Shown here: positions 1-64,000 of the stretch, in pieces | Position numbering within the stretch: the stretch's first letter is position 1 | Layout: every line of letters begins with the position of its first letter | From: Vicinamibacterales bacterium | GTDB lineage: Bacteria; Acidobacteriota; Vicinamibacteria; Vicinamibacterales; UBA8438 | Direction: 5' to 3' | NCBI GenBank assembly: GCA_965246995.1 | Contig: OZ252008.1 | Location: 3,522,925 to 3,586,924 of the forward strand | Length of the DNA stretch: 64,000 bases | The notes under the pieces: generated by a model | The model's input: only the letters and a program-made list of their open reading frames with translations | What the model was told of the DNA's origin: nothing | Databases searched by the model: none | Position numbers and translations under genes: made by a program

Positions 1-216
1 CACCGGGATCTCGCGGTTCGCCTTCTGGGCCGAGTCCGGCCAGCCGCGGTAGTTGTTGTTCAACTCGTCGGGCGCATGGTCGTTCGCGTGCAGCCAGCCT
101 CCCGCCTCGAGTGCGACCACATCGACGCCCGCCTCGGCCAGCGGCAGAACGGCGATGCCACCGACCGCGCCCAGCCCGATCACCACCACGTCGCGCCGCT
201 GTAACTCAACCGCCAC
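1..216 (-). CDS. GMC/gluconate 2-dehydrogenase flavoprotein subunit, N-terminal part (runs off window)
   Basis: Manual translation from GTG 216: MAVELQRRDVVVIGLGAVGGIAVLPLAEAGVDVVALEAG (Rossmann GxGxxG); AAGGAGG RBS at 221-227; follows the subunit 3 gene. Confidence 0.85.
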   Translation of the reverse strand, partial: MAVELQRRDVVVIGLGAVGGIAVLPLAEAGVDVVALEAGGWLHANDHAPDELNNNYRGWPDSAQKANREIPV

Positions 217-889
217 CGGTCCTCCTTGCGCGGGCCGCCGCGAATGCCGGAAAGTCGTAAGCGGAAACCTGCCGGTCGGGCGGCATCCGATCTATCCGCT
301 GCAGATCGGGCGGAACGGTGGTCCGCAGGCCCGGATAGCCGATCAGCTTCCAGCCGATGAAGTCGGCATTGCCGCCGTAGGCCGGGTCGGAGAAAGTGCC
401 TTCGATCGTGTGCGTGCGAAGGAGTTGGAAGAAGGCGGAGGAACTCGGCGCAAACCCGGGCGCGTCATTCGATTCGACCGCCGTGAGCAACGCGTCCTGG
501 TCCGCGGGGTCCAGGCCGGCGAACCGGCCGCCCCGCTCGGCCTGGGCGTAGCGGTCCAGTGCCGCGAGGCCGGCACGGTATGCCGGCAAGGAGGACGCCA
601 GTGCTCCGGCCAGGGCCTGGTCGATGTAACGCACGGCGCCTGCTTCGACCGCGCCGGGACCGGTTTCATCGGACGGAATCAGACGCGCGACGATGGCCTC
701 GAGCGTGGCGGCTTCGGCCTCATCCAGCGTTTCAAGCGGAGGAGCGCCAGACTGCGCCGCCGTGCCGGCGGCTGTCGTGCCAGCCGTCGTCGCGCCGCCT
801 CCGTACGCCGCCAGGGGCCACGATGCGGCAGCGCCAGCCACGACCGCCCGTTTCAGCATTTCACGGCGTGACAGGCCTGCAGAGGGCAT
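206..889 (-). CDS. Gluconate 2-dehydrogenase subunit 3 family protein (Tat signal)
   Basis: SRREMLK Tat motif; RLIPSDETGPGAVEAGAVRYID and EGTFSDPAYGGN..GWKLIGYPG motifs. Confidence 0.9.
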   Translation of the reverse strand: MPSAGLSRREMLKRAVVAGAAASWPLAAYGGGATTAGTTAAGTAAQSGAPPLETLDEAEAATLEAIVARLIPSDETGPGAVEAGAVRYIDQALAGALASSLPAYRAGLAALDRYAQAERGGRFAGLDPADQDALLTAVESNDAPGFAPSSSAFFQLLRTHTIEGTFSDPAYGGNADFIGWKLIGYPGLRTTVPPDLQRIDRMPPDRQVSAYDFPAFAAARARRTGGG

Positions 890-1013
890 GGATAACTCGC
901 TCCTACGGTATCACGGGGCCGCGCTAACGGTCGGCGGGCCTATGTTACGATGACCGCCCTCCCGGGGCCGGTTGCGTCCGGCCGGGGTGGGTCTGATATG
1001 TTTGGAACCCACG

Positions 1014-2159
1014 ATGAACCAACCGCGAACCAACTTTGAGCCGGCCGCAGGGGCGAAGCGTGTGAAGTACGTCCGGCGGCTGGACCAGGTGCCCAATATC
1101 CCGCCGGACGTCCGCGAGCGCCTCGAACCGGTCACGCGCGAGTATGTCTTCCGGGCCAACAACTACTACCTCGGCCTGATCGACTGGGACGACCCGGACG
1201 ATCCGATCCGCCAGCTCATCATCCCCCGCGAAGAAGAGTTGCGCGACTGGGGCAAGCTCGACGCCAGCAACGAGCAGTCGGTCACCGTCGCGCACGGCGT
1301 GCAGCACAAGTACATCGACACCGTCCTCCTGCTGTGCAACGAGGTGTGTGGCTCGTATTGCCGCTACTGCTTCCGGAAGCGGCTCTTCATGGACGACAAC
1401 GACGAGGTGACGAACGACATCAGCGCGGGGCTCGCCTATATCGCCGATCACCCCGAGGTGACGAACGTCCTGCTGACGGGCGGCGATCCGCTCCTGATGA
1501 GCACCCGGCGGCTGGTGGAGATCTTCGACGCGTTGCGTGGCATCGAGCATGTCCGGATCATCCGGCTCGGATCGAAGATGCCGGCGTTCGATCCGTGGCG
1601 CGTCCAGCGCGACGAGGAACTTCAGGCCGCGTTCCGGAAGTACTCGACGCCGGAGCAGCGGATCTACCTGATGGCGCACTTCGACCATCCGAAGGAACTC
1701 ACGCCGGAGGCGATTGCCGGCATCGACACCTGCATTCGGAACGGCGTCATCTGCGTCAATCAGTGCCCGATGATCCGTGGCATCAACGATGACCCGTACA
1801 CGCTCGCGGAGATGTACGCGACGCTCTCGTTCATCGGCTGTCCGCCGTACTACCTCTTCCAGGGACGGCCCACCGCGGGCAACGAGCCGTATGAAGTGCC
1901 GATCGTGGAGGCATGGGAGATCTTCCAGAAGGCGCTCTCCCTCGGCTCCGGCCTGGCGAGGCGCGCCCGCTTCGCCATGTCGCACGAGACGGGCAAGGTG
2001 GAGGTCCTCGGGGTCGACGAAGAGCACATCTACCTCCGCTACCACCAGGCAAAGGACCCGGACGACCTGGGCCGTTTCTTCGTCCGCCGCCGCGACGACA
2101 ACGCGTACTGGCTGGATCAGCTCGAACCGGTCGATACCGCACTGACTGTCGGACGGTGA
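1014..2159 (+). CDS. KamA-family radical SAM protein (lysine 2,3-aminomutase-like)
   Basis: HKYIDTVL, CGSYCRYCFRKR, VLLTGGDPL, HFDHPKE, RGINDD, PYYLFQ motifs; ATG 1014 chosen as start. Confidence 0.88.
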   Translation: MNQPRTNFEPAAGAKRVKYVRRLDQVPNIPPDVRERLEPVTREYVFRANNYYLGLIDWDDPDDPIRQLIIPREEELRDWGKLDASNEQSVTVAHGVQHKYIDTVLLLCNEVCGSYCRYCFRKRLFMDDNDEVTNDISAGLAYIADHPEVTNVLLTGGDPLLMSTRRLVEIFDALRGIEHVRIIRLGSKMPAFDPWRVQRDEELQAAFRKYSTPEQRIYLMAHFDHPKELTPEAIAGIDTCIRNGVICVNQCPMIRGINDDPYTLAEMYATLSFIGCPPYYLFQGRPTAGNEPYEVPIVEAWEIFQKALSLGSGLARRARFAMSHETGKVEVLGVDEEHIYLRYHQAKDPDDLGRFFVRRRDDNAYWLDQLEPVDTALTVGR

Positions 2160-2743
2160 CCGTCGATCGCCGCACCCTGCTCAAGACCGCAGCCAGTCTC
2201 GCCGCAGGTGTAGCGGTCTGCGCGCCCTGCGCCGAAGCAGCCCGCGCGCAGGAGGTGCAGCGTCCCGGCGTGGCGCCCGACGGCCCGCAGGAGCGCGATG
2301 AGTTCGTCTTCGCACTGGGTGACCGAGCCGGTGAGACGATCGCGCTGGACGACGTCGCCATCGGCGGACCGCATCTCTTCGCGTGGCCGATGGATCCGGC
2401 GACCGGCACTGTGCGTGACGGCTCCCGGCTCAACCAGGTCATCCTGATCCGGCTCGATCCGGCGACGCTCGACGCCGACACTGCCCCCCGCGCCGCCGAC
2501 GGCATCGTCGCCTACTCCGGAGTCTGTCCGCACACCGGCTGCGACGTCTCCGAGTGGCTGAACGGTACGCAGACACTTCTCTGTCCCTGCCACGAATCGG
2601 AGTTCGATCCGGCCGACAACGCGCGCGTCGTGCTTGGCCCGGCGCGGCGGCGCCTCGCGTCGTTGCCGCTGCGAATCGTCGACGGCGCACTGGTCTCGGC
2701 CGGCAGCTTCGATGGCTGGGTCGGGGCGACGCCTCAGGTGTAA
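2156..2743 (+). CDS. Tat-exported Rieske [2Fe-2S] protein
   Basis: GTG overlaps kamA stop; DRRTLLK Tat motif; CPHTGC and CPCHES Rieske boxes. Confidence 0.9.
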   Translation: MTVDRRTLLKTAASLAAGVAVCAPCAEAARAQEVQRPGVAPDGPQERDEFVFALGDRAGETIALDDVAIGGPHLFAWPMDPATGTVRDGSRLNQVILIRLDPATLDADTAPRAADGIVAYSGVCPHTGCDVSEWLNGTQTLLCPCHESEFDPADNARVVLGPARRRLASLPLRIVDGALVSAGSFDGWVGATPQV

Positions 2744-2796
2744 GCTTCCCGCACGGACGCGGCCCGGCGGACGCCGCGAAACGGAGGAAGCATCAG

Positions 2797-4533
2797 ATGT
2801 CGTCGAGACTATCCACCCTTCGGCTGCTCGTTATCCTCGCCCTGGCCTCGGGCGCCGCGGTCGCGCTGACCATCATTCCGGCCACCGCGCAGTCGGACGA
2901 CTACACGCCGGTCACCGCCGAACGGCTGCTCAATCCGGAGCCGGACAACTGGCTGATGTATCGCCGCACCTACAACGGCTGGGGCTACAGCCCGCTCGAT
3001 CAGATCACGGCCGACAACGTCGACCGCCTCATGCCGGTCTGGACCTTCTCGACCGGGGTGCTCGATGGCCACGAGGCGCCACCGATCGTGAACGACGGGC
3101 GGATGTTCGTCACGACGCCGCAGAACCAGGTCTTCGCGCTCGACGCGGCGACCGGCGACCTGCTCTGGCGCTACCAGCCCGAGCTGCCGCTCGAGCTCTT
3201 CCAGTTGCATCCCACCAACCGGGGCGTCGCTCTGTACGGCGACCGGGTCTACGTCGGCACGGTCGACGCAAAGGTGGTGGCGCTCGACGCGAGGACCGGC
3301 GACGTGGTTTGGGAACAGTCGATCCAGGAGTGGGACAGCGGCTACTACGTCACCATGGCGCCGCTCATTGCCGACGGCAAGGTGATGGTGGGGGTGTCGG
3401 GAGGCGAACTGGGCATCCGCGGCTTTGTGGTCGCTCTCGATGCGGACACCGGCGAGGAAGCCTGGAAGACCTACACCATCCCGTCGCCCGACGAGCCGGG
3501 AGGCGACACCTGGCCGGGCGACACCTGGCAGCGGGGGGGCGCGTCGGTCTGGGCAACCGCCACCTACGACCCGGAACTGAACCAGACCTACTGGGGCGTG
3601 GGCAACCCGGGACCCTGGATGGGCGATACCCGGCCCGGTGACAACCTCTATACGAACTCGGTCATCGCACTCGATGCGACGACCGGCGCGATCGTCGGCC
3701 ATCACCAGTACCACTGGAACGGTTCGTGGGACTGGGATGAAATCGATCCGCCGCTCGTGGTCGACATTCAGCGCGACGGACGGACGCGCCCCGCGCTGAT
3801 CCATCCGGGGCGGAACGGCTACCTCTGGACGCTCGAGCGCGGACAGAACGGAATCGGGTTCATCGACGCGCAGGAATACGTCTACCAGAACGCGTTCGCG
3901 TCCATCGACCCGGAGACCGGACGCCCATCGTACGACCCGGAGCACACGCCCCGCACCGGCGAGTCGGTCAGTTTCTGCCCGTCGCTCTCCGGCGGCAAGA
4001 ACTGGCCACCGGCGGCGTTCAACCCGGAAACGCGTCTCCTCTACATCCCGGCGAACGAGAACCTCTGCTCCGAGTTCAACTCGATTGCGTACGAATACGA
4101 TCCGCCCCGCCTCTACACCGGCGTCAGGAACCGGGTTCATGTCCGGGAGGGCGCGGATGACCACATCGGCGAACTCCAGGCCTGGAACGTCGACACCGGC
4201 CAACGGGAATGGACCCGCGAGATGCCGTCGCAGCTCTGGGGCCCGGTGCTTACCACCGGCGGCGGCCTGGTCTTCATGGGTGGTACGAACGACCGCTACT
4301 TCCGCGCTTTCAACGCGGAGACGAGCGAGGAGCTCTGGTCGATTCGGACCAACTCCGGCATCGTCGGCGTCCCGACCACCTTCGCGGTTGACGGCCGCCA
4401 GTACGTCGCCGTGCAGTCCGGCTTCGGCGTCGACGCCCAGCGGATGCAGACCGGCCTTGACCGGTTCCGCGGCAGCGGACCAACACTGGTTCCCCACGGC
4501 GGCGTCATCTGGGTCTTCGCCCTGCCCGAGTGA
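2797..4533 (+). CDS. PQQ-dependent dehydrogenase, methanol/ethanol family
   Basis: GGAGG RBS; signal peptide; YSPLDQI, NRGVA, GGELGIRG, GNPGPW, WDWDE, CPSLSGGKNW and tryptophan-docking repeats. Confidence 0.92.
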   Translation: MSSRLSTLRLLVILALASGAAVALTIIPATAQSDDYTPVTAERLLNPEPDNWLMYRRTYNGWGYSPLDQITADNVDRLMPVWTFSTGVLDGHEAPPIVNDGRMFVTTPQNQVFALDAATGDLLWRYQPELPLELFQLHPTNRGVALYGDRVYVGTVDAKVVALDARTGDVVWEQSIQEWDSGYYVTMAPLIADGKVMVGVSGGELGIRGFVVALDADTGEEAWKTYTIPSPDEPGGDTWPGDTWQRGGASVWATATYDPELNQTYWGVGNPGPWMGDTRPGDNLYTNSVIALDATTGAIVGHHQYHWNGSWDWDEIDPPLVVDIQRDGRTRPALIHPGRNGYLWTLERGQNGIGFIDAQEYVYQNAFASIDPETGRPSYDPEHTPRTGESVSFCPSLSGGKNWPPAAFNPETRLLYIPANENLCSEFNSIAYEYDPPRLYTGVRNRVHVREGADDHIGELQAWNVDTGQREWTREMPSQLWGPVLTTGGGLVFMGGTNDRYFRAFNAETSEELWSIRTNSGIVGVPTTFAVDGRQYVAVQSGFGVDAQRMQTGLDRFRGSGPTLVPHGGVIWVFALPE

Positions 4534-4599
4534 ACGCATTCTCGAATTCATGCCCGCTGGCAGTTGCAGTTCTGACCGTTGATGGTTAACGTTTCTGGT

Positions 4600-5532
4600 A
4601 TGGACAAACAGAGACTCACGATTCCTGCGGTGCTGCTAGGGCTCGCGGCCCTGGCGACGGGCTGCGCCGAGCCGCCGACGGCTCGTGTCGAGGCCGCGAA
4701 ACAGGAGCTCTCTGCGCTTGCCGGCGAGGCGGCGACCTATGCCCCCGACGCGTATGCGACGGCCGAGGACGCGGTGACGCAGCTCGACGCGGAGCTGGCG
4801 GCACAGGAGGCGAGCTTCGCGCTCCTGCGCGACTACGAGCGGACCAACGAGCTGGCGGGGGCGGTCGAAGCCGCCGCAGGCCAGGTGCGCCAGGCAGTCG
4901 ACGCGGAACGGCAGCGGCTGAGCACGGCGGCGAATGGGCTGGTCGACGATGCGAACCGGTCCATGACGAACACTCGGGCATCGATCGCGGAGCTTCCCGA
5001 GGACGAGTTGGAAGAGGACCAGGCGGCGGCGTGGGAGGCGGATCTCACTGAGGTGTCCGCGTCGCTCGAGGAGGTGACAAGCCTGCTGGCGGCCGATCAA
5101 CAGGTCGACGCACAGCGCGAGGCCGAGGCTGCCGTGAATGCCGCGAATGCGGTCAACGGGGCGGTTACCGCGTTCGCCGCAGAGCTTCAGGCGGCGCGTG
5201 AAGCGGCGGCCGAGCGCGCCGCGCGCGGGGAGGTGACCATCCCCCGCTCGGTGATGGTCGACGGACAGTCCCTGGCCGCCGGGATGTACTTCCTGCGGCT
5301 GGCCGACGAAGCGCCGGACTCCGCCGGACGCTGGGTCGAGTTCGTCAGCGAGGAGGAGGTAGCCGGACGCGGGCTCGCCGTCGTCATTCCCGACTCCGAG
5401 ATCAGTGAGGTCGCCAAGAGTCCGCCGCCGCGGAACGAGGCGCAGGTCATGGAGTTGAGGGAAGGCGAGTACGTACGCGTTTGGCTGAACCGAGACGGGG
5501 CGAACTACCTGCTCCACCTGCCGACGTCGTGA
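4600..5532 (+). CDS. Hypothetical lipoprotein (helical, acidic)
   Basis: Lipobox LATGC after a hydrophobic stretch; Ala/Glu-rich coiled region. Confidence 0.7.
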   Translation: MDKQRLTIPAVLLGLAALATGCAEPPTARVEAAKQELSALAGEAATYAPDAYATAEDAVTQLDAELAAQEASFALLRDYERTNELAGAVEAAAGQVRQAVDAERQRLSTAANGLVDDANRSMTNTRASIAELPEDELEEDQAAAWEADLTEVSASLEEVTSLLAADQQVDAQREAEAAVNAANAVNGAVTAFAAELQAAREAAAERAARGEVTIPRSVMVDGQSLAAGMYFLRLADEAPDSAGRWVEFVSEEEVAGRGLAVVIPDSEISEVAKSPPPRNEAQVMELREGEYVRVWLNRDGANYLLHLPTS

Positions 5533-6967
5533 CGGCGGCCGTCAGCCGGCGGAGCGTGTTCACAAGGTCGTCCACGTGGGCGGCATGCGTGCGGAACACC
5601 TCGATGCAGGGGCGAAGCCAGAAGCGGCCTCCGATCCGGGTGCCGGTCACGAAGACGTGGCCATCTGCGTGGATGGCTTCCTGCAGGGCCTCGGTAGCCT
5701 GATCCGTCTCCGCGTCCGAGGCGCCCGCCGGCCGGCGGCGGAAACAGGTGATCGTGAGATCCGGCTCTGGGCCCACCTCGAAGCCGTCCATCTCCGCCAC
5801 CCGGACCCACAGGTAGCGCGCCAACACCACCTTTTCCTCGAGCGCGGCGGCAAACGGGGCAACGCCGTGCAGGAAGAGCGGGAAGAGCATCCGCATCCCC
5901 CGGAAGTGCTTCGTCAGTTCGATCGACCGTTCCGCCGGGGATGGGTCGGCAACCTCGAGCTCCGTCAGGTACGGCGCCCGGAAACAGAGCGAGTCGAAGT
6001 TCGCCGCGTCACGCAGGACGACGGCGCCGGTAGCGTAGGGCAGGAAGAGGCTCTTGTGCGGGTCCAGGGCCACCGAGTCGGACTGCTCGATTCCGCGGAA
6101 GTGCGGCCGCAGGTCGTCCACCAGCATGTAGAACCCACCGTACGCCGCATCTACGTGATGCCACAGGCCTTCCGCCCGCGCGATTGCGGAAACCTCTTCG
6201 AGCGGATCGATCGCCCCGGTGTTGACGGTGCCGGCTGTCGTCAGCACCAACCAGGGAGACAGGCCATTCGCCCGGTCCTTGGCAACCAGGCCCGCGAGCG
6301 CACCGGGCGCCATCCGGTACCGCTCGTCGACCGGCACGGTGCGACAGACCGCCTCGTGCAACCCGAGGATATGCAGTGCCTTCTTCGCCGCGTAGTGGAC
6401 CTCGTCGGTCGCATACACCACGAGACGTGGAACCTCGGCGGACGGCACGCCCCGGACGTCGCGTGCGGCCAGTAGTGCGGTCAGCGTCGCGACGCTCCCG
6501 CCGGAGGTCAACACTCCGCCCGCTGTCGTGGGGTAACCGACCAATTCGGCGATCCAGCGCAGCATCCGGTGCTCTACGCGAACCGCGCCCGGACTCGCCG
6601 GCGAATGACCGGCGTAGGAGTCGGCCACCGCCGCCAGGTAGTCGCCCAGGGCGCTGGTGTACAACCCGCCGCCCGGCACCCAGCCGAAGTGGCGCGGGTG
6701 CGCAGGGTTGACGCCCTGTCGTTCCACCTCCACCGTGATGAGCGCGAGCAACTCGTCGATCGATCGCCCCTCGGCGCCCAGCTCCAGGTTGCGTATCGCG
6801 TCGCCGTCTCGCGGCGGTTGATAGGCCGGTCCTGACTCGAGCGCGTCGAGGAACGCCTCGGTGTGCGCGACCACCGCCTGCTCCAGGCGGCGACGCTCGT
6901 CCGGCCCTGGCTCCAGCGGCTCGGCTCGGCGGCGGAGGGTTTCCGCCCGTTCTCTCAGATGGTGCAT
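5447..6967 (-). CDS. PLP-dependent group II amino acid decarboxylase
   Basis: LTSGGS, TAGTVNTGAIDPL, HVDAAYGG, DPHK (PLP lysine). Confidence 0.9.
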   Translation of the reverse strand: MHHLRERAETLRRRAEPLEPGPDERRRLEQAVVAHTEAFLDALESGPAYQPPRDGDAIRNLELGAEGRSIDELLALITVEVERQGVNPAHPRHFGWVPGGGLYTSALGDYLAAVADSYAGHSPASPGAVRVEHRMLRWIAELVGYPTTAGGVLTSGGSVATLTALLAARDVRGVPSAEVPRLVVYATDEVHYAAKKALHILGLHEAVCRTVPVDERYRMAPGALAGLVAKDRANGLSPWLVLTTAGTVNTGAIDPLEEVSAIARAEGLWHHVDAAYGGFYMLVDDLRPHFRGIEQSDSVALDPHKSLFLPYATGAVVLRDAANFDSLCFRAPYLTELEVADPSPAERSIELTKHFRGMRMLFPLFLHGVAPFAAALEEKVVLARYLWVRVAEMDGFEVGPEPDLTITCFRRRPAGASDAETDQATEALQEAIHADGHVFVTGTRIGGRFWLRPCIEVFRTHAAHVDDLVNTLRRLTAAVTTSAGGAGSSPRLGSAKRVRTRLPSTP

Positions 6968-7006
6968 GCGTCTCGACGAGAGCGGTCGCACCGCCTCTCG
7001 GCGGCG

Positions 7007-8314
7007 TCAGGCAGGGGCGGCCTCCCCCACTCCGGGAGGCGACGTAAAGTGGAGCGGCACCGGCTCGTGCTGCGTCAGGTAGCCGAACTCCCGCCGGAAC
7101 TCCGCGGCCGGAATTCCGACTGTCGCAGCAAGCCGGGCGAGCCGCTTGGGGTCTTCGAAGTCCTCACGTCGCAGCCGGAGCATGTAACGGTGGGCGATGC
7201 GGTAGCGCGTCGACCAGTAGTCGACCAGACGGACGCGGAAGCGCCCCCGCTCCGGATCGATCAGATCGGCGAACGGGATCGGAACGAACTGTCCCGCGTC
7301 GATGGAGATCAGGTCGGCATTGCCGCCCGCCAGCAGGTGCCTCGCGGCGCAGAAACCGAGGTCGCGCGTGTACTCCATGTCGGCGGGAACGGGGTCGGCG
7401 CTCCGCAGTTCGTAGCCGATGTTCTTCGCGACGGTAGTCGCTTTCAGCCCGAATCCGGCGAGGCGTCCGGCCACCTGCTTCCGGAGGATTTCACCTAGGT
7501 TCACCTCAGCGATCCGCACATGGCCATGCTCGTCACGCTCGACATCGGCCGCGTCGCCCAGATCCTCCGGCCCGATGTGCAGTACCAGCCCCTCGGCAAT
7601 CACCGCCACACCGTCGCGGCGATTCTCGGCCCGACGCTGAATGATCGAACCGACCAGCGTGTCGACCACGGTCCGAAGCGGCACATGGCCATCCCGCCAC
7701 TCCTCCGGGATCAGGGTGATCGTCGCACCCGCGGCCTTGCCGATGCCCAGCGCCAGATGGCCCGCCTTGCGCCCCATCGTGATGACGAAGTACCAGCGGG
7801 AAGTCGTCTTCGCATCCACCATCAGGTTCTTGATAATCTCGACCCCCTGGTGCCGCGCCGTCTGGTAGCCGAACGTGTCGACGTGCGGCGGCAGATCCAG
7901 GTCATTGTCGATAGTCTTCGGAACATGCACGGTCCGGATTCGCCCCTCCGCCTTCCGGGTGAGCTGCATCGCGGAAAATGCGGTGTCGTCGCCACCGATC
8001 GTGATCAGTTGCGACACTCCTAGCGAGACCAGCGAACGGACGGTCGTCTCGAGCAGGGCGGAGTCGGTGGTCGGGTTGGCGCGCGATGTGCCCAATACCG
8101 AACCACCCCGGAAGTGGATCCGGCTGACGTCGTTGATCGTGAGCCGAGCCGCCCCGGACACGTCGCCGGCCATGATCTCCTCAAATCCGTTGCGGATGCC
8201 GATTACCTCGACCCCGGCAAGACAGCTTCGGATGGTCGCGGCGCCGATGACGCTATTGATGCCGGGGGCGGGACCTCCACCCACGAGGATCGCGAGCCGG
8301 TGTAGTTCGCTCAT
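7007..8314 (-). CDS. pfp: Pyrophosphate-dependent 6-phosphofructokinase
   Basis: GGGPAPGIN, GGDDT and PKTIDND (PPi-type signatures), MGRKAGHL, IGYELR. Confidence 0.9.
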   Translation of the reverse strand: MSELHRLAILVGGGPAPGINSVIGAATIRSCLAGVEVIGIRNGFEEIMAGDVSGAARLTINDVSRIHFRGGSVLGTSRANPTTDSALLETTVRSLVSLGVSQLITIGGDDTAFSAMQLTRKAEGRIRTVHVPKTIDNDLDLPPHVDTFGYQTARHQGVEIIKNLMVDAKTTSRWYFVITMGRKAGHLALGIGKAAGATITLIPEEWRDGHVPLRTVVDTLVGSIIQRRAENRRDGVAVIAEGLVLHIGPEDLGDAADVERDEHGHVRIAEVNLGEILRKQVAGRLAGFGLKATTVAKNIGYELRSADPVPADMEYTRDLGFCAARHLLAGGNADLISIDAGQFVPIPFADLIDPERGRFRVRLVDYWSTRYRIAHRYMLRLRREDFEDPKRLARLAATVGIPAAEFRREFGYLTQHEPVPLHFTSPPGVGEAAPA

Positions 8315-8325
8315 GCGGAGAGTCC

Positions 8326-8507
8326 TAGGAGCCCGTGGTGAAACCCCGCGTAGCACCGAGAGCGGTGAGGCGCCCGGCTGACAAGGCGCGACGAGGGAGC
8401 ATATTGGCCATATTGTGACCGCGGACTGCCGCAGTCCGCGGAGCAACGCCGTTCAGGCGGGATGCATCGCCGCTCGAATGTAGCGGGGGTTTCACCACGG
8501 GCTCCTA
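8326..8507. mobile_element. MITE copy 1 (182 bp including flanking TA)
   Basis: 22-bp perfect terminal inverted repeats TAGGAGCCCGTGGTGAAACCCC; no transposase; second copy at 40747. Confidence 0.88.
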
Positions 8508-8903
8508 TTGGCAGGCGGGCGCCAGATGCGTGATGGAGACCAGGTTGAGCCGGGTCTCCCCGTTATCTTCGATCAGCATCCCCTTCGCCCACACCTTGTG
8601 GCCGACATGCTCCGAGACGCCGAACTCATACAGCGTGCCGATCAGCCGGACGCTGCGTTCGCCGAGCGGCGCGTCGGGCGGAGGCTCCGTGGGAATGCGA
8701 TCGTCGATCGCTTGCGGCTCAGTGACGCGCGCCAGATGGAAGCCGTTCGTGTCGTCCTCCTCGACACACCCCACCATCATCATGAGCGGCATCGGTTGTG
8801 CCGCGGCATATGCGGCCGCCGGCATCATCACGGCGCCGGTCGCGGCGAGGCCAAGAGCCAGCACTGCCGCCGCGGAGGCGCTTCGCGCGATAGCGGCCAT
8901 CAT
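8505..8903 (-). CDS. Hypothetical secreted protein
   Basis: Signal peptide; VGCVE...APAC Cys pair; TGATG coupling to upstream gene. Confidence 0.7.
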   Translation of the reverse strand: MMAAIARSASAAAVLALGLAATGAVMMPAAAYAAAQPMPLMMMVGCVEEDDTNGFHLARVTEPQAIDDRIPTEPPPDAPLGERSVRLIGTLYEFGVSEHVGHKVWAKGMLIEDNGETRLNLVSITHLAPACQ

Positions 8904-9568
8904 CAGTCGCGCCCCGCGCCGCCGGCAACGTCCTTCTGCCACCAGGCGTTGCCGAAGTTGGTGAACGGTCCGCCATCGACAGAGATTCTCGCCTCGACGC
9001 GGTAGTTGACCGGCGAGACGAGCCGCGTGATCAGACGCAGCACTACGTGGCTACCGTTCGCTTCGAACGGCGCGGATTCGTAGTGGATGGTGTAGAACCC
9101 GCCGAGGTCGCCACCCACGCGGCCAGCCATCAACCGTGCGAACCCACGGCTGTCGGCCTCGTTTCGGACGAACGCGCGTTGATCGACCAAGTAAATGATG
9201 GTCGACGCGATCGTGAACGGTCCGTCCGGGCCCTCCGCCTCAATCGTCGAGCGGTAGTTCCGGCCGTCGTCGCTCGGGTGGAAGGTCTCGGTGCCGGTGA
9301 CCGGGCCGCCGACGCCGAGAGGACTGTCGGGGACACGCCACTCGAACGTCCATGTACCTGGGAAGTACGCGTCGTAGTCGAACGTCGGCACCTCGTCGCC
9401 CGCCTGCGTCGGGCGTCCGAGATCAGGGATCTGCCCCTGCGGCAGCGGGCGGTCGGGGGGCTGCGCCGCGACCGCGGCAGGCAGCAAGAGACACGCCGCC
9501 GTCACCAGCGCGAAGGCGCCGCGCGCACGCGAAGATGCGCGGCTACTCGTTGTCGTTGTTCGACGCAC
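8903..9568 (-). CDS. Hypothetical secreted protein, lipocalin-like beta-barrel (start uncertain)
   Basis: Signal peptide; YFPGTWTFEW (GxW) followed by beta-strand pattern. Confidence 0.65.
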   Translation of the reverse strand: MRRTTTTSSRASSRARGAFALVTAACLLLPAAVAAQPPDRPLPQGQIPDLGRPTQAGDEVPTFDYDAYFPGTWTFEWRVPDSPLGVGGPVTGTETFHPSDDGRNYRSTIEAEGPDGPFTIASTIIYLVDQRAFVRNEADSRGFARLMAGRVGGDLGGFYTIHYESAPFEANGSHVVLRLITRLVSPVNYRVEARISVDGGPFTNFGNAWWQKDVAGGAGRD

Positions 9569-11000
9569 GCCTGATCTTCGTCAGGTCCTGGCTCTCGACG
9601 GTGTACTCGGTGAACGCCTGGTACATCTCGTCCCAGCTCTGCTGACCCCAGTACACCTCAAGGTGTGGCCCCGGGTTCCAGCGGTTGTTCAGGGAGTTGT
9701 CGTACACCCCGATGCCGGTGATCTTGCTGCCAGCCGGCAGGTGAAGCGGTTCCTCGAGCTCGTAGTGGATCTGCCAGTTGAAGTCGAACTCCGGCACGTC
9801 CAGGATCGTCTGCTCTCGGCCGTCCGGGTACGTGACAATCCACTTCAGGCTCTTGCCCCGCAGGTGCATGTGCGGCGACAGGCCGTAGAGCGTGATCGGC
9901 TCGAGGATCGGCGTAATACCGGTGATCTTCCAGTCCCCCTGGTACGGCGGGATGTTCGGGATCTCGGCGCGCTGGAACTTGCCGTTCTCTCCGCGCGACG
10001 GTTTGATTTCCTCACCCTCGACAATGTAGATGTCGGTTCCGAACGGATCGGTCGGGAACGCGTTCCCCGCCTGGCGCGTCAGCACCTCGTGGGTGACCGG
10101 CTCGGTGTTCCACCAGAGGCCGAGCTTGCTCCGCTCCCGCTCCGGCTTCCCGGTCGGGTTGTAGTGCATCGTCCACCGGATCCACTTTCCGGCCGTCACG
10201 CGCTTGCCGGTGCCGGGTTGGTGCCGCTCCACGCCGCGGCCCGGGACGTACGAGAGCAGCTTGCTCGTCCCCGGCAGGTTCACCTCGTTGAATACGGCCT
10301 GGGCGACGCCGCCCGCGTCCGAGCCCTCGTCGGCCGGCGCCGCGCTCGGATCGTCGAGCAGGAGGCCGTCAGGGCCGACCATCTTTCCGGCGGGCAGGTC
10401 CACCACGTACGCGCCCGAGTGATGCACCACGGCGTAGTTGCTCGGCCGCAGCTCGAGCACCTCGGCGAAGCGGTCCTCCTCGAACGGAATCTTCGTGTAG
10501 AAGTCGATGTAGTCCTCTTCGCCCTCGGCGGCAATCTGGTACTCCACCGGCAACTCGAAGACGTAGTCCGGGTCGCCTCCCTCGTAGGTCCAGCCCTCCG
10601 GGAAGTCAGGGAGCGCCGGCAGGTCGGCGTCGTTACCCTTCGGCGCGCCGCCGTCTACCCAGGCAGCGATCGTGTCGATCTCCGACTGATCGAGCCGGCG
10701 CTCGTTGCGGAATTTCAGGCTGTGCTCCGGATCGGCCGGCCAGGGAGGCATCGTCCGGGATACCACCAGGTCCTTGATCGAACGCGCCCAGGGCCGGCTG
10801 TCGGCAAACGAGGTGAGCGACATCGGCGCGATGTTGCCCGGCCGGTGGCAGGTGACGCAGTTCCCGAACAGGATCGGCGCCACGTCCTTGGTGAAGGTGG
10901 GCACATCGCCCGGCGCCTCGCCCGCCACGGCCGGCGTGGCCAGAACGAATGCCGCCAAGCTCACCGCCGCCGCACCGATCAGCACTCGCAGCGTTCTCAT
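9543..11000 (-). CDS. Heme c-containing copper type II monooxygenase-like (PHM-like) secreted protein
   Basis: CVTCH heme motif with MPPW; VVHH, MHYN, PHMHLRGK and DEM copper ligands. Confidence 0.82.
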   Translation of the reverse strand: MRTLRVLIGAAAVSLAAFVLATPAVAGEAPGDVPTFTKDVAPILFGNCVTCHRPGNIAPMSLTSFADSRPWARSIKDLVVSRTMPPWPADPEHSLKFRNERRLDQSEIDTIAAWVDGGAPKGNDADLPALPDFPEGWTYEGGDPDYVFELPVEYQIAAEGEEDYIDFYTKIPFEEDRFAEVLELRPSNYAVVHHSGAYVVDLPAGKMVGPDGLLLDDPSAAPADEGSDAGGVAQAVFNEVNLPGTSKLLSYVPGRGVERHQPGTGKRVTAGKWIRWTMHYNPTGKPERERSKLGLWWNTEPVTHEVLTRQAGNAFPTDPFGTDIYIVEGEEIKPSRGENGKFQRAEIPNIPPYQGDWKITGITPILEPITLYGLSPHMHLRGKSLKWIVTYPDGREQTILDVPEFDFNWQIHYELEEPLHLPAGSKITGIGVYDNSLNNRWNPGPHLEVYWGQQSWDEMYQAFTEYTVESQDLTKIRRASNNDNE

Positions 11001-11002
11001 CG

Positions 11003-12643
11003 TCAGTTTCCCCCGCTTCCGGCATTCAACCGATCGAACAGGTCAAGCTTGGCCTTCCGTACTTCCCGGGTCGTTGCAATACTATCGCCGAATTCCAGCC
11101 ACTCGTCGTCAGCGCCCCGGTAACTGGGCCAGTTGGCGAGCCCGCCGCCGTTCGGATTTCCGGTCCGCGCGAAGTTCACCCAGTAGTCGGAGATAGCGTC
11201 CGAGAGTTCGTGGTCCCAGTCGCTCCAGCCTACTCCCATGACGCGCGTGTTGGCGAAGGCGTAGGCAAGGTCGCCCGAATGGTACGCGCCGTAGCCATCC
11301 GGGCCGTCCGGCATCTCGATGGCCGCAGCCTCCGGCGTGTAGAGCCGGAAGACCGGCGGCGCGTGGCGGAAGAAATAGAGGTAGGCGTCGTTCCCCGACG
11401 CCTCGATCGTACGCGCCCAGGTCCGCATCTCCCAGACGAAGCTGCGGTCGGCCTGGATCATTTGCGCGCCCCATTTGGTGGATTTCCCAATCTCCTCGCC
11501 ATAGAAGTCGCGCACCGTCGCCGCTGCCTCGCCGTACTGTTGATCGAGCAGCCCGGCCAGTTCGTCCATCGACCGCTCCGGCATCGTGGCGTAGAGGGTC
11601 GACCCCTCGTTCGCCAGCGCGCCGACGATCACCGGAACGTCGTTGTGCTCGCCCGCCGCAAAGATGGCGGCGGCGGGCCGTGGCATGAAGTGACCGTCGA
11701 CAATCGCGCCGGCGTTCAGGTCGGACTCAAGGATCGCCTCGGCGTCGAGCGCCCGGAGCGCGGCGAGCGCTTCCGCGTCGTCACCTTCCACACCCAGGGC
11801 GGACGCGGCCTCGACGGAAGCCCCGTGCGCTGCCTCGAGGTCGGCGCGGTCGCGTCCGAAGCAGCCGCCCGAATGGCCGATCGCCCGATGGAACAGCCCG
11901 CGCGCGAGCGGCGACGCCTGCAGGTAGCAGACGCTCCACGATCCGGCGGACTGGCCGAAGATGGTGACGTTCCCGGGATCGCCACCGAAGTTGGCGATAT
12001 GGTCGCGCACCCACTCGAGCGCCGCCACCTTGTCGAGCAGTCCCTGGTTGCCGGAAGCGCCGTGGCCCGATTCGGCGGTGAGCGCCGGATGTGCCAGGAA
12101 GCCGAACGGACCGAGGCGGTAGTTCATCGTGACCAGCACGACGCCCTTCTTCGCCAGGTTCGTACCGTCGAAGATCTGCGCGCTGCCCCACCCGCCGGTG
12201 TGGCCGCCGCCATGGAACCAGACCATCACCGGCCGCGCCTCGTCGGCCACCTCGGCGGCCGTCCAGATGTTGAGATAGAGGCAATCCTCGTTCCGGTCGA
12301 GATCTCCCCGCGTGTAGATGGAGTCCGCGGGCGTCAGGCGCTGCCAGCAGGCCGGGCCGAACGTCGTGGCGTCCCGGGCGCCGTCCCAGGCGGCGGGCGC
12401 GACCGGCGCCTGCCAGCGCAGATCACCCACAGGGGGCTCGGCGTAGGGAATCCCGCGGAAGACGAGGACGCCGTCGTCGCCCGCCACCCGTTCACCCTCG
12501 AGGGTGCCGAGACCGGTATCGACGCTCGGGCCGAGCGGGTCGGCCATCGACGCCGGCTCGGACGCGCTGTCGCCTGACCCGCACGCCGCGAGCAGCGCGA
12601 CAAGCGCGAGGAGCACGAACGGATGGAATGGTCTGGTCGTCAT
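11003..12643 (-). CDS. Type B carboxylesterase, lipoprotein
   Basis: LAACG lipobox; GIPYAEPP, EDCLYLNIW, GQSAG, AYHSGDL. Confidence 0.92.
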   Translation of the reverse strand: MTTRPFHPFVLLALVALLAACGSGDSASEPASMADPLGPSVDTGLGTLEGERVAGDDGVLVFRGIPYAEPPVGDLRWQAPVAPAAWDGARDATTFGPACWQRLTPADSIYTRGDLDRNEDCLYLNIWTAAEVADEARPVMVWFHGGGHTGGWGSAQIFDGTNLAKKGVVLVTMNYRLGPFGFLAHPALTAESGHGASGNQGLLDKVAALEWVRDHIANFGGDPGNVTIFGQSAGSWSVCYLQASPLARGLFHRAIGHSGGCFGRDRADLEAAHGASVEAASALGVEGDDAEALAALRALDAEAILESDLNAGAIVDGHFMPRPAAAIFAAGEHNDVPVIVGALANEGSTLYATMPERSMDELAGLLDQQYGEAAATVRDFYGEEIGKSTKWGAQMIQADRSFVWEMRTWARTIEASGNDAYLYFFRHAPPVFRLYTPEAAAIEMPDGPDGYGAYHSGDLAYAFANTRVMGVGWSDWDHELSDAISDYWVNFARTGNPNGGGLANWPSYRGADDEWLEFGDSIATTREVRKAKLDLFDRLNAGSGGN

Positions 12644-12669
12644 CAAGTCGCCTCGGTCTTTCGCAATGA

Positions 12670-13713
12670 TCACTTCGCCTGGGCGTCGAGATTGCGTGCC
12701 ACCTCCAGGATGTGGCGCGCGTCGTAGTTCCCTTCGTGGCAGGCGTACTCGTAGGTCGGCCCGGAGCGCTTCATCAGCGGGTACTCCGCGCTCCAGGGCT
12801 GCGTCCAGGTAGTCGGATCGGTGACGGTGAACTCGTACCGGATCGTCTCGTCATCGACCCGCGTGAACCGCTCCTCGACACGCAGACCGACACTTGATCC
12901 GTTGAAGTGCACCCTGTCGTTGAAGTGGACCGTCTCGACGACAAGCGTCGCCCCTTCCCAGCGTCCCCGCGAATCTCCCGCCCATTCCCGGATCGCGTCC
13001 GAAGTGTGGGGGCGACCATCGAGCGGGATGATCCGCGGCGGGTTGGCCCGCATCTCCTGTGCCACCACGACATAGTCCTCGGTCTGGAAGATCTGCATCA
13101 GGTCGTTGTACGACGCCGGCAGCATCGGCGGCCCCTCGTGGCGCCAGACCAGGCAGCGCTCCTGCAGGGTGCGAGTCGCGTGGCTGTCGAACGTTTGCAC
13201 CGGATTGTTGTAGACAAGCCAGCGGCTCTCCGCCTTGCGGATCGCCTCGCGCTCCTGCGCCGACGGAACGAGCGGCGGGATCCGGCCATTCGGCGGATCG
13301 GTGATCAGTGACGTCCGGCGGGTGGTCAACCTGCGCGGATCGTCCTCCCGCAACCAAATCGAGTTGTCGTAGTGGATGTTCTCCTGCGTCTGGCGCGTCG
13401 CCGCGAGCCGCTCCTCTTCGGTCTCGGCCGCCAGGACATTCCGTGCGCGGAGCGGATCGACACCGTCCGCCGTCAGAAGCTCGTTCAGTTCCGCCAGCTC
13501 TTCCTCGGCAAGGAACGCCCGATCCCCCAGTTGCTCGGGCCGCTCGAGCGGCGTATAGGTGGAACTGGTCCAGTAGCCCTGCAGGTCGGGATGGCCCCAA
13601 GGCGTACGGTTCACGGCGGCGGCGCTGGACTGGGCGATGGCTGGCGCGGACACCAGCAACGCCGCTGCGAAGACCACTGTCGCCAGACCGAACAGTACGG
13701 GTCGCCGGCTCAT
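12670..13713 (-). CDS. Uncharacterised secreted protein (PDLxGxW...EYACHEGN family)
   Basis: Signal peptide; PDLQGYW, GRWEGATLVVET, ERFTR, EYACHEGN shared with neighbouring paralogs. Confidence 0.8.
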   Translation of the reverse strand: MSRRPVLFGLATVVFAAALLVSAPAIAQSSAAAVNRTPWGHPDLQGYWTSSTYTPLERPEQLGDRAFLAEEELAELNELLTADGVDPLRARNVLAAETEEERLAATRQTQENIHYDNSIWLREDDPRRLTTRRTSLITDPPNGRIPPLVPSAQEREAIRKAESRWLVYNNPVQTFDSHATRTLQERCLVWRHEGPPMLPASYNDLMQIFQTEDYVVVAQEMRANPPRIIPLDGRPHTSDAIREWAGDSRGRWEGATLVVETVHFNDRVHFNGSSVGLRVEERFTRVDDETIRYEFTVTDPTTWTQPWSAEYPLMKRSGPTYEYACHEGNYDARHILEVARNLDAQAK

Positions 13714-13829
13714 CACACCCCTCCCCATCTATCCGGATCGCACCATGATGGACTGACCGGGACCAAGTTGCAACATCTGTCCGAGACACGTTGAGCTTGC
13801 ACCAACGACGCTGCTATCATATCGCCGAC

Positions 13830-14633
13830 ATGCGCTTAACCATGATCTGTGCCGCCGTCGTGACGGCGCTCCTGCTCGCCGCGCCCGGATTGACGTTTGC
13901 CCAGGGAGACGTCCCGCGTAACGCCTGGGATGACCGACCCAACCTGAACGGGATCTGGCAGTCGATGAGCACCGCCAACTGGAACCTCGAGGACCATATC
14001 GCCGCACCCGGCCATCCCGACCTGGGCGCCATCGGCGCGATGCCCCCGGGACTAGGAGTAGTCGTCGGGGGCGAGATTCCGTACCAGCCGGACGCGCGCC
14101 AGCAGCGGGATGAGAACTTCGCCAACCGGATGAGCGAAGACCCCGAGGCGAAGTGCTTCCTACCGGGCGTGCCGCGCGCGACTTACCTCCCTTACCCCTT
14201 CCAGATCATGCAGGGCGATCGGAAGATCATGATGATCTACGGCTTCGCCGAGGCGAGCCGGACGATCCACATGGACAAGGAGAATCCCGAGGCGCCGCCG
14301 CTGGACAGCTGGATGGGCCGCTCCCACGGCCGTTGGGAAGGTGACACGCTCGTGGTCGACGCGACCGGCTTCACCGGCGAACAGTGGTTCGACCGCGCCG
14401 GCAACTTCGCCAGCTCGGGGCTCAGCGTGACCGAGCGCTACACTCCCATGGGACCCAACGTGATTCGCTACGAAGCGCGGATCGAGGATCCGAACACCTT
14501 CACCCGGCCCTGGGAGATCAGTCTTCTGCTCTACCGCCGGCTGGAGGAGAACGTGCGAGTGCTGGAGTTCAAGTGCGTCGAGTTCTCGGAGGACTTGCTG
14601 TACGGACATCTGCGGCGGGAGCCAACCCGATAG
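13830..14633 (+). CDS. Uncharacterised secreted protein, same family
   Basis: PNLNGIW, CFLPGVPR, GRWEGDTLVVD, IEDPNTFTRPW, EFKCVE. Confidence 0.8.
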   Translation: MRLTMICAAVVTALLLAAPGLTFAQGDVPRNAWDDRPNLNGIWQSMSTANWNLEDHIAAPGHPDLGAIGAMPPGLGVVVGGEIPYQPDARQQRDENFANRMSEDPEAKCFLPGVPRATYLPYPFQIMQGDRKIMMIYGFAEASRTIHMDKENPEAPPLDSWMGRSHGRWEGDTLVVDATGFTGEQWFDRAGNFASSGLSVTERYTPMGPNVIRYEARIEDPNTFTRPWEISLLLYRRLEENVRVLEFKCVEFSEDLLYGHLRREPTR

Positions 14634-14667
14634 GGCCGGCGCCCCATCGACGCGGAGGAGACAGACT

Positions 14668-16425
14668 ATGACCATGACACGCATTGCACTGACGTTTATT
14701 GGAGTCGCCGTGCTCGTTGCCGGCGCACCGGACGTGGTCCGGGCGGCCGAGGCCGACTACCACCACGTGCACATCACGTCCTCCGCACCGCCAGAGTCGG
14801 TCCGGTGGTACACGCGGCACCTCGACTGCGAGGCGATCTCCGACCGCGACGACACCGCGAACTGCCACGGCGTCGAAGTGACCTTCGTCGTGCAGCCGAC
14901 GATGGGAAGCACACAGGGAACCGGCATCAATCACATCGGCTTCTCGTTCCCCGATGTCGCCGCGAAGATGGCGGAGTTCGAGTCGGTCGGCGTCCGTGGA
15001 TCGGGCGTTCGGCTGCAGCGCTTCCCGGACGGATCGACGCTGCGCGAGGCGCCGGGCGGCTCTCTGCACGGCTACATCTTCGACCCGTGGGGAACACGGA
15101 TCGAGCTGGTGCAGGATCAGGAGTACCTCGGCTTCCACCACATCCACCTGAGCGCGACCGACCCCGAGGCGACGCTTGCCTGGTACCAGCAGATGTTCGA
15201 TGGCGAGCGGGCCACGCACGCGGGCGGAGAGGAAGGCCTGCTCTTCGAGGACACCTGGGTTTTCGCGTCCGCCCACTCCGAGGGGACGCCAGCCACCACC
15301 CATGGGCGCGCCATTGACCATATCGCGTTCATCGTCGACGACCTGGATGCGGCGGCGGCCGAGATGCGGCGGGCGGGCGTCGATATCGTTGAGGATCCGC
15401 GGGTACCCGAGGGGGGCCGCACGTCCGCTCGGCGCGCCGTCGTCAACGGCCCGGACAATGTCCGTCTGGCGGTGATCGAGAGCGGATTTGCCGGCGTCGA
15501 CTCCACGGGTGCGGTGCCGGTCTTTGCCGATGTGACGGAGCCTTACGACACCCCGGAGACCCCGTGGGGCGCACCCGACCTGCAGGGAGTCTGGACCGGC
15601 AACTCGTCGCACGGCATCCCGCTCGAGCGTCCGGAAGACCTCGAGGACATCGAGTCGCTTACTCCTGGGGAAGCGGCGTCGCGCCGCGAGCGCGGAACGC
15701 TCGGCAGCATCTGGGGCTACGAACGGGAGTGGCGCGATACAACGCTCAGCTATGACAAGAACGCACCGTCGACGCAGGTGGCGATGATCATCGACCCGCC
15801 CGACGGCCGCATTCCGGCGATGACGCCGGTAGGCGAGCAGCGCGCCGCCGACGCCGCGCGCGAGCGCGGCCGCTACACGAACAGTAATATTGCGGGCCCG
15901 GAAGAGGCTTCGGCTTACGTCCGCTGCATCACGCGGGGGCTGCCGGCACTGATGTTCCCCGGGGTCTACAACAACGGCCTGCAGATCTACCAGGGCCCCG
16001 GCTTCGTCGCGATCCAGAAGGAGATGATCCACGAAACACGGGTGATCCCGATGAACGATCGGCCGCAGGACGGACCGATGCTCGCCTCGTGGCTTGGCAG
16101 CACGCAGGGCCGCTGGGAAGGCGAGACGCTGGTCGTCGAGACGACGAACTTCAACGCTCGTGCTTCGTTCCGCGGTTCCAGCCCCGACATGGTGCTGACC
16201 GAGCGGCTCACGCGGATTAGCCCGACGCGGCTGGAGTATCAGTTCACGGTGAACGATCCGGACGTCTGGACCGCGCCCTTTACCGGCCGCTTCACGTTCG
16301 ACCTCGACAACGAGCAGTACGACCTGGTCGAGTACGCGTGCCACGAAGGCAACTACGGCATGTTCAACATCCTGAGCGGCGCGCGGGCGCGTGACCGTGA
16401 GGCAGCGGAAGAGGGCGGCCGTTAG
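14668..16425 (+). CDS. VOC/glyoxalase domains fused to an EYACHEGN-family domain, secreted
   Basis: YHHVHI, INHIGF, DPWGTRIEL, FHHIHL, IDHIAF VOC motifs; C-terminal PDLQGVW...EYACHEGN. Confidence 0.8.
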   Translation: MTMTRIALTFIGVAVLVAGAPDVVRAAEADYHHVHITSSAPPESVRWYTRHLDCEAISDRDDTANCHGVEVTFVVQPTMGSTQGTGINHIGFSFPDVAAKMAEFESVGVRGSGVRLQRFPDGSTLREAPGGSLHGYIFDPWGTRIELVQDQEYLGFHHIHLSATDPEATLAWYQQMFDGERATHAGGEEGLLFEDTWVFASAHSEGTPATTHGRAIDHIAFIVDDLDAAAAEMRRAGVDIVEDPRVPEGGRTSARRAVVNGPDNVRLAVIESGFAGVDSTGAVPVFADVTEPYDTPETPWGAPDLQGVWTGNSSHGIPLERPEDLEDIESLTPGEAASRRERGTLGSIWGYEREWRDTTLSYDKNAPSTQVAMIIDPPDGRIPAMTPVGEQRAADAARERGRYTNSNIAGPEEASAYVRCITRGLPALMFPGVYNNGLQIYQGPGFVAIQKEMIHETRVIPMNDRPQDGPMLASWLGSTQGRWEGETLVVETTNFNARASFRGSSPDMVLTERLTRISPTRLEYQFTVNDPDVWTAPFTGRFTFDLDNEQYDLVEYACHEGNYGMFNILSGARARDREAAEEGGR

Positions 16426-16473
16426 GCCGTCGCCGACACGCACCCGCAACAGCACGACAGCGAGGTATCACCT

Positions 16474-16905
16474 ATGCGGAACAGATTGGCACTGACTTTG
16501 GCGGGCATCGCGCTCGCGCTTCTCGTGGCGGGCAGTTCGGCGCTCGCGCATCACGCATTCTCGGCCGAGTTCGACGCGACGAAGCCGGTCGCGCTGCGGG
16601 GCAAGATCACCAAGATGGAGTGGATCAACCCGCACGCCTGGATGCACATCGACGTGACCACGGAAGACGGCACCGTCGAGAGCTGGATGATCGAAGCGGG
16701 CCCGCCGGGAGCGCTTGTCCGCCGCGGCTGGCGGAAGGACTCGGTCACTCCGGGTATCGAGGTGCTGGTCGAGGGCTACCAGGCGATTGACGGCGCACTG
16801 CGTGCCAACGGCCGCGACGTGACGTTCCCGGACGGGACGCGGCTCTTCGCCGGTTCGTCCGGCACCGGTGCGCCGAGAGACGGGCGCGACCCGACGGAGC
16901 GCTAA
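16474..16905 (+). CDS. DUF6152-family secreted protein
   Basis: Signal peptide ending ALA/HHAFSAEFD; EWINPHAW. Confidence 0.8.
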   Translation: MRNRLALTLAGIALALLVAGSSALAHHAFSAEFDATKPVALRGKITKMEWINPHAWMHIDVTTEDGTVESWMIEAGPPGALVRRGWRKDSVTPGIEVLVEGYQAIDGALRANGRDVTFPDGTRLFAGSSGTGAPRDGRDPTER

Positions 16906-16953
16906 CAGTCCGATCGGCTCGATGAGGGGTGCGAAGGCAGCCGAGTTGGCGTT

Positions 16954-17988
16954 CTAGCGCTGCTCGGCCAGCCGAGCCGTCCTGATCATCCCGACGATCG
17001 ACACGTTCCCCTCGTGGCAGGCGAACTCGAACAACGCCTCGTCAGCGCCGCGGTTGCGCAGCGGTAGTTCCGCCGTCCAGGACGTCTCCCACGTCGCCGG
17101 ATCGGTCAGCGTTACGCGGTACATCAGTGCGTCTTCCGCCACGCGGGTGAACCGCTCCACCAGGTGCAGCCCCTCGGCCGAGCCCTGATACTCACTCTTC
17201 GGCGAGAAGTTCCTCGTTTCGACCACCAGCGTGTCGCCCTCCCAGTGGCCGCGCGAGTCGCCGTTCCATTGACGCACCGCCTCCGGCAGGTGCGGCGGTC
17301 CGTCGATCGGAATGATCCGCGCGTCGTGGAACGCCTCCATCAGGAAGACGACATGGTCGGGCGTCTGGAAGATCTGGTAGTAGCTGTATGGCCCCGCGCC
17401 GAAATTGCCGCCGAGGCGTGGAACTCCGGTCGTGATGCAGCGATGGTTGTTGCTCAGGTCTTCCGGACCTAGCTTCTCGTTCCAGCCGCGATCCGACTCG
17501 GCAAGCCGTGCCGCACCGTCCGGCCGCCGCCGCGGTATCCGCCCGTTCGGGGGATCGACGACCAGCGAGGTCCGGTCGTCGAAGACGAAGCCGATCATCC
17601 CGATCGAACTGCTGGTAGACCACGCCTCGTAAGTGTCGACATCCTGGACGGCAGCGCGGAACGCTCCGTCGGCGGTGGCGAACGCGCTCCTTCCGTTCTC
17701 GAAGATCCGGTCGGCCCGCGTCTGCAGCGCCGCCACTTCCTCTGGCGCCAGCCGATCGCGGTCCGCCACGTATTCCGGCCGTTCGAGCGGCGTGCCACTG
17801 TCACTCACCCAGACACCCGACAGATCCGGCGTGCCATCCGGCAGGCGCTGTACTTCCCAGGCGCCGCCCGCCGCCTGTTGAGCGGCGGCGGGTGATGCTG
17901 CCAGTCCCGTCGCCATCGCCCCAAGGGCCAACATCACGAGCGCCGTCAGCACGGCGTCGACGCACCGATCCGGCATCCGTTGCTGCAT
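16954..17988 (-). CDS. Uncharacterised secreted protein (EFACHEGN family)
   Basis: AAGGAGG RBS; PDLSGVW, CITTGVPR, GHWEGDTLVVET, EFACHEGN. Confidence 0.8.
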   Translation of the reverse strand: MQQRMPDRCVDAVLTALVMLALGAMATGLAASPAAAQQAAGGAWEVQRLPDGTPDLSGVWVSDSGTPLERPEYVADRDRLAPEEVAALQTRADRIFENGRSAFATADGAFRAAVQDVDTYEAWSTSSSIGMIGFVFDDRTSLVVDPPNGRIPRRRPDGAARLAESDRGWNEKLGPEDLSNNHRCITTGVPRLGGNFGAGPYSYYQIFQTPDHVVFLMEAFHDARIIPIDGPPHLPEAVRQWNGDSRGHWEGDTLVVETRNFSPKSEYQGSAEGLHLVERFTRVAEDALMYRVTLTDPATWETSWTAELPLRNRGADEALFEFACHEGNVSIVGMIRTARLAEQR

Positions 17989-18006
17989 GGTGGCTGCCTC
18001 CTTGCG

Positions 18007-18047
18007 TCCCGCTGCCGCCAGCCTACTTCCCGCTGCCGCCATCCTAC
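18007..18047. repeat. Tandem 20-bp direct repeat (21-bp period) in a divergent intergenic region
   Basis: TCCCGCTGCCGCCAGCCTAC / TCCCGCTGCCGCCATCCTAC, 19 of 20 identical. Confidence 0.8.
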
Positions 18048-18118
18048 CGCTTCCGGGGTGATCTGTGATACGAATACGCTGGACCGACGGACGATCATCA
18101 GTTTGGGGGGGACGGACA

Positions 18119-19285
18119 ATGGCGAAGCAGACAACCCGGCGTGAAATTCTGAAGGGAAGCCTGGCAATGGCGGGGCTCGGGATGATCGGACTGCCCGAAT
18201 GGGCGATGCCGGCCCTGGCGCAGGGCGAGACGCTCATGGAGTTCACCGACCTGCCGGAGGATGTGCAGTGGATCCGCGGGCCTGACCGCCGGATCATCGA
18301 CGTCCGTCAGATCGACGGCGAGTTCACGCCGATCAATCAGTTCTTCACCACACAGCACTACGGCCACCCCGAGGTCGACACGGCGACGCACCGTCTTCGT
18401 GTCTCCGGTCTCGTGGATACACCGCTGGAACTCTCGCTGGCCGACCTCCGCGCGATGCCGAGCCGCGATCTGATCTTCGGTTTCGAGTGTTCCGGCAACC
18501 GTGGCCCCCTGAACGGCCTGTCGAGCAACGGCCGCTGGACCGGCGTTCCGCTGCGCGCGGTGCTCGAGCGGGCCGGTGTCAAGGACGACGGGCGCGAGTT
18601 CGTCTTCTTCGGCACCGACCGGGGCGACGAGGAAGTCCTCTGGCGCGGCCGGACGTTCGATGTCGAACAGCAGTATGGACGCAGCCTCGAGCGCGATCAG
18701 GCGCTGAGCGACGAAGCGCTCCTCGCGTATGACCTGAACGGCGAGCCGCTGACGGCACACCAGGGTCGCCCGCTACGCCTGCTGGTACCCGGCTGGTATG
18801 GCGCACCGAACGTCAAGTGGCTCGCCGAGATCCACGTGCAGAAGGATCAGTACCTCGGCCGTTGGCAGGCGCGGTCCTACCGCACGCTCAAGGGCGAGAC
18901 GATCAACGGCGAGATGAAGTGGATCGAGAGCGCCATCTCGACGATGCGCCTGAAGTCCTACGTCGCGCGAGTCACCGCAACCGGCGGTGGGCACAACGTC
19001 TTCGGCGTCGTGCTGCACGACGGGACGCCGATCCACTCGGTCGAGGTGCAGATCGACAACGGCCCGTGGCAGCACGCGACGCTCGACCCCGAGATGATGC
19101 GCGAGAAATACGCGTGGAAGTTCTTCAGCTACACGTGGGAAGGCGCGACGTCGGGCGAGCACACCGTCACGTCGCGCGTCACCGACGTCAACGGCAACGT
19201 GCAGCCGACCGCGGAGGACCTCGAGAACAAGATGACGTTCCTCGAGTCGAACGAACAGTTCCCGCGGAAGGTGATGATCGCGTAG
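18119..19285 (+). CDS. Sulfite oxidase-family molybdopterin oxidoreductase (Tat)
   Basis: TRREILK; FECSGNR Mo-Cys; WTGVPL, HQGRPLRLLVPGWYG, VKWL. Confidence 0.9.
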   Translation: MAKQTTRREILKGSLAMAGLGMIGLPEWAMPALAQGETLMEFTDLPEDVQWIRGPDRRIIDVRQIDGEFTPINQFFTTQHYGHPEVDTATHRLRVSGLVDTPLELSLADLRAMPSRDLIFGFECSGNRGPLNGLSSNGRWTGVPLRAVLERAGVKDDGREFVFFGTDRGDEEVLWRGRTFDVEQQYGRSLERDQALSDEALLAYDLNGEPLTAHQGRPLRLLVPGWYGAPNVKWLAEIHVQKDQYLGRWQARSYRTLKGETINGEMKWIESAISTMRLKSYVARVTATGGGHNVFGVVLHDGTPIHSVEVQIDNGPWQHATLDPEMMREKYAWKFFSYTWEGATSGEHTVTSRVTDVNGNVQPTAEDLENKMTFLESNEQFPRKVMIA

Positions 19286-19332
19286 CTGGGTGCGGATCGC
19301 GGTTCTCGAGACCGGCAACCCCGCGTCTCGAG

Positions 19333-20382
19333 CTATCCCGCCGTCGTCCCGGTGCAGCTCGACCCCAGCCCCGCCGTGCATCCAAAGCAGTGGCGGTCGG
19401 TCACGATGGTCCGCGCCTCGAGCGCGGCCAGGTCGAAGTCAGCGATGTGCCGTGGGGATCGCCCGTTCACCGGCAGATCCAGCATCTGATTGAAGTCGCA
19501 GTCGTACAGCGTCCCTTCCCACCCGACCGACAACGTGTTCCGGCACATCACTCCGCGCGCCGCCGCCGGGTTGTAGGCGTCGACCAGCCGCCCCATGTAT
19601 GCCTCGAGATTGTCGGATTCAATCAACCACTCCAGAAACCGACTGATCGGCATGTTGGTGATGGCGTAGAGCGCATCGAACCGGATCCCGTACAGGCGGT
19701 CGAGTTCCCGTTTCCATTCCTGCTCGAGCGACGGCTGCCCCAGCGGCAGGTACGCCCCGACCGGATTCGTCACCAGCACCAGCCGCAGCCCGGACCGGCC
19801 ATCGCCGTAGCCCACCGCGTTCAATCGCTGCAATGCCTCAATTGACCGCTCGAACACGCCTTCACCCCGCTGCGCGTCCGTGTTGAGCTGGCGGTAGTGC
19901 GGCAGCGAGCAGATCACCTCCACTTGGTGCTCGGCGAGAAAGTCGATCAGATCCGCCTGCGACGGCAGGTTCAGCACCGTCAGGTTGCAGCGATCGATCA
20001 CGTGCCGATCCAGCGCCCGGCACTGCTCCACCAGCCATCGGAAATTCGGGTTGAGTTCCGGGGCGCCGCCGGTGATGTCGACGGTCGGGATGGCGGTCGC
20101 ACGCAGCGCCTGGACACATTGCGCCATCGTCTCCCGCGTCATTGCCTCCCGCCGGTCCGGCCCCGCGTCAACATGGCAATGCCGGCAGGTCTGATTGCAC
20201 AGTTTCCCGACGTTGACCTGCAGGATCTCAATCCCCGTGGGGCGCAGTGGATGCAGCCCCTCGGCGCGGAGCGCCGCCGCAAACTCGCGCTCGACCGGGA
20301 GGCGATGGAGCACGGCGAGCTGTTCGCGCGGCGCCGCGAGCGGCGCCTGCCGCGCGGCAAGGGTTGGCAACGTTATGGCCAT
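19333..20382 (-). CDS. arsS: Arsenosugar biosynthesis-type radical SAM protein (ArsS family)
   Basis: QVNVGKLCNQTCRHCHVDAGP, YDCDFNQML, HCFGCTAGLGSSC. Confidence 0.82.
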   Translation of the reverse strand: MAITLPTLAARQAPLAAPREQLAVLHRLPVEREFAAALRAEGLHPLRPTGIEILQVNVGKLCNQTCRHCHVDAGPDRREAMTRETMAQCVQALRATAIPTVDITGGAPELNPNFRWLVEQCRALDRHVIDRCNLTVLNLPSQADLIDFLAEHQVEVICSLPHYRQLNTDAQRGEGVFERSIEALQRLNAVGYGDGRSGLRLVLVTNPVGAYLPLGQPSLEQEWKRELDRLYGIRFDALYAITNMPISRFLEWLIESDNLEAYMGRLVDAYNPAAARGVMCRNTLSVGWEGTLYDCDFNQMLDLPVNGRSPRHIADFDLAALEARTIVTDRHCFGCTAGLGSSCTGTTAG

Positions 20383-20434
20383 GGTGTGTCAGCGCCGGAA
20401 ACGGGGGATGGACTCCCTCCGGTGCACTGGCGTT

Positions 20435-20770
20435 TCACATGCCGATACGGCCGGCATGATTCCGCATCTGCACGCCATGAACCAGCGATGCTCCGCCGCG
20501 GATGGCCGAGGCGACATGGACCGCTTCGGTCATCTGGTCCATGTCGGCCCCCTTCTCCAGGGCGTCGGCGCTATACGCATCGATGCAATACGGACACTGC
20601 ACCGCGTGGGCGACCGCAAGAGCAATCAACGACTTCTCGCGCGCCGATAGCGCACCGTCCTCGAACACCGCGTTGTACCAGGCGAAGAACTTCTCCGCCA
20701 GTTCCGGCCGGTTCTTGCCCATCTCGGGAAACCGTTCGAGGTCGTCCGCATGGTAGTACGTATCGTGCAT
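20435..20770 (-). CDS. AhpD/CMD-family peroxidase-like protein typically paired with ArsS
   Basis: GALSAREKSLIALAVAHAVQCPYCIDAY; AIRGGASLVHGVQM. Confidence 0.88.
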   Translation of the reverse strand: MHDTYYHADDLERFPEMGKNRPELAEKFFAWYNAVFEDGALSAREKSLIALAVAHAVQCPYCIDAYSADALEKGADMDQMTEAVHVASAIRGGASLVHGVQMRNHAGRIGM

Positions 20771-20936
20771 GGTTCCCGGCATCCCTCCCAAACCGGCCGG
20801 CGCTACGGCTACAGGCGTTTACATTTCCATCGTAACCCCAAACCCCGGCAGGGTGCGACGCGGAGGGCCGGATGCATCCGACCAGTTGCGCGAGGAGCAC
20901 GTCTATCTTTCCGCTTCTCTCACGCGAGCCGGTGTA

Positions 20937-20969
20937 CTGACAGAATCTGACAGTTCAACCGTTTAGAAC
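20937..20969 (+). promoter_or_regulatory. Putative WYL-regulator operator/promoter 1
   Basis: CTGACAG-aat-CTGACAG-N10-TAGAAC, ending 9 nt before the WYL ATG; same layout at 22068. Confidence 0.65.
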
Positions 20970-20978
20970 AGAGCCCTC

Positions 20979-22001
20979 ATGAGTCGCCCTGCCCGCCTGC
21001 TGGATCTCGTGCAACTCCTGGCCGGACGCCGTGCCCTGCCACTCAAGGAAATCGCCGAACGGTTCGAGATCTCCGAGCGGACGGCCTACCGCGACCTCTC
21101 GGAACTCTCCCTCCGCGGCATCCCGGTCACGCGGAACGACTACGGCTACCGCTTGCTCGACACAGCCGTAATCCGGCCCCTCGCCCTCACCGCAGCCGAG
21201 CGCGCCGTGCTCAAGCTGCTGCTGAACAATCCGGCGGCTCGGAAAGCGCCCGACGTGGTCAAGGCGCTCAAGCTGGTCGAAGCGAAGCTCGACCTGGCCA
21301 CGCGGCAGATAGAAGAAACGCCCAGCGCGCTGACGCTTGCCGGTCCGGAGCGGTCGGGCAAACTGGAAGCAGGACTGACGTCGCGTCTCGAAGAAGCTAT
21401 CGCGGGACGACAACCGATCTCGATCAACTACCGCTCCCTGGCGGGCGGCCTCCAGGCGTGGCGCGGTGTCGACCCGTACGAGATCTTCCACCGCGAGAAC
21501 GCCTGGTACCTCGTCGGCCGCTGCCACCTTCACGACGAACCGCGCACCTTCAGGCTCGACCGCATCTCGCAGCTCAAGCCGCTGACCGGCGCCTTCCGGC
21601 GTCCCGACTTCGATATCAACGCTTTCCTCGAAAGCACCTGGGCGATCTACCGCGGGCGCACACGGCACGACATCGTCATCCACTTTGACGCGTCGCTCGC
21701 CCCGCTGATCGAACAGGGCTTCCACCACCCCACGGAAAAGGTGGAGAAGCTGGGCAACGGCAACCTCGAGTACCGCGTCGAACTCTCGCACCTCGACGAG
21801 ATCGCCCGATGGGTCGTCAGCTTCGCCGGCCAGGCACGAGCCGTCCAGCCGCCGGTGCTCACTATCCTCGTCCACGACATCGCCTCCGCCGCTCTGGACG
21901 CCCACAATCCCGAGACCCCCCAGCCGCCCAGCGGCCACCAGGAGGGGCTCCCCGGACTCTCCACGCTGGACAAACCGACCAGCCAGCGCCCGTTGATCTG
22001 A
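20979..22001 (+). CDS. HTH-WYL-WCX transcriptional regulator (PafC/DriD/YafY-like)
   Basis: wHTH IAERFEISERTAYRDL; VDPY..NAWYLVGRCH..RTFRLDRI; C-terminal WVVSFAG. Confidence 0.92.
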   Translation: MSRPARLLDLVQLLAGRRALPLKEIAERFEISERTAYRDLSELSLRGIPVTRNDYGYRLLDTAVIRPLALTAAERAVLKLLLNNPAARKAPDVVKALKLVEAKLDLATRQIEETPSALTLAGPERSGKLEAGLTSRLEEAIAGRQPISINYRSLAGGLQAWRGVDPYEIFHRENAWYLVGRCHLHDEPRTFRLDRISQLKPLTGAFRRPDFDINAFLESTWAIYRGRTRHDIVIHFDASLAPLIEQGFHHPTEKVEKLGNGNLEYRVELSHLDEIARWVVSFAGQARAVQPPVLTILVHDIASAALDAHNPETPQPPSGHQEGLPGLSTLDKPTSQRPLI

Positions 22002-22067
22002 CGCTCCGATCCGACACTCGCCACGAGTCAGCGGCTTCCGTCACGTTCTGCGGAGGCCCTCAAGGTC

Positions 22068-22100
22068 CTGACAGGTTCTGACAGGTTCTCCGCCTACGGT
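22068..22100 (+). promoter_or_regulatory. Putative WYL-regulator operator/promoter 2
   Basis: CTGACAG-gtt-CTGACAG-N10-TACGGT. Confidence 0.65.
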
Positions 22101-22193
22101 TAGACCGTCGCCCGGTCGTCACCCGACACACGTGGTCAAGGCCGGCATTCGGCCCGGCGACCAATCCCGGTCCGGGCATTCTGGAGGAAACAG

Positions 22194-22652
22194 ATGATCG
22201 CTAGATTCATTGGACTCATGATCGCTTTCGTTCTGCTGATGCCGATCGGCGCCGCGGCACAGAACGTCACTGCTGAAGTCGGTGGAGCAGGTTTCGGCGT
22301 GGCAGCCCGCACGTCATTCGGTACGGTGTCAAGTGGTGTAGGGGGAGGTTACGCCGGCGCGTCGGTGGCCATCCCGGACACGACATGGCTTCAGCCATAC
22401 GTCGCTGTCAATGGCTTCTCCGATCTCGGCGTTCTCTGGCAGGCTGGCGCCAACCTCAGGCTCGGCCCGGAACGGTGGCTCGCTCGCCCTGCAGCACGCA
22501 TAGGCGCGGCGTTCAGCGACGGCGGAGAAGTTACCGGCGGCATCGGCGTCCATGTGGGTCGCAACGCTGGCGCAGCGTTCACGGCCGACTGGGGATCAGT
22601 CGAGGGGATCGTGTTTTCCGTGGTCCACATCGGCGCCTTCTTCAGCTTCTAG
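22194..22652 (+). CDS. Small outer-membrane beta-barrel-like secreted protein
   Basis: GGAGG RBS; signal peptide; Gly/aromatic alternating strands; C-terminal Phe (GAFFSF). Confidence 0.65.
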   Translation: MIARFIGLMIAFVLLMPIGAAAQNVTAEVGGAGFGVAARTSFGTVSSGVGGGYAGASVAIPDTTWLQPYVAVNGFSDLGVLWQAGANLRLGPERWLARPAARIGAAFSDGGEVTGGIGVHVGRNAGAAFTADWGSVEGIVFSVVHIGAFFSF

Positions 22653-22658
22653 CTGGGC

Positions 22659-22688
22659 GGGCCGGCGCACGAGGATGCGCGCCGGCCC
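22659..22688. terminator. GC-rich 10-bp hairpin (terminator or mRNA stabiliser)
   Basis: GGGCCGGCGC...GCGCCGGCCC just after the stop codon; no U-tract. Confidence 0.35.
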
Positions 22689-22804
22689 ATCCGGCCCGAC
22701 CTTACCCTGGCAACCTGCTGCACGATACGTAAACATGACGCCGTCCTCCTGCTGGGCTCCGGGCATTCGATAGCAGGGCAACCAATCGAGAAGGACAAAA
22801 TCCC

Positions 22805-24388
22805 ATGCATTCGCTCATCCCCCGTTTCGCCTTTTCCGTCCTGCTTCTCGGACTTCTGCTCCTGCCGGACCAAGCGGCAGCCCAGCGCTGGAACGACCTT
22901 GAAGATGCGCTCGAAGGCCGGGAGCTGGTCCTCAGACCAACCTTCGAGGGCCGCCGAAAGGTCTACCTCGACATGGAGAACGACAGCGTCTTCGCGCTCC
23001 ATCGGGGAAACCGCCTCTTCCCTCTTCGGGAGAGCGAGACGGTCCGGATTACCGACGCCGACCCGGAGGATGACCACATCGAACTCGAACTGCAGAGCCC
23101 ACGTCTCGGCCGTGGCCGTGTCGATTTCTACGGCCCGGCGCCATCGGCCGAGGACTTCGAGAGCTGGCTGGATGAAGTGTTCGAGGTGACGACCGCTGAA
23201 GCTGACTTCCAGCGTTACGTCGGGAATGGGCAGAGCCGGACGCTGCACACCCGGGGGGCGAATCACCTACCGGCAACGGCAGACCGGCAGCTTTTTGCGA
23301 CGGAGGCCGATGCGGTTGCCAGTGGGTACAACCGCTGCGGCGTCTGTTTTGTCCCTACCCCCGATGTCTCGAACTACGAAACCGAGCGTTCGCTTGCGCT
23401 GATGTCGTTGCAGCAGGTGCAGTCCGCGTTCTATCCGCTTGTCGATACGGAACTGCAGGAGTACGTCGAAGGGCTCGGGGAGCAGGTTCTTGCCAACTGG
23501 CCGGTTCCTCTCAAGGGCTACCGGTACCGGTTCCAGGTGGTGGACGCCGACGACATTAACGCGTTCGCAGTCCCTACGGGATACGTCTTCCTGACCCGCG
23601 GGCTCCTTGAATCCCTCGAGGGTGAGAACGAAGTGGCGGCAATCCTCGCCCACGAGATCGCTCATGTCGAGAGTCGTCACAGCTACCGCATCTGGCGAAA
23701 CGCGCAGCGGGCCTCGACCATCGCCGGGATCGTAGGCATTCTGGCTGGGGGCACCGACAACGTCGCTGACGACATCGTCGCTACGATGACCTCCTTCACG
23801 GCGAACCTGTTCATGGCGGGTCACGGGCGCGACCGTGAACGCGAAGCAGACCTGTTCGCAAGCTTCTACCTCAACGAGGTGGATGTCGGTGATGAACCAC
23901 TGCTGAATTCGTTCCGCAAGCTCAAGTTTGCTCGCGACGCCTACGATCCCTTCGGGGACGGGAGCGGCGGGTTGTTCGCGAGCCACCCGCACATCGACGA
24001 GCGTCTTGACAGGGCTACCGGAACAGTCACCACGTCGTTCGCTGAAGAAGACGTGTTCCAGGGCGTGACGGACAATGGTGAGTTGGTTGCCACCCTCCGC
24101 TTCGACGTGCAGCGGCTCTTCCGGAACGAGCTGGACGTGGTCGCAACGCTTTCGACAACCCCGGAACTTGGCGAAGAAGACGACGTTAATACGATCAACA
24201 TCCGGGTGGCCGGTCAACGCATTGAACTGAGAGAGCGGACGGCCGAGAAGATCTTCCCAAGCGATGAGGTCTCGGCAGTCTTCGGCAACGATGGCGCACG
24301 GGGATTGATCGAGGGACCGATCGAGTCGGTAGATCTCGACTTGCGGAACGTCGACCGCTGGGAGCGCGTCGCGGCCATCGCACCGTAG
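22805..24388 (+). CDS. Secreted M48-family metallopeptidase with an Ada-like metal-binding module
   Basis: INAFAVPTG, HEIAH, REREAD, FASHP; upstream YVGN..TLH...F.TEADA..SGYNRCGVC. Confidence 0.85.
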   Translation: MHSLIPRFAFSVLLLGLLLLPDQAAAQRWNDLEDALEGRELVLRPTFEGRRKVYLDMENDSVFALHRGNRLFPLRESETVRITDADPEDDHIELELQSPRLGRGRVDFYGPAPSAEDFESWLDEVFEVTTAEADFQRYVGNGQSRTLHTRGANHLPATADRQLFATEADAVASGYNRCGVCFVPTPDVSNYETERSLALMSLQQVQSAFYPLVDTELQEYVEGLGEQVLANWPVPLKGYRYRFQVVDADDINAFAVPTGYVFLTRGLLESLEGENEVAAILAHEIAHVESRHSYRIWRNAQRASTIAGIVGILAGGTDNVADDIVATMTSFTANLFMAGHGRDREREADLFASFYLNEVDVGDEPLLNSFRKLKFARDAYDPFGDGSGGLFASHPHIDERLDRATGTVTTSFAEEDVFQGVTDNGELVATLRFDVQRLFRNELDVVATLSTTPELGEEDDVNTINIRVAGQRIELRERTAEKIFPSDEVSAVFGNDGARGLIEGPIESVDLDLRNVDRWERVAAIAP

Positions 24389-24417
24389 AGAACAGCGACG
24401 TCGCTGTCTGCGGATCA

Positions 24418-25602
24418 CTAAGACAGGTTCTGCAGCCCGGTGAGCAGCGTCGCCAGCTCACGGAGGCCGATCGCTTCGATCCCCTCGGCCATCGGGTAGC
24501 GCTCATCGCCCGAGTAGACGACGAACGATCGGTCGACTTCCAGGTCGTCGCGCGCATGGTAGAAACCGCGCGCCAGTGCGGGGGCCAGACCGTGTTTCAC
24601 CTCGATTGCCCAGCGACCGCGGTTCCCAGGCAGGTCGAGCAACAGGTCGATCTCCGCTCCGGCTGACGTCCGGTAGAAACCAGCGTCGGTGAAAGATGGT
24701 GCGACGCGCAGCAGGCTCTCAATGACGAAACCCTCCCAGCTTGCGCCGACCACCGGATGGCCCATGAGTGCGCTGTAGTCATCGATCCGCAGCAAGGCAT
24801 GCAACAGACCGCTGTCGCGCACGTACACCTTCGGCGACTTGACGAGGCGCTTACGGACGTTCGCATGGACAGGCCGCAGCCGCCGGACCAGCAGCAGATC
24901 GACCAGAAGATCGATGTAGCGGCTGACGGTCGGCGAACTGACCGACAAAGACGCCGCGAGCTTCGACGCGTCCAGCAGCGTCCCTTGACCGTGCGCCAAC
25001 ATGGTCCAGAGCCGCTCCAGTGTTTCCGCGGGAACACGCGGCCCGAACTCCGGCACCTCCCTCTGCAGGTAGGTGCGTACCAGGTTTCCCCGGTAGGCAA
25101 AGCTGTCGACATCGTTCTTCGCGAGGAAGCTGAGTGGGAATCCGCCGCGCAACCAGAGCTTCGTGGTCGACGCCGCATCCGGCGCCGCTTCCAGTACGTC
25201 GAACGGCTGCAACTCGACGTACTCGATCCGACCCGCCAGACTCTCACCCGACTGACGCAGCAACTCCATCGATGCCGATCCGAGCACCAGGAAGCGACCG
25301 GTCCCCCGACCCTCCCGGCGCCCCCGATCGATGATCCCGCGGAGCTCCTGAAAGAGTTCCGGCGTTCGGTGAATCTCGTCGAGGATTACCAGCCGGTCCT
25401 CGTAGTCCCGCAAGAAAAGCGCCGGTGCGGCGAGCTTGTTGCGGGCCTCGGATGTCTCCAAATCCAGGTAGAGAGCGTCCCCACCTGTGGCTATCTGATG
25501 CGCCAGCGTCGTCTTTCCCGCCTGGCGCGGGCCAATCAGCGCGACCGCCGCCTGGCGCTGAAGACCGCGCGCCACGGCCGCTGCCGCCCTTCGGTCCATC
25601 AT
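24418..25602 (-). CDS. AAA_14 ATPase with DUF4143 and a PD-(D/E)XK-like C-terminus
   Basis: GPRQAGKT, ILDEIH, LGSAS, ESLAGR, RGGFP, KSPKVYVRDSGL, EIDLL...AIEVK. Confidence 0.9.
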   Translation of the reverse strand: MMDRRAAAAVARGLQRQAAVALIGPRQAGKTTLAHQIATGGDALYLDLETSEARNKLAAPALFLRDYEDRLVILDEIHRTPELFQELRGIIDRGRREGRGTGRFLVLGSASMELLRQSGESLAGRIEYVELQPFDVLEAAPDAASTTKLWLRGGFPLSFLAKNDVDSFAYRGNLVRTYLQREVPEFGPRVPAETLERLWTMLAHGQGTLLDASKLAASLSVSSPTVSRYIDLLVDLLLVRRLRPVHANVRKRLVKSPKVYVRDSGLLHALLRIDDYSALMGHPVVGASWEGFVIESLLRVAPSFTDAGFYRTSAGAEIDLLLDLPGNRGRWAIEVKHGLAPALARGFYHARDDLEVDRSFVVYSGDERYPMAEGIEAIGLRELATLLTGLQNLS

Positions 25603-25639
25603 CCTTGTAATATTATTGCACTGCATTAATATTACAAGG
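25603..25639. promoter_or_regulatory. AT-rich palindromic operator candidate
   Basis: CCTTGTAATATTA-N11-TAATATTACAAGG, perfect 13-bp arms, between divergent starts. Confidence 0.7.
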
Positions 25640-25654
25640 TTATAGGGAGGATCC

Positions 25655-26068
25655 ATGCCCAAGCTTGCGACCGCCATCGCCAGTGCCTTGACCCTTCTTG
25701 TCCTGACCCCACTCGCAGCGGCCCAGCAGCCCGAACAGCCGGAGAAGTACCTGCTGCTCGCCACCAACCGCACCGGGACCATGCAGGACGAGCTCAACGA
25801 GGCTGGCGCGCGCGGCTACCGATTCGCAGGCACCCAGGGTGGCGAGACCTCCTTCGGCGGCAATGAGGCGGTCGTCATCATGACGCTCGACCCCGACGGC
25901 CAGCGGTTTCAGTACATCCTGCTTGCCACGAACCGCACCGGCACGATGCAGAGCGAAATGAACGAGGCGCCGCCGGAGTACAACTTCGTTGGCATGACCG
26001 TGTTCCGCTCGACGTTCGGTGGCCGGGAGGCCGCCGTCATCCTCGAAGCCGAAATCACCAACGACTGA
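25655..26068 (+). CDS. Hypothetical secreted protein with a duplicated domain
   Basis: GGGAGG RBS; signal peptide; Y.LLATNRTGTMQ.E.NEA and FGG.EA.VI each occur twice. Confidence 0.8.
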   Translation: MPKLATAIASALTLLVLTPLAAAQQPEQPEKYLLLATNRTGTMQDELNEAGARGYRFAGTQGGETSFGGNEAVVIMTLDPDGQRFQYILLATNRTGTMQSEMNEAPPEYNFVGMTVFRSTFGGREAAVILEAEITND

Positions 26069-26079
26069 CCCGTCGGGGT

Positions 26080-26186
26080 CGTCGTGAACGCGAACGTCCA
26101 AGGCCGCGTAAAAACGGTCGGATCCTCGATGGTCGCCTCGAAGTGAAGAGTGTGGGCGCCAGGCGCCAGCGCTCAAGCACCCACGC
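26080..26186 (-). pseudogene. Frameshifted fragment of the EYACHEGN-family gene
   Basis: WVLERWRL then, in a shifted frame, HTLHFEATIEDPTVFTRPWTFAF; matches VIRYEARIEDPNTFTRPW of the 13830 gene. Confidence 0.65.
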
Positions 26187-26283
26187 GCCCCGCCCAGGGT
26201 CCCGCGGGCGAGCGGCGGATTCGTTGAGACTCGATTGCATTCCCACCCCCGCCTGCGCAAGACTCCCTCGCTGGAGGCAAGAC

Positions 26284-26668
26284 ATGACGCGCACCGTTCT
26301 CGGAACTCTCTCATTCGGTCTGGCGGCCATCCTGGCCGCCAGCACGCTGCCGTCTGACAGCAGCACCGCCGCCCAGGCGCCCGGCCCGATCCCGGTTGCC
26401 ACCATCGGCCAGCTCGAACGGGCGATGGTCGGCCCTTCCTCCGACGCCATCTTCAACGTCGGCCGCGCGGAACCGGCAACGGACGACGAATGGCTCGCAC
26501 TGGAAGACGCCGCTGTCATCCTGACCGAGGCACCCAATCTCTACATGATGGACGGACGCCGCGCCGACGACGGCGAGTGGATCACGATGGCGCGTGCGAT
26601 GTACGAGGCCGGACGGGCCGCTCTCGTCGCCGTTGAAGCGCGTGACGTCGACGGGATCCTGGGACTCT
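26284..26668 (+). pseudogene. Secreted helical (cytochrome c'-like) protein truncated by the IS remnant
   Basis: GGAGG RBS, signal peptide, P.TDDEW..LEDAAV.L.EA.NL; reading frame runs into antisense IS481 sequence and has no CxxCH. Confidence 0.5.
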
Positions 26669-27245
26669 CGACATGGCGTTTGCGAAAGCAGCGACTTGCG
26701 CTTCTCGAGAAGGCCACCTCCTCGGCGTCGAGCTCCGGCGCGCGGTCGGCATTCGTCCAGTATCAGCCAGCGCTCATGGCGGGTGCTCAAGCCGTGGTCG
26801 TTGAGGGTTTTCTGAATCGTGATGGACGACACCCGGCAGCCCTCCGGCGACAGCATCGCCTCGAGCCGGTTGCGGCCATAGGCCGGATGCTCTAACGCCA
26901 GCTCCCTGATCCGAGCACCATCTCCGGTGGGGTCGTCTGCGGGTGGCTCTCGTGGATCGGCGGCAGGTCCCGCAGACCCTCGAACCCGTGGGTCTGGAAG
27001 CGCCGCTTCCACTCGTAGAAGCTCGTCCGATCCGTTCCCCGCTGACGGTACGCCTCGGCAACGTTCCCCAACTTCTGCGCCAGTTCCAGAACGCTCAGGC
27101 TTGCTCGGCGAGCCCGCTCCTCCCATCACGTTTTGCCGCTGTCAGACTTCGTTGCCGTGCGTCCCATGAGGACCTCCTTTCCGTGCAAAACAGCACCGCT
27201 AGCTAGAGGGTTAAGAGGACACTTCAGGAGCACTTGGCTACTGTG
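26660..27245 (-). mobile_element. IS481-family transposase remnant (5' part, stop and frameshifts)
   Basis: AAGGAGG + ATG 27167; SVLELAQKLGNVAEA..DRTSFYEWKRRFQTHG.EGL.DLPPIH, EHPAYG.NRL, CFRKRHVES in different frames; catalytic core absent; ends approximate. Confidence 0.8.
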
Positions 27246-27247
27246 TC

Positions 27248-30200
27248 TCATCGCACCCGCGCGAGCCGGATGATCCGATCGTCGCCCGGCCGCGGCCGGC
27301 CGCGGCCATCCCGATTGCTGGTTGCGACGTACAGTCCGCCGTCGGGGCCGGTCACGACGGCGCCCAGGCGGCCGAAATGGCAGTCGAGCAGACGTTCGGT
27401 TCCCGTGACCCGGCTGGGATCGGCCGGGTCGAACCGCACCCGCAGGAGGTGACCACCGTCGAGGGTCGCCAGGAACAGATCGTGGCGGAACCCCGCCAGC
27501 TCTCTCCCGTCGTAGAACGACGCCCCCCCTACTGCCATTGACCGGGGAAGATACAGGTGGGGCCGACGCATCCCGGGCAGCACTTCGTCGCCCGCAACCC
27601 TCGGCCAGCCGTAGTTGCCCCCTGCCTCGACGCGATTGAGCTCCGTGGTCCCCGGCCGGCCCGGCTCGGCTACCCACAGCGCGCCGGTAACAGGATGCCA
27701 GGCGAGTCCGCGCGGGTCGCGATGCCCCCAGGAGTACACCGGCGACGCGAGCGGGTTGTCCCGGGGCGTCGTCCCGTCCGGCTGCAGGCGCAGGATCTTG
27801 CCGCCGTACGAGGCCGGGTCCTGCGCGGCGTCCGCGTGGTCGGCTCCCAGCGCCACATAGAGCAGACCCTCGGGCCCGAAGCGGAGTGATCCACCGCCGT
27901 CCAGGGCAGCTACCGGCAGGTCATCCAGCAGGATCACCGCCTCGGCCAACGTGTTCTCCACCTCGCGGTAGCGAACGATGCGCGCCGACCGTGACGCGCC
28001 GGGGCCAATCCGAGCCTGGAGCAGATAGACGAAGCCGTTGCGGGCAAACCCGGGATCGAGAGCAAGCCCCAGCAGGTGCCCCTCGCCGAGGACGGAGACT
28101 CTGCCGAGGACGAGCGCCGGTTCCGGCAGCAACTGTCCTTCCTGCACGACCCGGACCCGGCCCGGCCGTTCGGCTACGAACAGGCGACCGTCCGGGGCGA
28201 ACGCGAGACTCGCGGGCGCCTCCAGGCCGGTCACGACGGCCTCGGTCCGGAACCGGTTTCCGTCAGTGGACGCGAACACCTCGCCGTCACCCTCCACGGA
28301 TGGCGCGACGGACGGCGTAGACAGGGGCGGACTATCGGAGCCTCCTGTCTCCCGGGCGTCAGCTCGGGGAAGCGGATTCGTCTCGGCGCGACTCCCAAGG
28401 GAACGTCCGAAGAAGATGAAGTCGTTGCTGAAAAACCCGTCCGGGTTCTGAATCTGCACGAAGTGGATCCCGGGCGGTGACTGGAGTTCAATCACAACCC
28501 TCTCCCCGTCACAATCGGGGAGCTGTCCGCTCTCGCAACGCACGCCGCCAGGCACGCGCCGGCCGTTGACGAAGACGATCGCTCCGTCCTGGATGTGTCG
28601 GCCGCTGACCAGGATGCTTCCGTCCGACACCGACGGGAATTCCTGGGCGCCCCGTTGCACATGGATCGGCCCTACGCTCCAGATGGCGGGTTGCGGATGG
28701 TCGACGTCCGCGTTGACGCCGAGACGCGCGGTGAAGGTGCCGACGAACCGGCCGTCCGCTGCGAGCACCATCAGCTCGGCCCGGCTGAACGATTCCGAAT
28801 CCTCGCCCCGCTCGACATAAGAGCCATCGTCGAACTGCAGCGCTACCGGCGTCGCAGCCGCGTCTCCCAGGAAGACCCCCTCCCCCTGGAGCGCGATGGC
28901 GCCTTCGCGCGCGGACAGCTCCAATGCGTCCAGCAAGTCCTCCGTCAACGGGACGTCCCCGGACGTGCGGTTCAGGGTGACCTGTCGGGCAAATGCTCCG
29001 GAGAAGCCGGTGCTGCCTTCCAGCACCATGTCCCAGAAGACCGCGCGCTCCGCGCGAGCGGCGCCCCATATCCTCCGTTCGGGAAAGGCGTTGTCCCGAT
29101 CGAACTGGCTTCTGAGGTCGATCACGTTCCATCGACCTTGCGGCAGGATCAGCCAGCGATCGTAGGCGCCGCGCCATGTCGGCGCGTCCATCCCGCTGCC
29201 GGGCGTGTTGGTACTCACCCAGAACGGCATCCGGTGACAGTTGCCGCAGGTGTTGAGCCTCCGGTCGCGGCCGTCGGGGACACCGTGCATGTGGAAGCGC
29301 TTGAACCCGGTCATCGCGTCGTCGGACAGGACGTTTGAATAGGACCGCCGCTGGGCGGGCGGGTAGGGAACGCTGAGAACGAACTTCGCCAGATCATCGC
29401 GCTCGGCCCCGGACAGCGCGCCCGCCTTGCCCTCGTCGTTGACGGGGCACTCCCCCACCAGGCACATGGTGGTCCGGAGCGTGGCGTCCACCAGGAACCG
29501 CGTGCAGCTCTCCTCATCCCCGATGCTGCAATTGGGCGGCACCTGGGTCCGCGTATTGGCCGTGTTGACCCCACCGTAGGGATCACCGGGAATTCCGTCC
29601 CAGTGATAGGGAGCCGTATCGCGCAGACCGCGAATGGGCATCGTCGAGCGGGGCGGGATCTGCGTGCAGCCTTGTCGGTCGCAGACCGGCGTATTCAGGA
29701 CCCAGACCAACTGGTCCGTGTGGCCGTCGGGATGGCAGCTCTCGCACGAAAAGGTGCCGGTGGTCGAAGCATCGGCGTCATTGAACGCGATACGCCCCCG
29801 CTTGACGGCGGGATGCGTCGGATCGTCGAGCGTGACGGTCGCGACCACCCGCGGGGTGGACGGATCGGACACGTCGACCTGGGAAACGGTGTTGGCTACC
29901 GCGTTGAGGACCCAGGCCCGCGACGGCCCGCCGTCCGCGTTCGATTCGAGCGCGATCCCCCGTGGCACTGCGTCCACCTGCGTGCGCCCGAGTACGTTCC
30001 CGCTCGCCGCATCGACGGTGAAGAGCTTGTCCGACCCGGCCGCGGAAACCACCAGCGTGGAATCGTCCTCGCTGACCTGAATCGCGAATGGGGTAGCCAG
30101 GGCCCGGCCCGGCGCCGGATGGACCGGCGGCAGCGGCTCCAACTCGATGAACGCAGGCGCCCCGCATGCTCCGCCGCCGCAGTCGACGCGCGTAATCCGG

Positions 30201-31231
30201 TTCAGAAAGGCGCGGTTCTCCAACTCCGCCAGCCCCTCCTTCTCGGTGCCGGCACGGCCGTTGGCGTCGTTCCGGGCATCCGCCTGAGCGACGAAGACGC
30301 GACCCTCGGAGTCGACGGCCAGACCGTAGAGCAACGTGCCCACGGTGCTGGCGATCTCCACGAGCGTGTCGTTCGCCGTCTCGAAGATGTACAGATCCCG
30401 ATCCGGAACTTCCGGATGCTTGACGATATCGACGTCGATGCCGAGGGACAGCACGTTGTTGTTGTCGACAACGTGCTGCTGCGCGTCGAACGTGCAGAGC
30501 TCGCCGTCAATCCGGCCTCGACACCCCGAGATCTGGGTCTGGTTGTTGGACTCGAACGGGATGACGTACAGCAGGCCGTCCCGGACGACGAGGGCGCGTG
30601 GATCCTGCGCCGTAATGGCGAGTCTCCCGATTGCCTCGCGGCTGGCCACGTCGATCACGGCGACCTGGTTGTCCGAAGAGAGGGCCACATAGGCCTTGGC
30701 GTCGCTGGCGAAGGCGACGCCGACCGGTTCGTCGAAGCGGGTCACTCCGGTTTCCCTATCGAGATCCTGGACGGTGGCGACAACCTGCAGGTAGGTAAGA
30801 CTCTTCGGGTTGGTGTCAATCACGCTCACCGAGTCCGAGACGTGGTTTGCGGCCCAGACCTCGAGACCGTCCGGCCGCACCGCGAGACCGACCGGGTCGA
30901 TGCCGACGTCGATCCGGGCGACGACGGCGCGGCTGGACGCATCGATGACGTCGACCGTGTCAGCCGGCGTATTCGCGACGAAGACATAGCCGCCGTTCAC
31001 GGCAATCGGCGACGCATGCGGACTATTGAACGTCGGATGTCCGACATCGCGCCGGCGATCCCCAGCCCCGTGCCCCGCGGACTGAACGAATCGCGCCGGG
31101 GCCGCGAGACCGGGCACGCTCCCGGCGCCAGCGTCGAAGGGAAACTGCCGGGCGTCCGATATGGCGAGCGCTGCGAAGCCTCCGGCGGCAACCAGTATGG
31201 CCCTAAATGGCCGTGGCCACGCACTCGCCAT
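27248..31231 (-). CDS. Large secreted fusion: YVTN/YncE beta-propeller + di-heme cytochrome c peroxidase-like region + glucose/sorbosone dehydrogenase-like propeller
   Basis: VANTPADTVDVID repeats; CESCH and CGNCH; TAPYHWDG; C-terminal LAFAPDGRLFVAER, GGNYGWP. Confidence 0.78.
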   Translation of the reverse strand: MASAWPRPFRAILVAAGGFAALAISDARQFPFDAGAGSVPGLAAPARFVQSAGHGAGDRRRDVGHPTFNSPHASPIAVNGGYVFVANTPADTVDVIDASSRAVVARIDVGIDPVGLAVRPDGLEVWAANHVSDSVSVIDTNPKSLTYLQVVATVQDLDRETGVTRFDEPVGVAFASDAKAYVALSSDNQVAVIDVASREAIGRLAITAQDPRALVVRDGLLYVIPFESNNQTQISGCRGRIDGELCTFDAQQHVVDNNNVLSLGIDVDIVKHPEVPDRDLYIFETANDTLVEIASTVGTLLYGLAVDSEGRVFVAQADARNDANGRAGTEKEGLAELENRAFLNRITRVDCGGGACGAPAFIELEPLPPVHPAPGRALATPFAIQVSEDDSTLVVSAAGSDKLFTVDAASGNVLGRTQVDAVPRGIALESNADGGPSRAWVLNAVANTVSQVDVSDPSTPRVVATVTLDDPTHPAVKRGRIAFNDADASTTGTFSCESCHPDGHTDQLVWVLNTPVCDRQGCTQIPPRSTMPIRGLRDTAPYHWDGIPGDPYGGVNTANTRTQVPPNCSIGDEESCTRFLVDATLRTTMCLVGECPVNDEGKAGALSGAERDDLAKFVLSVPYPPAQRRSYSNVLSDDAMTGFKRFHMHGVPDGRDRRLNTCGNCHRMPFWVSTNTPGSGMDAPTWRGAYDRWLILPQGRWNVIDLRSQFDRDNAFPERRIWGAARAERAVFWDMVLEGSTGFSGAFARQVTLNRTSGDVPLTEDLLDALELSAREGAIALQGEGVFLGDAAATPVALQFDDGSYVERGEDSESFSRAELMVLAADGRFVGTFTARLGVNADVDHPQPAIWSVGPIHVQRGAQEFPSVSDGSILVSGRHIQDGAIVFVNGRRVPGGVRCESGQLPDCDGERVVIELQSPPGIHFVQIQNPDGFFSNDFIFFGRSLGSRAETNPLPRADARETGGSDSPPLSTPSVAPSVEGDGEVFASTDGNRFRTEAVVTGLEAPASLAFAPDGRLFVAERPGRVRVVQEGQLLPEPALVLGRVSVLGEGHLLGLALDPGFARNGFVYLLQARIGPGASRSARIVRYREVENTLAEAVILLDDLPVAALDGGGSLRFGPEGLLYVALGADHADAAQDPASYGGKILRLQPDGTTPRDNPLASPVYSWGHRDPRGLAWHPVTGALWVAEPGRPGTTELNRVEAGGNYGWPRVAGDEVLPGMRRPHLYLPRSMAVGGASFYDGRELAGFRHDLFLATLDGGHLLRVRFDPADPSRVTGTERLLDCHFGRLGAVVTGPDGGLYVATSNRDGRGRPRPGDDRIIRLARVR

Positions 31232-31365
31232 CGATCCGGTTCCTCGTCCTGAACGGCGTCACAGGGTCCGGGCTCCCGACTCGAACATCCTACCAGCCTG
31301 CGGGTCGGCGCAGCGAAGCAGGCCCAACCTCGTAGTAGTATGGACCGCAGCCGAGGGAGACTCAT

Positions 31366-32949
31366 TTGCAGGCTGGAGGTTCGTCCGGAGTAGCGCTGGC
31401 GGCGGTGCTCATGGTTGCCGGCCTGGGAGCAGCCGGCCCGGTCACCGCGGCCGCCGGGCAGGAAGCCGCACTGGCTGACGCCGCACAGCGCGGCGACAAC
31501 GCCGCGGTCCGGTCGCTGCTCGCGCAGGAGGCGGACGTCGACGCCGCGCAGGGCGACGGTGCAAGGGCCTTGCACTGGGCCACGTACCGGAACGACGCGG
31601 AAACTGTCGCAGCGCTGATCGGGGCCGGCGCTGACGTGCACGCGCCGAACCACTACGGCGAAACCCCGCTGTCCCTTGCCGCCCGGAACGGCAATGCCGC
31701 GATCATCGCGCAGTTGCTGGCAGCGGGCGTCGATCCGAACGATCCGCGGCAGGCAATCAACGCGGGCGAGACCCCGTTGATGCTGGCCGCGCGAGCCGGG
31801 CAGGTCGACGCCGTGCAGGTGCTCGCGGACGCCGGCGCGGACGTCAATGCGCAGGAGACCTGGAACGGCCAGTCAGCACTGATGTGGGCCGGAGCCGAGG
31901 GCCACGTCCCGGTTGTCGAAACCCTGGTCACCCTGGGCGCCGATATCGGCGCGCGTTCCAATAGCGGCTCGACGCCACTCCTGTTCGCGGCGCGCAAGGG
32001 GAGCATCGTGGCGGTCCGCGCCCTGCTTGGGGCCGGCGCCGACGTGACCGAGCGACGGCCCGACGGTGCTACGCCGCTGCTGGTCGCAGTAATCAACGGT
32101 CACGAAGATCTTGTCGACCTGCTGCTCGAGCGGGGCGCCGATCCGAACGCGGAGGGAGGCTCGACCCGCCTGACGGTGCACGGGATGCGAGCCCAACCGA
32201 TGCCGCTCGAAATACGGAAGCTCGGCTACAGCGAAGGTGAATCCGAGGGGGTCACCCGCGGCAACATCTTCGGCCGCCCGCTCCAGGCCGCCGTCCACGT
32301 CGCCAACTGGCATATCAGTGATCAGTTCATTTCCGTGAACCTCGACCGGCTTCGGGTGATCCGGGCGCTGCTCGATCACGGCGCCGACGTCAACGGCCGG
32401 AATTCGATGGAGGAGCCTCGCTGGTCGGGCGCGCGCTACCGTCGTCACATGACCGGCGCCACCGCGTTCATGCTCGCCGCCAAGTCAGCGGACGTCGAGG
32501 TGATGCGCCTCTTGATAGAGTACGGTGCCGACCCGACGATCAACACGGAGGACAACATCACTCCGCTGATGGCGGCGGCAGGTATCTCCTGGGCCTCGAA
32601 CCAGGACCGCGCCAGCGAGGCGCAGGTGCTCGACGCGGTGCAGTTGCTGGTGGAGGAACTGGGCGCCGACGTCAACGCGGTCAGTGACGTGGGCGAAACG
32701 CCGATGCACGCGGCGGCGTACCGCGGCGCCAACAGTGTCGTGCAGTATCTGTTCGACAAGGGCGCCAGGCTCGACGTAGTGGCCCTGGACGGGCGGACGC
32801 CGCTGCGGGTCGCGGACGGCGTGGAATACGGCAACTCGTTCGCCGCCCATCCCCATACGGCAGCGCTGCTGCGGCGGCTTGGTGCCAGCGAGATCCCGTG
32901 TCCGGCCCCCTGCGCGGCGGCCATTCCGGAGGAGGCGCTGAACCGGTGA
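31366..32949 (+). CDS. Secreted ankyrin repeat protein
   Basis: Signal peptide; many GxTPLxxAA..G repeats; start approximate. Confidence 0.88.
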   Translation: MQAGGSSGVALAAVLMVAGLGAAGPVTAAAGQEAALADAAQRGDNAAVRSLLAQEADVDAAQGDGARALHWATYRNDAETVAALIGAGADVHAPNHYGETPLSLAARNGNAAIIAQLLAAGVDPNDPRQAINAGETPLMLAARAGQVDAVQVLADAGADVNAQETWNGQSALMWAGAEGHVPVVETLVTLGADIGARSNSGSTPLLFAARKGSIVAVRALLGAGADVTERRPDGATPLLVAVINGHEDLVDLLLERGADPNAEGGSTRLTVHGMRAQPMPLEIRKLGYSEGESEGVTRGNIFGRPLQAAVHVANWHISDQFISVNLDRLRVIRALLDHGADVNGRNSMEEPRWSGARYRRHMTGATAFMLAAKSADVEVMRLLIEYGADPTINTEDNITPLMAAAGISWASNQDRASEAQVLDAVQLLVEELGADVNAVSDVGETPMHAAAYRGANSVVQYLFDKGARLDVVALDGRTPLRVADGVEYGNSFAAHPHTAALLRRLGASEIPCPAPCAAAIPEEALNR

Positions 32950-35417
32950 CCGGCCCGCGGGCGTCAGTCGCGCTACGGGGGCTCCGGCGGACCCCACCGG
33001 CCCTGGCGACGGGTCTTGTCCTCACTCTCGTTGCACTTGCCGTTTCCGTGTCTCTGAGCGCAGCGCCGCAGGCACAATCCGCCCGAAGTGGACCGACTCC
33101 CGCGGCCGGTGCGGCGACGGCGGCGGAACCGGCAGCGCACGCAGTCCTGCAGCGCTACTGCTTCGCCTGTCATAACCAGCGTGCCCGAACGGGTGGACTG
33201 GCCCTCGACGTTCTCGACATGACGCAGCTCGGCGAGCACGCCGAGGTCTGGGAAGCCGTGATTCGAAAGCTGCGGACCGGGGCGATGCCGCCGGTCGGAC
33301 GGCCGCGGCCCGACCACGCGACCTACGACGCCGTGGTGGCCTGGCTGGAGACCGAGCTGGATCGTGCCGCGTCGGCCAACCCGGACCCTGGCCGACCCAC
33401 GCTGCACCGCCTGAACCGCACGGAGTACCGCAACACGATCCGCGACCTGCTCGCGGTGGACATCGACCCTGCGCTGTTGCCGGCCGACAACGCGGCGTAC
33501 GGCTTCGACAACAACGCCGATGCGCTGACCCTGTCGTCGGCCCTCACCGAGCGCTATCTCGGCGCGGCCGCACGGATCGCGGAGATGGCGCTCGGACGAC
33601 CGCGGGGGACGCCCGCACCGGAGACTTTCCTCGTACCTACCGATCGCGATCAGGGAAAGCGCATCAGCGACGAGCTGCCGTTCGGCTCGCGCGGCGGAGC
33701 CGCGTTCCGGTACTACTTCCCGGCCGACGGCGAGTACAGCTTCCAGATGCGGCCGAAGGAGAGCGGCGTCGCCGGCGGATTCGAAGGGGTCACGGAAGAG
33801 CCGCACGAACTCCATGTGAGTATCGACGGCGAGCGGGTCTGGACCGGCATCGTGCAGCGCCCGCCCGACGCGCGCGGTGACGAGCGGAACCGGCTGATCC
33901 TGGAGCGCATGCGCTTCCAGGCGCCCGTATCCGCAGGCTCGCGCCTCCTGCAAATCTATTTCGCCGCCAAGACTTCGGCCTACGTCGAAGACCTGTTCGA
34001 CCCCGACCTGCGCCGGAGTCCCTACCGGGCGGCGAACGGCGAGCCGGTCGTCTCCAGCGTCGCCATCACCGGGCCGCTGCCCGAGACTGTCACGGTCGGC
34101 GACTCGCCCAGCCGCCGCAAGCTGCTCGTTTGCACCCCGGCCACGGCGGCCGAGGAAGCGCCGTGCGCACACACCATCATTTCCACGCTGGCCCGCCGCG
34201 CCTGGCGCCGGCCCGTGAGCGACGCCGGCCTGGAGGTCCCGCTCGAGCTGTATCGCGATGGGGCCGCGCGAGCCGGCTTCGAGGCGGGGATCGAACTGGC
34301 GGTGCGCGGCATCCTCGTCAGCCCCAACTTCCTGTTCCGGTTCGAAGACCAGCCAGTGTCGGCCCAGCCGAACACGCCGTACCGGATCTCCAACCTGGAG
34401 CTCGCGTCGCGCCTGGCGTTCTTCCTCTGGAGCAGCGTCCCGGACGACGAGTTGCTGGATCTTGCCGTCTCGGAGCAGTTGCACGACCCGGATGTGCTGC
34501 AGCAGCAGGTGCGGCGGATGCTGGCCGACCCGCGGTCACAGGCGCTGGTGGACAACTTCGCCGGCCAGTGGCTGCATATTCGCAACGTCGAGGGATTCCA
34601 GCCGAGCCCGGAGCTGCTGTTCCACTTCGACGACAACCTGCGCCAGGCCTTCGAGCAGGAGACCAAACTACTCTTCGAGAGCATCCTCCGCGAGAACCGG
34701 AGCGTCCTCGACCTGCTCAACGCCGACTACACCTTCCTGAACGAGCGCCTCGCGCGGCATTACGGGATTCCCGGCGTCTACGGCGAGCGCTTCCGCCGCG
34801 TGATGCTGCCGCCCGACAGCGTGCGCCGCGGCCTGCTCGGCCAGGGCTCGATTCTGACCGGCACCTCGCGCGCCAACCGGACGTCACCGGTCATTCGCGG
34901 CAAGTGGATCATGGAGAACATCCTGGGCACGCCGCCGCCGCCGCCGCCGCCCAACGCGCCTGACCTGGTCGAGGAGCGGGACCCACGCAAGGTGCTTCCG
35001 ATGCGCGAACAGATGGCGGCGCACCGCGCCAACCCGGTCTGCGCGGCGTGTCACGCCCAGATGGATCAGCTGGGCTTCGCGCTCGAGAACTTCGACGCGA
35101 TCGGCGAGTGGCGCGACATCTATGTCTCGGGGCTGCCGATCGATGCCTCCGCCGAATTCCCGGACGGCACCACGTTCGACGGCCCGGCCGAACTCCGCGA
35201 GTTGTTGCTGAGCCATTCCGACGACTTCCTGGTGACAGCGATAGACCGGCTGCTGACTTACGCCCTTGGGCGTGGCCTCGAAGCAACCGACATGCCGACG
35301 GTGCGGCAGATCATGCGCGATGCCTCCGGCGACAACTACCGCTTCGCCACACTGGTGCAAGGCGTCGTCGCGAGCACGCCGTTCCAGATGCGGATGGCGC
35401 AGGATCGGACGAACTGA
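32946..35417 (+). CDS. DUF1592/DUF1588-type (planctomycete-type cytochrome c) multidomain protein
   Basis: CFACH..MPP, HRLNRTEYRNTIRDLL, GFDN, LASRLAFFLWSSVPD, TSPVIRGKW, CAACH, LENFDAIG. Confidence 0.88.
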   Translation: MTGPRASVALRGLRRTPPALATGLVLTLVALAVSVSLSAAPQAQSARSGPTPAAGAATAAEPAAHAVLQRYCFACHNQRARTGGLALDVLDMTQLGEHAEVWEAVIRKLRTGAMPPVGRPRPDHATYDAVVAWLETELDRAASANPDPGRPTLHRLNRTEYRNTIRDLLAVDIDPALLPADNAAYGFDNNADALTLSSALTERYLGAAARIAEMALGRPRGTPAPETFLVPTDRDQGKRISDELPFGSRGGAAFRYYFPADGEYSFQMRPKESGVAGGFEGVTEEPHELHVSIDGERVWTGIVQRPPDARGDERNRLILERMRFQAPVSAGSRLLQIYFAAKTSAYVEDLFDPDLRRSPYRAANGEPVVSSVAITGPLPETVTVGDSPSRRKLLVCTPATAAEEAPCAHTIISTLARRAWRRPVSDAGLEVPLELYRDGAARAGFEAGIELAVRGILVSPNFLFRFEDQPVSAQPNTPYRISNLELASRLAFFLWSSVPDDELLDLAVSEQLHDPDVLQQQVRRMLADPRSQALVDNFAGQWLHIRNVEGFQPSPELLFHFDDNLRQAFEQETKLLFESILRENRSVLDLLNADYTFLNERLARHYGIPGVYGERFRRVMLPPDSVRRGLLGQGSILTGTSRANRTSPVIRGKWIMENILGTPPPPPPPNAPDLVEERDPRKVLPMREQMAAHRANPVCAACHAQMDQLGFALENFDAIGEWRDIYVSGLPIDASAEFPDGTTFDGPAELRELLLSHSDDFLVTAIDRLLTYALGRGLEATDMPTVRQIMRDASGDNYRFATLVQGVVASTPFQMRMAQDRTN

Positions 35418-35448
35418 CTTTGCGTATGATGGGCGTGGGAGAGATGCA

Positions 35449-36780
35449 ATGGTGATCACGAAGCAGGCGCTGCCGAGACGAACCTTCCTGCGCGGCATGG
35501 GAGCCACGCTGGCGCTACCGCTCCTCGACGCGATGGTACCGGCCCTGACGGCCCGCGCACCGGGAACGCCGCGGTTCGCAGCGGTCTACGTCGGCAACGG
35601 CATGAACATGTTCGACTGGACCCCGCCCTCCGAGGGTGTCGGGTTCGAGCTCTCCCCCACCCTGCAACCACTGGAACGGTTCCGCGAGCGGATGCTCGTC
35701 CTGAGCGGGCTGGACAACTACCCCGCGACCGACCAGGGCGACACCGGCGGCCAGCATCCCCGCGCCGCCCCCGCGTTCATGAGTTCGGTACACCCGAAGC
35801 AGACCGAGGGCGCGGACGTGGAGGCGGGCACGACGGTCGACCAGATGATCGCCGAGTTGATCTGCGCCGACTCGAAGTTGCCCTCACTGGAGGTGTCGGT
35901 AGATCGCAACGACGTTGTCGGCGCCTGCGACCACGGCTATGCGTGCGCCTACATGAACTCGCTGTCGTGGAAGACGCCGACCCAGCCGCTGCCGGCGGAG
36001 ACGAGTCCGCGGTTCGTGTTCGAGCGGCTCTTCGGCACCGGCGACACCGCCGAGGAGCGCCAGTTGCGGGTGGAGGAAGACCGCAGCATCCTCGACGGGC
36101 TGACCCGGGAGATCGCTGCGCTCTCAGGCCGGCTCGGTGGCCACGACCGCGTGAAGCTTGACGAGTACCTCGGCTCGATCCGCGACGTGGAGCAGCGCAT
36201 CGCCCGGGCCGAGTCGACCAACACCGACTTTGCGGTGCCGGAGCGTCCGGTCGGCGTGCCGGAAACCTTCCGGGAATACGCCGAGCTGATGTTCGACCTC
36301 CAGGTGCTGGCGTTCCAGGCCGACATCACGCGCGTCACCTCGTTCATGATGGCGCGCGAGAACATCAACCGGTCCTACAACGAAATCGGGCTGCCGGAAG
36401 CGCATCACTCGATGTCGCACCATGGCAACAACCCGGACAAAATGAAGGACTTCACCAAGCTCAACACGTACCACGTCGACACGCTGGCGTACTACCTGGA
36501 CCGGCTGCAATCGATCGTCGACGGGGACGGCACGCTGCTCGACGGCACCGTCGTCCTCTACGGCAGCGGCATGAGCGACGGCAACATCCACAACAACTAC
36601 AACGTGCCGGTGGCCGTCATCGGCGGGCCGGAACGCGGGCTCCGGGGAAACCGCCACCTCGTCTACCCGAAGGGCACACCGTTGGCGAACCTGTCGCTCA
36701 GCCTGCTTGCCAAGTTCGGCGTGGACGCGGAGATGTTCGGCGACAGCACGGGGCATCTGCCGCTGCTGTCAGGCGTGTAG
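35449..36780 (+). CDS. DUF1552 (HXXSHH) Tat protein
   Basis: PRRTFLRG; FERLFG, RSILD, HHSMSHH, YGSGMSDGNIH. Confidence 0.88.
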   Translation: MVITKQALPRRTFLRGMGATLALPLLDAMVPALTARAPGTPRFAAVYVGNGMNMFDWTPPSEGVGFELSPTLQPLERFRERMLVLSGLDNYPATDQGDTGGQHPRAAPAFMSSVHPKQTEGADVEAGTTVDQMIAELICADSKLPSLEVSVDRNDVVGACDHGYACAYMNSLSWKTPTQPLPAETSPRFVFERLFGTGDTAEERQLRVEEDRSILDGLTREIAALSGRLGGHDRVKLDEYLGSIRDVEQRIARAESTNTDFAVPERPVGVPETFREYAELMFDLQVLAFQADITRVTSFMMARENINRSYNEIGLPEAHHSMSHHGNNPDKMKDFTKLNTYHVDTLAYYLDRLQSIVDGDGTLLDGTVVLYGSGMSDGNIHNNYNVPVAVIGGPERGLRGNRHLVYPKGTPLANLSLSLLAKFGVDAEMFGDSTGHLPLLSGV

Positions 36781-36869
36781 GAGACGCCGGAGGAGGGGCC
36801 ACCCGGTCGCCGCGACGTCGCCCCGATGCCGTCTGGCGCCCGGCTGGTGGCCGTGGCAAGATTCAGGAC

Positions 36870-37862
36870 ATGCAGCACCCGGGAAATTGCTGTGCGCCTG
36901 CGCCGTCGGCGGAGATTCCGGCTCGGTGCCTGGCGCTGTTCATTGCGATAGGTTGCGGCCTGGCCGCCCCTGCCGCGGAGCGCGGCTCTGTTCTTCCTTC
37001 AGGGACGTTCCCCCAGCCGGCCGTCACCGGGCAACGCACGGGCGGCTTGAAAGAGATCCAGCCGGGCCACTACGTCTACCTGCACACGGACGACACGCCG
37101 GGCGTGTCGTCCACGTTCAACAGCGGGATCATCGTGACGAGCGACGGCGTCGTGGTAGTGGACGCGCTCGGCTCGGACGAGATCGCGCGAGAGGTCCGGG
37201 AGGCCATCGCCGGGGTAACGGATCAGCCGGTTCGATTCCTCGTCTCCTCGACCTTTCACGGCCGGTTCACTGGCGGAAACGCAGTCTACCGGGATGCGTT
37301 CAACATCGGCCACGAGCATTACCGCGAGGATCTGATCGGCCTGCTGGGCGATGCCTCGCCAGAGGACCTCGCGGCCCGACTCCCCGACCAGACCTATCGC
37401 GAGCGTGTCACGCTCCATCTCGGCGGCAAGGAGATCCAGATTCTCCACCTCGGCCGAGCCCATACGCGCGGGGACAGCATCGTGTTTGTCCCCGCCGATC
37501 GCATCGCCTACCTGAGCGAGGTATTCAACTTCGACGAGTTCCCGTATACGAACGATAGCTACCCCGGAGACTGGCTCCGCACGCTGGAGGCGGTCGAAGC
37601 GCTGGAGGCGGACGTCTTCGTGCCAGGGCACGGGTTCCTGCCCACCGACCCCCGTGCAACCCGGGCGGGGTTGGAGGGCCACCGGCAGATCCTGCTCGAC
37701 GCGCGGGACGCCGTCGAGCGCCAGATTGAGCAGGGTGCGACGGTGGATCAGGCGGTGGCCCGCATCGATCTTCCACAGTACCGGCGGTTCCAGGGCTACT
37801 CCCGCGCGATGGAGATGGCGGTGCGCCGGATATACCAGGAGCTGACGACCGGCCTCGATTGA
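36870..37862 (+). CDS. Metallo-beta-lactamase-fold protein with degenerate metal motif
   Basis: NSGII..VVVVDA, STFHGRFTGGN (in place of HxHxDH), AHTRGD, VPGHG. Confidence 0.8.
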   Translation: MQHPGNCCAPAPSAEIPARCLALFIAIGCGLAAPAAERGSVLPSGTFPQPAVTGQRTGGLKEIQPGHYVYLHTDDTPGVSSTFNSGIIVTSDGVVVVDALGSDEIAREVREAIAGVTDQPVRFLVSSTFHGRFTGGNAVYRDAFNIGHEHYREDLIGLLGDASPEDLAARLPDQTYRERVTLHLGGKEIQILHLGRAHTRGDSIVFVPADRIAYLSEVFNFDEFPYTNDSYPGDWLRTLEAVEALEADVFVPGHGFLPTDPRATRAGLEGHRQILLDARDAVERQIEQGATVDQAVARIDLPQYRRFQGYSRAMEMAVRRIYQELTTGLD

Positions 37863-37967
37863 AGTGCTCCGGCGGGTGATATCGTGGACCGGCTGCGTTG
37901 GCGGTGATAGGCGGCCCCGAAGTTGCCCCAGGGGCCGACGTCGAGGGCGGGCCAGGGGAGACAAGCA

Positions 37968-40052
37968 ATGGCGAAGAAGCGCAACAGCGACCGCGACGAT
38001 CCACGGATCGAGGACGAGCACGGTGTCAGCAGGCGAGATTTCGTCAGGACGGGGGCCGCGGCCGGGCTGGGCGCCGGCGCGCTGCTGACGCCGGACCCGG
38101 TGGACGCGCAAGCCTCGGCCTCCGGCGGCGAGGACATCTCCTGGGACTACGAGGTGGATGTCGTCATCGCGGGGGGCGGGTGCGCAGGTCTGACCGCGGC
38201 CATTCGCGCGCGGGATCTCGGGGCCAGCGTGCTGGTGGTCGATCAGAACTTCGACCTCGGCGGCAGGATGCTGCACAGTGGGGCCTTCGTGTCCCTCGGC
38301 GGCGGCGACCCGGTTCAGCGCCGGGACATGAAGGGCGAGCGCGACAAGGAGGGATTGATCACGGTCGATCCCGCCGAGGGGGCGGACGAGCTCGACGACA
38401 GCGTCGATCTCCTGTTCACGGACATCACCGACTGGTCGGTCGTCGACCCCAAGGCCCAGAGCCCGTACCGCTACAACGAGCGGGAGCTCGCCCGCGCGTG
38501 GGCCGAGAACTGCCCGGCCACGCGGCAGTTCCTCATCGACAACTACGTCCGGTTCACGCGCGTCAGCGGCACGCACGGCGGCGGCGGCCTGTCGCGCGCG
38601 CGTGGGGCGCGCTGCTTCCTCATCCTGGGCGACAAGACGGACATCAAGGCGGGCACGATCACGCCGGAGGATGCCGGCGTCGCGGACCCCGAGCGCACGA
38701 GTGCGTTCGCGCCGGTGCAGATGAACAACGCGACCCGCTCCGTCGGACCCAACGCCGTGAGCAACGGCGTGGCCCTCTCCCGGCCGCTGGAGTACTCGGC
38801 GCGCGAGAAGGGCGTCGAGTTCATGCTGCATCGCCGCTTCGCCGACCTCGTTCGCGAGCAGCCGTTCTCGGGCCGAGTGATAGGGATCAGGGCCCACTAC
38901 TCGCCGCGGCATCACCCCGAGACCGGCGAGCTCATGCAGAGCTACTGGCAGAACGGCAACGTCGACGAGCGGCAGGAGACGGTGACCATCCGCGCCCGTC
39001 GGGGCGTCATCCTGGCCAGCGGCGGCCACGCCGGCAATCCCCAGGTCCGCAGCATGTTCTACCCCGCCATGCGCGAGCCCGCCTTCCCGACGAGCGGCGT
39101 CGCCCTGCAGGGCCCGCACGGTCAGGACGCCAGCGCGCTCGTCGCCGGCCTCAAGGTGGGCGCCAACCTGGCCGGGATGCAGCAGAACCTGTCGTATCCC
39201 ACGACGTTTCACATCTCGACCCGCCTCGGCACCCGGGACGCGTATACGACCATGATGCCCGGGCACCCGACGTTCGGTTTCCGCGGCTCCGCGGGGGTCA
39301 ACGTCGGCAACGCCGGCTTCGAGGAGTTCATCGCGGTGAACCAGGTCGGGAAGCGCTTCTTCAACGAGGTCCGCCTGCCCGCCAGACCCGGCGGAAGCCG
39401 CTACCCGGGCGACGGGGGCGCCCCGGGCCAGGGGCTCGATCACAAGCCGCTCGACTGGCGCAACTGCCAGCAGAAGTGGGTCAGGGAGATGTACGGCTAC
39501 GACCACGGCCTCGATGCCGCGTTGGCCATGAACGAGGGATCGAAGCCGCCGGACTACTACTCGGGACCGCTGTGGGCCATCTTCGATCAGGAGGCGGTGG
39601 AGCGCACCGGCTGGGAGCTTCGCTACCCCTACGTGGCGGAGAACGGCTACTTCTTCCAGGCCGACACCATCGAGGAGCTGGCCGAGAAGATTGCCGCCGG
39701 CCACGAGTTCCAGCGGGTGCCGCTGCGTCACCTGGCCGAGACGGTCGCCAAATGGAACGGCTACGTGGACGCCGGCGCCGATCCCGAGTTCGAGCGCGAG
39801 GCGGATGCACCGCTGAACCGCATCGAGACGCCGCCGTTCTATGCCCTGTCGATCATGGTGATCTGGCACGACTCCTACGGCGGCCTGCGGGTCAACGGCC
39901 GGCAGCAGGTCGTGGACATGCAGGGGCAGATCATTTCGGGTCTCTACGCCGGAGGCGAGGCGGTGGGAGGGTTCAACAAGCATGGCCTCGGCAAGGGCCA
40001 CGTCCATGGCTACATCGCCGGCACGCATGCCGCCGAGGAACCGCGCGCCTAG
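37968..40052 (+). CDS. Tat-exported FAD-dependent oxidoreductase (fumarate reductase/3-ketosteroid dehydrogenase-like)
   Basis: SRRDFVR; DVVIAGGGCAG, VILASGG, VNQVGKRFFNE, ADTIEELA, GGLRVN, GLYAGGE. Confidence 0.85.
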   Translation: MAKKRNSDRDDPRIEDEHGVSRRDFVRTGAAAGLGAGALLTPDPVDAQASASGGEDISWDYEVDVVIAGGGCAGLTAAIRARDLGASVLVVDQNFDLGGRMLHSGAFVSLGGGDPVQRRDMKGERDKEGLITVDPAEGADELDDSVDLLFTDITDWSVVDPKAQSPYRYNERELARAWAENCPATRQFLIDNYVRFTRVSGTHGGGGLSRARGARCFLILGDKTDIKAGTITPEDAGVADPERTSAFAPVQMNNATRSVGPNAVSNGVALSRPLEYSAREKGVEFMLHRRFADLVREQPFSGRVIGIRAHYSPRHHPETGELMQSYWQNGNVDERQETVTIRARRGVILASGGHAGNPQVRSMFYPAMREPAFPTSGVALQGPHGQDASALVAGLKVGANLAGMQQNLSYPTTFHISTRLGTRDAYTTMMPGHPTFGFRGSAGVNVGNAGFEEFIAVNQVGKRFFNEVRLPARPGGSRYPGDGGAPGQGLDHKPLDWRNCQQKWVREMYGYDHGLDAALAMNEGSKPPDYYSGPLWAIFDQEAVERTGWELRYPYVAENGYFFQADTIEELAEKIAAGHEFQRVPLRHLAETVAKWNGYVDAGADPEFEREADAPLNRIETPPFYALSIMVIWHDSYGGLRVNGRQQVVDMQGQIISGLYAGGEAVGGFNKHGLGKGHVHGYIAGTHAAEEPRA

Positions 40053-40087
40053 AGATAATCGCGCCTGGAGATGGTCGGTAACCGGCC

Positions 40088-40714
40088 ATGGCTCATGTGG
40101 AAGACATCGTCGAGTCGCACGACACTCGTGTGGTCGTCTGGGATGTCCCGCCGACCATCGAGTGCGGGAAGCGCTTCGCCATCAGGCTCGGTGTCACCTG
40201 CTCCGCCAAGTGCAGGCTTACGGGCCTGACGGTGGAGGTGCGCGACCACGATGGCGAAAGGCGGACGACGGCTACCCTCGGGGACGCCCCGTGGTCCGGC
40301 ACCGACATGCTCCATCACGCGGAGGTCGTCCTAGCCGCCCCGGACGCCGAGGGTCTCTATTACTGGGAGGCGTCGGCGTTGACGGGCGGTCTGGCTGTCG
40401 CACACACCGACAGTAGTGCCCGTTTCGGCGTGCGTGTCGTATCCGCGCCAGCTTGTCTGTTGACCGTCGTCGTCGTGGACGCGCAGAACCGGACGCCGGT
40501 AGAAGGTGCGAGGGTGGTTGCGCACCCTTATCGGGCGGTCACAAACGAGCGCGGCATAGCGGAAATGCGGGTTCCGGCCGGCGAATACAGACTCTTCGTG
40601 TCAGGAAAGAGCTACATTCCTTTCCGCTTCGACGGAGAAGTGAAGACCGACACGACTATGCGGGCTGAGCTTACGCAAGATGTGGAGCTTTCGGATGCCG
40701 ATATCTGGTCCTGA
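40088..40714 (+). CDS. Hypothetical protein with a carboxypeptidase-regulatory-like beta-sandwich domain
   Basis: PVEGARV...TNERGIA...PAGEYRL pattern. Confidence 0.6.
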   Translation: MAHVEDIVESHDTRVVVWDVPPTIECGKRFAIRLGVTCSAKCRLTGLTVEVRDHDGERRTTATLGDAPWSGTDMLHHAEVVLAAPDAEGLYYWEASALTGGLAVAHTDSSARFGVRVVSAPACLLTVVVVDAQNRTPVEGARVVAHPYRAVTNERGIAEMRVPAGEYRLFVSGKSYIPFRFDGEVKTDTTMRAELTQDVELSDADIWS

Positions 40715-40733
40715 TCGCCGTAGCCGATACGGG

Positions 40734-41594
40734 ATGGCAGTTCGTCTAGGAGCCCGTGGTGAAACCCCCGCTACATTCGAGCGGCGATGCATCCCGCCTC
40801 ACCGCTCTCGGTGCTACGCGGGGTTTCACCACGGGCTCCTAGTGGCGAAGGTCGCTGTTGTCAGTCTGAGTCTTGGCTGTCTCGTCTTTCCACGCGCCGT
40901 CTGGGCGCAGGTCGACAACGCCGCGATCTTCGAACAGGGACAGCAGCTCTACGGAGAGCGTTGCCTGCGGTGCCACGGAGCCACGGGCGAAGGGAACCCA
41001 CCAACGTTTCCGGCCCTGAGCGGCAACGACCGGCTCGGAGACGTAGCCCGGATTGTCCAGGTCATCCGCCAGGGTTCGGGAAACATGCCGCCGTTCCCAG
41101 CCCTGACCGCGGCCGACATCTCGACTCTGGCGAGTTACGTCCGCAACGCGTGGACCAACGACTTCGGCAGCGTAACGACCGACGCGGTGGGCGCAGAGGC
41201 GAACACGTCCCCGGATCCGGGCCAGACGGCGTCGGTCTGGGACGGCGTCTTCACCGACGCCCAGGCGACGCGGGGCCGGACCGCGTACTCCGGTGCTTGT
41301 GGCTTCTGTCACGGCCGGCGATTGGACGGGGCGCCGGACGATCCCGATATGCGGTCCACGCCCCCTCTGGCACGGGCGAGGTTCGTTCGCGAGTGGGAGG
41401 GGCGATCGCTGGCCACCCTGTACGAGTACACGCGCCTGACGATGCCCGAGGACAATCCGAACTCTCTTACCGACGAGGAGTACGTCGACATCATCGCCTA
41501 TATGCTCTCGGTCAACGGAATGCCGGCCGGGAATGACGAGCTCGCGCCCGATTCACGAAATCTGGCGCATGTCGTCATCCGGCAACGGCAATAG
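40734..41594 (+). CDS. Di-heme cytochrome c (N-terminus carries an in-frame MITE; alternative start GTG 40842)
   Basis: CLRCH..MPPF and CGFCH..MPED; signal-like VAVVSLSLGCLVFPRAVWAQ. Confidence 0.85.
   Translation: MAVRLGARGETPATFERRCIPPHRSRCYAGFHHGLLVAKVAVVSLSLGCLVFPRAVWAQVDNAAIFEQGQQLYGERCLRCHGATGEGNPPTFPALSGNDRLGDVARIVQVIRQGSGNMPPFPALTAADISTLASYVRNAWTNDFGSVTTDAVGAEANTSPDPGQTASVWDGVFTDAQATRGRTAYSGACGFCHGRRLDGAPDDPDMRSTPPLARARFVREWEGRSLATLYEYTRLTMPEDNPNSLTDEEYVDIIAYMLSVNGMPAGNDELAPDSRNLAHVVIRQRQ
40747..40841. mobile_element. MITE copy 2 (95 bp, inverted, internally deleted)
   Basis: Same 22-bp TIRs, CTAG at both ends; equals the reverse complement of copy 1 minus 87 bp between CGCCT repeats. 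Confidence 0.88.
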
Positions 41595-41634
41595 GGCGAT
41601 CGATCTTCCGCAGTACCGGACGCGGCGGCGCGCC

Positions 41635-43134
41635 TCAGTTCTCCGGGACCGCTTCCATCAACAACGCAAGTCCGCGGCGTAGGGCACGCCCCCCGTCAAC
41701 CGAGCCGCTGTAGTGGCCCTGGCGGACGACGACGAGGTCGTGCGTCGGGATGATCAGCGTGGTCTGTCCGCCGGCGCCCGACATGTAGTAGGCATCCCGC
41801 GGGACCGGGAACGTCCCGAGGGTGTTGAGCCAGAAGAAACCGCCATAGATCGGACGGCCGTCCGCTTCCCAGGCGGGCGCCACAGTGCTCACGAAATCGA
41901 CGAAGCCCTCCGGCAGGATGCGCTCGCTCTCCCAGACGCCGTCCTGCAGGTAGAGGTTGCCGAGCCGGGCCCAGTCCCGCGCCGGAGCCAGCTCGTAGCC
42001 CTGCAGCAGGTAGTTCCCGTACGGGTCGGTCTCCAGGACGAACCCGCGGATGCCCAGTTTGTCGAACAGTTCGCGCTGCGGGAAGGTCAGGTAGTCGTCG
42101 CCGCGCCCCTCGACGCCGAGACGAACCAGGTAGTTGGTGAGCACCGGATCGGAGTTGCGGTAGCGGCCGATGGTGTTGGGCGGCCACTGCTGGGGCCGGG
42201 TCGCCGCCCACTCGAACGAATTGGCGGAGCCGGTATAGACGTAGAGGTGATCCGGATAGCCGAGTAACGGGTCGAGGTCGGGATCGGCGACGCCCCGGAA
42301 GCGCAGCCCGCTCGACATCCGCAGGATGTCGGAGATCCGGATCTCTTGGCGCGGGTCGCCGGGTGTCTGCCACTCCGGTACTGGCGCCGGCTGATGCAGC
42401 TCGTACACGCCCTGCTGGATCAACACACCCATCAGCGTGGCGGTCAGGCTCTTCCCCATCGACCAGCTCTCGAGCGGCGTGTAGGGCGTGATGCCGGGGC
42501 CGTACCGCTCGGCGATCAGCCGGCCACGGTGCGTGACCACGAACGCTCCAGTAAGTGACTCTTCCGGATCGAAGGCGGCGTCGACTGCCTGCTGCAGTTT
42601 CTCGGCGTCGATCTCGGCCGGGAGCGGCTCGTCCGGCATCTGATCGCCCATCGGCCAGGGGACCGTCTCGGCGGGCGGCAGCGTGCTGCGAATGTCGACC
42701 GGGTCGAAGTAGACATCCTCCTCCCCCACCGGGAGGGTGACGCAACCATGATCACCGTTCAGCTTCGCCGTCCGGACCGTGCCGTCGGGCAGCGTCAGGT
42801 GGACGCGCCGGCCGTCGCGATCAATCTCGCGGCGCGTGACGTGGCGCCGGTGCTCGTACGGGCCGCTGAAGAAGCCGACGTTTTCGGCCGCGAAGTCGGG
42901 ATCGAGACCGGTTACGAAGACGGCCGAGCAGAGTGTCTTAGCGAAGCCGGAGATGTGGTGGGAGAGGGGGTCGCCCGGCGGTGCGACGTACTCGGTGTCG
43001 AGTTCCGCTTCGGCCGCGCGCGCCAGCATATCCGCGCGCTGATCGCCCTGCTGGGTGGCGGCGGCTACCGCAACGGCAACGACGGCCACAATGGTGGCGC
43101 CCACCAGCCACGTCCAACGGCTCGGTTTCAACAT
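41635..43134 (-). CDS. Serine hydrolase, beta-lactamase/amide hydrolase family, secreted
   Basis: SWSMGKS (SxxK), LRMSSGL, YRN, ARDWARLG, GAGGQ. Confidence 0.88.
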   Translation of the reverse strand: MLKPSRWTWLVGATIVAVVAVAVAAATQQGDQRADMLARAAEAELDTEYVAPPGDPLSHHISGFAKTLCSAVFVTGLDPDFAAENVGFFSGPYEHRRHVTRREIDRDGRRVHLTLPDGTVRTAKLNGDHGCVTLPVGEEDVYFDPVDIRSTLPPAETVPWPMGDQMPDEPLPAEIDAEKLQQAVDAAFDPEESLTGAFVVTHRGRLIAERYGPGITPYTPLESWSMGKSLTATLMGVLIQQGVYELHQPAPVPEWQTPGDPRQEIRISDILRMSSGLRFRGVADPDLDPLLGYPDHLYVYTGSANSFEWAATRPQQWPPNTIGRYRNSDPVLTNYLVRLGVEGRGDDYLTFPQRELFDKLGIRGFVLETDPYGNYLLQGYELAPARDWARLGNLYLQDGVWESERILPEGFVDFVSTVAPAWEADGRPIYGGFFWLNTLGTFPVPRDAYYMSGAGGQTTLIIPTHDLVVVRQGHYSGSVDGGRALRRGLALLMEAVPEN

Positions 43135-43217
43135 GGGTCCCTCCCGGCTCAGGCTGCCAGCGTAGCACGGTGGCGACGGCAGGCAACCAATGGGAGCGCG
43201 GGCCCTCGCGAGGGCGG

Positions 43218-43226
43218 TGCTACAAT
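43218..43226 (+). promoter_or_regulatory. Extended -10 promoter element
   Basis: TGcTACAAT about 35 nt upstream of ATG 43262. Confidence 0.4.
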
Positions 43227-43261
43227 GCGGCGCATCGACGGAGACATCCCGAGGAGCTGCC

Positions 43262-44209
43262 ATGTTGTCAGACACTCACCCGATCCGGACGTTCGCCGCT
43301 ACCGTCGTCATCCTCTTGAGCGCGGCCGCCTTCGCCAGCGCGCAGATCCTGGACGCGCCCGATCCGGCGCAGATGGAAGATGCGCCCCACCTCGGGTATC
43401 ACCCGGTCGAGACCGGGCTACAGATCCCGGCCAACGTCGAGATGGGCGCCCCCTCCAGCGTCGGCTGGACCTCGACGGGCCGCCTTCTGGTCTTCAACCG
43501 CGGTCCGAACCCGTTGATGGAGTTCCAGCCGGACGGCACCTTCATCCGTTCCTGGGGCCAGGGACAGTACGACCGGCCGCACGGGATGCGGATCGACCGT
43601 GATGGACACATCTGGACCACCGACGTCAACGGCGACATGGTCCGCAAGATGAACCCCGAGGGTGACGTCCTGCTGACGATCGACATGGACGACACGCCGT
43701 TGCTCGAGGAGCCGACCGATCTGGCAATCGGCCTCGAAGGCGAGGTCTACGTCCTCGTCGGACACGGCCGCGGCGTTCCCCGCGTGCTGAAGTTCAACCC
43801 CGAAGGCGAACTGGTCCACAACTGGGGCGGCCCCGGCACCGGCCCGAGCGAGTTCGACACGCCGCACTCGATCGTCGTCGACGACGAAGGGCTGATCTAC
43901 GTCGCCGACCGCCAGAACCGGCGCGTGCAGATCTTCGACAGCGAAGGGACCTACGTCAAAGAGTGGTCCTACAAGGGTCTGCCCTGCGGCCTGTTCATCA
44001 ACAGCGACGGCACGATGTACATGGTGAGCGGCTTCGCTGGCGAGATCCTTGAGCTGGACGAGAACGGGAAGGCGGTCGGCGCGACCGGACAGCCCGGCAA
44101 GGGCCTTGGTGAGTTCGGCGAGGCGCACTACATGACGATTACGCCGTCAGGCGACATCTATGTCGCGGATACGGTGCGGCCGGCGCTGCATAAGTACGCG
44201 AGGGACTAG
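43262..44209 (+). CDS. Secreted NHL-repeat protein, peptidyl-alpha-hydroxyglycine lyase (PAL)-like
   Basis: RPHGMRID, FDTPHSIVVD, YVADRQNRRVQIFD, EAHYMTI. Confidence 0.82.
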   Translation: MLSDTHPIRTFAATVVILLSAAAFASAQILDAPDPAQMEDAPHLGYHPVETGLQIPANVEMGAPSSVGWTSTGRLLVFNRGPNPLMEFQPDGTFIRSWGQGQYDRPHGMRIDRDGHIWTTDVNGDMVRKMNPEGDVLLTIDMDDTPLLEEPTDLAIGLEGEVYVLVGHGRGVPRVLKFNPEGELVHNWGGPGTGPSEFDTPHSIVVDDEGLIYVADRQNRRVQIFDSEGTYVKEWSYKGLPCGLFINSDGTMYMVSGFAGEILELDENGKAVGATGQPGKGLGEFGEAHYMTITPSGDIYVADTVRPALHKYARD

Positions 44210-45756
44210 CGAGCGGCGTCCGCGTCAGCCTCGATGGTTTTCCGCCAGTCCGGACCCAGATCGAAGCCGATGGTCTGGTCGGCGCCCAGTTCGGCGAGCG
44301 CTTCGCCCGTCTCCTCGTGGCGGTAGAACGACCCCGCTCGGTACTCGCCCTCCGCGGCAATCATCCAGGGGGTCTGGCCGCGGCCGTTCATCACGTCCAT
44401 CTCAGCCCCCTGCTCCACCAGGTACGGCGCAATGAGCGTCCCGCCCATGTAGACCGCGCCATGCAGCGGGGTCTGGCCATCGTCGTTCACGGCGTTGACG
44501 TCGAGTCCCAGTTCCAGGCAGTACTGGACCGCTTCGAACGCCCGCTGCTGCAGTGTCTCGTAGTAGGCAGGGTACGAGCGGTAGCCGTACTTGTCCTGGC
44601 CTTCGACATAGTCCGCACCCGCCGCCACCATCAGGGCGGTCGTGTTGTCCTCGGTCGTCAGGAACGGATCGGCGCCCGCCTCTTCCACCAGGATCCGCAT
44701 GATCTCGACGTCGCCGAAACTCGCGGCGAGCAGGAACGGGGTCGAGCCTGCGGTCTTCGGCGTCAAGCCATTCGCCTGCGTGATGCGGCGCGATACGAAC
44801 GGCAGCCGCTTCTCCTGCCGCGCATCCGAATCCGCACCCGCCGCGAGCAGCGCGCGGACCACGGCCGGCATCTGCCGCTGCACGGCGGCGTGGAGCGGGG
44901 CGCGTCCCGCGCCGCTGTGGTTCGGGTCGGCGCCCCGTTCGATCAGGAAGAGCGCCATCTCCGCATGACCGCTGTCGATGGCGACCAGCAGGGCCGACGC
45001 GTCGGTGTCCTCGCGGAACAGCACGCGGGCATTGGTATCGCCGCCGATCCCGTCGGGCGCCGACTCGTGCACGTCGGCGCCGGCCGCGAGCAAGAGACGC
45101 GCTACTTCGACATTCCCCTGCTGCGCGGCAAACAGCAACGGCGTGAACCCGCTGGTCGACCGGTTGGTCGCACCGCCACCGGTCTCGAGCAGCACGCTCG
45201 CCGCCCCCGTGTGGTTCTCGGCGATCGCCCACATCAGCGCGGTCTGGCCACGCAACGATTCCGTGGCGGTCGGGTCGGCGCCGGCCGCGAGCAACCGGCG
45301 CAGCACCTCGAGGTTGCCGACGCGCGCCGCCGTCATCAGCGGCGTGACCCCGGTGACGCGCGCGCGATTCGGGTCGGCGCCGGCATCGAGCAGTAGTTCA
45401 ACCATCGGGAGGCTGGCGTTGAGCGCGGCGAGGCCCAGCGGCGTGACGCCGTGGTCATCCGCAGCATCGACCCGGGCGCCGGCGCCCAGCAGCAGGCGGG
45501 CCGCCGCCAGGTGATCCCGATGCGCCGCCCAATGCAGCGCCGTGGCGCCATCCCCCTGCGGCAGGTTGACGTCCGCCCCCTCCGCGACGAGCCGCTCCGC
45601 GCGGGGCAGATCCTCCGTCTTGATGGCATCGATCAGCGGCAGTTCCACCGCGGCCGCAGCCGCGGCTGCGGCCGGCCCGGCGCCGGGCAGGAGCAGTACC
45701 GCCGCGACAACGAACGCCGGCATGGACAGCAGGGCGCGGGTGCGGCAATCACGCAT
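44206..45756 (-). CDS. Secreted ankyrin repeat protein
   Basis: Signal peptide; GATALHWAA, GVTPLMTAA, GFTPLLFAA repeats; paralog of 31366. Confidence 0.9.
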   Translation of the reverse strand: MRDCRTRALLSMPAFVVAAVLLLPGAGPAAAAAAAAVELPLIDAIKTEDLPRAERLVAEGADVNLPQGDGATALHWAAHRDHLAAARLLLGAGARVDAADDHGVTPLGLAALNASLPMVELLLDAGADPNRARVTGVTPLMTAARVGNLEVLRRLLAAGADPTATESLRGQTALMWAIAENHTGAASVLLETGGGATNRSTSGFTPLLFAAQQGNVEVARLLLAAGADVHESAPDGIGGDTNARVLFREDTDASALLVAIDSGHAEMALFLIERGADPNHSGAGRAPLHAAVQRQMPAVVRALLAAGADSDARQEKRLPFVSRRITQANGLTPKTAGSTPFLLAASFGDVEIMRILVEEAGADPFLTTEDNTTALMVAAGADYVEGQDKYGYRSYPAYYETLQQRAFEAVQYCLELGLDVNAVNDDGQTPLHGAVYMGGTLIAPYLVEQGAEMDVMNGRGQTPWMIAAEGEYRAGSFYRHEETGEALAELGADQTIGFDLGPDWRKTIEADADAAR

Positions 45757-45813
45757 CAGGCATTCCTCTTCAATCCGGGTATCCGAACCGGGTCAAACGG
45801 CCCGCCGGACCGC

Positions 45814-45842
45814 TTGACCTCCCCGAGACACCCCATGATAAT
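45814..45842 (+). promoter_or_regulatory. Sigma70-type promoter
   Basis: TTGACC-N17-GATAAT upstream of the DUF1592 gene. Confidence 0.5.
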
Positions 45843-45894
45843 GCACGGGTACTCGGCCTGTTGCAAGGCATCTCCACGCGCGGCAGGGGTATTC

Positions 45895-48360
45895 ATGCGC
45901 GTCACACCGAAGCGGCAGCGGTCAACGTATGGACGGCTCCACAGCGCCGCCGCCCTGCTGATCGGCATTCTCCTCGGCGGCGGCCTGTTCGCGAGCCCCG
46001 CCGCCGCCCAGAACACCGCGGAGCCAGCCGCTGACGACGCGGCGACGGAGTACCGCCAGCTCCTGAACCGCTACTGCGTAGGCTGCCACAACGATCGGAC
46101 GCTCACCGCCGGTGTCACGCTGCAACGCCTCGACCTGACCCGCGCCGGCGAGGATCCGCACGAGACCGTGACCTGGGAGAAAGTGATCCGGAAACTCCGG
46201 ACGCGGTCGATGCCGCCGGCCGAACGTCCACGCCCCGACGAGGCGACCTACGAAGCCTTCACCGACTGGCTCGAGGACCAGGTCGACAGCGCGGCGGCCC
46301 GCAACCCGAACCCGGGGCGCCGCCACGCCGTTCACCGGCTGAACCGCGCCGAGTACGCCAACGCGATTCGCGATCTGCTCGACCTCGAGATCGACGCGCC
46401 AACGCTTCTCCCGCCGGACGATTCCGGCTTCGGCTTCGATAACATCGCCGACGTCCTGTCGATGTCGCCGATGCTCACCGAGCGCTACCTCGGCGCATCC
46501 CGCAAGATCAGCCGGCTAGCGGTGGGCGACCCGTCGCTGCAGCCAACCACCGACGTCTACGAGGTGGACAAGCACCTGCGGCAGGACCGGCGCGTGAATG
46601 ATGCGTTGCCGTTCGGATCACGCGGCGGACTGGCCATCCAGCACTACTTCCCGCTCGATGGCGACTACACGGTGCGGATCTTCCTCCTGCGGACCTACGA
46701 CGGACGGGTCCGCGGCCTGCTCGACGAACATCAACTCGAGGTCCGTCTCGACGGCGAGCTGATCGACACACTGACGGTTGGCGGACCGGTCTTCGACGAG
46801 AACGGCGAGGAAGTGCGCCGCGACCTGCGCAACGTCCCCGACGACGGACAGGAAGTCCGCTTCGCGGCGAACGCGGGGCCGGCGACGCTCGCGATCAGCT
46901 TCGTCGATCAGACCGCCTATCTGGAAGGGATGTTGCGTACCGACTACCGGGTCACGAGTTACGAGTACGCGGGCGATCAGACGATTCCCCCCGCCATCGC
47001 AAGCGTCGAGGTGAGCGGGCCGTACGACGCGAGGGGCCGGGGCGACACGCCGCCGCGCCAGCGAATCTTCTCCTGCCGTCCGGATCCGGGGATGGACGAC
47101 ACCGGCTGCGCGTCCCGGATCATCTCGGGTCTCGCCCGCCTGGCGTTCCGCCGCCCAGTGACCGGTGACGACATGGCGATGCTGCTCGACTTCTACCAGC
47201 GGGGCCGCGCGGAGGGAGACTTCGACGCCGGCATAGAGATGGCGCTTCGGCGCATTCTGGTCAGCCCCAACTTCCTCTTCCGGCGCGAGACGGATCCGGA
47301 AGGCGTCGCGCCCGGCACGGCGTACCCGATTACGGATATCGAGCTTGCCTCACGCCTCTCCTTCTTCCTCTGGAGCAGCATCCCGGACGACGAACTGCTC
47401 TCTGTCGCCGAGCGCGGCACGTTGCGCGATCCGGAAGTGCTCGGCGCGCAGCTGCGCCGGATGCTGGCGGACCTACGCGCCGAGACGCTGGTCGACAACT
47501 TCGGCGGGCAGTGGCTTTACCTCCGCAACATCCGCCTCGTCACGCCCGACCCGCAGGCGTTTCCCGACTTCGACGCAAATCTGCGCGAGGCCATGGAACG
47601 CGAGATGGCGCTCTTCCTGGACAGCCAGATCCGTGACGACCAGAGCGTGCTGGACCTGCTGACGGCCGACTACACCTTCGTCAACGAGCGCCTCGCGCGG
47701 CACTACGGGATGCCCGGGATCTATGGCAACCACTACCGCCGGGTCGCGCTCGACGGCGCGCAAGACGCCCGTCGCGGCCTCCTCGGCAAGGGGAGCCTGC
47801 TGACTGTAACGTCGTATGCGCACCGCACCTCGCCCGTGCTGCGCGGCAAGTGGCTGCTCGAGAACGTGCTCGGCACACCGCCGCCCCCGCCCCCGCCTGA
47901 CGTTCCGGCGCTCGAGGAGAACGACGAACCAGGCGTTGCTCCCCGTTCCGTCCGAGAGCGGCTCGAACAGCACCGGGCCAATCCGGTCTGCGCCAGTTGC
48001 CACCGGGTGATGGACCCGTTGGGCTTCGCCCTCGAGAACTTCGACGGCATCGGGCGCTGGCGCGATGCTGGCGACGGGGGCGACCCGATTGACGCCAGCG
48101 GGACGCTGACCGACGGAGCCGCCGTTGACGGCCCCGCAACGCTCCGGCAAGCGTTTGTCGACCGGGGCGAGAACTTCGTCGCCACCGTCGCGGAGAAGCT
48201 GCTGACTTACGCCATCGGCCGGGGAGTCGAATCGTTCGACGGCCCCGCGGTGCGGAGCGTTATGGACGCCGCCGCCGCCGAGGAGTATCGTTGGTCAGCA
48301 CTCATCGCCGGTATCGTCCAGAGTACGCCTTTCCAGATGAGGAGATCAGCTGAGCCATGA
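45895..48360 (+). CDS. DUF1592/DUF1588-type cytochrome c multidomain protein (paralog 2)
   Basis: CVGCH..MPP, HRLNRAEYANAIRDLL, SRLSFFLWSSIPD, TSPVLRGKW, CASCH. Confidence 0.88.
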   Translation: MRVTPKRQRSTYGRLHSAAALLIGILLGGGLFASPAAAQNTAEPAADDAATEYRQLLNRYCVGCHNDRTLTAGVTLQRLDLTRAGEDPHETVTWEKVIRKLRTRSMPPAERPRPDEATYEAFTDWLEDQVDSAAARNPNPGRRHAVHRLNRAEYANAIRDLLDLEIDAPTLLPPDDSGFGFDNIADVLSMSPMLTERYLGASRKISRLAVGDPSLQPTTDVYEVDKHLRQDRRVNDALPFGSRGGLAIQHYFPLDGDYTVRIFLLRTYDGRVRGLLDEHQLEVRLDGELIDTLTVGGPVFDENGEEVRRDLRNVPDDGQEVRFAANAGPATLAISFVDQTAYLEGMLRTDYRVTSYEYAGDQTIPPAIASVEVSGPYDARGRGDTPPRQRIFSCRPDPGMDDTGCASRIISGLARLAFRRPVTGDDMAMLLDFYQRGRAEGDFDAGIEMALRRILVSPNFLFRRETDPEGVAPGTAYPITDIELASRLSFFLWSSIPDDELLSVAERGTLRDPEVLGAQLRRMLADLRAETLVDNFGGQWLYLRNIRLVTPDPQAFPDFDANLREAMEREMALFLDSQIRDDQSVLDLLTADYTFVNERLARHYGMPGIYGNHYRRVALDGAQDARRGLLGKGSLLTVTSYAHRTSPVLRGKWLLENVLGTPPPPPPPDVPALEENDEPGVAPRSVRERLEQHRANPVCASCHRVMDPLGFALENFDGIGRWRDAGDGGDPIDASGTLTDGAAVDGPATLRQAFVDRGENFVATVAEKLLTYAIGRGVESFDGPAVRSVMDAAAAEEYRWSALIAGIVQSTPFQMRRSAEP

Positions 48361-49769
48361 CGATTCCGAAGAAGGCTGTCACGACCTCGACCACGCCATC
48401 ACGCGGTGCATCCCCGGTAACCGGGCTGAAGCTTCACCGCCGGATGTTCCTGCGCGGCGTCGGCGCCACACTCGCCCTGCCGCTGCTCGACAGCATGGTC
48501 CCCGCCTTCGCCGCCGTGCGGAAATCCGCCGCCAGACCGGTGCAGCGGTTCTTCACTGGCTACGTCCCGAACGGCATCATCATGAAGCAGTGGACGCCCG
48601 CGACGGAGGGGCCGCTGAGTGAACTGCCGCCGACGCTCGAGCCGCTCACCCCGTTCAAGGACCGGTTGCTCGTCGTCAGTGGTCTGGCCGACGCGCCGGC
48701 CTTCCCGCTACCGGGCGAAGGTACCGGCGACCATGTCCGCGCCGCTGCCACCTTCCTGACCGGCGTTCACCCGAAGAAGACCGACGGTCCGGATATCCGG
48801 GGCGGCACGTCGATGGATCAGATCGCCGCCGAGAAGATGGGCACCGACACGATGCTCGCGTCCCTCGAGCTGGCCATCGATCCGAACGAGTTGATTGGCG
48901 CCTGCGAGGCGGGCTGGAGTTGCGCGTACGCAAACACGCTGTCATGGCGCAATCCAACGAACCCGCTTCCGATGGAGAATCAGCCGCGCGCGGTCTTCGA
49001 GCGGCTGTTCGGTGACACCGACAGCACGACACCGGAGGCGCGGCTCGCGCGGATCCGCGAGGATCGCAGCATTCTCGACTCCCTTGTGCACGAAGTGGCC
49101 GACTTCCAGCAACAGCTCGGTCCTGGCGATCGCACCAAGGTGACGCAGTACCTGGACGCCATTCGCGACATCGAGCGGCGCATCCAGTTCGCCGAGGCAC
49201 AGAGCGAGCGGGAGTTGCCGGAGCTGGCCCGTCCCGCGGGCGGCATTCCAGACACATTCGCCGAGCATGCCCGGTTGATGTTCGACCTGCAGATCCTCGC
49301 GTTCCAGGCCGATCTGACGCGCGTCAGCACCTTCATGATGTCGCGCGAGGTGAGCCCACGCACCTACCCGGAACTGGGCATCCCGGATCCGCACCACGGG
49401 ATGTCGCACCACCAGAACCGGCCGGAGCAGATCGCGAAGCTGGCCAAGCTGAATCGGCACCACATCGAACAGCTCGCCTACTTCATCGAGAGGCTCGAGG
49501 CGACACCGGATGGTGACGGCACGCTGTTCGATCACGTGCTGATGCAGTACGGCTCCGGCATCAGCGACAGCAACCAGCACCTGCATGTCGATCTGCCGGT
49601 CCTCGTCGCGGGCGGCGCGGCGGGCCGGATCAAGGGTGGCCGGCACCTGCGAGTGGTCGAGGAGACGCCGCTCACGAACCTGCAGGTTGCGCTCCTCGAG
49701 AAGCTCGACGTGCCGACCGAGTCACTGGGCGACAGCACGGGCGTCATCCAGCACCTTTCGGGGGTCTAG
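48357..49769 (+). CDS. DUF1552 (HXXSHH) Tat protein (paralog 2)
   Basis: HRRMFLRG; FERLFG, HHGMSHH, YGSGISDSNQH; ATGA overlap with upstream gene. Confidence 0.88.
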   Translation: MTIPKKAVTTSTTPSRGASPVTGLKLHRRMFLRGVGATLALPLLDSMVPAFAAVRKSAARPVQRFFTGYVPNGIIMKQWTPATEGPLSELPPTLEPLTPFKDRLLVVSGLADAPAFPLPGEGTGDHVRAAATFLTGVHPKKTDGPDIRGGTSMDQIAAEKMGTDTMLASLELAIDPNELIGACEAGWSCAYANTLSWRNPTNPLPMENQPRAVFERLFGDTDSTTPEARLARIREDRSILDSLVHEVADFQQQLGPGDRTKVTQYLDAIRDIERRIQFAEAQSERELPELARPAGGIPDTFAEHARLMFDLQILAFQADLTRVSTFMMSREVSPRTYPELGIPDPHHGMSHHQNRPEQIAKLAKLNRHHIEQLAYFIERLEATPDGDGTLFDHVLMQYGSGISDSNQHLHVDLPVLVAGGAAGRIKGGRHLRVVEETPLTNLQVALLEKLDVPTESLGDSTGVIQHLSGV

Positions 49770-49820
49770 TCCCTCTGTGCGCCGACGTACACGTCGGAGG
49801 CTGGGAATGCCGCACGCCCG

Positions 49821-50627
49821 ATGATTCGAGCCTCGGGTCTCACCAAACGCTATGGCGGCGCCGCAGTGGTGGACGACCTCTCGCTTGAGGTGGGCGCGGG
49901 CGAACTCGTCGTGCTCCTGGGCGGCTCCGGCTCCGGCAAGACCACCACGCTCAAGATGATCAACCGGCTGGTCGAACCGACCAGCGGTTCCGTTCACTTC
50001 GGCGGCGTCGACACGGCAACGCTGCCGCCGCATGTGTTGCGTCGCCGGATTGGCTACGTCTTCCAGCGGATCGGTCTCTTCCCGCACCTGACCGTCGGCG
50101 AGAACATCGCGGTGACGCCGGCGCTGCTCGGCTGGCCCGAGGACCGGATTGCCGATCGGGTCGATCACCTGCTGGACCTGGTGGAACTCGATCCCGGCGT
50201 GCGCGACCGGTGGCCGCGCCAACTCTCGGGTGGCCAGCAGCAACGAGTCGGGGTGGCGCGGGCGCTGGCCGCGGAGCCGCGCGTCATGCTGCTGGACGAA
50301 CCGTTCGGCGCGCTCGATCCGGTGACGCGCGAGCGGCTGCAGACATCCTTTCTCCGGATACGCACCGAGTTGCAGTTGACGGCGCTGTTCGTGACGCATG
50401 ACATGACCGAAGCGCTGACCCTGGGCGATCGGATCGGCGTCATGGAGCAGGGGCGCCTCGTGCAGGTGGGCACTCCACACGAGCTGCTTACGCGGCCGGC
50501 GAACGTCTACGTCGAGCGGCTGATGAGCACGCCGCGCCGGCAGGCGGCGGCCATCGACGCCTTGATCGCCAAGGGCGGCGCCGGCCATCCGGACGCCCCG
50601 AACGGAGCCGGTAGCTCGCCATGTTGA
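49821..50627 (+). CDS. ABC transporter ATPase, osmoprotectant/ergothioneine (OpuA/EgtV-like)
   Basis: GGSGSGKTTTLKMINRL, LSGGQQQRVG, LLDEPFGALD. Confidence 0.92.
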   Translation: MIRASGLTKRYGGAAVVDDLSLEVGAGELVVLLGGSGSGKTTTLKMINRLVEPTSGSVHFGGVDTATLPPHVLRRRIGYVFQRIGLFPHLTVGENIAVTPALLGWPEDRIADRVDHLLDLVELDPGVRDRWPRQLSGGQQQRVGVARALAAEPRVMLLDEPFGALDPVTRERLQTSFLRIRTELQLTALFVTHDMTEALTLGDRIGVMEQGRLVQVGTPHELLTRPANVYVERLMSTPRRQAAAIDALIAKGGAGHPDAPNGAGSSPC

Positions 50628-52156
50628 GCGAACAGCTCGCGCTGCTGCCGGACTACCTGACGGCGCATCTGCAGTTGACGCTTCTGGCGTTACTGTTGTC
50701 GACCGCCGTCAGCGTCCCGCTGGGCATCGCCGCGACGCGGATAGCCTGGCTCGAACAGCCGGTGCTGGCCGTAGCTGGCGTCATTCAGACGATCCCGAGC
50801 CTGGCGTTGCTGGCGGTGATGGTGCCCGTGCTCGCGGCTGTCGACCTCCAGAGCATAGGCTTCCTGCCGGCGGCGATCGGACTGACGCTCTACGGTGTCC
50901 TGCCGGTTTTGCGCAACACGGTGACCGGGATTGGCGGAATCGATCCGGCGCTCAAGGAAGCGGCGCAGGGGGTCGGCATGACGCCACGCCAGCAACTCGC
51001 ACGCGTGGAGCTGCCGCTCGCGATGCCGGTGATCGTCGCCGGCATGCGTACGGCCACCGTCTGGGTGGTGGGGATCGCGACACTCTCGACGCCAGTTGGG
51101 GCAACCAGTCTGGGCAACTACATCTTCAGCGGACTCCAGACGCGCAACCTTGTGGCAGTGCTGGTCGGCTGTGTCGCCGCGGCCGGTCTCGCCCTGCTGC
51201 TCGACGGCCTGGTCCGTTCCATCGAGGTATCACTCACGGCCCGGCGCCGGACGGCGCTCGTCGCCGCGCTCACCGCCGTCGGGCTGCTCTACGCGTACGC
51301 GGGCGCGACGTTTGCCGCGCCATTCGTCTCCGGACGCGACCGCCCGGTCACGGTCGGCGGCAAGTCCTTTACCGAGCAGTACATCCTGAGCGACGCGATC
51401 GCCCGATGGATTGAGCGTGAGACCGGCCGGCCGACCCAACTCGTGCAGTCGCTCGGATCGACCGTCGCGTTCGACGCACTCGAAGCCGGCCAAATCGATC
51501 TGTACGTCGACTACAGCGGCACGATCTGGGCGAATATGATGAACGCAGGTAGTGACGGCGCGATACCCGGCCGGGAGGCGGTGCTCGCGGATGTCCGGCG
51601 GTTCCTCGAGGACCGCCAGATCACGCTCGCGGCAACGCTAGGCTTCGAGAACACCTACGCGCTCGCGGTCCGCGCCAGCGAGGCCGATCGGCTGGGCCTC
51701 AGAACGATCAGCGACCTCGTGCCGGTCGCGCCGCAACTCTCCATCGGCAGCGACTACGAGTTCTTCCTCCGAACCGAATGGCCGGCAGTCCGCGACCGGT
51801 ACGGTCTCGACTTCGCCGAGTTGCGTACGATGGATCCGGCGTTGATGTACGAAGCGATAGTGGCGGACGAAGTGCAGGTAATCAGCGCGTATTCCACCGA
51901 TGGGCGAATTGCGGCGTACAACCTCCGTCTGCTCGAGGATGACCGGGAAGCGATCCCGCCGTACGACGCTATCGTGCTGGCCGGCCCAGGTCTCGCCCGT
52001 AGCGCGCCGGCGGTCATCGACGCACTCCAGCAACTGGGCGGCGCCATCGACGCGGAGTGGATGCGCGCCATGAACCGGCGCGTGGACGAAGAGGGCGAGC
52101 CGGTGGCGGCGGTGGCCGACGAGCTCGTCGATCGGCTCGCGGCGGGAGTACGCTGA
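50621..52156 (+). CDS. Fused ABC permease/substrate-binding protein, quaternary amine type (OsmF/EgtU-like)
   Basis: QTIPSLA, EAA.G.GM, GGKSFTEQYIL, DYSGT, GFENTYAL, YSTDGR, PPYDA. Confidence 0.9.
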   Translation: MLSEQLALLPDYLTAHLQLTLLALLLSTAVSVPLGIAATRIAWLEQPVLAVAGVIQTIPSLALLAVMVPVLAAVDLQSIGFLPAAIGLTLYGVLPVLRNTVTGIGGIDPALKEAAQGVGMTPRQQLARVELPLAMPVIVAGMRTATVWVVGIATLSTPVGATSLGNYIFSGLQTRNLVAVLVGCVAAAGLALLLDGLVRSIEVSLTARRRTALVAALTAVGLLYAYAGATFAAPFVSGRDRPVTVGGKSFTEQYILSDAIARWIERETGRPTQLVQSLGSTVAFDALEAGQIDLYVDYSGTIWANMMNAGSDGAIPGREAVLADVRRFLEDRQITLAATLGFENTYALAVRASEADRLGLRTISDLVPVAPQLSIGSDYEFFLRTEWPAVRDRYGLDFAELRTMDPALMYEAIVADEVQVISAYSTDGRIAAYNLRLLEDDREAIPPYDAIVLAGPGLARSAPAVIDALQQLGGAIDAEWMRAMNRRVDEEGEPVAAVADELVDRLAAGVR

Positions 52157-52161
52157 TAGGC

Positions 52162-52710
52162 ATGTCGATTCTCGATTTCCTCGGTTGGACCGGCGGGGCT
52201 GCAGCCCCCCCCGCGAAGGCAGCCGCCGAGGCGGATGTCGTCCGCCACATCGTCCACGAACTGGAGGCTCTGCCGGAAGCTCGCGCGCGATATCTCGCGA
52301 CATTCGCCTGGGTGCTGGGGCGCGCCGCCCATGCCGACTCGCATGTGAGCGACGCCGAAACCCGCAAGATGGAGGAGATCGTGCAGCTCCTGGGCCATCT
52401 GCCGGAAGCGCAGGCGGTCCTGGTGGTGGAGATGGCGCGGCACCAAATACGGCTGTTCGGGGGGACGCAGAATTTCACGATTGCGCGGGAGTTCCGGGAG
52501 CTCTCGACGCCCGAACAGCGGATTGAACTGCTGGAGTGCGTGTTTGCAGTGTCGGCGGCGGATGCGTCAATCACGGTGGTTGAAGAGGGAGAAGCCCGGC
52601 ATATCTCCAGGGAGCTGGGATTGACGCACGCGGAGTTCATGGCGGCGCGGGCGGCATACGTGGATCATCTGGAAGCGTTGAAGTCGCTGCGGGCGAAACG
52701 CGAGACGTAA
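52162..52710 (+). CDS. TerB-family protein
   Basis: AHADSHVSDAE and SAADASITVVEE duplicated TerB motifs. Confidence 0.8.
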   Translation: MSILDFLGWTGGAAAPPAKAAAEADVVRHIVHELEALPEARARYLATFAWVLGRAAHADSHVSDAETRKMEEIVQLLGHLPEAQAVLVVEMARHQIRLFGGTQNFTIAREFRELSTPEQRIELLECVFAVSAADASITVVEEGEARHISRELGLTHAEFMAARAAYVDHLEALKSLRAKRET

Positions 52711-52719
52711 GAACGAAGT

Positions 52720-52737
52720 GCCGGCGTAGACGCCGGC
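52720..52737. terminator. Hairpin between convergent genes
   Basis: GCCGGCG-TAGA-CGCCGGC. Confidence 0.35.
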
Positions 52738-52743
52738 GCGCCG

Positions 52744-53820
52744 TCAGTCCTTTGTTGCCGGCTGCGGGGCCGGGTTGGCGTCGAGCAGGACGGCGACCCA
52801 ACGGAACTCCCGGCTGTTCTCGAGGGCGATCTTGACGGCCATGGTGAGGGGCACGGAAAAGAGCATTCCGATCGGCCCCCAGACCCAGCCCCAGAAGACG
52901 AGCGAACTGAAGACGACGAGCGTCGACAGACCGAGACGCCGCCCCATCAGCGTCGGTTCGATGCCATTGCCGAAGATGATGTTGACGGCCAGGTAGCCGG
53001 CTGCGATCACCGCCGCGCGGCCCGGACCGAACTGCACGATCGCGAGCATCACGGCCGGCACCGCCGCCACGATCGAGCCGAGGGTCGGGATGAAGTTGAA
53101 GAGAAACGCCAACACGCCCCAGAGCAGCGGGAAGTCGAGCCCCATCAACGCTACCCAGATGCCGACGGTCAGACCGGTAGCGGCGCTTACGGCGGTCTTC
53201 ACCACGAGGTAGGTCTGGACCTGGTGCGCCATTCGGGTCAGTTGGCTGAAGGAATCCTGTGGGGTACCGAATGCGACCGTGATCTTGCGACTGAAACCGG
53301 CCGCTTCGAACAGGATGAAGATCACCGTCAGCAACACCAGGAACGTGTTCGAGAGGAACGAGCCAACCGTCCGCACCGTGTCGCCGATGACGCCGCCGAT
53401 CAGGTCGAACATGCCGGTCGGCGCGAGATCGAGCGACGTCCACTCCGCCACCGGCAGCCCCAACCGCGTGCCGAACGCCATCAGCGACGTGGTCAACTCG
53501 CGCAACCGCGCTTGATAGGTGGGCGCGGCGGCGGTCAACTGGTTGATCGACCCGGCGACCACGGCTACCAGCGCCGCGATCACCGCCACCGCGCTCAGGA
53601 TGGTGAGCGCCACGGCCAGCGGCTTCGGCACCTTCATCCGGACCAGCCAGTTCATCAGCGGTACGTTGACGACCGCCAGGAAGACGGCAATCAGGAACGG
53701 GAGGATCAGCTCCGCCGCCGCGCGCAGGCCGGCAATGATGACGACAAGGCAGGCCGCCGCTACCAGGTACCGGATGCTCATCCCGCCCACCATGCGTTGA
53801 TCGGTCACCGGATCGCTCAC
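52744..53820 (-). CDS. AI-2E family transporter
   Basis: Multi-TM; YLVVKT, NFIPTLGS, IEP.LMG..LGLS, FWGWVWGPIGM.FSVPLT; GTG overlaps egtD stop. Confidence 0.9.
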   Translation of the reverse strand: MSDPVTDQRMVGGMSIRYLVAAACLVVIIAGLRAAAELILPFLIAVFLAVVNVPLMNWLVRMKVPKPLAVALTILSAVAVIAALVAVVAGSINQLTAAAPTYQARLRELTTSLMAFGTRLGLPVAEWTSLDLAPTGMFDLIGGVIGDTVRTVGSFLSNTFLVLLTVIFILFEAAGFSRKITVAFGTPQDSFSQLTRMAHQVQTYLVVKTAVSAATGLTVGIWVALMGLDFPLLWGVLAFLFNFIPTLGSIVAAVPAVMLAIVQFGPGRAAVIAAGYLAVNIIFGNGIEPTLMGRRLGLSTLVVFSSLVFWGWVWGPIGMLFSVPLTMAVKIALENSREFRWVAVLLDANPAPQPATKD

Positions 53821-54821
53821 TTCGCGTCGAAAAGGGTCAGTGCGAACCGCGTCTCCTCGTCGATCCACTGGGCACGGTGCGCGAAGCCGGCCCGCGCGCC
53901 CAGGTCGAGAATCTGTTCGGGCTGGTACTTGTAGGAACTCTCGGTCCAGATACCTTCACCCGCGTCCAGTCGGACGCAACAGTCCACGCCCCGGAGGCAA
54001 ACCGTCTGATCCGTCTGGCTCACCAGGTACGACTCGACCCGCGAGTCGCGGCGGTTCCAGGCCACCTCGTGCGCGAAACGTCTGACGTCGAAGTCCGCGT
54101 CGAGTTCCCGGTTCAACCGGACCAGAAGGTTGCGGTTGAACGCGGCGGTGACGCCGAGCGGATCGTCGTAGGCGGCGACGAGGTCCGCTTCGGGCTTCAC
54201 GAGGTCGGCCCCCAACAGGAAACTGTCGCCCGGGCGGAGACCGTCGCGGATCTCGGCAGCGAAGCGGTCCGCCTCGCCGGGATGCAGGTTGCCGATGTTG
54301 GAGCCAAGGAATAGCACCATGGCGGAGCGGCCCGGTGCGAGCTGCGTAGTCGCCGCGCGCAACCCCTCTGCATACGCCGCGCGGTGGCCGTGCACCCGCA
54401 CCGATTCGTGCCGGGCAACTTTCTCGCACGCCCGGTTGAGCGCCGTCTCCGAGATATCGATCAGGTGGACATCCGCGGTGCGTCCCGCGGCGGCGATGCC
54501 CTCGGCGAGGATGGCGAGTTTCTCGCCGTTCCCTCCCCCCAGTTCCACGAGCGTCGCCGGCGTGTCGAGGCGCGCCAGGATGGCGTCGCGCTGGCGGGCC
54601 AGGAGCACGCACTCTCCCCGCGTGATCGGGTACCAAGGCAACTCGCAGATCGCCTCGAAGAGCTGCGATCCGAGTGCGTCGTACAGGTAATGCGCCGGAA
54701 TCTGCTTCGGCCGGCGCTGCAGCCCCTCGACGACATCGCGCGCCAGAATGTCGTGCGCCGGGCGGTCGTCCGCGACGTTACCGCGCCATTCTGTCGCTGT
54801 CGCGCCCGACGCCTCGACCAT
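53817..54821 (-). CDS. egtD: L-histidine N-alpha-methyltransferase
   Basis: YLYDALGSQLFEAICELPWY, ELGGG, FLGSNIGN, AYDDPLGVTAAFN, TESSYKY. Confidence 0.93.
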   Translation of the reverse strand: MVEASGATATEWRGNVADDRPAHDILARDVVEGLQRRPKQIPAHYLYDALGSQLFEAICELPWYPITRGECVLLARQRDAILARLDTPATLVELGGGNGEKLAILAEGIAAAGRTADVHLIDISETALNRACEKVARHESVRVHGHRAAYAEGLRAATTQLAPGRSAMVLFLGSNIGNLHPGEADRFAAEIRDGLRPGDSFLLGADLVKPEADLVAAYDDPLGVTAAFNRNLLVRLNRELDADFDVRRFAHEVAWNRRDSRVESYLVSQTDQTVCLRGVDCCVRLDAGEGIWTESSYKYQPEQILDLGARAGFAHRAQWIDEETRFALTLFDAK

Positions 54822-54827
54822 CAGCGG

Positions 54828-56180
54828 CTACTCGGCGTCCCGGGCGCAGCGGAACGAGGCGTACATGTACGGGTAGTGCGGACGGAACCAGTTCCGGAGG
54901 CTGCGGCGGATCAGTCCGGCCGCGGTGGCCGGCGATGCCCCTTTCACCACAAAGTGATCGCCATCGAAGAAGTCGGCGGAGTATTCCGGGTAGGAAGGCA
55001 TCGCCTCGAAGCCGGGGAACCCCTCGAAGACGGTCGAGGTCCACTCCCAGCCATTGCCTACCAGATCGTGGATCCCCCAGGCGCTCGCGCCGGCCGGATA
55101 CGACCCGACCGGCACGGGATCCCATTGTCGGAAGTCGAAGTTGCCGTGCGTCGCATCCGGCGGGGCCTCGCCCCACGGCTGCGTCCGTTCGGTCCCCTCC
55201 GGCGTCCCGTAGGCGGCACGGTGGAACTCCGCCTCGCTCGGCAGCCGGAGACCCCGCCACCGGGCATAGGCCGACGCTTCGTCGTGAGTCACCCAGACGG
55301 GCCAGGCCGGCGGCAAGGGCACGCGGTGGAACATGCCGCGCCAGTACCACCGCCCGTTCTCCCGTTCCCAGAAACGCGGGTGCGCTCGGCCACCCTTCTG
55401 CAGGCGCGCCCAGGCCCCTTCGGACCAGAGCGACCGCTTCCCATAGCCCCCCGCCTCGACGAACTCGAGGAAGCTGGCGTTCGTGACGTCATGGACGTCG
55501 ATCGCGAACGCGGGGACGTCGACCGGATGCTCCGGAAACTCGTTGTCCCACCCGAAGGGGACTGCTTCGATGCGCGCGCCGAGCGTCGCCCGCCCTGCCG
55601 GCACGATCACCATCTCCACCGGCGGCGCAGGCCTATCGATCGCGGTCGGTTCGTAGCCGGCAGGACAGCACTTCTGGGAGGGATCGAGCCAGTGCCACAT
55701 GTAGAGGAGCGTCTCCTGGTGCATCGCTTCGTGCTCCAGGATGGTGAAGACTCCCTGGCCACGCCGCACGACGCCGTTCGCCTCCCCTTCGATCGGCGCG
55801 CCGGCAAGCGCCCCGAGGATTGCGTGGTCCGCTTGCGCAACGTAGTGCCGCACGATCTCGCGCGTCGGCCACATGTCGCGAGCGGATCGCGCCGCGGCCG
55901 AACGATCCGCCGGGTCGATGCCGCGGGCGAATAACGTCTCGAGATCGCGGTCGATGCCGGGGTGTCCGAGTCCCTTCTTCAGCAGCGCATTGACCGCGAA
56001 GGCGGGGATGTGGCCGTCATAGAAGACCACCGGGTGGCGGAGCGGAATCGGTCGCGCGTAGTACGCGTCGGGTGTGAGCAGATCGAAGATCGCCTGCGTC
56101 CTGACGCGGTTGTCACGGTAGGCTGCGATCACCTCCTGCCGGTCTACTACCGGTGCCACGGTGGACAGCAACGCGTCCAT
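54828..56180 (-). CDS. egtB: Ergothioneine biosynthesis sulfoxide synthase (DinB + FGE-sulfatase domains)
   Basis: HEAMHQET Fe motif, FGWDNE, RLPSEAEF, GNGWEWT, YPEYS, RNWF; adjacent to egtD. Confidence 0.85.
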   Translation of the reverse strand: MDALLSTVAPVVDRQEVIAAYRDNRVRTQAIFDLLTPDAYYARPIPLRHPVVFYDGHIPAFAVNALLKKGLGHPGIDRDLETLFARGIDPADRSAAARSARDMWPTREIVRHYVAQADHAILGALAGAPIEGEANGVVRRGQGVFTILEHEAMHQETLLYMWHWLDPSQKCCPAGYEPTAIDRPAPPVEMVIVPAGRATLGARIEAVPFGWDNEFPEHPVDVPAFAIDVHDVTNASFLEFVEAGGYGKRSLWSEGAWARLQKGGRAHPRFWERENGRWYWRGMFHRVPLPPAWPVWVTHDEASAYARWRGLRLPSEAEFHRAAYGTPEGTERTQPWGEAPPDATHGNFDFRQWDPVPVGSYPAGASAWGIHDLVGNGWEWTSTVFEGFPGFEAMPSYPEYSADFFDGDHFVVKGASPATAAGLIRRSLRNWFRPHYPYMYASFRCARDAE

Positions 56181-56224
56181 CCAGTGATGGTAACAGACGT
56201 GCTAGGCTGTGGCCGGGCCACGAT

Positions 56225-56311
56225 GCGAAAGTGGCGGAACTGGCAGACGCGCCGGATTTAGGATTCGGTAGCCGCAAGGCTATGGGGGTTCAAATCCCCC
56301 CTTTCGCACCA
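56225..56311 (+). tRNA. tRNA-Leu (TAG)
   Basis: Acceptor GCGAAAG/CTTTCGC-A-CCA; anticodon arm CCGGA-TTTAGGA-TTCGG; long variable arm; GGTTCAAATCC T-arm. Confidence 0.96.
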
Positions 56312-56358
56312 CCTGCAGACCCGCACTACCCCGCACTCGGTGAGGCCGTTGGCAGACC

Positions 56359-57645
56359 ATGAAGACTGAAGTGACCGATGTCGGCGCCTGCCGGAAACAG
56401 ATGAAGGTCGAGATCCCGGCGGAGCGTGTCGATCAGGCGATAGACCGGCTGTTGAACCGTTACCGGCGCACAGCGAAGCTGCAGGGATTCCGCCCGGGCA
56501 AGGCGCCCGCCAAGGTGATTCGCGCCCGGTTTCGCGATGAGATCCTGCGGGAGGTGGCGGAGGATCTGGTGCGGAGCGCGGTCGACGACGCAATCGACAG
56601 CGAGCAGATTGACCCCATCGCCCCCCCCGAGATCCGTGATGTCGAGGTAGATGAAGGAAAACCGCTCACTTTCACCGCGCTGTTCGAGACGCTGCCGCAG
56701 ATTGATCCAGGCGACTACACCGCGTTCACGCTCCGGCAGTCGCCGGTCAACGTCGAGGATGACGCGATCGATCAGGCGATCGAGCGTCTGCGCCAGGGTG
56801 CCGGCCGACTCGAGCCGGTCGAGGGACGTCCGACGGAGCGGGGCGATATCGTCACGATCGACCTCGACCGGCGCCTGACCGACGCGACGCAGGGGAAGGG
56901 GTCCGAGCATCTCGACGGCGTCCGGGTCGAGATCGGAAACGACGCCAATCCGCCCGGCTTTGATGCCGAACTGACCGGACTGGCGGTCGGTGATACCCGC
57001 TCGTTCACCGTGACGCATGCAGAGAACGATCCGGTCAGGCGGCTCGCGGGGCGCGAAGCGGCCTACGACATCACGGCAACCGCCATCAGCCAACCGGTGC
57101 TGCCGGAGGTAGACGACGCCTTTGCCCAGAGCGTGGGCGAGTTCGCCGACCTCGCCGCGCTCCGCACCCGGGTCGAAGAAGATCTCAAGGCGGCAGCGGA
57201 GCAGGAAGCACGCCAGGAGGTTCGCGGAGAGCTGTTGCGCCAGCTCGCCAACCGGGTCACGGTCGAAGTGCCAACGGCACTGGTCGAACGCGAGCTGGAC
57301 CGGCGGATCGAGCAGGTCGCGCAACAACTGGCCGCCGAGGGGGTCGATCCGCGCAACGCGCCGGTCGACTGGCAGGCCTTCCGGCAGCAGCAGCGGGCCT
57401 CGGCGACCGATGCGGTCCGGAGCACGCTGGTGGTCGACGAAATCGCCCGGCGCGAGTCAATCGAGGCGGGCGAAGATGACGTCACGGGCGAGATCGATCG
57501 CCAGGCGGAACTGTCCGGACGGACTCCCGCGGCCGTCCGCGCCCTGGTCGAGCAGCAGGGGGGCATGGCCCGCCTGGGGGCCGGACTGCGGCGCGAGCAG
57601 ACGATCGAGTTCCTGTTGGCGCGTGCTACGATCGTCCATGCCTGA
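56359..57645 (+). CDS. tig: Trigger factor
   Basis: GFRPGKAP signature; canonical position before clpP. Confidence 0.95.
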
Positions 57646-58240
57646 CTCGCGCGGACAGCTCATCCCGATGGTGGTCGAACAGACCAACCGCGGGGAGCGA
57701 GCCTACGACATCTACTCCCGCCTCCTGAAGGACAGTATCGTCTTCATCGGCGCCCCGATCGACGATGGTCTGGCGAACCTGATCATCGCGCAGATGCTCT
57801 TTCTCGAGGCGGAGGATCCGGATCGGGACATCATGCTGTACATCAACAGCCCCGGTGGATCGATCTCGGCCGGCCTTGCCATCTACGACACGATGCAGTT
57901 CATCAAGCCGGACGTGCAGACCACCTGCATCGGACAGGCGGCGTCGATGGCGGCGGTGCTACTGGCCGCGGGTGCGCCGAAGAAGCGCTTCTCGCTGCCG
58001 AACTCGCGAATCGTCATCCACCAGCCGCTGATGACCGGGCTGAGCGGCCAGGCGACCGACATCGATATCCACGCGAGGGAAATCCTCCGAATGCGGCAGG
58101 GGCTGAACGAGATTCTCTCGCTGCACACCGGCCGGTCGCTCGATCGGATCGCCGAGGACACCGAGCGCGACTACATCATGAACGCCGACCAGGGACGCGA
58201 ATACGGTATTATTGACGACGTGATCCGTCAGCGCGCCTGA
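57638..58240 (+). CDS. clpP: ATP-dependent Clp protease proteolytic subunit
   Basis: [29 protein letters not shown]. Confidence 0.97.
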
Positions 58241-58268
58241 GGCGCCAGGCGGGCGAGCGCGTACCCTC

Positions 58269-59516
58269 ATGGCCAAGCAGTCCGACGGCGAAACCCTCCG
58301 GTGTTCGTTCTGTAACAAGGATCAGAACGACGTCCGAAAGCTGATCGCCGGACCCACCGTCTTCATCTGCGACGAGTGCGTCGACGTCTGCAACGACATC
58401 ATTGCGGACGATACCCGTGTCGACAGGAAGGGCGGGCTCCGTTCCGGACTGCCGGTCCCGGCCGAGATCAAGAAGTTTCTCGACCAGTACGTCATCGGCC
58501 AGGAAGTCACCAAGAAGAAGCTCGCGGTAGCCGTTTACAATCACTACAAGCGGGTCGAGATCCAGAAACAGTCCCGGAGCCGGAACGACCCGGAGCTGAC
58601 CAAGTCGAACATTCTCCTGATCGGACCGACCGGCACTGGCAAGACGCTGCTCGCCCAGACGCTCGCCCGCCTGCTGTCGGTCCCCTTCACCATCGTCGAC
58701 GCAACGACGCTGACCGAGGCGGGCTACGTCGGAGAGGATGTCGAGAACATCATCCTGAAGCTGCTGCAGGCCGCCGGTGGAGACATCGAGAAGGCGCAGC
58801 AGGGGATCATCTATATCGACGAGATCGACAAGATCTGCCGGAAGGACGAGAACCCCTCGATCACCCGCGATGTCTCGGGTGAGGGTGTCCAGCAGGCACT
58901 GCTGAAGATCCTCGAGGGGACGGTCGCCAACGTGCCGCCCCAGGGGGGGCGGAAGCATCCGCATCAGGAGTTCTTCCACGTCGACACGACCAACGTCCTG
59001 TTCATCTGCGGCGGTGCATTCGTCGGGCTCGACAAGGCGGTTCAGCGCCGGCTGCGCCGGAAGACGCTCGGTTTCCGAGCTGACATCCGTTCCGCCGGAC
59101 AGGCTGACGTCGGCACGCTGCTGCAGAAGGTCGAGCCGGAGGATCTGATCAAGTTCGGATTGATCCCGGAGTTCGTCGGCCGGCTGCCGGTTCAGGGAAC
59201 GTTGCACGAGCTGGACAAGGCGGCCCTGATCCAGATCCTGACGGAGCCGAAAAACGCCATCACGCGCCAGTACCAGAAGCTGTTCGAGTACGAGAACGTG
59301 AAGCTGCGCTTCACGGACGACGCGATCGTGGCTATCGCCGAGCAGGCGTTGATCCGAAAGATCGGGGCGCGCGGCCTCCGCATGATCATCGAGGATCTGA
59401 TGCTCGACATCATGTTCACGCTGCCGGGCAAGAAGAAGGTGACGGAGTGTGTCATCACCCGTGACGCAGTGCTGGCCAAGGACCCGTCGCTTACGCTGAT
59501 CGAGAAGGCCGGATAG
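58269..59516 (+). CDS. clpX: Clp protease ATP-binding subunit
   Basis: CSFC..CDEC zinc finger, [23 protein letters not shown] loop. Confidence 0.97.
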
Positions 59517-59538
59517 GCGGCCGGAGCAGTACACCCTT

Positions 59539-61923
<2,385 letters not shown>

Positions 61924-61948
61924 TCCGGGCGGCCTCCGGGGGCGCCGC

Positions 61949-62578
61949 GTGAAGATCCTCGAAGCCGACTTCGTCACCAGCGTGCCGGCCGGCGGCAGCG
62001 TCCCCGGCGACTGCGGGCCGACCATCGCACTCGTCGGCCGCTCGAATGTCGGCAAGTCCAGTCTGATCAACGCGCTGACCGGCTGCCGCATCGCCCGCAT
62101 CGGCCAGAAACCTGGCACCACCCGCCTCGCCAACCTCTACTCACTGCGTACCACCAGATCCGGCCGGAAACCGGAACGCGTGACGCTGGCCGACCTTCCC
62201 GGTTACGGCTACGCCCGGGGGGGTGGGAACGCCCGGCAGGCGTTTGAAGAACTGACACGCAGTTTCTTCTCGCAGGTTTCCTGGACGGATCGGACAGTCG
62301 CCCCGGAAACGTCTCGCCTCGCTGGCGCCCTCCTGGCGGTGGACGCACGCCACGCCGGCCTGGAGAGCGACCTGGAGGCCCTCGCCTGGCTCCAACGTCT
62401 CGGCGCTCCCATCGTGGTGGTCGCCACCAAGATCGATCGACTCTCCCGCAGCGGACAGGCGGACGCCCGGCGGGACCACCCCACCGCGCTCGGCGTCGAA
62501 GTAGTCCCTGTCTCGAGCCGGACGGGCGACGGAATCCGCCCGGCCCTGGCCGCGTTCGCAGCGATGCTGGACGCCTGA
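61949..62578 (+). CDS. engB: Ribosome biogenesis GTPase YihA/YsxC
   Basis: GRSNVGKSS, DLPGYG, TKID. Confidence 0.93.
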   Translation: MKILEADFVTSVPAGGSVPGDCGPTIALVGRSNVGKSSLINALTGCRIARIGQKPGTTRLANLYSLRTTRSGRKPERVTLADLPGYGYARGGGNARQAFEELTRSFFSQVSWTDRTVAPETSRLAGALLAVDARHAGLESDLEALAWLQRLGAPIVVVATKIDRLSRSGQADARRDHPTALGVEVVPVSSRTGDGIRPALAAFAAMLDA

Positions 62579-62653
62579 CCGGCGACCGGATGTATTCATG
62601 CCTTGTCGGCTCCCAGGCAAATGGTGCCGTTGCCGCCCCTTAGCGCGCCCCGC

Positions 62654-62662
62654 TGGTATAAT
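62654..62662 (+). promoter_or_regulatory. Extended -10 promoter for rpmE
   Basis: TGgTATAAT about 32 nt before the rpmE GTG. Confidence 0.55.
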
Positions 62663-62694
62663 GGCGGTTTGCACTTTTGACGGAGGAAGAGAGC

Positions 62695-62934
62695 GTGAGG
62701 GCTGACATTCACCCGGAATACCACGAGGTCGACGTCCGGTGCGCCTGCGGCGCCACTTGGAAGACCCGGTCGACCAAGCAGGAGCTGCACCTGGAAATCT
62801 GCTCCTCCTGCCATCCCTTCTTCACCGGCAAGCAGAAGCTCGTAGACACCGAAGGCCGCGTTGATCGCTTCAGGAAGCGGTTCGGCGACGTGACGGTCGA
62901 GAGCCGCCGCAAGCAACAACGCTCCCGCCGTTGA
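62695..62934 (+). CDS. rpmE: 50S ribosomal protein L31 (Zn-binding type)
   Basis: [28 protein letters not shown]. Confidence 0.95.
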
Positions 62935-64000
62935 AGCTCAAACTCTTCGTGAACGGTCGCTTCGTGGATAGCCGCGCCAGCGGCATCGACGTGACCGATC
63001 CCGCCACGCAGGAAGTGATCTGCGAGGTGCCGTTTGCCACCGCCGACGAGGTAGATCAGGCGGTCCAGGGGGCGAAGACCACCTTCCAGGCCTGGCGCGA
63101 AGTGCCGACGCCCGAGCGCGCGCGGCTGTTGTTCGCCTACCAGGACATCCTGAAAAAGAACCAGGACGACGTCGCCCGGCTCCTGTGCCGGGATACCGGG
63201 AAGACCTGGGAGGACGCGCGGGGCGAGGTGTGGCGCGGCATCGAGGTGGTAGAGCATGCCTGCAGCATCGCCTCGCTGATGATGGGCGAGACGGTGGAGA
63301 ACGTCGCCCGGGGAATCGATACCTACAGCCTGGTACAGCCGGTCGGGGTCTGCGTCGGCATCACGCCGTTCAATTTCCCGGCGATGGTCCCGCTGTGGAT
63401 GTTTCCGCTGGCTATCGCCTGCGGCAACACCTTCGTCCTGAAACCTTCGGAGCAGGACCCGACGGTCCCCAACCGGCTGGTCGAGCTGCTTGCCGAGGCC
63501 GGCGCCCCGGACGGTCTGGTGCAGGTGATCCACGGTGGCAAGCCGCAGGTCGAGGCGCTGCTGGACCATCCCGACGTGCGCGCCGTCAGCTTCGTCGGCT
63601 CGGCGCCCGTCGCCAGGGCGATCTATGCCCGGGCGGCGGCGAACGGGAAGCGGGTCCAGGCGCTGGCTGGCGCCAAGAACCACATGGTGGTCCTTCCCGA
63701 CGCCAAAAAGGATCAGGCCATCGCGAGTCTGGTGGGCGCCACGTGCGGCGCCGCAGGCCAGCGCTGCATGGCAATCAGCGCCGCGGTGCTGGTGGGTGAG
63801 GCCGCAGAGTGGGTCGACGACCTGAAGCAGGCTATGGCGGCAGTGCACCCCGGGCCCTGGGATGACGCCGGCGCGGCCTACGGCCCGCAGATCACCCGCC
63901 CGGCCCGGGAGCGGATCCTCGGCTACATCGAGCGGGGCAAGGCCGAGGGTGCGCGCTGCGTGCTGGACGGCGTCGGCTGCGAGGTGTCCGGCTACCCCGA
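62931..64000 (+). CDS. mmsA: CoA-acylating methylmalonate-semialdehyde dehydrogenase (partial, runs off window)
   Basis: Manual translation from TTG 62931: [52 protein letters not shown]. Confidence 0.9.

Follow-up and report, generated by a model that had tools for sequence, protein, structure and literature searches.

A WYL-domain regulator gene in the window (the whole stretch of 64,000 nucleotides that was analysed) is flanked by two copies of a 17-bp box, each followed at a fixed distance by a -10-like hexamer, and the same arrangement stands before the cas3 gene of a distant type I-G CRISPR-Cas locus. With slightly better than even confidence, the regulator is taken to be a single-stranded DNA (ssDNA)-sensing activator of its own gene, of a neighbouring envelope-protein unit and of cas3. 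The box would be the DNA site of this 340-aa wHTH-WYL-WCX protein, bound by a homodimer whose recognition helices would read the G and C of each half-site through R34 and R38. On binding of ssDNA in the WYL pocket, the protein would recruit the housekeeping RNA polymerase to otherwise weak promoters, or adapt it to them. The proposed targets are its own nearly leaderless gene, the genes for a small secreted protein and probably an M48 protease, the cas3-cas8g-cas7g-cas5/6g operon and two weaker candidates. The analysis establishes the sites, their rarity, conservation and fixed geometry, their association with cas3g and the kinship of the protein, and we infer binding to the box, activation, the ligand and the start sites.

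Boxes and promoter architecture

Box 1 (20937..20953, + strand) reads CTGACAG-AAT-CTGACAG, equivalent to TGAC-N7-GACA, and is a probable site for the WYL protein in its own promoter. Box 2 (22068..22084, + strand) reads CTGACAG-GTT-CTGACAG, lies 67 nt past the WYL stop codon and is a putative promoter element of the downstream unit. An earlier, sequence-only reading of this DNA had described two CTGACAG-N3-CTGACAG-N10-TA sites bracketing the WYL gene, and both were confirmed in place; the pattern has two exact matches in the whole 4,553,290-bp genome, both adjoining ORF 20979-22001, and the reversed control pattern has none. A scan of the window with up to 2 mismatches found the places of box 1 and box 2 alone, equal to four matches when both strands are counted; 100 shuffles of the window gave a mean of 0.41 matches, and no shuffle gave four. 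CTG[A/T]CAG heptamers occur 250 times genome-wide, with three pairs at most 40 bp apart. All three pairs have a 10-bp period, and they are box 1, box 2 and the site before cas3. Likeness between the box 1 and box 2 regions is limited to the 17 bp and the hexamer.

By its sequence, the box is better read as a DriD-type pseudo-palindrome, written C-TGAC-N7-G(A/T)CA-G, than as a direct repeat. Counting against this, the centre of both heptamers is A in most boxes, which is direct-repeat-like, whereas a perfect palindrome would need A/T. The claim that DriD binds direct repeats was mistaken, given that the DriD site is reported as the pseudo-palindrome CGNC-N7-GNCG (PMC10853764). The further claim of a new WYL binding motif stood in part: the motif is conserved, but it fits the DriD site geometry, which makes it a version of a motif already described and not one of a new type. 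A LexA-type GTTC-N-GTTC repeat within site 2 was also considered and set aside, as the second GTTC is not conserved in relatives.

The -10-like hexamer TAGAAC (20964..20969, + strand) lies 10 nt past box 1 and 9 nt ahead of the ATG at 20979, which is the earliest possible start codon in the WYL frame, and implies a leader of about 0-3 nt. The 9 nt between hexamer and ATG hold no Shine-Dalgarno-like run, and the near-leaderless WYL transcript proposed earlier seems reasonable from the position of TAGAAC. At site 2 the hexamer TACGGT (22095..22100, + strand) again lies 10 nt past the box. TAGACC (22101-22106), a candidate for the site 2 hexamer by its likeness to TAGAAC, was rejected, as orthologs conserve TANNNT at N10 and not at N16. 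The box-N10-hexamer arrangement is present at all three sites of the genome, the -10 identity being assigned by sequence only.

Across orthologs, the hexamer at N10 in 27 upstream boxes is TANNNT in 12, NANNNT in 10 and TA-only in 5, and 35 of 37 downstream boxes have NANNNT there (TANNNT in 23 of these). Among cas-box orientations, 20/25 have NANNNT at N10 or TANNNT at N11. The 10 nt separating box and hexamer carry almost no information content. A consensus scan of 20700-22900 found no sigma-70-type promoter, and the same scan found TTGACA-17-TAAACT upstream of the 16S rRNA gene, which indicates that a canonical -35 is used in this organism. The promoters are, as judged from the DNA, of activator design, with the box at the -35 position, a fixed N10 to a TANNNT-like hexamer and no usable -35. 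DriD and PafBC sites are likewise described as standing in for the -35 at a fixed distance from the -10 (PMC13004042, PMC8635444). With this design, the protein most likely acts like DriD or PafBC.

Two RNA-library runs of one study contain identical short pieces. Their starts, at 20966 and 22124, fall past the boxes, and 22553-22820 is covered by one piece. The contig start at 20966, if it is real RNA, would lie 10 nt upstream of the expected start site. These metatranscriptome contigs were rejected as evidence for start sites or co-transcription, in view of their depth of 2.5-3, their nature as contigs and possible DNA carry-over.

Conservation was examined across the family, in 104 genomes (relatives' records titled Vicinamibacteraceae). 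A WYL ortholog is present in 56 of these, as a single copy in each. The downstream box, CTGACAGGTTCTGACA(G/C/A), is kept past the stop codon in 37/56 orthologs, and an upstream box is found in 26/56, at -41/-40 from the start codon in 12/56. The link between motif and WYL gene, the autoregulatory position and the regulated downstream unit, all put forward in the sequence-only reading, are borne out by these counts. Upstream of the remaining 30/56 orthologs no box occurs within 2 mismatches, so autoregulation would not be universal. In total, the genomes with an ortholog hold 86 box sites in 41 of the 56, and those without hold 36 sites in 23 of the 48; by eye, these 36 mostly have unrelated spacers.

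The WYL regulator and its closest relatives

The regulator gene (20979..22001, + strand; 340 aa) encodes HTH_11 (residues 6-58; 3.9e-10), WYL (residues 135-200; 1.7e-21) and WCX (residues 229-306; 7.5e-10) domains, all exceeding Pfam cut-offs, and holds the one WYL-domain match in the whole genome. A PDB sequence search gave PafBC at 3.6e-19 (6SJ9), DriD at 3e-10, PafB at 3.4e-10, CapW at 0.028 and BrxR at 0.076, and Foldseek gave DriD at 5e-15, PafBC at 1.3e-13, BrxR at 3.1e-09 and CapW at 4.1e-09. In both the sequence and the fold search, the regulator is nearer to DriD and PafBC, which are activators, than to the repressors CapW and BrxR. A structure model of mediocre quality (pLDDT 71.5, pTM 0.47) shows secondary structure that matches wHTH-WYL-WCX. 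An NCBIfam search assigned no family to the regulator, and the PADLOC profile PDLC01457 for cas-associated WYL proteins matched it at 3e-43.

DriD of Caulobacter crescentus, a homodimeric activator (PDB 8TP8, 9PFQ), has the same domain order and is the best fold match. The two share the half-site geometry NGNC-N7-GNCN with an A/T-rich centre, and R34 and R38 of the regulator align with R37 and R41 of DriD, a base-reading arginine pair (PMC10853764). Both arginines are invariant in 56/56 orthologs, and we infer that they read the two guanines of the GNC half-site, its own G and the one opposite C. DriD likewise is reported to have a site in its own promoter, over the -35 position, and to act at promoters without a -35 (PMC10853764, PMC13004042). 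In the two DriD promoter DNAs given in the Methods of PMC13004042, a CANNNT hexamer, a candidate -10 by our own reading, begins 11 nt past the second half-site, which equals the distance in the present promoters. Eight of the 11 residues named as ssDNA contacts in DriD are kept in the regulator (Y151, R162, R172, Y177, R189, F191, which is Trp in DriD, R192 and Y224) and S172, R176 and R288 are changed, according to a HMMER alignment whose mapping is approximate at this low identity. Those kept contacts that were checked are invariant or nearly so among the 56 orthologs.

There are also clear differences from DriD. The two proteins share about 23% identity, and the half-site is CGAC/CGTC for DriD but TGAC here, where Glu40 of DriD, which contacts C1, is replaced by Tyr or Phe. 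DriD comes from an alphaproteobacterial host and the present regulator from Acidobacteriota. A DriD-type regulon (recA, recJ and didA-type repair or division genes) was not detected in the position-weight scan of this genome; the putative targets are instead the cas3 operon of the type I-G system and genes for secreted or envelope proteins.

PafBC, which acts by sigma adaptation in mycobacteria and other actinobacteria, is the best PDB sequence match. Its promoter consensus is given as tGTCgg-N10-tA-N3-T, with a -26 element in place of the -35 and ssDNA as the inducer (PMC8635444). This consensus aligns base for base with TGACAG-N10-TANNNT, and the PafBC-like spacing that had been pointed out from the letters alone is a fair comparison. 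PafBC, however, joins two WYL paralogs, as a heterodimer or as a fusion, and only one of its HTH domains reads the DNA, whereas a single WYL gene and a box of two half-sites are found here. Furthermore, PafBC controls about 150 genes, in contrast to at most about five promoters here.

Putative targets

The third box-plus-hexamer, CTGACAGATTCTGTCAG-N10-TACCCT, lies 112 kb from the WYL gene and points at cas3. In this genome the cas box is a perfect 17-bp palindrome, located in the divergent intergenic region between cas4-cas1 and cas3. Profile searches identified the type I-G proteins Cas3g (8.3e-256), Cas8g (Csx17; 8.5e-182), Cas5/6g (GSU0054; 4.4e-146) and Cas7g (Cas_GSU0053; 6e-42), together with a Cas4-Cas1 fusion (cas4g/cas1g; 2.1e-247) and a CRISPR array of 36-nt repeats (L005 6308-7641; about 18 repeats by count). 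The distant locus is a type I-G CRISPR-Cas system, complete in the parts checked, namely Cas3g, Cas8g, Cas7g, Cas5/6g, Cas4-Cas1 and the array.

The 104 genomes contain 122 unique exact boxes, of which 21 are no more than 7 kb from a Cas7g match, where about 0.4 would be expected by chance (own arithmetic); these 21 are spread over 18 genomes and 5 genera. All 21 are on the upstream side of the Cas7g gene, mostly directly before cas3g. The first ORF past box and hexamer encodes Cas3g in 11 and Cas7g in one of 16 loci tested, and the own locus and those of G008, G011 and G024 further support a box ahead of the cas operon. G001 and G002 have the ortholog, but the stretches examined of their type I-G loci contain no box at up to 3 mismatches. 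Three of the 18 genomes in which a box is linked to cas genes have no detectable ortholog: G077 has a piece matching regulator residues 1-71 alone, G079 has nothing, and G107 (280 contigs) has a 26%-identical WYL protein alone. The sequence-only reading had overlooked this box-plus-hexamer ahead of type I-G cas3, which occurs in this genome and 17 relatives.

The first gene past box 2 (22194..22652, + strand) encodes a glycine-rich protein of 152 aa with a hydrophobic N-terminus (by eye). It has no Pfam, NCBIfam or PADLOC match, an atlas search gave weak leads alone (PagL, DUF481), and it is possibly a small outer-membrane barrel. Orthologs are found at the same place in two relatives (L010, L013). 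The next gene (22805..24388, + strand) encodes an M48 metallopeptidase of 527 aa (Peptidase_M48, 2.7e-27) with a distant likeness, under cut-offs, to BepA, LoiP and HtpX. It probably belongs to the box-2 unit. Of the 56 loci fetched with flanks of 1.0-1.5 kb, 8, counting the own locus, carry an M48 ortholog downstream of the WYL gene and on its strand, and in L016, L017, L101 and L011 this ortholog is the first gene past the box. A GC-rich hairpin without a T-run at 22653-22695, between the 152-aa gene and the M48 gene, bears on co-transcription. The downstream products mostly have signal-like N-termini by eye, and a signal-peptide heuristic that proved too strict accepted 15/35, missing the own 152-aa protein. 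None of the eight ORFs tested around the WYL gene is a cas gene, and the single PADLOC match among these neighbours is to the candidate defence family PDC-S01 (an ATPase, 24418-25797).

A position-weight scan of the genome, with a matrix that included this genome's own sites, scored the three sites at 33.8-37.1 bits, followed by 28.6 (the cas box on the other strand), 25.3 and 18.5, with the rest at or below 12.6. Where the gene context of these sites was looked up, they adjoin the WYL gene itself, cas3 and cas4-cas1, and genes for a secreted protein, a membrane protein and a nuclease-helicase. With five or six places above 18 bits, the genome-wide scan gave no sign of a broad DNA-damage or repair regulon, unlike those of DriD and PafBC, and the induction by nucleic-acid damage put forward in the sequence-only reading is a conjecture. 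Candidate site 4 (G000:C1:4282433, TTGACAGAAACTGTCAG, minus strand, 25.3 bits) is kept in G003, G004 and G005, and no family was found for the adjoining genes. It was set aside, as it coincides with the final codons of a 301-aa ORF and coding constraint may account for its conservation. Candidate site 5 (C1:4531359, 18.5 bits) precedes a leaderless gene for a 1157-aa protein combining an RNase_H_2/RecB-like nuclease and an SF1 helicase. In the G001-G003 orthologs the TATGGT hexamer and short leader are kept, but the box is degenerate or absent, and this candidate was not retained either. The regulon predicted from these sites is small, with at most about five promoters, namely those of the own gene, the adjoining unit, the cas3 operon and the two weaker candidates.

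Alternative readings and biological meaning

The strongest alternative keeps the same protein, box and regulon but makes the regulator a repressor like CapW, BrxR or sll7009, which would leave the box once ssDNA or some other ligand occupies its WYL domain and so de-repress its own gene, the envelope unit and cas3; we regard it as rather unlikely. CapW is described as a repressor with a palindromic promoter site from which ssDNA releases it, and CapW and BrxR share the architecture of the regulator, their link to anti-phage systems and palindromic sites of about 20 bp (PMC11662680). The Synechocystis WYL protein sll7009 is likewise reported to regulate a type I-D CRISPR-Cas system negatively (PMC4012209). 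Repression from palindromic promoter sites is what the characterised defence-linked WYL regulators show in these accounts (PMC11662680, PMC4012209), and the cas box is such a palindrome in a divergent region. The box overlaps the -35/spacer region, which would also suit repression. Furthermore, the loss of the ortholog in 3/18 genomes that retain the cas box would be easier to tolerate if that loss meant constitutive expression.

Several lines of evidence argue for activation instead. Likeness of the regulator to CapW and BrxR is far weaker than to DriD and PafBC, both by E-value (0.028 and 0.076) and in Foldseek (about 1e-9). The promoters have no -35 at a workable distance, whereas the rRNA promoter has a perfect TTGACA, and a strict N10, seen in all three classes of promoter and in five or six genera, is the signature described for activator promoters of DriD and PafBC (PMC13004042, PMC8635444). 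CapW and BrxR genes adjoin the system that they repress, but the gene here does not adjoin the defence system to be controlled, being 112 kb from cas3, and its promoters are of activator type. The gene for sll7009 is encoded within its type I-D locus. Like sll7009, the present regulator would control a type I CRISPR-Cas system, but its putative target belongs to type I-G, it is encoded far from that target and its promoter design points to activation. Among the papers listed by literature searches, none dealt with WYL control of type I-G.

It is improbable that some other factor reads the box, or that the box is a composite promoter used by a different sigma factor, with the WYL gene a mere member of the regulon. 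Exact boxes with the typical spacer do occur in some ortholog-less genomes (G056, G077, G079, G107 and G113), and binding of the box by the WYL protein is putative. However, in six genera the WYL gene lies between copies of the box, an arrangement that fits autoregulation, the half-sites with their N7 spacing suit a DriD read-out by the two invariant arginines, and boxes are fewer without the ortholog than with it. The distance from TGACA to the hexamer, 11 nt or 21 nt, also lies outside the range of the sigma-70 family, whose members are not known to use such spacings. Chance, or the duplicated ends of a mobile cassette without a regulatory role, is a very remote explanation for the two copies: direct copies either side of one gene may resemble insertion scars, but the shuffles and genome-wide count exclude chance, the similarity ends at 17 bp and the hexamer, orthologs with 52-82% protein identity retain both copies, and the same element stands ahead of cas3g operons without a WYL gene nearby.

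If the regulator is an ssDNA-sensing activator, a more speculative and doubtful extension is that a DriD/PafBC-like sensor was redeployed in Vicinamibacteraceae as an infection alarm rather than a repair regulator, coupling positive feedback on type I-G to induction of surface proteins. In such a circuit, ssDNA from phage replication or from target shredding by Cas3 would turn on cas3 and the Cascade genes through the activator-dependent promoter. The same signal would induce fast-changing secreted, membrane and outer-membrane proteins and the M48 envelope protease, with remodelling of the cell surface or a halt of division as possible outcomes. DidA-type small membrane proteins halt division.

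To our knowledge, the switching on of CRISPR-Cas is understood for few systems, mainly through repressors, and Acidobacteriota have almost no regulatory genetics. The analysis outlines a sequence-defined, family-wide circuit in which a putative activator-type WYL sensor would be linked to type I-G cas3 promoters in Acidobacteriota, offering a precise site of 17 bp, promoters of constant geometry and three to five putative targets. It appears to combine a DriD-type GNC-N7-GNC read-out with PafBC-type N10 spacing in one system. The circuit bears on whether the DriD/PafBC activation mode extends outside Proteobacteria and Actinobacteria, and on whether ssDNA feeds back on CRISPR interference.

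Heptamer pairs around the WYL gene and its orthologs

Two boxes, each a heptamer pair with a 3-bp spacer, flank the WYL regulator gene in the window, at the positions that the sequence-only reading had given them. Site 1 (CTGACAG-AAT-CTGACAG, 20937-20953) is followed by 10 nt, the -10-like hexamer TAGAAC and 9 nt with no Shine-Dalgarno-like run before ATG 20979, the earliest possible start codon of the reading frame. The ORF (20979-22001, + strand) encodes 340 aa with HTH_11, WYL and WCX domains; no second WYL-domain gene was found in the whole genome. Site 2 (CTGACAG-GTT-CTGACAG, 22068-22084) is followed by 10 nt and TACGGT. Just upstream of the regulator, the opposite strand encodes a carboxymuconolactone-decarboxylase-family protein (20435-20791) and a radical SAM + DUF3641 protein (19333-20382).

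At up to two mismatches, the box-plus-hexamer pattern occurs in these two places only in the window, a count reached by 0 of 100 shuffles (shuffle mean 0.41). A scan of the genome (one contig, 4,553,290 bp, 66.9% G+C) for the pattern proposed earlier returned exactly two exact matches, and none for a reversed control pattern. Two such sites flanking the WYL gene are far beyond chance. The genome holds 250 CTG[A/T]CAG heptamers, of which only three pairs lie within 40 bp, all with a 10-bp period. A repeat of about 55 nt, with eight identical copies in the motif scan (e.g., at 2225330, 2300935 and 3847279 of the contig), contains CTGACAG and CTGTCTG without the box design and may be an insertion-element end or a REP-like unit.

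Conservation was followed in 104 genomes (18 genera) of the same Acidobacteriota family. WYL orthologs occur in 56 genomes from 6 genera, one each, at 52-82% identity, and the next relatives outside the family reach 26-34% only. All 56 loci were fetched with flanks of 1.0-1.5 kb, two being cut by contig ends, and the motif proposed for this gene was present beside the orthologs: a downstream box, CTGACAGGTTCTGACA(G/C/A) with up to two mismatches, lies 3' of the stop codon in 37 loci (within 300 nt in 35, overlapping the stop codon in three), and an upstream box in 26 (27 sites), none being seen in the other 30. In 12 loci of three genera the upstream box is at -41/-40 relative to the start codon; in others it is at -77/-78, -122 to -128, -231 or -685 to -789. 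Ten nt after the box, NANNNT follows 35 of the 37 downstream boxes (TANNNT in 23 of those) and 22 of the 27 upstream boxes, the remaining five having the TA only; the random expectation for TANNNT at a fixed position is about 0.5% at this base composition (own arithmetic). The 10-nt stretch between box and hexamer carries nearly zero information. These counts are footprints rather than statistics, since kin are not independent.

Genes downstream of the regulator

In the window, the first gene after site 2 encodes a glycine-rich protein of 152 aa, hydrophobic at its N-terminus, which matched no known family; an atlas search gave leads to small outer-membrane barrels only. The second encodes a 527-aa M48 metallopeptidase and lies beyond a GC-rich, long-stemmed hairpin without a T-run (22653-22695), directly 3' of the 152-aa ORF stop codon. 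The fold of the whole spacer after that ORF was no better than shuffles (z -0.58). Convergent with the M48 gene, 24418-25797 (- strand) encodes an AAA_14 + DUF4143 ATPase matching the PADLOC candidate defence family PDC-S01 (2.1e-83).

Among relatives, different genes come first after the downstream box: the 35 ORFs, picked automatically and in some cases in a wrong frame, form 13 clusters. A small protein with a signal-like start, two hydrophobic stretches and a length of about 150 aa is encoded by about 13 of these ORFs, from four genera; about 5 encode an M48 peptidase, three (L102, L105, L110) a DUF6361 protein, and others an OMP beta-barrel, a Big_2 lipoprotein or other proteins. Eight of the 56 fetched loci, counting the window's own, carry an M48 ortholog downstream of the WYL gene and in its orientation. 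Thus, the slot of the putatively regulated neighbour varies in content and holds mainly exported proteins. The window's own genome carries a DUF6361 copy (contig 1738324-1738884) that is 73% identical to the relatives', with no box found there.

Boxes at type I-G cas genes and the size of the predicted regulon

The third heptamer pair of the genome, CTGACAGATTCTGTCAG, is a perfect 17-bp palindrome at 3431885-3431901 of the contig, 112 kb upstream of the window. Read on the plus strand, 10 nt and then TACCCT come after it; the pair is intergenic, between cas3 and a divergent cas4-cas1 fusion gene of a complete type I-G locus (Cas3g, Cas8g/Csx17, Cas7g/GSU0053, Cas5/6g and Cas4g/Cas1g). Therefore, the three box-plus-hexamer elements of the genome precede the regulator gene, the gene after the regulator, and cas3. 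Beside the cas4-cas1 gene, outside the window, is a CRISPR array (about 3428307-3429640 of the contig; 6308-7641 of the fetched locus L005) whose 36-nt repeats number about 18, counted from the span.

A weight matrix from 79 unique sites, the own genome's included, scored the three main sites at 33.8-37.1 bits and the cas box on its other strand at 28.6 bits. Candidates near a membrane-protein gene (25.3 bits) and before a 1157-aa nuclease-helicase gene (18.5 bits) are weak, and no further place in the genome exceeded 12.6 bits. Nothing in this genome scan pointed to a large repair regulon of the PafBC or DriD kind. The nuclease-helicase (contig 4531402-4534875; 2403-5876 of locus L135) joins an RNase_H_2/RecB-like nuclease part to an SF1 helicase part (AAA_11/AAA_12) that resembles Mokosh MkoA. 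A TACGGT hexamer stands 8 nt before its ATG, and orthologs keep TATGGT and the 8 nt; the gene is probably leaderless.

Across the family, 49 of the 104 genomes have Cas7g genes; they belong to the six genera with the WYL ortholog, except for one genome of a seventh. The exact box TGACAG-N4-TG(A/T)CAG has 122 unique places, 21 of them within 2.5 kb of a WYL ortholog. Another 21, spread over 18 genomes from five genera, have a Cas7g match no more than 7 kb away and stand upstream of that gene in every case, versus about 0.4 expected by chance (own arithmetic: 14-kb windows around the 116 Cas7g matches take up roughly 0.3% of the sequence scanned). The other 80 places, some of which have the typical spacer, come near the background level of ortholog-free genomes (36 sites in 23 of 48). 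Seventeen cas-linked places were fetched. In 16, a hexamer and then an ORF come after the box, the ORF encoding Cas3g (11), Cas7g (1) or a protein without a PADLOC match (4). In three genomes (G008, G011, G024), what follows the box is a variant operon, Cas7g-Cas5/6g-Cas3g-short Cas8g, or a Cas3-like helicase. Counting against the link, no ortholog was detectable in 3 of the 18 cas-box genomes (G077 keeps only a remnant, G079 nothing, and the G107 genome is in fragments), and the stretches covered at the type I-G loci of G001 and G002 held no box within 3 mismatches.

Many family genomes have several copies of Cas7g/GSU0053-like genes, e.g., G110 (7 matches) and G077 (6). Many of these copies stand in the variant order Cas7g-Cas5/6g-Cas3g-short Cas8g (335 aa), with a CARF protein next in G008. 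In L036 (G015:C1:5113778-5113828), two inverted TGACAGGTCATGTCAG copies 35 bp apart adjoin a PDDEXK_4 nuclease gene matching PADLOC candidate PDC-S26. In L031 (G003) and L032 (G002), TGACAGGAA(A/G)TGACAG-N10-TAGAAT precedes a DUF932 gene, with DUF2442 in G003; an AbiEi-family gene adjoins the G002 motif, which suggests a mobile or defence context.

Predicted read-out of the box and mode of control

Because the heptamer CTGACAG is nearly palindromic by itself, two of them in tandem with a 10-bp period form a near-palindrome as well. In the notation TGAC-N7-G(A/T)CA, the box shares the geometry and A/T-rich centre of the DriD box, given as CGNC-N7-GNCG in the available text of PMC10853764; that DriD binds direct repeats, as the sequence-only reading had it, is not what this text says. 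A single base, the third half-site position, distinguishes "direct" TGACAG from "inverted" TGTCAG, and in DriD this position contributes little. According to the same text (PMC10853764), R37 and R41 of DriD recognise G2 and the guanine that faces C4. In the HMMER alignment, R34 and R38 of the regulator occupy these places, and both are invariant in 56 of 56 orthologs. Unlike in DriD, where Glu40 contacts C1, the orthologs have Tyr (49) or Phe (7), which would fit T at half-site position 1. Since most boxes carry A at the centre of both heptamers, an asymmetric binding mode is possible. We predict with considerable confidence that the box is the site of the WYL protein and defines its regulon.

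DriD and PafBC are activators of repair genes, and CapW and BrxR are repressors of other defence systems. In a PDB search by sequence, the regulator matched PafBC (6SJ9; 3.6e-19), DriD (3e-10) and PafB (3.4e-10), compared with 0.028 for CapW (7TB5) and 0.076 for BrxR (7QFZ). A structure model built on 38 orthologs (pLDDT 71.5, pTM 0.47) ranked DriD (5e-15) and PafBC (1.3e-13) ahead of BrxR (3.1e-09) and CapW (4.1e-09). Eight of 11 named ssDNA-contact residues of DriD are kept by our own mapping onto the alignment, which is approximate at this low identity.

Promoter layout bears on the same question. In the excerpts available, DriD sites overlap the -35 place at a constant distance from the -10, without a -35 (PMC13004042), and PafBC promoters have the consensus tGTCgg-N10-tA-N3-T, with a -26 element replacing the -35 (PMC8635444). 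TGACAG-N10-TANNNT can be aligned with the PafBC formula position by position. With distances of 11 nt and 21 nt to the hexamer, the two TGACA cores are both unusable as -35. A consensus scan of 20700-22900 found no sigma-70-type promoter; the same scan found TTGACA-17-TAAACT before the 16S rRNA gene, so canonical -35 elements are in use elsewhere in this organism. By this layout, the box promoters read as an activator design.

As the available text of PMC4012209 has it, control of CRISPR-Cas by WYL regulators was predicted in 2014, and sll7009 is a repressor of a type I-D system. A repressor like sll7009, CapW or BrxR is a serious, if less likely, rival. The activator kinship in sequence and fold and the activator-type promoters favour activation. 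That the WYL protein acts as an activator through the box on this regulon is, taken as a whole, our somewhat preferred reading. Among the papers listed in the literature search, as judged from listings and abstracts, none described a type I-G system under WYL control or cas genes with an activator-type WYL promoter. The picture that emerges is of a DriD/PafBC-like regulator with a box and a promoter geometry that are conserved across an Acidobacteriota family; its main identifiable target is predicted to be the cas3 operon of the type I-G locus, which lies far from the regulator gene.
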